The position numbers and the translations under genes are program-made. From positions 16,127 through 37,428 of the forward strand of contig MGLW01000005.1 in NCBI GenBank assembly GCA_001794905.1: 21,302 nucleotides of DNA, in the 5' to 3' direction. Shown one piece after another: positions 1 through 21,302 of the stretch. This DNA comes from Chlamydiae bacterium RIFCSPHIGHO2_12_FULL_49_11 (GTDB taxonomy: Bacteria; Chlamydiota; Chlamydiia; Chlamydiales; 2-12-FULL-49-11). Numbering within the stretch: position 1 is the first letter of the stretch; every line of letters starts with the position of its first letter. The notes under the pieces were generated by a model. It saw only the letters and a list, made by a program, of their open reading frames with translations. It was not told where the DNA came from and searched no databases.

Positions 1-783
1 CGTTTTTCCGCAGGCCGACGGAAATGCAGCAGCGATGTGTTTGGTTTTCCCTTCCGGACTCGTAATCGACAAGATAAGCATGTGCTCTGCCATCCAACCT
101 TCATCGCGAGCCATCGTGCTCGCAATCCGAAGGGCAAAACACTTTTTTCCAAGCAAGGCATTTCCACCGTAGCCGCTCCCGTACGACCAGATTTCCCGAG
201 ATTCGGGAAAGTGGACAACATATTTTTCCTTGCTGCACGGCCACGGCACATCTTTTTTTCCCTCAAGAAGGGGCTTGCCAACCGAATGGATTCCGGGAAT
301 GAACTCTCCGTCTTTCGCAAGGTGCGACACCGCTTCTTGCCCCATGCGCGTCATGAGATGCATGTTCACAACGACGTAGGGAGAGTCGGTGAGTTCAATC
401 CCTATTTTCGAGAGAGGCGATCCGGGCGGCCCCATCATGTATATCACGACATACATGGTACGGCCTGACATAGATCCCTTGAAGAGGGCTTCGAGTTTCC
501 GGCGCATTGCAGCGGGATCTTTCCAATTGTTCGTCGGCCCCGCATCTTCTTTATTCCGACAACAAATGTAGGTCGACCCTTCGATGCGGGCGACATCGTC
601 GGGAGCGGACCGGAACAGAAAACTTCGGGGACGCACAAGAGCAGTAGCGACACCGTTTGCCTTCATTTCAGAGATGAGTCGATCAAACTCGGCCCGAGTA
701 CCGTCACAAAAATGCACACGGCTCGGCAACGTCAGCTTTCGAATGGAGTCGATCCATGCGTCTACTTTCGGATGAATTTTCAT
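1..783 (-). CDS. pckG: Phosphoenolpyruvate carboxykinase (GTP), 5' part (runs off window edge)
   Basis: Not in the ORF track (no stop in window). Manual translation from ATG at 783: [10 protein letters not shown]...[12 protein letters not shown]...GPTNNW...GRTMYV...[11 protein letters not shown]...[25 protein letters not shown]...[11 protein letters not shown]...[11 protein letters not shown], all PEPCK-GTP signatures. ATGA overlap with the mreB stop. Confidence 0.97.
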
Positions 784-1865
784 ACAATCGTTTTCTTTTT
801 CGCAAACTGATGGAGAAATTCAAGTGCTTTTCCTGTACCAAGGCAGACGGCCAGAAGCGGATTTTGCGCTACAATCACGGGGAGGCCGCACTCTTTGATG
901 AGGAGTTTATCTAAACCTTTGATGAGAGCGCCGCCGCCGGCGAGAACAATACCGCGATCGACAAGGTCTGCAGCAAGTTCGGGGGGACATTTTTCGAGGG
1001 TGAGCTTCACCCCTTCACAAATCTGCTGGATGGGTTCGGCAAGGCATTCGCGGATTTCGACCGAATTGATCCGTTTAGTGACGGGAAGGCCGGCCACCTG
1101 GTCGCGTCCGCGCACCTCCATTTCGAGTTCCTGATCGCCGAGAGGATAGGCGGAGCCGATCGCAATCTTGATATCTTCGGCCGTACGGGGGCCGATCATA
1201 AGGTTATAGGTGCGGCGCATGTAGTTGATAATGCATTCGTCAAATTCGTCTCCCGCAATGCGAAGGGACCGTGACTCGACGATACCGCCGAGAGAAATGA
1301 TCGCAATCTCGGTAGTACCGCCGCCGATATCGACAATCATGTTTCCGGCAGGTTCATGTACGGGGAGATCAACGCCGATCGCAGCCGCCATCGGCTCTTC
1401 TATCAAGATCACTTCTTGCGCACCGGCGCGCAGTGCCGAATCTTCGACGGCGCGCTTTTCCACCCCGGTGATTCCGGACGGCACCGCAATCAATATTCTT
1501 GGACGGAAAAGACTCCGCTTCGGCGTAACACGTTTGATGAGTTCTTTGAGCATCCCCTCGGCAATTTCGAAATCGGCAATCACACCATCTTTCATAGGTC
1601 TCACGGCATGAATTTTCCTCGGTGTTTTACCGAGCATCGCTTTCGCGCGATGTCCGACGGCAAGCACTTCGTTCGTCTCCGAATCGACCGCCACCACCGA
1701 CGGCTCTGCAAGCACAATTCCTTTTCCCTTCACATACACGAGCGTGTTTGCCGTTCCAAGGTCGATACCGATGTCACTCGCAAACAGTTTCGTGATGGAC
1801 TTCCACCTGTTTGCAAGAAGATGACCCGATTTTTTCAATATGTGCATTAAATGTTCTCTATCCAT
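780..1865 (-). CDS. mreB: Rod shape-determining actin-like protein MreB
   Basis: [49 protein letters not shown] motifs; short N-terminal extension as in chlamydial MreB. Confidence 0.98.
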
Positions 1866-1895
1866 GTGCCGCCCTTCAAAAGATCAGAAATCCCG

Positions 1896-1924
1896 ATGGT
1901 ACATGAATATTTTTTTTCATACAA
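1896..1924 (-). promoter_or_regulatory. Candidate sigma66/70 promoter for mreB-pckG
   Basis: Minus strand TTGTAT-N17-TACCAT ending 30 nt before the mreB ATG. Confidence 0.45.
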
Positions 1925-2033
1925 CTTTTCCTTGCTCACCCGTCGAAATGACATTATTTCTTGGGATTGGTATTATTTGATGACACGCCCTAGCTTTTAG
2001 AGATTGCCGGAGAGTTATTTCCCGCAAGCAGCC

Positions 2034-2163
2034 AAAACATGATAATGGGGATATGCCTGATATGCAAGATGAAGAGAAAGAGTATCATTTGAGGAACCTA
2101 TCCCGTTTTGAGACACCCATTTTTTTATCCCACATATCATGCATATCCCCATTATCATGTTTT
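2034..2163. repeat. 31-bp inverted repeat element (MITE/REP-like) with 68-nt spacer
   Basis: AAAACATGATAATGGGGATATGCCTGATATG (2034-2064) versus the reverse complement of 2133-2163, 30/31 identical; arms show GAT every 9 nt. Confidence 0.9.
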
Positions 2164-2214
2164 TTGCCTTTTGCAACCAAGTTTTGAGGTTTCTTCGGTA
2201 TATTTGACGACACT

Positions 2215-5082
2215 CTAAATTATTTTTCCGAGGAGCGCCGCTGCACGAGCAACCTTCTCACACAACGAATTGTAAAGTCTCTCCGCATCCTTGGGACCCA
2301 TCCCTTGAGGAAAAAATCCTCCCTCTTGTGCCGCCAAACTGAGCCGGAACGCGTCCATCTCTTCCCGCCAACCGAGCGAGAAGGGATAGTCACTCCCCTT
2401 TTCCAGACCGAACAGCTCCTCGATCTCCCTTACTTCATCCAAATATTGAGAAAGTAAGAGGTGAAGATTGTGCGTTTTTATCGGACGGGAATAATGCATT
2501 TTCCCAATTGCCTCAAAGGCATATTGGATTGAGGACATCAATATTCGAAAGTGCAGACTGAGGAGAGGGAGGGAAGACTCCTTCTCGAAGAGCCGAATTC
2601 CGTCCAAGAGGCGAGAAAGGTGTACCCTGACAACCGGTGAACGAGCCCTTTCCATCAGCTCTTTCACCTGTGCTTGTTCGCGGATCATTCTTACATCTCT
2701 AAACGGGGGGAGAATCGTCTCTGCCGCCGTCACTGCAATATCGAACCCGTCAGTCTCCTTGATTGTCCGCGCAACCTCGCTCAAAACATCCTCTACCGAT
2801 GTAATCGGGAGGGGCCCCATCAATGCAGGATATCGAAATGCTACTGTGCCGTTAGAGGAGAGGGAACGGATCCGACCTACCCCGGCCATAGAGGCCAAAT
2901 AGTCCAAATTGTGAATAAACAGCACCGAATCCCTGACCTTAAGAGCCCTACGTAAGAGTAGTGCCTCGAGAGTCAAGTAAGCGCTTTCTGCAAACCGTCC
3001 GGTCAACGTGTGACCAAATTCGGGATGGACTTTGATGAGTAGAGCCAACTGTTCCATATGAAATTGATGCAACGCCTGATCACGACACGACAGGCCTTGA
3101 CTTTCCATCAAATATTCCACATAGGTAATTCTTCTCTCTTGCAAGGGCAGAGACACGGTCACACTAGTGGTCTCTTCGGCAGCCGGCGCCGCCTCTTCTT
3201 CAACCGTTTCAACCCAAGCTCTCTGTCTCGGGCTCGATCTTTTCATTGCATGGCCGGTTCCGTTCTGATTCGCAACCGATTTTTTCACTTCGCAATCGGT
3301 TTCGTTCAGGAAGGCTTGAATTTGTTCCTCGGTCCACAAAACGTCATTTTCTGCAAATAATTGGGGCGTCGCCATGCCAATGAGTTCTCTCAGCAAGGAT
3401 GTAACATGGACAAAATACTTGACCTTTTCTAATAACTTCGAAGAGATATCGGCTTGTTCTTCAATGATTTCTACCGTGTCGTCCTCGGTTTTGAATGTGA
3501 AAGGAGCTCCGCTTTTTTGCAATTGGCCCCTTGTATGAGCGATCAATCCCTTCTGAATATTCGTTCGAAACCGTTCTGTATTATTCGCGTCTGTACTATC
3601 ACTCATGTCGATGCTCTTTTGCAACAATAGGTGCAATCTGGCATAGAACATACCGAACTCGTTACAGGGAATTTCTAGAGAGAAATCTCCTTCAGACCAC
3701 TTTGCATGTTGTTGCAATTGTGATTTACTTCTTGGTGATTCTCTTACATATTTTAAGAACATCGTAGCGGCGGTATCTTTCGTAATTAATTGCAATAGAT
3801 TTCTATTGAGTACGGCCCTAAACGACGTCACGATTGACCCTTTCAATTTTTCTAATAAACGATCTTTTTCCTTAATCAAGCCGGGACAACTTTCCCGAAT
3901 CGTGTTTATAATATCTTTGATCCTTTGGCCCGGCTCCAGATTCGCTAACGCCACGTTCTCAAATAGCCGTGATGTCTTCTCAAGAAACTCCATTGCCTTA
4001 GGATACTTTCTCCGCTCGGGAAAATCTCGTTTACCATGCTTACCATGGAGCCATTTTCCGAAGTTTTTTACGATAAGACTCCCTTCTTCGTCGGAGTAGT
4101 CAAATTGGTTTTCGAAAAGATCGACAACATCTTCTAACAATTGTTCAAAACACGCATGTTCCAAATCGAGAAGCGGCGACACCAGATCGTATTCATGCTG
4201 TACGGGAGTCCTAGTAAAAAAAGTGGCTCTTTGAAAAATTACCAGCGTACTCAAGCGAGAACATAGGACCGCTAGTGTGTCCTCAAGCACGGAAATTTCT
4301 CTCTCCATCGAAACAAACCTATCCTTAAAACTCAATATTTCGTCTGAAGTCGGCATTGATGCAATCCTTCTCACGCAGTTTTCGATATGATCCAAATAGG
4401 GCAATAGAGACAGGATATAATGTACGTATCTTTCGATGTCATTTGTCGCAGGGCCGCACGATTTCGGCGGGGTATAATTTTCACTTAAGATAGTTTTGAT
4501 CGTCTCTTTCAACGGTTCCATCTTCCACCGGCCGATGATTCTGACAAGCCACGCGGGCACATCGAACTTCTTTTCTTGAGACACGGCAACATAATTTCCG
4601 AACGGCTTTTTTAAACAGGAAGAAAACAACAGAATCCCTTTCACACTTCTAAGACATGCAACATCGGAGCAGCCTGCCTCTCGAAAACGTTCCTCCAATC
4701 GAACCTCTTTGGCCTCTTTCCCCTGCCACTCGCGCCTTTCGATATATCGGATCAGTTCTACAAGCTCCTTCGAGTATCCCAAACCCCTCTCGATTTCTTT
4801 CAACACTACAATATTCAAAATCACCGAGCACAGTTCCTCGACCGTTTTCGTATCCGGATCGCAAATCTGAAACGCCTCGGGACAACGGGAAACGAGGTCG
4901 GCAAGAAATTGCTTCGTCCTTGCCCCGTCCGAATCAACGCCAAGCCTGACCCTCATCGCCTCTGCCACCGCTACTGCCGCCATTATCTCTGCGTCTTCTT
5001 GTCTCTCAGCTTCTTGCGAAGAGCATGCCGGCGCGGAAACCGCTATCGCACTAATCGGACCCCCAGTCCTAACACCTTCCAT
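2215..5082 (-). CDS. Hypothetical 955-aa protein, candidate secreted effector with tandem HEPN-like C-terminal modules
   Basis: Long uninterrupted ORF; S/A/P-rich N-terminus, helical/coiled-coil core; C-terminal motifs LEALL..HNLDYL..RYP and QYAFEA..PIKTHNLHLLL..DYP. Confidence 0.85.
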   Translation of the reverse strand: MEGVRTGGPISAIAVSAPACSSQEAERQEDAEIMAAVAVAEAMRVRLGVDSDGARTKQFLADLVSRCPEAFQICDPDTKTVEELCSVILNIVVLKEIERGLGYSKELVELIRYIERREWQGKEAKEVRLEERFREAGCSDVACLRSVKGILLFSSCLKKPFGNYVAVSQEKKFDVPAWLVRIIGRWKMEPLKETIKTILSENYTPPKSCGPATNDIERYVHYILSLLPYLDHIENCVRRIASMPTSDEILSFKDRFVSMEREISVLEDTLAVLCSRLSTLVIFQRATFFTRTPVQHEYDLVSPLLDLEHACFEQLLEDVVDLFENQFDYSDEEGSLIVKNFGKWLHGKHGKRDFPERRKYPKAMEFLEKTSRLFENVALANLEPGQRIKDIINTIRESCPGLIKEKDRLLEKLKGSIVTSFRAVLNRNLLQLITKDTAATMFLKYVRESPRSKSQLQQHAKWSEGDFSLEIPCNEFGMFYARLHLLLQKSIDMSDSTDANNTERFRTNIQKGLIAHTRGQLQKSGAPFTFKTEDDTVEIIEEQADISSKLLEKVKYFVHVTSLLRELIGMATPQLFAENDVLWTEEQIQAFLNETDCEVKKSVANQNGTGHAMKRSSPRQRAWVETVEEEAAPAAEETTSVTVSLPLQERRITYVEYLMESQGLSCRDQALHQFHMEQLALLIKVHPEFGHTLTGRFAESAYLTLEALLLRRALKVRDSVLFIHNLDYLASMAGVGRIRSLSSNGTVAFRYPALMGPLPITSVEDVLSEVARTIKETDGFDIAVTAAETILPPFRDVRMIREQAQVKELMERARSPVVRVHLSRLLDGIRLFEKESSLPLLSLHFRILMSSIQYAFEAIGKMHYSRPIKTHNLHLLLSQYLDEVREIEELFGLEKGSDYPFSLGWREEMDAFRLSLAAQEGGFFPQGMGPKDAERLYNSLCEKVARAAALLGKII

Positions 5083-5144
5083 TCTTTATCCTATATTGAC
5101 ATTATGATTACGCTCTATTTTCAATACTTGGATAATAAAAATCC

Positions 5145-5228
5145 ATGAAGAAAAAGAGAATCATTCGTGAACATCAGGCGCAGCTATTCAATATTGAGGA
5201 AGAAATCGTTGAGGAACCGATCCCGTTC
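5145..5228 (+). pseudogene. Decayed cassette remnant (possible GxxExxY-family gene fragment), homologous to the spacer of the 2034-2163 element
   Basis: 5145-5165 matches 2069-2089 at 19/21 and 5209-5227 matches 2089-2107 at 18/19. Translates MKKKRIIREHQAQLFNIEEEIVEEPIPF; EHQAQLxN recalls the GxxExxY C-terminal motif. Confidence 0.45.
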
Positions 5229-5235
5229 GGTATAT

Positions 5236-8200
5236 CTAAGCTTCAAGAAGCTCGAGTACTTCCTGCCAGGTGAGGGAGGCGAGGATTGCGTCGTCGGCGG
5301 AGACGATTTGCGTGACGAGCCCCTTCTTCCGCTTTTGCATCTCGACGATTTTTTCTTCGATGGTCGAAAGGGTAACCAGCTTATAGACTGAAACGCTCTG
5401 CTTTTGTCCGATACGGTAAACACGGTCGGTGGCCTGGCTTTCGACGGCCGGATTCCACCACATGTCGTAGTGAATTACCGTGTCGGCACCGGTCAAATTG
5501 AGGCCGACGCCGCCGGCCTTAAGGGAGACAAGGAAAACGAGAATCGAAGAATCTTCATTGAACTCTTTCACAATTTCGAGGCGGTCTTTCGTCGCACCGT
5601 CAAGGTAAGAGAACCGCACCCCCCGTTCCGAAAGGTCGTTTTTCATGATCTGCAGCATTTTGGTGTATTGTGAGAATATGACCGTCTTATGGCCTCCCTC
5701 ATTGAGGGTCTCGAGCATTTCAAGGAGCATTTCATACTTGGCACTATCGTTAGGCTCAGGGAATTCTTTCGCAAAAATCGCAGGATGGCAACAAATTTGC
5801 TTGAGACGGGTCAGTGTCGCCAGAACATGGATTTGTACCTTGTCAAACCCGTCACGCTCGACGAGCTTGGTGAGTTCTTCGCGTGCCGAGGTGGCGTAGG
5901 AGCGGTAAAGCTCTTCCTGCTTTTCGGAAAGGCGGCAGTGGTAGACAAGCTCCGCAAGCGGCGGCAAGTCTTTGAGTACATCTTTTTTCATGCGACGCAA
6001 TATGAACGGGGTGACTTTCTTTTTGAGATAACCCAAATTCGATGTCTGTTCGGATCCGCTGAGGCGGATGTATTTTTCGACAAAACGGTCATAAGAATTG
6101 AGGAAACCAGGCATGAGGAAATCGAAAAGGCTCCACAGCTCGTCGAGTGAGTTTTCAATCGGCGTACCCGACAAAATCAGTTTGTGAAGGGATCGGAGCA
6201 TTTTGACCGACTTAGCGTTGCGCGTTCCCCGGTTTTTGATGTGCTGGGCTTCATCGAGAATCACATAATCGAACTGCTCGACTTTGTAAAAGTCGATGTC
6301 TTTCTGGATCAGGCTGTAAGAGGTGATAATAAGATCGACATCGCGCATTCTCTCGATCAGTTTCTTGCGGACGGCCGGCACTCCGTCAATAACGACAGCT
6401 CTAAGCTCGGGATTGAAACGGGCTACTTCTTCCTTCCAGTTGTAGAGAAGCGAAGTGGGACAAACGACGATCGAAAGGGCTTTTTTCTTTTTTTGATAGT
6501 ATTGAGTGAGGGCCACGATTGCCTGCAACGTTTTTCCAAGACCCATGTCGTCGGCTAAAATGCCGCTGAGGTACATCGATGATAGCCTCTCGATCCAATG
6601 TACTCCTTCCACCTGATAGGGGCGGAGCGTTGCACGGATATGTTTCGGAATCGGCGTCGGCTCGATCTGGCTCTCGCCGAGCATCTGTTTTTGAATTTCT
6701 TCGAGCTTTTTGCTCATCGAAAACTTGACGGGAAGACCCTGAAAAAGGTCGGAGTGCATGTTGGCAAGGCTCCATAGAGGCCTTTCCAGCTTATGGTTGG
6801 AGAGCTTTTCGATGCCGAGTTCATCGAAGAGCTGAATCACTTTGGTGACGATATCGATATCGAGCACCAAAATTTTGGGCATCTTCCCTTTTTTCTTCCC
6901 TTTTTTGCCGGTCTCGTCAAGTTCGATAAAGGAGCGTCCGGCAAGCGAACACTCGAAAAGGCGGTTCATTCTAACCCCTTCCAGCATGCCGTCGACTTCG
7001 AGTTCCACCTCGAACAGGTCGATGCGCTCAAGGTGCGAGAGTTTCAGCTTGAAAGTGGTCTTGTCGTAAATAAATTGGTCGAGGAGATTTTGCGGACAGT
7101 TGAATTCAATCCTGTCCTGATATTTCGGAATTGTTTCGGTCATGAATTCGACAATCTTTTTCTCGCTCTTCGTGACGAAATTCCCCGTTTCTCCCTCATA
7201 GACAAAATCCTGAAAAAGACCTTCGAGAAGTTTTTTCTCTTCGCTGAGCGAGCGTGCAAAAATCCCTTCCGGCCGTACAAATTGCATGATTTCTTCATAC
7301 GTGACTTTATCAATGCCGCCGGGCACAAGCAGATTTTCATAACGGAAAAAGATCGTAGCATCGAGCTCTCCGTCCAGGTAGGAAAGGTCGCACACCCCTT
7401 TGACTTCTTCCACCTGCGGTATGGTGGAAAAACGGGAAATCCCTTTCTCGTTCGTAATTTTTGCATACCGGTGGAGTTCCGGGAGGGCATTTTCGATAAA
7501 GGTGCCGAAAAGAGGTTCCGGTACCGTCAAATCGCGCATATCTGCGAGATAGCCGAGGTGTTTGCGCGAAATTTCGGGACCGAAGCGGTAATATACGTCT
7601 CCTTTGAGCATGCCGGGGAAGGCGCACTCCAAAAACTCCACTTCATCGAAAGGGTAGATATCCTGGTCGGTTTTTACTTTCGGATTGATCAGAATTTTGG
7701 CCGATGGCGGCTCGATATATTCGAGGTACATTTCGAACTGCGCAGGAATGGGAGAAAATTGGAGCTGCTTTTCGAGCGTCGTATGGAATAAAAACGGCAT
7801 AGGAGGATAGTCGTCCCCTTCATTGAACTGGGCAAGGCTCCTCGTGCTTGCCATCCCGACATCAAAGGCATGTGCGAGCATGAGACCGAACGTTTTCATT
7901 TCAACAAAAGCGCTCTTTTGCCCGCGGTCGGTCGTCGCCTTGTCGTGCACGCGGCAAAAATCAACTAGCATGCGGATAAATTGCCGGTGCGGTGCCTTGA
8001 ACGACTCTTCGGTGAAAAGATATTTTTTTCCACCGATGAATACAGCCTCTTCATGCCGAATCCCTTCGAGGAAATCTTTCGCACAGGGAATATACAACGG
8101 CTTGGAACGGGAAGGCAGCCTAAGGGCAAACTGCATTTCGACGATCGGTCGTGGGAGGGCTTCTTTTTCGGGAAGGTGAAAAATGAGGAGGATATCGGCC

Positions 8201-8724
8201 GGATCGGGCACCTTTTTTTCTTCTGCCACAAAAAAGGGGGAAGCCGCGAGCAGCTTCGATGCACGGATGTACTCCTGCAAAATTTCGCGTTGGAATTGCA
8301 GCCCCTGCTGGATTTCAGTTTTCGAAACGGCCTCTTTGACCACTTCGAAGAGTTCCTCTTTTTGCGCTGCGTTCAGGTCGGAATTTTCGGCGATCTTTTC
8401 GAGGTCGTTCTCTTTTGAATAGTTGACGATGATAGCATCGAGATGCTTTTCCAGATAGAAAAGCACGGCGGCCAGGTGTTGACAATCGTAATGGTAGGGA
8501 CAATCGCAATTTGAATCGATCATCTCGCAATCAACTCGGTCGATCTCGATTTCGCTTTCATAGGTGCTTCCAAACTGCCCTTCCACCTTGGCAAAGATGT
8601 GCAGGCTGTCGGTATCAAAATGCAATATTTTGACCTGCAGTACTTTCTCCTCTTCAAAGAGGGTCCTCCCCTCTTTCAGGATATTCTGCGAAAATTCCTG
8701 CTTTAGTTTCCTAACATTTAACAT
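5236..8724 (-). CDS. SWI/SNF2-family helicase with N-terminal SWIM zinc finger (chlamydial CT708-like)
   Basis: CDCPYHYDCQH SWIM motif; LRPYQVEG, ILADDMGLGKT, LDEAQ, LSGTPIENS, IFSQ, SLKAGGVGLNL, DMWWNPAVESQATDRVYRIGQ helicase motifs; chlamydial synteny with mreB and tig. Confidence 0.97.
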   Translation of the reverse strand: MLNVRKLKQEFSQNILKEGRTLFEEEKVLQVKILHFDTDSLHIFAKVEGQFGSTYESEIEIDRVDCEMIDSNCDCPYHYDCQHLAAVLFYLEKHLDAIIVNYSKENDLEKIAENSDLNAAQKEELFEVVKEAVSKTEIQQGLQFQREILQEYIRASKLLAASPFFVAEEKKVPDPADILLIFHLPEKEALPRPIVEMQFALRLPSRSKPLYIPCAKDFLEGIRHEEAVFIGGKKYLFTEESFKAPHRQFIRMLVDFCRVHDKATTDRGQKSAFVEMKTFGLMLAHAFDVGMASTRSLAQFNEGDDYPPMPFLFHTTLEKQLQFSPIPAQFEMYLEYIEPPSAKILINPKVKTDQDIYPFDEVEFLECAFPGMLKGDVYYRFGPEISRKHLGYLADMRDLTVPEPLFGTFIENALPELHRYAKITNEKGISRFSTIPQVEEVKGVCDLSYLDGELDATIFFRYENLLVPGGIDKVTYEEIMQFVRPEGIFARSLSEEKKLLEGLFQDFVYEGETGNFVTKSEKKIVEFMTETIPKYQDRIEFNCPQNLLDQFIYDKTTFKLKLSHLERIDLFEVELEVDGMLEGVRMNRLFECSLAGRSFIELDETGKKGKKKGKMPKILVLDIDIVTKVIQLFDELGIEKLSNHKLERPLWSLANMHSDLFQGLPVKFSMSKKLEEIQKQMLGESQIEPTPIPKHIRATLRPYQVEGVHWIERLSSMYLSGILADDMGLGKTLQAIVALTQYYQKKKKALSIVVCPTSLLYNWKEEVARFNPELRAVVIDGVPAVRKKLIERMRDVDLIITSYSLIQKDIDFYKVEQFDYVILDEAQHIKNRGTRNAKSVKMLRSLHKLILSGTPIENSLDELWSLFDFLMPGFLNSYDRFVEKYIRLSGSEQTSNLGYLKKKVTPFILRRMKKDVLKDLPPLAELVYHCRLSEKQEELYRSYATSAREELTKLVERDGFDKVQIHVLATLTRLKQICCHPAIFAKEFPEPNDSAKYEMLLEMLETLNEGGHKTVIFSQYTKMLQIMKNDLSERGVRFSYLDGATKDRLEIVKEFNEDSSILVFLVSLKAGGVGLNLTGADTVIHYDMWWNPAVESQATDRVYRIGQKQSVSVYKLVTLSTIEEKIVEMQKRKKGLVTQIVSADDAILASLTWQEVLELLEA

Positions 8725-8791
8725 CTATAAAATTTCCAACCGATGGCTTCACAAGCTACAAGCTTTAGCTTTTACATTTTTTTCCGCCCGA

Positions 8792-8821
8792 TTGCAACAA
8801 AAAAATCTCCACCAATATAAT
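8792..8821 (+). promoter_or_regulatory. Candidate promoter upstream of tRNA-Gly/tig
   Basis: TTGCAA-N18-TATAAT. Confidence 0.5.
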
Positions 8822-8902
8822 ATAGTGTCGTCCGGAAAATCGCATATAAGAATTTTAGGGCGCTTCCAAATTTCTTTCACACCCTAAGTAGAGATTTTGG
8901 GA

Positions 8903-8931
8903 TTGCAATAAAAAGGGGGGTAGGATAGGCT
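8903..8931 (+). promoter_or_regulatory. Second, proximal candidate promoter for tRNA-Gly
   Basis: TTGCAA-N17-TAGGCT ending 19 nt before the tRNA. Confidence 0.35.
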
Positions 8932-8950
8932 TGACGACCATATAAAGTGT

Positions 8951-9022
8951 GCGGGTGTAGCTCAGCGGTAGAGCATCACGTTGCCAACGTGGAGGTCGTG
9001 GGTTCGAATCTCATCACCCGCT
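8951..9022 (+). tRNA. tRNA-Gly (GCC), CCA not encoded
   Basis: Acceptor stem GCGGGTG/CACCCGC, D arm TAGCTCAGCGGTAGAGC, anticodon arm CACG-TTGCCAA-CGTG, T loop GGTTCGAATC; followed by TTTT rather than CCA. Confidence 0.97.
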
Positions 9023-9041
9023 TTTAAAATTGGAATTGACT

Positions 9042-10394
9042 ATGAACGAAGAAAATCATTCACACGATCGGGGAGATGTTCTCTCACAAAAAAATCTTGA
9101 TACCGAGGAGTTGAAAATCACCTTGCTCGAAAGGCCCCGATGCAGGGTCGAACTCGAAATCACCCCTAATGAAACCCTCTTTGCCGAAGCTTTCAAAAAG
9201 GCGTTGAAAACGGTCGGCAAGGAAGTGTCAATCCCGGGCTTTCGCAAAGGGAAAATACCCGAATCTATCTTGATGAAAAAATTTCTTCCCAATATCGTCG
9301 ACGAAACGAAGGATGCCTTGGCCAACATGGCGTTCAATAAAGCACAAAAAGAGTTGCAGATCCCCATACTCCAAGGCCACGCCCAAATTCACTACCATGC
9401 CGACGGATTCTCCCTCGATGAGAAAAAGGGCCTCTTTTGCTTCCACTTCGAAAAGGAACCCGAAGTTCCCGAAATCGACTACTCTTCCCTCTCCATTGAA
9501 AAGCCTCCCGAAGTCCCCTTTGATGAAGTTCTCCTGGAAGAAAATATTTTATACGTACGGCGCTTCTTCGGCACCTGGAAAGAAATCGAAGATCGCAGTA
9601 TCAACACCGGCGACTTCGTCTTGCTCGATATCGAGGACCTCGACTCAGACCCCCCTGCCAAGGTTTACTCCAACGCCCGCTTTGAAGTGAATGAAAAGAG
9701 TATGGGCGCCTGGATGCGAGATATTATCCTCGGGAAAAGCAAAGGGGAAACGGTGGAAGGAATCAGCCGCCCCGACGAGAATGAAACCGAAGAGATCAAA
9801 AAAACATTTCAACCGAAAAAAGTACGCATCACCATCAATAAAATCGAAAAAGACGAGCTCCCCCCTCTCGACGACGACTTCGTAAAAAAAGTGGGAGCCG
9901 CTACGGTCGAAGAGTTCAAACAGCGCCTTGCCCACCTGGCCGAAAAGAAAATGCAGGACGAAAAGCAAGAACTTCTCCGCCACCGCATCACACAGGAGCT
10001 TCTCAGCAAAGTGCAATTTTCCATCCCTGCTACCCTTCTCGAAAAGGAAGCCAATAACCGCATGGCTTCTCTTTTCAGTGGCAGCGCCTTTCGCAGGAAA
10101 TGGGAAAACGACATGACCGAGGATGAAAAGATGGTAAAAAAAGACGAGGTCACAAAACAATCGGAAGAGGCAATCCGCCTCTTTTTCATCGCCCGTCACA
10201 TTGTGAACGCCCACAAAATTCAGATCACTGAGGAAGAGTTGAAAAAGCCATCTCCCACTGCTCTTCTCGACATGTTTTTTACTGAACGGCGCGGTTTCGA
10301 CTACGACAAGCTTTCGGAAGAACAAAAATCGATCGAGTTTTCCAGGCTGATGCTCACGAAAGCCGAGGATTTCATCCTGTCGAAAATAGGGTAG
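9042..10394 (+). CDS. tig: Trigger factor
   Basis: Ribosome-binding signature IPGFRKGK, GDFVLLDIE FKBP-like region, LPPLDDDFVKKVG; lies between tRNA and clpP. ATG 9042 preferred over TTG 9030. Confidence 0.95.
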   Translation: MNEENHSHDRGDVLSQKNLDTEELKITLLERPRCRVELEITPNETLFAEAFKKALKTVGKEVSIPGFRKGKIPESILMKKFLPNIVDETKDALANMAFNKAQKELQIPILQGHAQIHYHADGFSLDEKKGLFCFHFEKEPEVPEIDYSSLSIEKPPEVPFDEVLLEENILYVRRFFGTWKEIEDRSINTGDFVLLDIEDLDSDPPAKVYSNARFEVNEKSMGAWMRDIILGKSKGETVEGISRPDENETEEIKKTFQPKKVRITINKIEKDELPPLDDDFVKKVGAATVEEFKQRLAHLAEKKMQDEKQELLRHRITQELLSKVQFSIPATLLEKEANNRMASLFSGSAFRRKWENDMTEDEKMVKKDEVTKQSEEAIRLFFIARHIVNAHKIQITEEELKKPSPTALLDMFFTERRGFDYDKLSEEQKSIEFSRLMLTKAEDFILSKIG

Positions 10395-10406
10395 CGAACA
10401 AAAAAA

Positions 10407-10437
10407 CTTGACGGTGTGTCAAGGGAACAAGTATAAG
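10407..10437 (+). promoter_or_regulatory. Candidate internal promoter for clpP-clpX with palindrome over the -35 box
   Basis: TTGACG-N18-TATAAG; CTTGAC-GGTGT-GTCAAG dyad at 10407-10423. Confidence 0.5.
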
Positions 10438-10459
10438 TGTGTAGAAGGGAGTGCAGTGC

Positions 10460-11119
10460 ATGAGCCATGATATTCCGAGATCGAAATCCATTTTGATTCC
10501 ATATGTGGTGGAAGACACGCAGCGCGGCGAAAGGTCGATGGATATTTACTCGCGCCTCCTTGCCGACCGCATCATTTTCATCGGCACCGAAATCAACGAC
10601 CAGGTCTCCAATAACGTTGTCGCCCAGCTTATTTTCCTTCGCGCCTCAGAGCCGAAAAAACCGGTTCATATCTACATCAACTCACCGGGCGGAATCATTT
10701 CCTCCGGCCTTGCGATTTACGATACGATGCAATACCTCGAATGCGAGATCAACACCTATTGCATCGGCATGGCAGCTTCCATGGCATCGGTACTGCTCGC
10801 AGCCGGAACAAAGGGAAAGCGTTATGCTCTACCCCACTCCCGTATCATGCTGCATCAGCCCCACGGCGGTGTCGGCGGTACTTCCAAAGATATCGAATTG
10901 CAAGCGAAAGAAATTCTCTATTTGAAGAGAGCAATTTCGAGCATTTTAGCAAGGCACACGGGACAAGAGATGGAAAAAGTAGTGCGCGACTCGGACCGTG
11001 ACTTTTATCTCTCCGCCGAAGAAGCGGTAGGTTACGGCCTTATCGATCAGGTAATCGTCCCTGCAAAAGATAAACTCGCCCACATCACAGACCAGGTGAA
11101 AGACAAGGTAGTTCGATGA
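10460..11119 (+). CDS. clpP: ATP-dependent Clp protease proteolytic subunit (ClpP2 type, clpX-linked)
   Basis: [27 protein letters not shown] (Ser), IMLHQP (His), DRDFYL (Asp). ATG 10460 follows SD-like AAGGGAG; GTG 10451 is an alternative start. Confidence 0.98.
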
Positions 11120-12348
11120 GCGGCGAAAAAGATGTTCCCCGATGTTCTTTTTGCTCCCGCACCGAAGAGTCGGTTGAAAAGCTGATTTCGGGACCATCGG
11201 CGTTCATCTGCGACAAGTGCGTACGGCTCTGTATCGACATTGTGCAGAAAAAGCCGATCCAGCACGAAATCAAAATTCTCAAGCCGAAAGAAATTGTCGA
11301 CAAGCTAGGCGAGTTCATCATCGGACAGATGCAAGCCAAGAAAGTCGTCTCGGTCGCCGTCTACAACCACTATAAGCGCATCCAGTCGGGCGCGCGCGAC
11401 CAGGCGGTCAAGTACAGCAAGTCCAACGTCCTCCTTCTCGGCCCCACAGGATCGGGAAAGACTCTCATTGCGCGCACCCTCGCCGACATCCTCGATGTTC
11501 CGTTTGCGATCGCTGATGCGACGACGCTCACCGAAGCGGGCTATGTAGGGGAAGACGTCGAAAACATCATCCTCCGCCTCGTACAAAACGCCGACTACGA
11601 CGTGGCCCGTGCCGAACAAGGAATTGTCTATATCGACGAAATCGATAAAATCGGCCGCACCACTTCCAACGTTTCGATCACTCGCGACGTATCGGGTGAA
11701 GGGGTGCAGCAGGCCCTCCTCAAAATCATCGAGGGGACGATCGCCAACGTACCGCCGAAAGGGGGCCGCAAGCATCCGAACCAGGAATACATCCGCGTCA
11801 ACACCGAAAACATCCTTTTTATTGCAGGGGGTGCCTTTGTCAACCTGCCGCATCTCATTGCCAAGAGACTCGGCCGCGGCGCCATCGGCTTCCACGAAGA
11901 GGCTGCCAAACAGTACCAGGACCTCCATGAAGTGAATTACCTCCTCTCTCAGGTAGAAACGGAAGACCTTGTAAAGTTCGGCATGATCCCCGAGTTTGTC
12001 GGCCGGTTTAATAGCATTGCCAACTGTAACGAGCTATCGGTGCAAGATTTGATGGACATTTTAAGCACACCCCGCAACGCCATCGTCAAGCAATACCAGA
12101 GCTTATTCTTAGAAGACGGCGTGGAGCTTGCCTTCACCGACGATGCCCTCGAAGCGATCGCTGTCAAAGCCAAGGAAGCAGGCACGGGCGCGCGGGCGCT
12201 CCGCATGATCGTCGAAAGCATTTTACTAGATTTGATGTTTGAAGCCCCCTCCGACTCCACCATTCAAGAAGTGCTCGTTACCAAAGAAGCTGTGGAAGGG
12301 AAGGCTATGCCCGAAATCATCCGCGGTAGATCATCCCACTCCGCTTAG
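11116..12348 (+). CDS. clpX: Clp protease ATPase subunit ClpX
   Basis: C4 zinc finger [43 protein letters not shown] loop, GARALR; ATGA overlap with clpP. Confidence 0.99.
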
Positions 12349-12357
12349 GACGTGTCA

Positions 12358-13563
12358 TCAAAAGAGATACCATGGGACAGCCGGAATCGGCTCGCCTTTT
12401 TGAACGATATCTTCTCCGCAATAGACGATAAGACCTTTATCAGCAGGATTATTAGGGAGATTCATCCATTGTTCAATAGACTTTCGATAATCAAAATGGA
12501 ACGATTGCGACAATTTGATTTCAACGGGAAATCCGCAAATGCCGTTGTAAATTAAAAGATCAATCTCATTTTGAGCACTATCGCGATAAAAATAGAGAGG
12601 AGGAGAAACGCCCAGATTACAAAAACGTTTATAACATTCGGAAATAATAAACGTTTCGAAAATCCAACCGAGAAGAGGATGTGTTTTCAAATGATCCACC
12701 GTCTGAATTGAAAGCAAGTGGCATAAAATACCGGTATCTATGAAATACAGTTTAGGTGTTTTCGTCACACGCTTTGAAAAATTATTGAAAAAGGGCGACA
12801 AAATAAAAATAATTCCGCTCGTTTCCAGAATAGAAATCCATTCTTTGACCGTGGAAACGGCAATACCTAAAGCATTCGAAAGATCGTTATAATCGACGAG
12901 TTGTCCCGATCGCGAGGCGCATAAGAGAAGAAAATGTTCAAACACGCGTAAATTACGTACATTCAACAAGATTCTGATATCCCTTTCTACGTACGTCAAA
13001 ATATAATTTTCATACCATTTTTGACCTTCGATATTTTTATCATATATGCGCGGATAACTCCCCTTGAGAAGGAACTGAAATAGCTCTTCTTGAGATACGG
13101 GAATACGATCGGGATGCATCACCCGAAAAATCTCATCACCGGATTTTTCTTGTTCATATCTGCATATCTCTGAAAAGCTAAAAGGAAAAAGCTTAAATGT
13201 AACGATACGCCCCGCGAGCGATTGTGTGATATTCTCTATGAGAAGAAATTGTGAGGATCCCGTCAATATGTATTGTGCCGGCGTTTGGTCCTCATCCACC
13301 AATTGCTGCAGAGCCGAAAAAATCTCAGGCACATTTTGGACCTCGTCTAAAATTAAGAATGAACCGTACGTCTGCAAAAACCCGCGAGGATCCTCCGAGG
13401 CTACTTTACGGGTAGTGATGTTTTCCAAAGATACGTATTTGTAGGACGGAAATAAACTTTTTACTAAGGTCGTTTTCCCACTTTGTCTTGGGCCCACCAA
13501 TGCCAAGATCGGATATTCCTTTGCATATTTTAAAATATATTTTGTCAAATGCCTTGGGTACAT
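12358..13563 (-). CDS. AAA_14 ATPase with DUF4143 and C-terminal PD-(D/E)XK-like region
   Basis: GPRQSGKTT, LILDEVQ, LTGSSQ, SLAGR, KTPKLYFIDTG, EIDL...PVEIK; 401 aa; visibly more AT-rich than clpX and convergent with it. Confidence 0.93.
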   Translation of the reverse strand: MYPRHLTKYILKYAKEYPILALVGPRQSGKTTLVKSLFPSYKYVSLENITTRKVASEDPRGFLQTYGSFLILDEVQNVPEIFSALQQLVDEDQTPAQYILTGSSQFLLIENITQSLAGRIVTFKLFPFSFSEICRYEQEKSGDEIFRVMHPDRIPVSQEELFQFLLKGSYPRIYDKNIEGQKWYENYILTYVERDIRILLNVRNLRVFEHFLLLCASRSGQLVDYNDLSNALGIAVSTVKEWISILETSGIIFILSPFFNNFSKRVTKTPKLYFIDTGILCHLLSIQTVDHLKTHPLLGWIFETFIISECYKRFCNLGVSPPLYFYRDSAQNEIDLLIYNGICGFPVEIKLSQSFHFDYRKSIEQWMNLPNNPADKGLIVYCGEDIVQKGEPIPAVPWYLF

Positions 13564-13569
13564 GATGCA

Positions 13570-13598
13570 ATATTACGATTGAATCGCAAATTTGTCAA
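13570..13598 (-). promoter_or_regulatory. Promoter for the DUF4143 ATPase gene (probably leaderless mRNA)
   Basis: Minus strand TTGACA-N17-TAATAT, with the -10 box ending 6 nt before the ATG at 13563. Confidence 0.65.
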
Positions 13599-13773
13599 AT
13601 CGATTATAAGTTACTTTGTTTGATTATGTTGCACAATTCCCTATTTTAGAACATGTCGTCATCGGAATTATTTCCGACACAGGCTGCGGCAGCCTGGCTC
13701 GGTTGTTGTTGTTGTGCAATAGGAGCTACTGGGGCAGCCGAACCGCCCTGTTGTGGTTGTACCGGAGTGGCTG

Positions 13774-15474
13774 CTACGGGCTGGGGGCGCCTTGTGGTTG
13801 CTGTACCGAAGGAGTTGATGGAGCGGGATTCTTTCTAACATGTTTCTGTTTACTTTCATGAAGCCCTCTCATTCCCATTCCGAAACGGATAGCGGACTTC
13901 TTGACTTGCGATTGTATTTCGTCCAAGATCTCTTCTTTCATTGCCGGGGGGAGCGAGTCATCCACGCTGAGGAACATTCCCATATACCGTCTCATCTTCT
14001 GTTCTATAGAACCTACAATCATTTGTAGTGGGGGAGGATCTTTTTCGTCCATGAGCCCATTTGCAATATTTTTCATGACGTTGCCGAGGAAACCCATGGA
14101 GACTCCCTGAGTGTCGATATTCATCTTACTGAGAGCACTTTCCATCTCCAATCTCTCACAGGGGTGCAATGCAGCAATGGCATCCGCATAGCGCCTGATT
14201 TCCGGACCATGTACGCGAATGTCCGACTGGGTTGCGTCCCAACCCGATAAAAAGTGCGTCATATGAAAAGTGGCAAAATTCATCATGGCTCCCTTGGTCG
14301 GTACTAGCTGGGCAGGAAGGAAAAAGGCGCCTAAAGTATCGCATAGCGCTGCACTCATTCCATAGGTTGGTCTCTGCGGTAATTGTGATCCTGTTTTGTA
14401 ATAATTGATGGAGAAGTGGGCAAAATAGAGGGCCGTTGTCAAATCATCTTCCGTATCTAACATTTGGAGTCTCTTCTCCAAAAAGGCGATCTGCTTGGAA
14501 AGCGTATCTTTTTCTTGTTCTAGTGCTTCGAGGTTGGAGTTGGCCTGCGGTTGCTTCGTTGCCAATTCATCTCGCAATGCGTTAAGTTTTCCTAGGATGA
14601 CGTTTTGAATGCCGGTCTTGATTGCAAAGTGCTGTTTTACAAGTAAGTAATTTTTTCTGGGAACTCTTGAGTTGGGTCTCTTCAAAAATTGTAAAATGCT
14701 TTTCCTTCTCAACTCTCCCGGATTGCCTTTGCACGTATCCCACACCTTCCCGGGTATTCCGGCCTCAAGCTTTCCTTTCATCATCTCCCGCGTCGTCTCC
14801 GGAAGGCAGGCCTCAAACACGGTTTTTTCGCATTGATTGATCGGCCCGAGGAGATCAGAACAGTATTGGTACGAACGACTTACGTTAGTACCAGATACAC
14901 TCAGAACTTCATCCGATTTGGCAACCAATTCCTTCTTGACGTTCTCATCCGGAAAAGAAGTGATATCTTTCGTTACCGTACCAAGCATCCTCAGGTCTTC
15001 GTAAAAGTAGACCGTGAGAGACTTCCGGGCATGGTTAAACTCGACTCCGAAATTTTTTCCGAGCTCAGGAGGTGGCAAGTCCACTACTATACGCATCTCG
15101 GCTTTCCTTATATCCACGACTGTGGGTATGACTCTATCTATAAGGATATTGAGCATTTCTTCTTGCAAGCGCGCCTGCTTCTCCCTATCATCTTTATTTT
15201 TCACCTCGTACGCTACCAATAAAGAACCGACTTTAACGGCCGAAGTCACGCGAGCGCTTACCCTCTGCACATGGACTTCCGTATCCGGCAGACGCTCTGC
15301 ATGTAAGGTTAAAGGGTCTTCGTTATGCGGCGACGATCCGGCAGCTCTGTTCATAGCTTGTTGAGCCACTCTTGATACTTCTGTAGATGACGCTTGCGCA
15401 AGTACATGTGGCTCAGTAGGTAACCCGGTCGGGTTAATTTCTTGTATCCTTAATGAGAGATTAGATTGCTCCAT
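13774..15474 (-). CDS. Hypothetical 566-aa protein, candidate secreted effector (probably 609 aa ending at 13646 if a 1-nt frameshift is corrected)
   Basis: Long ORF with its own promoter; S/P/Q-rich disordered N-terminus, central coiled coil (LEALEQEKDTLSKQIAFLEKRL), P/Q-rich tail that continues in another frame. Confidence 0.85.
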   Translation of the reverse strand: MEQSNLSLRIQEINPTGLPTEPHVLAQASSTEVSRVAQQAMNRAAGSSPHNEDPLTLHAERLPDTEVHVQRVSARVTSAVKVGSLLVAYEVKNKDDREKQARLQEEMLNILIDRVIPTVVDIRKAEMRIVVDLPPPELGKNFGVEFNHARKSLTVYFYEDLRMLGTVTKDITSFPDENVKKELVAKSDEVLSVSGTNVSRSYQYCSDLLGPINQCEKTVFEACLPETTREMMKGKLEAGIPGKVWDTCKGNPGELRRKSILQFLKRPNSRVPRKNYLLVKQHFAIKTGIQNVILGKLNALRDELATKQPQANSNLEALEQEKDTLSKQIAFLEKRLQMLDTEDDLTTALYFAHFSINYYKTGSQLPQRPTYGMSAALCDTLGAFFLPAQLVPTKGAMMNFATFHMTHFLSGWDATQSDIRVHGPEIRRYADAIAALHPCERLEMESALSKMNIDTQGVSMGFLGNVMKNIANGLMDEKDPPPLQMIVGSIEQKMRRYMGMFLSVDDSLPPAMKEEILDEIQSQVKKSAIRFGMGMRGLHESKQKHVRKNPAPSTPSVQQPQGAPSP

Positions 15475-15499
15475 GAAAACCCGCTTTTAAACTTCCTTA

Positions 15500-15528
15500 A
15501 TTATAACATTTTCTTTAAGTTTTAGCAA
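15500..15528 (-). promoter_or_regulatory. Promoter for the 566-aa ORF
   Basis: Minus strand TTGCTA-N17-TATAAT ending 25 nt before the ATG. Confidence 0.6.
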
Positions 15529-15606
15529 TAATTAAAATCATGAAAAGATTCTTAAAATATAATTCATTTGTGATTAGCTAGTTATGTAATATTTATGAAA
15601 TAATTC

Positions 15607-15635
15607 TTCCAAATTAATTAAAATTAGTTTATAAT
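15607..15635 (+). promoter_or_regulatory. Candidate promoter for the 15674-21302 operon
   Basis: TTCCAA-N17-TATAAT in a very AT-rich intergenic region, so a chance match is possible. Confidence 0.45.
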
Positions 15636-15673
15636 TAATCTTAGAGGAAATCCAACCCAAAGGTAGAACCAAT

Positions 15674-18600
15674 ATGTCAGTAATCCTGGACCCTAATAAT
15701 GTCCAAAGTTATCGGGATGCCATTACTGCTCTTGTCAGCGGCCCTTCTCCCAACTCTATGCTGGGGCTGGCCAACCAATTGCTCGATCAGACGCAACTGC
15801 CTCTCCTTACATCGATTGTGGGTGATTTTCTCCCCGAACTCGAAAATTCCGGCATATTCACTCCAAATGTCTCTTGGATCCAACAAGTTCAAAATGTGAA
15901 CAATATCGGATTCTTGGGAGGTGAAGCCCTTATTAACGCCATGATTTCCGCTGTCCGTTTCGGCGCCTTGCAGATCTTCGATATTACCTATCCACCTCTT
16001 TCCCTTACCGGGGACGGAAGTTATTCCAATTCAGACCCGAACTACCCCACCTTTGGATCAAGACCCGCCCAATCAAAGGTCCTTCCGGGATATGCTGCCG
16101 GTTTAACCGTCCCGACCGGTTGGAATGCAGGCAACGTTCCGGATGATTTTGAACCAGGCAATGACAATAGGGCAACTGATTGGCAAAAAATGAGCTACCT
16201 CGATGCGCTGAATAACGCTTATATCGATACATTTAAAAATGTCGTTTCCACTGCATATGCAACAAATAACATGAGTCTCATCACTGCATTTTTAAATACG
16301 CCTCATAGCGATATTTCTGTCCGGGATGCTTCAGGGGCATCATTTCTCTATACATTTAAAGGTTCACCCGCCTTGCTGGCACAATTTGACGGATGGAAGA
16401 GCTACCAGTCCAAAATCGGCCTTGCCTCTATGGCACTCGGAATTATGCAGCCTGCAGCCATTGGCTCTTTTGGTGTGACTTATGATACCTTGGGAATGTT
16501 TGGCGGAGCTGCGGCAGTATGGCGCCGGGCCGTATATACGTATCTCTATGGAGACGCAAATACGGTCGGTGCTATATATGATTCGAATATTAGCGCAGCT
16601 ACATTGTACGCCAATGTCTTATCCGCATTTACTACAAACCAGACAAGCGGAGAAGCTCTTGCATGGCAAAAAGCAGCCCAGGCACAACAGCTCTATTCCA
16701 TATTTTACCAGGTGAGAAACGATTTTGGGAGACGTATCAAAACAAATACCGAACTATTCGGTGAGCTATTGCAGTTTTTCAATTTAATGAACGATCCCAC
16801 TTTCCTTGATCTCACCACTTTCGGACAAGCGGGAGGTTTTCAGCACAAAGGCTTTTTCGGAATTCACTCGGAAGATAACGGTCCCATGACAGGGGAAAAC
16901 CTTCCCACTGCCACCGGTAGCAATAACGCACAGGCAAGGGGTCCGGGCTGGTGGACCAGCTCTCCTTATGATTCTGCGTTTAATTTGATCAATGAATTGA
17001 TGCGAAATCTTGGATCTACGGATTCGGCCGTGATGGGAGCCACCCTTCCTCCGAACTTGAATAACTTGATTCTTGGAGAATATTTTGATAACAGCGGTAA
17101 TTTGGCTCAAGGAACTCTTCCGTTCGAGACCCAAAAATCGCTCATTTTGGACTGGATTCGGAATAATTATATCAACCAATGGGTAAATGACGAGACTATT
17201 ACGAGAGCGCAACTACTCACAAATATCACAAATTCTACCAGCATGGGCGCGATATGGAGTTACTTTGATAGCGCCACCGTGACCGATATCCAGAACCGGC
17301 TTATTCAGTCCCGTTCCTCCCTAATTCTCGCAGTTGCCGATCAAATCAGGAATGTAAAAAATCTTTCAACGCTAACCACGCAGACTATCGTTATCACAAT
17401 AAACTCTGTGCCGGGACAAGGATACAACAAACTTGTGATTCCAAAAGGAATGAATCTTGCCAATATTCTATTCGAACTGGGTCAAGCGGTCTACAATCCC
17501 GACTATTTTGCAACTACAAATACTTCGAACCATATTTACTTCATCAATGCGAACTCGAGCCTCACAAGTTCGCAGCTCTCAGATCCCACCGTGGCGATTA
17601 CAGCTGATCAACTCAGTAGCAATCGTACCCTTCTGCTTTATGGACAAGTGGCAAACCTAGGAAACGCCATCAAACAGGTCTTGCTTCAAATGACACCCGC
17701 CGGTGCCGATGTCGGTTATGACGTCATTTTCGCTAAATCGGTCCAGCAGCAACAGATATTTTTCTATCTGGAATCGATTCGACAAAACATGGCCGGCATG
17801 CCCTCGTATCTCGGGATGAGCTCTGCTCCTAACACAAACACCACCGGCCGATATTCGTTTTCGGACTTTTTGGGATTGATCTCGGTTCTTTCCAGTCCAT
17901 TATTTTACGATGCCAGTATCATCAGCTCGGGAGGTTCTACCCGATATTTCCAGGGATATCTTGTGGGCGGTACTTTCAACTCTCAGAATACCGAGAGCGG
18001 AAGCATTACTTCTAACAATTATCCTAATATTCCACGATGGTCCGGTGAGGTCCCTTTCAATTGGTGGTACAATAATGAATCTTTTAACAGATTAACCGCA
18101 GCCCGCACTGACCAGACACAAGGAGCCACGACAGCGTTCGGATATTGGGCCGAACAGCTGTTTTTAAATTATTATCAAGGTTTAAATACCACTCTACGAC
18201 AACCTAGCACTGCAGCAAATCAAGAGCTCCGAAATCAGATTTTATCGGCCAAGAACGGATTTGATTATGAAATCCACAATACCCAAATAAATCAGTCCCT
18301 CAGCAATGACCCGATGACCATCATCACCAAAATCTTGTTCAACAGTACGTCGGTATCGAACTTGAAACTCGGGATGCAGGCGGCCATGACGAATAAAGTC
18401 AACGCCCTCAGCGCAAACACCGTACCGCAACTTTCCGACATCGTCCTGGAGCGGGGAGAAGTCCTCGCAGTAGCCCAGCTTGTTCAAAGCGGTATCGGCG
18501 AGCCTTCGGGAACATATGCCACTATCGACGCTTACATCGCTGCAATTAGGCTCAGTTTGAGCAGTGATGCCAATAGAACGGCTTTTGATACCGCGATCAG

Positions 18601-19348
18601 CCAGCAGAAAAAATTTGACCTTCTTCAAAGGTTTATGCAAGATGCCAAAAGCGGGAATTTTTCTATTGCCGAAGCCATGGCCTTTGTTAAATTCCTGAAC
18701 GATCCCGAATTTATATATTGGCAGAATTCCAATTGGGCATGGCAAGGTTCTAACATTGTGTATAAAAACGCCGCTGGAACCTGGATGCGACAAGGCACCG
18801 GTTCATCAAATTCTTTAGGATATCTCGTAGCTACTGCACTGGCAGGCACTAGTCCAATTGTCATTGCAGGCGTAACATATAACAGCGGTTACCTTAAAAT
18901 GTTCCAGACTTACGCTACAGGTCTGAAAACAAACGACCCCTTCTTCCAGGCCAATCCTGCAACGGCAGACCAGCTTGCCTCCACTTTGGGCTCGTTAATT
19001 ACCGACCTGCAGGCCGCTCCCTCTCCATATGGGGGAAATTTGGCAAATACGCCGTATAGCATTTATATTTGGGCGGACCCTACCAAGTTTGGAAAGACAC
19101 TGGAACCGGGCAGCGGCGCAAATGATACTCCTACAACACCTGACGCTCCCACTCAGCAGTATCTCAGTACCGTCACGAGTGATTTGAACCAGCTCCAAAC
19201 GATCGTGAGCGGTGCGAGCCAGGTGCTCAACGCCCAGCAGCAACAGGAAGGTCAGCTCTTCAATACGAAGATGGCAGTGTTGAAGGAATTTATCCAGTTA
19301 ATATTACAAATGATGCAAGTATTTCAACAAAATCTAGTAAACAGATAA
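15674..19348 (+). CDS. Hypothetical 1224-aa N/S/T/G/A/Q-rich protein with degenerate internal repeats and C-terminal helical module; candidate type III-secreted structural protein
   Basis: Uninterrupted ORF, no Sec signal peptide, no Cys seen, low charge; C-terminal amphipathic helices shared with downstream genes. Confidence 0.9.
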   Translation: MSVILDPNNVQSYRDAITALVSGPSPNSMLGLANQLLDQTQLPLLTSIVGDFLPELENSGIFTPNVSWIQQVQNVNNIGFLGGEALINAMISAVRFGALQIFDITYPPLSLTGDGSYSNSDPNYPTFGSRPAQSKVLPGYAAGLTVPTGWNAGNVPDDFEPGNDNRATDWQKMSYLDALNNAYIDTFKNVVSTAYATNNMSLITAFLNTPHSDISVRDASGASFLYTFKGSPALLAQFDGWKSYQSKIGLASMALGIMQPAAIGSFGVTYDTLGMFGGAAAVWRRAVYTYLYGDANTVGAIYDSNISAATLYANVLSAFTTNQTSGEALAWQKAAQAQQLYSIFYQVRNDFGRRIKTNTELFGELLQFFNLMNDPTFLDLTTFGQAGGFQHKGFFGIHSEDNGPMTGENLPTATGSNNAQARGPGWWTSSPYDSAFNLINELMRNLGSTDSAVMGATLPPNLNNLILGEYFDNSGNLAQGTLPFETQKSLILDWIRNNYINQWVNDETITRAQLLTNITNSTSMGAIWSYFDSATVTDIQNRLIQSRSSLILAVADQIRNVKNLSTLTTQTIVITINSVPGQGYNKLVIPKGMNLANILFELGQAVYNPDYFATTNTSNHIYFINANSSLTSSQLSDPTVAITADQLSSNRTLLLYGQVANLGNAIKQVLLQMTPAGADVGYDVIFAKSVQQQQIFFYLESIRQNMAGMPSYLGMSSAPNTNTTGRYSFSDFLGLISVLSSPLFYDASIISSGGSTRYFQGYLVGGTFNSQNTESGSITSNNYPNIPRWSGEVPFNWWYNNESFNRLTAARTDQTQGATTAFGYWAEQLFLNYYQGLNTTLRQPSTAANQELRNQILSAKNGFDYEIHNTQINQSLSNDPMTIITKILFNSTSVSNLKLGMQAAMTNKVNALSANTVPQLSDIVLERGEVLAVAQLVQSGIGEPSGTYATIDAYIAAIRLSLSSDANRTAFDTAISQQKKFDLLQRFMQDAKSGNFSIAEAMAFVKFLNDPEFIYWQNSNWAWQGSNIVYKNAAGTWMRQGTGSSNSLGYLVATALAGTSPIVIAGVTYNSGYLKMFQTYATGLKTNDPFFQANPATADQLASTLGSLITDLQAAPSPYGGNLANTPYSIYIWADPTKFGKTLEPGSGANDTPTTPDAPTQQYLSTVTSDLNQLQTIVSGASQVLNAQQQQEGQLFNTKMAVLKEFIQLILQMMQVFQQNLVNR

Positions 19349-19358
19349 GGAGAAACAA

Positions 19359-19583
19359 ATGTTACCGGGAATCAACTCGAAAGATGAAGCAAAGCTTCCT
19401 TCCAATTTGAGCGCGTTTAATAATCCGCGGCTCACAGCTGCCCTTGCCACCTTGGCTTCCTTATTGTATGCAGCGCGGGAATACCAAAATATCGGGGATC
19501 GTATCAATTCCATTTCCAAAGAGGATATGGAAGTATTCATAGAGATATTTGCCGCTCCCCAAGAGGAACAAGGGGGAGAATAA
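19359..19583 (+). CDS. Small hypothetical helical protein (74 aa)
   Basis: SD TAAGGAG overlapping the upstream stop; fills the gap between co-oriented genes (10 and 2 nt spacers). Confidence 0.8.
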   Translation: MLPGINSKDEAKLPSNLSAFNNPRLTAALATLASLLYAAREYQNIGDRINSISKEDMEVFIEIFAAPQEEQGGE

Positions 19584-19585
19584 CC

Positions 19586-20368
19586 ATGGTGGTAGAAAAT
19601 GATCTAGCCATTCATGCAGCTCAAACGGCACAAAACGATTTTGCCAAAGCGCTGCTTCTTGCCGCTTATGCCACGTATGTTGCCATGTACGTTACCGCAC
19701 AGCAGCATAGCAGAGGCCGCGTCGTCATCGATGAAATCGCGAAGTGGCAACAGACGCTCCAAGAGCTGGACGGAACAACCACCTCGGGCGCAAATCGCTA
19801 TTTTGCCAATTCCATCCTGTACTGGAAAGAGCAAACGTTCAATGTCAACAACGGGCTTCCCCTCCCTTACAGACAGGCCCGGCTTAACCATCTGTTCGCA
19901 GAATATCAGCATTGGTTCAATGAATATACGAGAACTTTTCTTGCATTCAGTTGGGGAGAACCGGACAAAACGATAGGACGACAGATAAATAATGAAGCGG
20001 TTTCACGCTTGAATACTCTTACCGGTCAATTGAGGGGCGATAGTGCCGAATTTGGCGTCGCTGATGCACTAAATCCGGATGTGGTCCTAAGCGAGGATGC
20101 ATTCTATTTTTTTCGTCTAAGACCAAACCCCACCACAGCTGCCAGGACAGCCCAGGTCAACACGTTCACCCAGTATTGCACGAGCGTATTGCAAATGTTT
20201 AACCAAGCCCAAAGTAACGCCTCCTTTACGCACGGGACGGGGATGTCTACGGCATCCTCGATGCTTTCGAGTGAATTGAAACGGATGGGGTCGTTGGAAA
20301 GTTTAACAAGAGCTCTCATCTCCACACAAAATCCGAGGTTTTTAAGCGGATTTGGAGCGAGAGGATAA
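19586..20368 (+). CDS. Hypothetical 260-aa helical protein, candidate T3SS filament/tip-like subunit
   Basis: SD GGGGGAG; N-terminal apolar helix; C-terminal module aligning ungapped to the 1224-aa protein. Confidence 0.85.
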   Translation: MVVENDLAIHAAQTAQNDFAKALLLAAYATYVAMYVTAQQHSRGRVVIDEIAKWQQTLQELDGTTTSGANRYFANSILYWKEQTFNVNNGLPLPYRQARLNHLFAEYQHWFNEYTRTFLAFSWGEPDKTIGRQINNEAVSRLNTLTGQLRGDSAEFGVADALNPDVVLSEDAFYFFRLRPNPTTAARTAQVNTFTQYCTSVLQMFNQAQSNASFTHGTGMSTASSMLSSELKRMGSLESLTRALISTQNPRFLSGFGARG

Positions 20369-20383
20369 TAAAAAGGATAAAAC

Positions 20384-20854
20384 ATGTCACAACCCACAGT
20401 ACAAGAAGCAAAGGCTTTTGAGCTCGCTTCCCTGGTAACCCAGCTCAAGAACGGAACTATCGATCCCCTCCTTCGCATGGGTGTTCTGGTCTCGCTGTTT
20501 GCCAAGTTGCAGCAACTGGCAGCCGAAGCCCACAATAAAGCATCCGATTCATTGCATGGCTGGCTTGAAACGATCCAAGGGTGGTATAGCGCCGTGATCG
20601 GCCCGGGGACAAAACCATGGGCCAACAATGCCAGCGTCGGCGATAGCACCCAGAAAAACCTCGTTGCACAGCAGGTCAGCAACCTTTTAGGGGTTGTAAA
20701 CAGCAACCAGGGTTCAGAGCAAACGGCGGCACAAGCGGTAGCAAAAACGATAGACACTGCCCAGCAGTCGATATCCGACCAGACAAGCAGCTACACGCAA
20801 ACGGCTCAAATAGTCACCAGAAAATTCGACCCGAGCACGGTTGGATTAGGCTAA
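20384..20854 (+). CDS. Hypothetical 156-aa Q/S/T/A-rich helical protein (EspA/SseB- or DUF720-like architecture)
   Basis: SD AAGGA; N-terminal apolar helix, short linker, long Q/S/T-rich C-terminal helix. Family assignment is inference only. Confidence 0.85.
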   Translation: MSQPTVQEAKAFELASLVTQLKNGTIDPLLRMGVLVSLFAKLQQLAAEAHNKASDSLHGWLETIQGWYSAVIGPGTKPWANNASVGDSTQKNLVAQQVSNLLGVVNSNQGSEQTAAQAVAKTIDTAQQSISDQTSSYTQTAQIVTRKFDPSTVGLG

Positions 20855-20879
20855 AACAACAAGGTAAAAAAGGAAATAT

Positions 20880-21302
20880 ATGAGACATACCAGTCTTCAC
20901 GGAACTTCCGAAGTATACAAAATCGGCACGGTAGAGACCCGCTTACATGGGGCATCGATTTCCCTCCTTGCTGCCCTGATTATGGCCATTATGGCCAGCA
21001 ATGAAAATCAGATGAGCCAGTCGGAGGCGCAGTCGCTCCTATTCGAAAGCATCACGATGAATGATTCCAATGGAGTTGCCCAAACCGTGACTGTGCTTGA
21101 TTTGCTGCAAGAGGCGGCCAGCAGCAACGTGACGGCGACAACCCAAAGCCTCCAAAAGTATATCAATTCCTTAGACCAAATGCACCTTTTTGAAGCATTG
21201 AAGTGGCTCACTTTCGGCTTGACGCTGGTTGCCGGTATGGCTTCTGTGATATTCACCATGGGCGCGGGAGCTGCCGTGGCTACTATGCTTATCACCGGCC
21301 TT
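20880..21302 (+). CDS. Candidate type III translocator (SctE/CopB/SseC-like), 5' part
   Basis: Not in the ORF track (open to window end). SD AAGGA, ATG 20880; MRHTSLHG...SISLLAALIMAIMASNENQ...LQKYINSLDQMHLFEALKWLTFGLTLVAGMASVIFTMGAGAAVATMLITGL: a polar helix followed by a Gly/Ala-rich hydrophobic hairpin. Confidence 0.75.
   Translation, partial: MRHTSLHGTSEVYKIGTVETRLHGASISLLAALIMAIMASNENQMSQSEAQSLLFESITMNDSNGVAQTVTVLDLLQEAASSNVTATTQSLQKYINSLDQMHLFEALKWLTFGLTLVAGMASVIFTMGAGAAVATMLITGL

Follow-up and report, generated by a model that had tools for sequence, protein, structure and literature searches.

Whether a run of co-oriented, seemingly orphan genes in the genome of an environmental, uncultured chlamydia encodes an undescribed type III secretion system (T3SS), or a known kind of machine in an unfamiliar form, is the question raised by this locus. 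An earlier note on the DNA had read five open reading frames (ORFs) as a novel T3SS filament or tip with its own translocon. The occupant of the needle tip and the differences in the translocon between lineages are poorly understood in chlamydiae; passages in three papers (PMC4068993, PMC4536800, and PMC8779370) deal with CopB/CopD and with CT584, a proposed tip protein of Chlamydiaceae. We conclude that the locus is probably the organism's T3SS translocon operon. It would correspond, in inverted and much altered form, to a module beside CesT-CdsD in relatives, which consists of genes of the families F7, F5, and F11, with small genes between F7 and F5.

Gene layout and sequence checks

The window, i.e., the whole 21,302-nucleotide stretch analyzed, is one contig of scaffold C5 (54451 nt), and its positions equal those of L001 plus 14873. 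The ORF listing of the window contains five ORFs (O1 to O5), all on the plus strand (Table 1), with gaps of 10 (O1-O2), 2 (O2-O3), 15 (O3-O4), and 25 (O4-O5) nt, as the earlier note had described. Its SD sites on the four downstream genes and its Q/N/S/T-rich composition were likewise confirmed: SD-like sequences precede O2 (AAGGAG), O3 (GGGGGAG), O4 (AAAGGA), and O5 (AAGGAA), a weaker one (AAAGGTAG) lies upstream of O1, and Q+N+S+T make up 23 to 35% of the residues of O1 to O5, with 12 to 23% charged residues and zero or one Cys. The claim that Sec signals are lacking, judged by a Kyte-Doolittle scan alone, agrees with O1 to O4, which contain no TM-like segments, whereas segment 21-40 of O5 can be read either way. 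Pfam, NCBIfam, and PHROGs yielded no significant families for any of O1 to O5; this includes the phage and contractile-injection families of PHROGs, a match to which had been named as grounds for abandoning the T3SS reading.

Table 1. Features of the operon, in window positions unless prefixed by L001
Feature	Position	Strand	Description
AT-rich divergent intergenic region	15475..15673		Presumed operon promoter region, between a minus-strand 566-aa gene and O1
O1	15674..19348	+	1224 aa; unique N-terminal ~880 aa plus C-terminal F7-type module
O1 C-terminal F7-type module	18308-19345	+	~346 aa; conserved chlamydial family
O2	19359..19583	+	74 aa; acidic, pI 4.5
O3	19586..20368	+	260 aa; Q/N/S/T-rich orphan
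O4	20384..20854	+	156 aa; Q/N/S/T-rich orphan in the slot immediately 5' of the predicted translocator gene
O5	20880..21302, continuing to L001:7314 (full L001:6007-7314)	+	First 141 of 435 aa in the window
O6/7	L001:7334-8225, spanning a scaffold gap		Sixth gene; ~333 aa
Strong intrinsic terminator	L001:8251-8274		End of operon

The operon extends beyond the window, where the full-length O5 is followed by O6/7 and then by the terminator, giving six genes (O1, O2, O3, O4, O5, and O6/7) rather than five. An independent contig (X3 record 21) runs collinearly across a 43-N scaffold gap in the O5 region, and a "9-N" gap corresponds to 119 nt in an independent contig, which joins O6 and O7 into a single frame of 333 codons (59 nt of the gap are not visible). 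The locus is nearly identical in Logan contigs from runs of three studies, with a single G>T difference over 8 kb. Gaps of only 2 to 25 nt, the SD sites, and the one strong terminator after O7 argue for a single operon. Weak sigma-70-like matches occur on the plus strand upstream of O1 (L001:630-659 and 722-751), and such matches were not above the expectation from shuffled sequence (16 found versus 12.1 expected).

Predicted translocator genes and their injectisome context

Among 12274 six-frame genome ORFs, O5 was the only match to the F5 profile (20.7 bits; E, 1e-4), and hhalign related the two at 95.8% (E, 6.8e-9). They have in common a hydrophobic hairpin with a T-GAGAA motif. The full-length O5 contains hydrophobic segments at 21-40, 107-142, 179-205, and 276-301 (Kyte-Doolittle), the last three of which align with F5 counterparts, and the central hydrophobic pair of the family is present (107-142 and 179-205). 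The link between F5 and SseC is established: one F5 member (L035:6486-8030) scores 41 bits against PF04888, above the cutoff of 30.2, and another (L039) scores 26.7 bits (E, 5e-6), below it, while the remaining 8 of 10 members gave no PF04888 match. O5 itself had no direct match to this model at an E value of ≤10, no ORF in the whole genome reached the cutoff (best, 10.7 bits, on another contig), and the 250- to 350-aa N-terminal region of the F5 relatives is missing from O5. At the level of sequence, these comparisons establish O5 as a remote F5 member and a predicted SseC/SctE-type major translocator, linked to SseC through F5 as an intermediate family, and the translocator part of the earlier note is borne out. 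With its hydrophobic hairpin, O5 would enter the membrane of the host and be the subunit that forms the pore.

Among the same ORFs, the merged F11 profile found the O7 frame (22.2 bits; E, 6e-5) and, collinear with it, the O6 frame (10.9 bits), but no others, identifying O6/7 as an F11 homolog; hhalign placed O7 with F11x at only 59%. F11 proteins of relatives measure 329 to 365 aa, and O6/7, directly 3' of O5, has weak, Gly/Ala-rich hydrophobic stretches as seen without the 59 nt of the gap. Over its C-terminal 78 positions only, O7 matched the YopD C terminus (PF05844) with 18.6 bits (E, 1e-3), below the cutoff of 25, and 0 of 10 F11-type relatives matched PF05844 at an E value of ≤1. A candidate for the second translocator sought downstream by the earlier note is therefore a gene of the right position and size with a weak YopD match; O6/7 may be the smaller, SctB-like partner of O5. 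The SycD/LcrH-type tetratricopeptide repeat (TPR) chaperone also sought there is not encoded in the operon: Pfam detected no TPR class II chaperone gene here or in the operons of relatives, O4 and the relatives' F9 included. LcrH-like genes lie elsewhere in the genome, on contigs C48 and C20.

Adjacency to the injectisome is evident. The terminator is followed by genes for a CesT-family chaperone, CdsD (FHA/YscD domains), DUF5398, and an HrpB1-like TPR protein, and the same downstream cluster encodes an 82-aa needle-like protein, the T3SS ATPase (CdsN), YscO (CdsO), the FliN-type CdsQ, and a Pkn5-like kinase. This neighborhood and the SseC/SctE-type family of O5 uphold the assignment of the operon to a T3SS. 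The gene order in relatives of the same family is equally clear: their operon lies between clpX and CdsD in the opposite orientation and runs from F7 (~260 aa) through one to three variable small genes to F5 and F11 (~335 aa). Of 16 loci from relatives, 10 have an F5-type gene in the equivalent interval, in every case on the other strand from CdsD, and tig-clpP-clpX stands immediately beside the F5-type operon in 8 of these 10 loci (the other two contigs end first). A same-strand F5-type match within ~5 kb accompanies F7 in 26 of the 31 genomes with a true F7-type match, which provides the co-occurrence in other genomes that the earlier note had asked for. The slot between F7 and F5 is filled by unrelated genes in different genera.

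It would be extremely surprising if these genes had nothing to do with a T3SS and were, e.g., inclusion-membrane or surface proteins beside the injectisome by coincidence of synteny. Chlamydial Inc proteins are also marked by hydrophobic hairpins, but O5 has three to four hydrophobic segments in an F5-like layout rather than a single bilobed one. Although O5 has no direct family match, its F5 family reaches the SseC model, and the F7-F5-F11 module beside CesT-CdsD is kept across genera.

The analysis shows that F7-F5-F11 form a second translocon module, with no TPR chaperone alongside, beside the CdsD cluster in several environmental chlamydia families, and that in one groundwater/soil lineage the first gene has grown to five times its size, with different genes now standing between it and the translocator gene. 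The locus is a lineage-specific, inverted variant of this conserved chlamydial translocon operon; the "undescribed" system of the earlier note is a rearranged form of a family-conserved operon and not an undescribed kind of machine.

O1, the F7-type family, and the small genes

F7 is an unnamed chlamydial family defined in this analysis. Its profile had a sole match among the 12274 genome ORFs, the C terminus of O1 (19.4 bits; E, 5.8e-4), which hhalign related to F7 at 90.7%; by phmmer against 1.84e9 proteins, P0002 is 31% identical to O1 879-1223 (E, 2e-18). The alignments place in this C-terminal module the PFF motif and the long terminal helix that define F7, and O1 sits 1.56 kb upstream of O5. 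Homology of the O1 C terminus to F7 is established on these sequence grounds. The first ~880 aa had no detectable relatives, including by phmmer against the same 1.84e9 proteins. The predicted model of O1 879-1224 (pLDDT, 60.8; ~61 for the structure models overall) is a helical hairpin in which helix 2-35 pairs with the 65-residue terminal helix 281-345, so the one part modeled has the fold that the earlier note expected.

This hairpin bears on the proposal that O1, O3, and O4 make up a new polymerizing extension of the needle or a new tip complex, similar to EspA/SseB or LcrV/IpaD, with its own co-expressed translocators, which we regard as quite improbable. The pairing of the first and terminal helices recalls axial T3SS proteins, but the fold scores of IpaD (Z, 8.2) and of needle and rod chains (Z, 8.6 to 8.8) are tied with those of many unrelated hairpins and fall below the helical-model background of ~13; Foldseek found nothing at an E value of ≤0.001, and the fold matches are generic helical hairpins. 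The lcrG-lcrV and espA genes are placed upstream of translocator genes, as O1 to O4 are here, and the sizes of 74, 260, 156, 435, and ~333 aa parallel lcrG-lcrV-lcrH-yopB-yopD; yet O1, O3, and O4 are not paralogous, and the exchange of unrelated genes in the F7-F5 slot between genera is unexpected for an essential structural polymer. Language-model clusters of O1 include IpaD/SipD (0.83), LcrV (0.82), and EspA (0.81), all below the reliability bar of 0.9. LcrV (PF04792), IpaD/SipD (PF06511), and EspA (PF03433) gave no match to O1 to O4 at an E value of ≤10 or by profile against PDB sequences, and no needle family matched the ORFs. Since EspA, SseB, LcrV, IpaD/SipD, flagellin, and DUF720 were unmatched by Pfam, PDB sequence search, and fold search above background, the filament/tip half of the earlier note stays conjectural.

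Host-targeted effectors riding in a translocator operon, with O1 as a large effector analogous to chlamydial DUF582 (PF04518) proteins, offer another reading of O1 to O4, and one that we consider unlikely. Orphan, fast-evolving sequence is typical for effectors, and the top Atlas features of O1 are PF04518 clusters (0.85 and 0.84; 175 and 171 of 256 features), but Pfam found no DUF582 domain in O1, PF04518 had no match in the target genome at an E value of ≤1, and it exceeded its cutoff in 0 of 41 related genomes. The profile of the O1 C terminus with F7 weakly matches 866- to 874-aa ORFs in three f35 family genomes (E, 4e-4 to 1e-3); the two of these ORFs that were scanned proved to be genuine PF04518 proteins (E, ~1e-96). 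However, hhalign gave F7 versus DUF582 0.3%, profile searches in both directions reached at most 11.6 bits in one paralogue group only, and the 26/31 linkage of F7 to F5 argues for a translocon-coupled role.

Under the translocon-operon reading, O1 would be a secreted hydrophilic component that cooperates with the translocon where needle and host meet and docks via its conserved C-terminal hairpin module, and its unique N-terminal part may serve a lineage-specific function, possibly host contact. Secreted-like composition is found in O1, O3 to O7, F7, F9, and F11 (Q+N+S+T, 25 to 42%) and cytosolic-like composition in m152, F0, and F10 (charged residues, 30 to 47%); the Q/N/S/T-rich products may all be exported through the needle.

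No similarity among the ORFs was detected by blastp or hhalign, contrary to the "several paralogous small subunits" of the earlier note. Its term "orphan" fits O2, O3, O4, and the first ~880 aa of O1 but not the O1 C terminus (F7), O5 (F5), or the sixth gene (F11). O2, the only product in the operon with chaperone-like composition, had no family in Pfam, NCBIfam, or PHROGs and an hhalign probability of <15% against all 11 families of relatives. O3 fell below the same 15% against all families of relatives, retrieved nothing but its own sequence from 5.8e9 proteins (on seven contigs), and had an Atlas model with a pLDDT of 0.40 and no feature hits. O4 also found only itself among 5.8e9 proteins, matched neither TPR nor other Pfam families, and in sequence comparison was unlike both the relatives' F9 and the LcrH-like chaperone of the genome. 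From position and composition alone, from which the role of the O1 N-terminal part is likewise proposed, the small and acidic O2 may be a cytosolic partner or chaperone, and O3 and O4 may be lineage-specific secreted accessories in a slot that varies between genera.

F7-type proteins and O1 are concrete candidates for the hydrophilic partner of the chlamydial translocon, and the locus offers a natural experiment on the evolutionary rate of the host-contact end of the injectisome. If the candidates are ordinary effectors, the locus is an unremarkable example of an operon for fast-evolving secreted proteins. A bolder proposal, which we hold to be decidedly unlikely, is that F7 fills the vacant place of the SctA analogue, the hydrophilic translocator or needle-tip protein, in chlamydiae outside the Chlamydiaceae. 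O1 would then be a giant version displaying its ~880-aa part at the needle tip as a lineage-specific host-recognition or adhesion domain, joined there by O3 and O4 as additional subunits; the outcome would be an injectisome tipped with an adhesin, a kind that has not been described in any T3SS.

Comparison with known systems

Chlamydial DUF582/PF04518 effectors are large, Q/N/S/T-rich T3SS substrates, as O1 would be, and they give the best language-model resemblance to O1 and a weak F7-profile match; Pfam, hhalign, and reciprocal HMM searches do not support a relation. With the SseC/YopB/EspD major translocators (SctE; PF04888), the O5-F5 alignment covers the hydrophobic hairpin and the C-terminal part. 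As in that family, to which one F5 member belongs by the PF04888 cutoff, the O5 gene has injectisome genes as neighbors and the gene of a smaller partner after it. O5 differs in lacking a direct PF04888 match and the long N-terminal region (435 aa versus 501 to 728 aa in F5), and no TPR chaperone gene lies upstream, where one is usual though not universal.

The Chlamydiaceae operons scc2-CT577-copB-copD and scc3-copB2-copD2, with the layout seen in a further genome (G173), are likewise translocon operons of chlamydiae. There, too, a hydrophobic protein of ~450 to 500 aa is followed by a second protein, and an LcrH-like chaperone set is present in the target genome as well (contig C48). The Cop operons have their TPR chaperone in cis, whereas the target operon is without it and has an F7-type gene upstream instead. 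O5, O6/7, F5, and F11 have no sequence similarity to the G173 operon proteins, and the F5 profile matched in 0 of 2 Chlamydiaceae-like (f35) genomes searched. Two translocator sets are mentioned for Chlamydia pneumoniae in a passage of PMC4068993.

A parallel in layout exists with lcrGVH-yopBD of Yersinia and pcrGVH-popBD of Pseudomonas. These run from a small protein through a hydrophilic one of ~260 to 330 aa and one of ~160 aa to the major and then the minor translocator. O2, O3, and O4 showed no homology to LcrG, LcrV, or LcrH in Pfam and NCBIfam, O4 is not a TPR protein, and the set here is preceded, unlike in those operons, by a 1224-aa gene; the order and sizes of O2-O3-O4-O5-O6/7 nonetheless resemble theirs, and O7 adds a weak match to the C terminus of YopD.

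Extent and genomic setting of the operon

The five co-oriented ORFs described in the earlier note (O1 to O5) are present exactly at the positions claimed for them, with intergenic gaps of 10, 2, 15, and 25 nt and good Shine-Dalgarno sequences upstream of O2 to O5. Their products are composed of 23 to 35% Q/N/S/T, with scarce charged residues and nearly no cysteine, and a search of Pfam, NCBIfam, and PHROGs returned a significant match for none of them. The claim that they lack Sec signals was assessed by a hydrophobicity scan only, in which O1 to O4 show no TM-like segments and O5 has a segment at residues 21 to 40, followed by others at 107 to 142, 179 to 205, and 276 to 301. The proposed paralogous subunits found no counterpart, as similarity was sought among O1 to O7 and none was found; O1 has no internal repeats.

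The window is bounded by runs of N that represent scaffold gaps; it makes up a single contig of its scaffold (54.5 kb), which belongs to a 1.26-Mb genome (G000; 48% GC, 82% complete). The 43-N gap inside O5 was crossed collinearly, with 0 differences, by an independent Logan contig (run X3, record 21), and record 22 of the same run gives the gap between the O6 and O7 frames, downstream of O5, as 119 nt rather than 9. With 119 nt, O6 and O7 become a single frame (283 + 119 + 600 = 1,002 nt, i.e., 333 codons and a stop), and no in-frame stop occurs in the 60 visible letters of this gap (the middle 59 were not seen). The operon is O1-O2-O3-O4-O5-O6/7, which is larger than the unit first noted. 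Over 8 kb, the locus differs by a single G>T in groundwater/soil metagenome contigs from three studies (one possibly its source), and no RNA data set is listed as carrying it. For each of O3 and O4, 7 contigs are on record. An Rfam scan matched only a tRNA gene outside the operon.

Upstream of the operon, the window carries pckA, mreB, a gene for a 955-aa protein, an SNF2 helicase gene, tig, clpP, clpX, a DUF4143 ATPase gene, and a gene for a 566-aa protein. Past the terminator lie, in order, m152 (a small charged protein encoded on the minus strand), a CesT-family chaperone, CdsD (with FHA, YscD, and CdsD domains), DUF5398, an HrpB1-like TPR protein, an 82-aa needle-like protein, the T3SS ATPase, YscO, a FliN-type protein, and a Pkn5-like kinase. 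This gene set is the core chlamydial injectisome cluster, and the 82-aa and 215-aa genes past CdsD are probably its needle and inner-rod genes.

Coordinates of the operon and of other features. L001 is the downstream-extended locus (window coordinate = L001 + 14873); C numbers are contigs of the named genome
Feature	Coordinates	Strand	Size	Remarks
O1	window:15674-19348	+	1224 aa	
O2	window:19359-19583	+	74 aa	
O3	window:19586-20368	+	260 aa	
O4	window:20384-20854	+	156 aa	
O5	window:20880-window end; whole gene L001:6007-7314	+	435 aa complete	141 aa open in window
O6 frame	L001:7334-7615	+		Next after O5
O7 frame	L001:7626-8225	+		After 9 N, frame different from O6
Intrinsic terminator	L001:8251-8274			Strong; 9-bp stem, 8 GC pairs, then T run
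m152	L001:8532-8990	-		Between translocon operon and CesT-CdsD
Needle-like protein	L001:11900-12148		82 aa	Needle-like size and sequence; downstream of CdsD
Putative inner-rod protein	L001:12167-12814		215 aa	Downstream of CdsD; very weak YscI and needle-family signals (E 0.23, 2.2)
Cysteine-containing protein	window:2215-5082	-	955 aa	16 Cys, no family; between mreB and SNF2 helicase
tRNA gene	window:8951-9022	+		Between SNF2 helicase and trigger factor; Rfam, 68.5 bits
AAA_14 + DUF4143 ATPase	window:12358-13563	-	401 aa	Matches PADLOC candidate defence family PDC-S01, E 3e-102
Coiled-coil protein	window:13774-15474	-	566 aa	No family; divergent from O1
Second candidate translocator set	G000:C48:6816-9249 (L058:1317-3750)	-		
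162-aa protein and second TPR protein	G000:C20:55418-56300 (L059)		162 and 140 aa	Just upstream of dnaA, beside protein-kinase-domain gene
Four F5-type paralogues	G176:C1:532759-561456			Within ~30 kb

Relatives of the operon in other chlamydial genomes

CdsD is present in 40 of the 41 genomes searched (G000 counted), and its identity to relatives does not exceed 48%, indicating a deep lineage. We took the region upstream of CdsD from 16 relatives and clustered its ORFs into families. In 10 of these relatives, the interval from clpX to CesT-CdsD contains an operon opposite in strand to CdsD, in the order F0 (~146 aa), F10 (~133 aa), F0, F7 (247 to 390 aa), a variable middle, F5, F11 or F15 (~320 to 450 aa), and a ~500-aa protein. 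The middle differs by genus: genera g3 and g5 have F9 (~142 aa) there, g2 has a pair of F12 paralogues, and genome G022 has a 264-aa gene. The F5 proteins (501 to 728 aa) have 3 to 5 hydrophobic segments; against the Pfam SseC family (PF04888), one member scored 41 bits (cut-off, 30.2), a second gave an E value of 5e-6, and the remaining 8 of 10 had no match. F11, F15, and two singletons are mutually homologous (hhalign, 97 to 98%; 61 to 66% for the most distant).

HMMs of these families were run against all 12,274 stop-to-stop ORFs of G000. The sole match of the F5 HMM was O5, over its hydrophobic hairpin (20.7 bits, E = 1e-4), and the F7 HMM matched O1 alone, within its final ~140 aa (19.4 bits, E = 5.8e-4). 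The merged F11 profile matched only the O7 frame (22.2 bits, E = 6e-5, positions 214 to 335) and the O6 frame (10.9 bits, positions 70 to 111), and the collinearity of these two matches adds support for one O6/7 gene. By hhalign, O5 matched F5 at 95.8%, the C-terminal module of O1 (O1c, residues 879 to 1224) matched F7 at 90.7%, and O7 matched the merged F11 profile at 59%. The alignments share T-GAGAA in the O5/F5 hairpin and PFF plus a terminal helix in O1c/F7; O5 is without the long N-terminal region of F5. These matches indicate that the operon studied here is the same F7 ... F5-F11 module, encoded on the other strand; at its two ends, m152 and the 566-aa gene are still on the minus strand. 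O2, O3, and O4 showed no relation to families F9, F10, F12, F0, F14 to F16, and F20 and stayed below 15% (hhalign) against every family from the relatives. On balance, the locus is probably a conserved chlamydial F7-F5-F11 translocon operon in a lineage-specific, inverted form, with its first gene enlarged fivefold and its three middle genes replaced.

The DUF4143 ATPase of PDC-S01 type stands between clpX and the operon, and in relatives clpX directly adjoins the operon; the ATPase gene may be a mobile insertion at the boundary of the rearrangement. The place of m152, which is single copy here, is taken in the relatives by small (130 to 160 aa), highly charged proteins, mostly two F0 and one F10. 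It matched F0 at 82% (hhalign), none of m152, F0, and F10 has a Pfam family, and these proteins could be chaperones or regulators.

Of 300 genomes scored with the O1c/F7 profile, 34 gave a match, among them 18 of the 21 genomes from the family to which the window belongs (G000 left out). Three of the 34, weak matches in family f35 on ORFs of ~870 aa, were set aside; both of those scanned are PF04518 proteins. The O5/F5 profile matched in 62 of 301 genomes and in neither of the two Chlamydiaceae-like f35 genomes searched. True F7-type matches thus occur in 31 genomes. In 26 of these, an F5-type match lies on the same strand no more than ~5 kb away (F7 is the upstream gene in 24, and F5 in 2 genomes of a single genus); four have no F5 match, and one has F7 and F5 at the ends of two contigs. 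Family f43 genomes (G176, G196, G164, and G116) contain 3 to 6 F5-type paralogues. F5-type matches with 1 to 3 in-frame stops, which may be decaying or split copies, occur in G290, G269, G296, G219, G116, and G164.

The earlier interpretation was half right. A T3SS operon with its own translocator is supported by the adjoining injectisome cluster and by the membership of O5 in the F5 family, one member of which exceeds the PF04888 cut-off, and the predicted co-occurrence of the genes in other genomes is seen in the F7-F5 linkage. The idea of an orphan system, like that of paralogous subunits, does not hold, as relatives of O1c, O5, and O6/7 exist in other chlamydial genomes.

Products of the operon

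O5 is predicted with fair confidence to be an SctE-type pore-forming translocator, and O6/7 is its conserved partner. A role of O6/7 as the minor translocator (SctB) is predicted from its position, its size, weak Gly/Ala-rich hydrophobic stretches, and one sub-threshold match of O7 to the YopD C terminus (18.6 bits), a match seen in 0 of 10 relatives of O6/7. PDB sequence searches with O7 and with profiles A1 and A2 (the latter F5 plus O5) gave nothing meaningful. O3 and O4 retrieved nothing but themselves from protein databases, and O3 had no usable matches in Atlas.

O1 had no match among the 7,996 best candidates of 5.8e9 proteins and none in 40 related genomes. A phmmer search with residues 25 to 1224 against 1.84e9 representatives gave two matches, i.e., a 98%-identical fragment and P0002 (388 aa; 31% identity to O1 879 to 1223, E = 2e-18). 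The latter alignment confines the conserved module to the final ~346 aa and leaves the first ~880 aa unique. P0002 was not found in 22 family genomes, genome contigs, or metagenome contigs, and an alignment scan for its context returned only the window's own contig.

AlphaFold2 models of the O1 C terminus had modest confidence for 200 aa (10 sequences; pLDDT, 61.0) and similar values for 346 aa (31 sequences; pLDDT, 60.8; pTM, 0.51), with block means of 65 to 88 over the last 155 aa. The models are all helical, with the first helix of the module paired with a 65-residue terminal helix. Such a modeled hairpin fits an axial or tip-like protein without proving one, and it would suit a reading of O1, O3, and O4 as filament or tip components, as would the IpaD, LcrV, and EspA clusters among the language-model features of O1, all below the 0.9 bar. 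This reading appears improbable: the VIA-align scores to IpaD (Z = 8.2), the IpaB coiled coil (8.5), and chains of a needle (8.6) and of a T3SS rod (8.8) stay within the background of helical models, the best scores (10.3 and 9.7) being to designed bundles and unrelated hairpins. Foldseek gave nothing at E ≤ 0.001 for either model, and both methods returned generic helical bundles and hairpins only.

The same features included, likewise below the bar, DUF720 and chlamydial PF04518 effector clusters, the latter favoring O1 to O4 as effectors. A DUF582/PF04518 identity for O1 failed every direct test (Pfam, genome, hhalign, and HMM), and we regard the effector reading as unlikely, if a little less so than a filament or tip. 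Complex prediction for O1 879 to 1224 (alignment A4, F7 plus O1c) with O2 (score, 0.02; mark, 0.32) has no bearing either way. The inverted translocon operon remains our preferred reading.

Comparison with known chlamydial translocon operons

The consulted portions of the literature cover C. pneumoniae CopD and CopB (PMC4068993, PMC4536800), CT584 as a proposed tip protein (PMC8779370), CopB as the translocon of Protochlamydia (PMC5451489), and the T3SS within the chlamydial core genome (PMC8242063). A full-text search returned, in the text it covered, no description of an F7-type partner, which is weak evidence of absence for a family that has no name to search by.

The second candidate translocator set of G000, on contig C48, encodes a coiled-coil protein (181 aa), an LcrH/SycD-like TPR chaperone (149 aa; TIGR02552, 85 bits), a protein bearing a hydrophobic hairpin (309 aa), and one with a single TM segment (172 aa). 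It was considered as kin of O4, O5, O6, and O7, and comparison showed no relation. Contig C20 carries a 162-aa protein with a second TPR protein (TIGR02552, 43.5 bits). The Chlamydiaceae-like genome G173 has two operons, a chaperone followed by 129-, 494-, and 440-aa proteins and a chaperone followed by 506- and 492-aa proteins, which we take to be scc2-CT577-copB-copD and scc3-copB2-copD2, respectively. Only the C48 chaperone resembles these operons (E = 2e-11), whereas O5, O6/7, F5, and F11 do not, which places the operon studied here, with no TPR chaperone in cis, in a separate F5-type translocon lineage.
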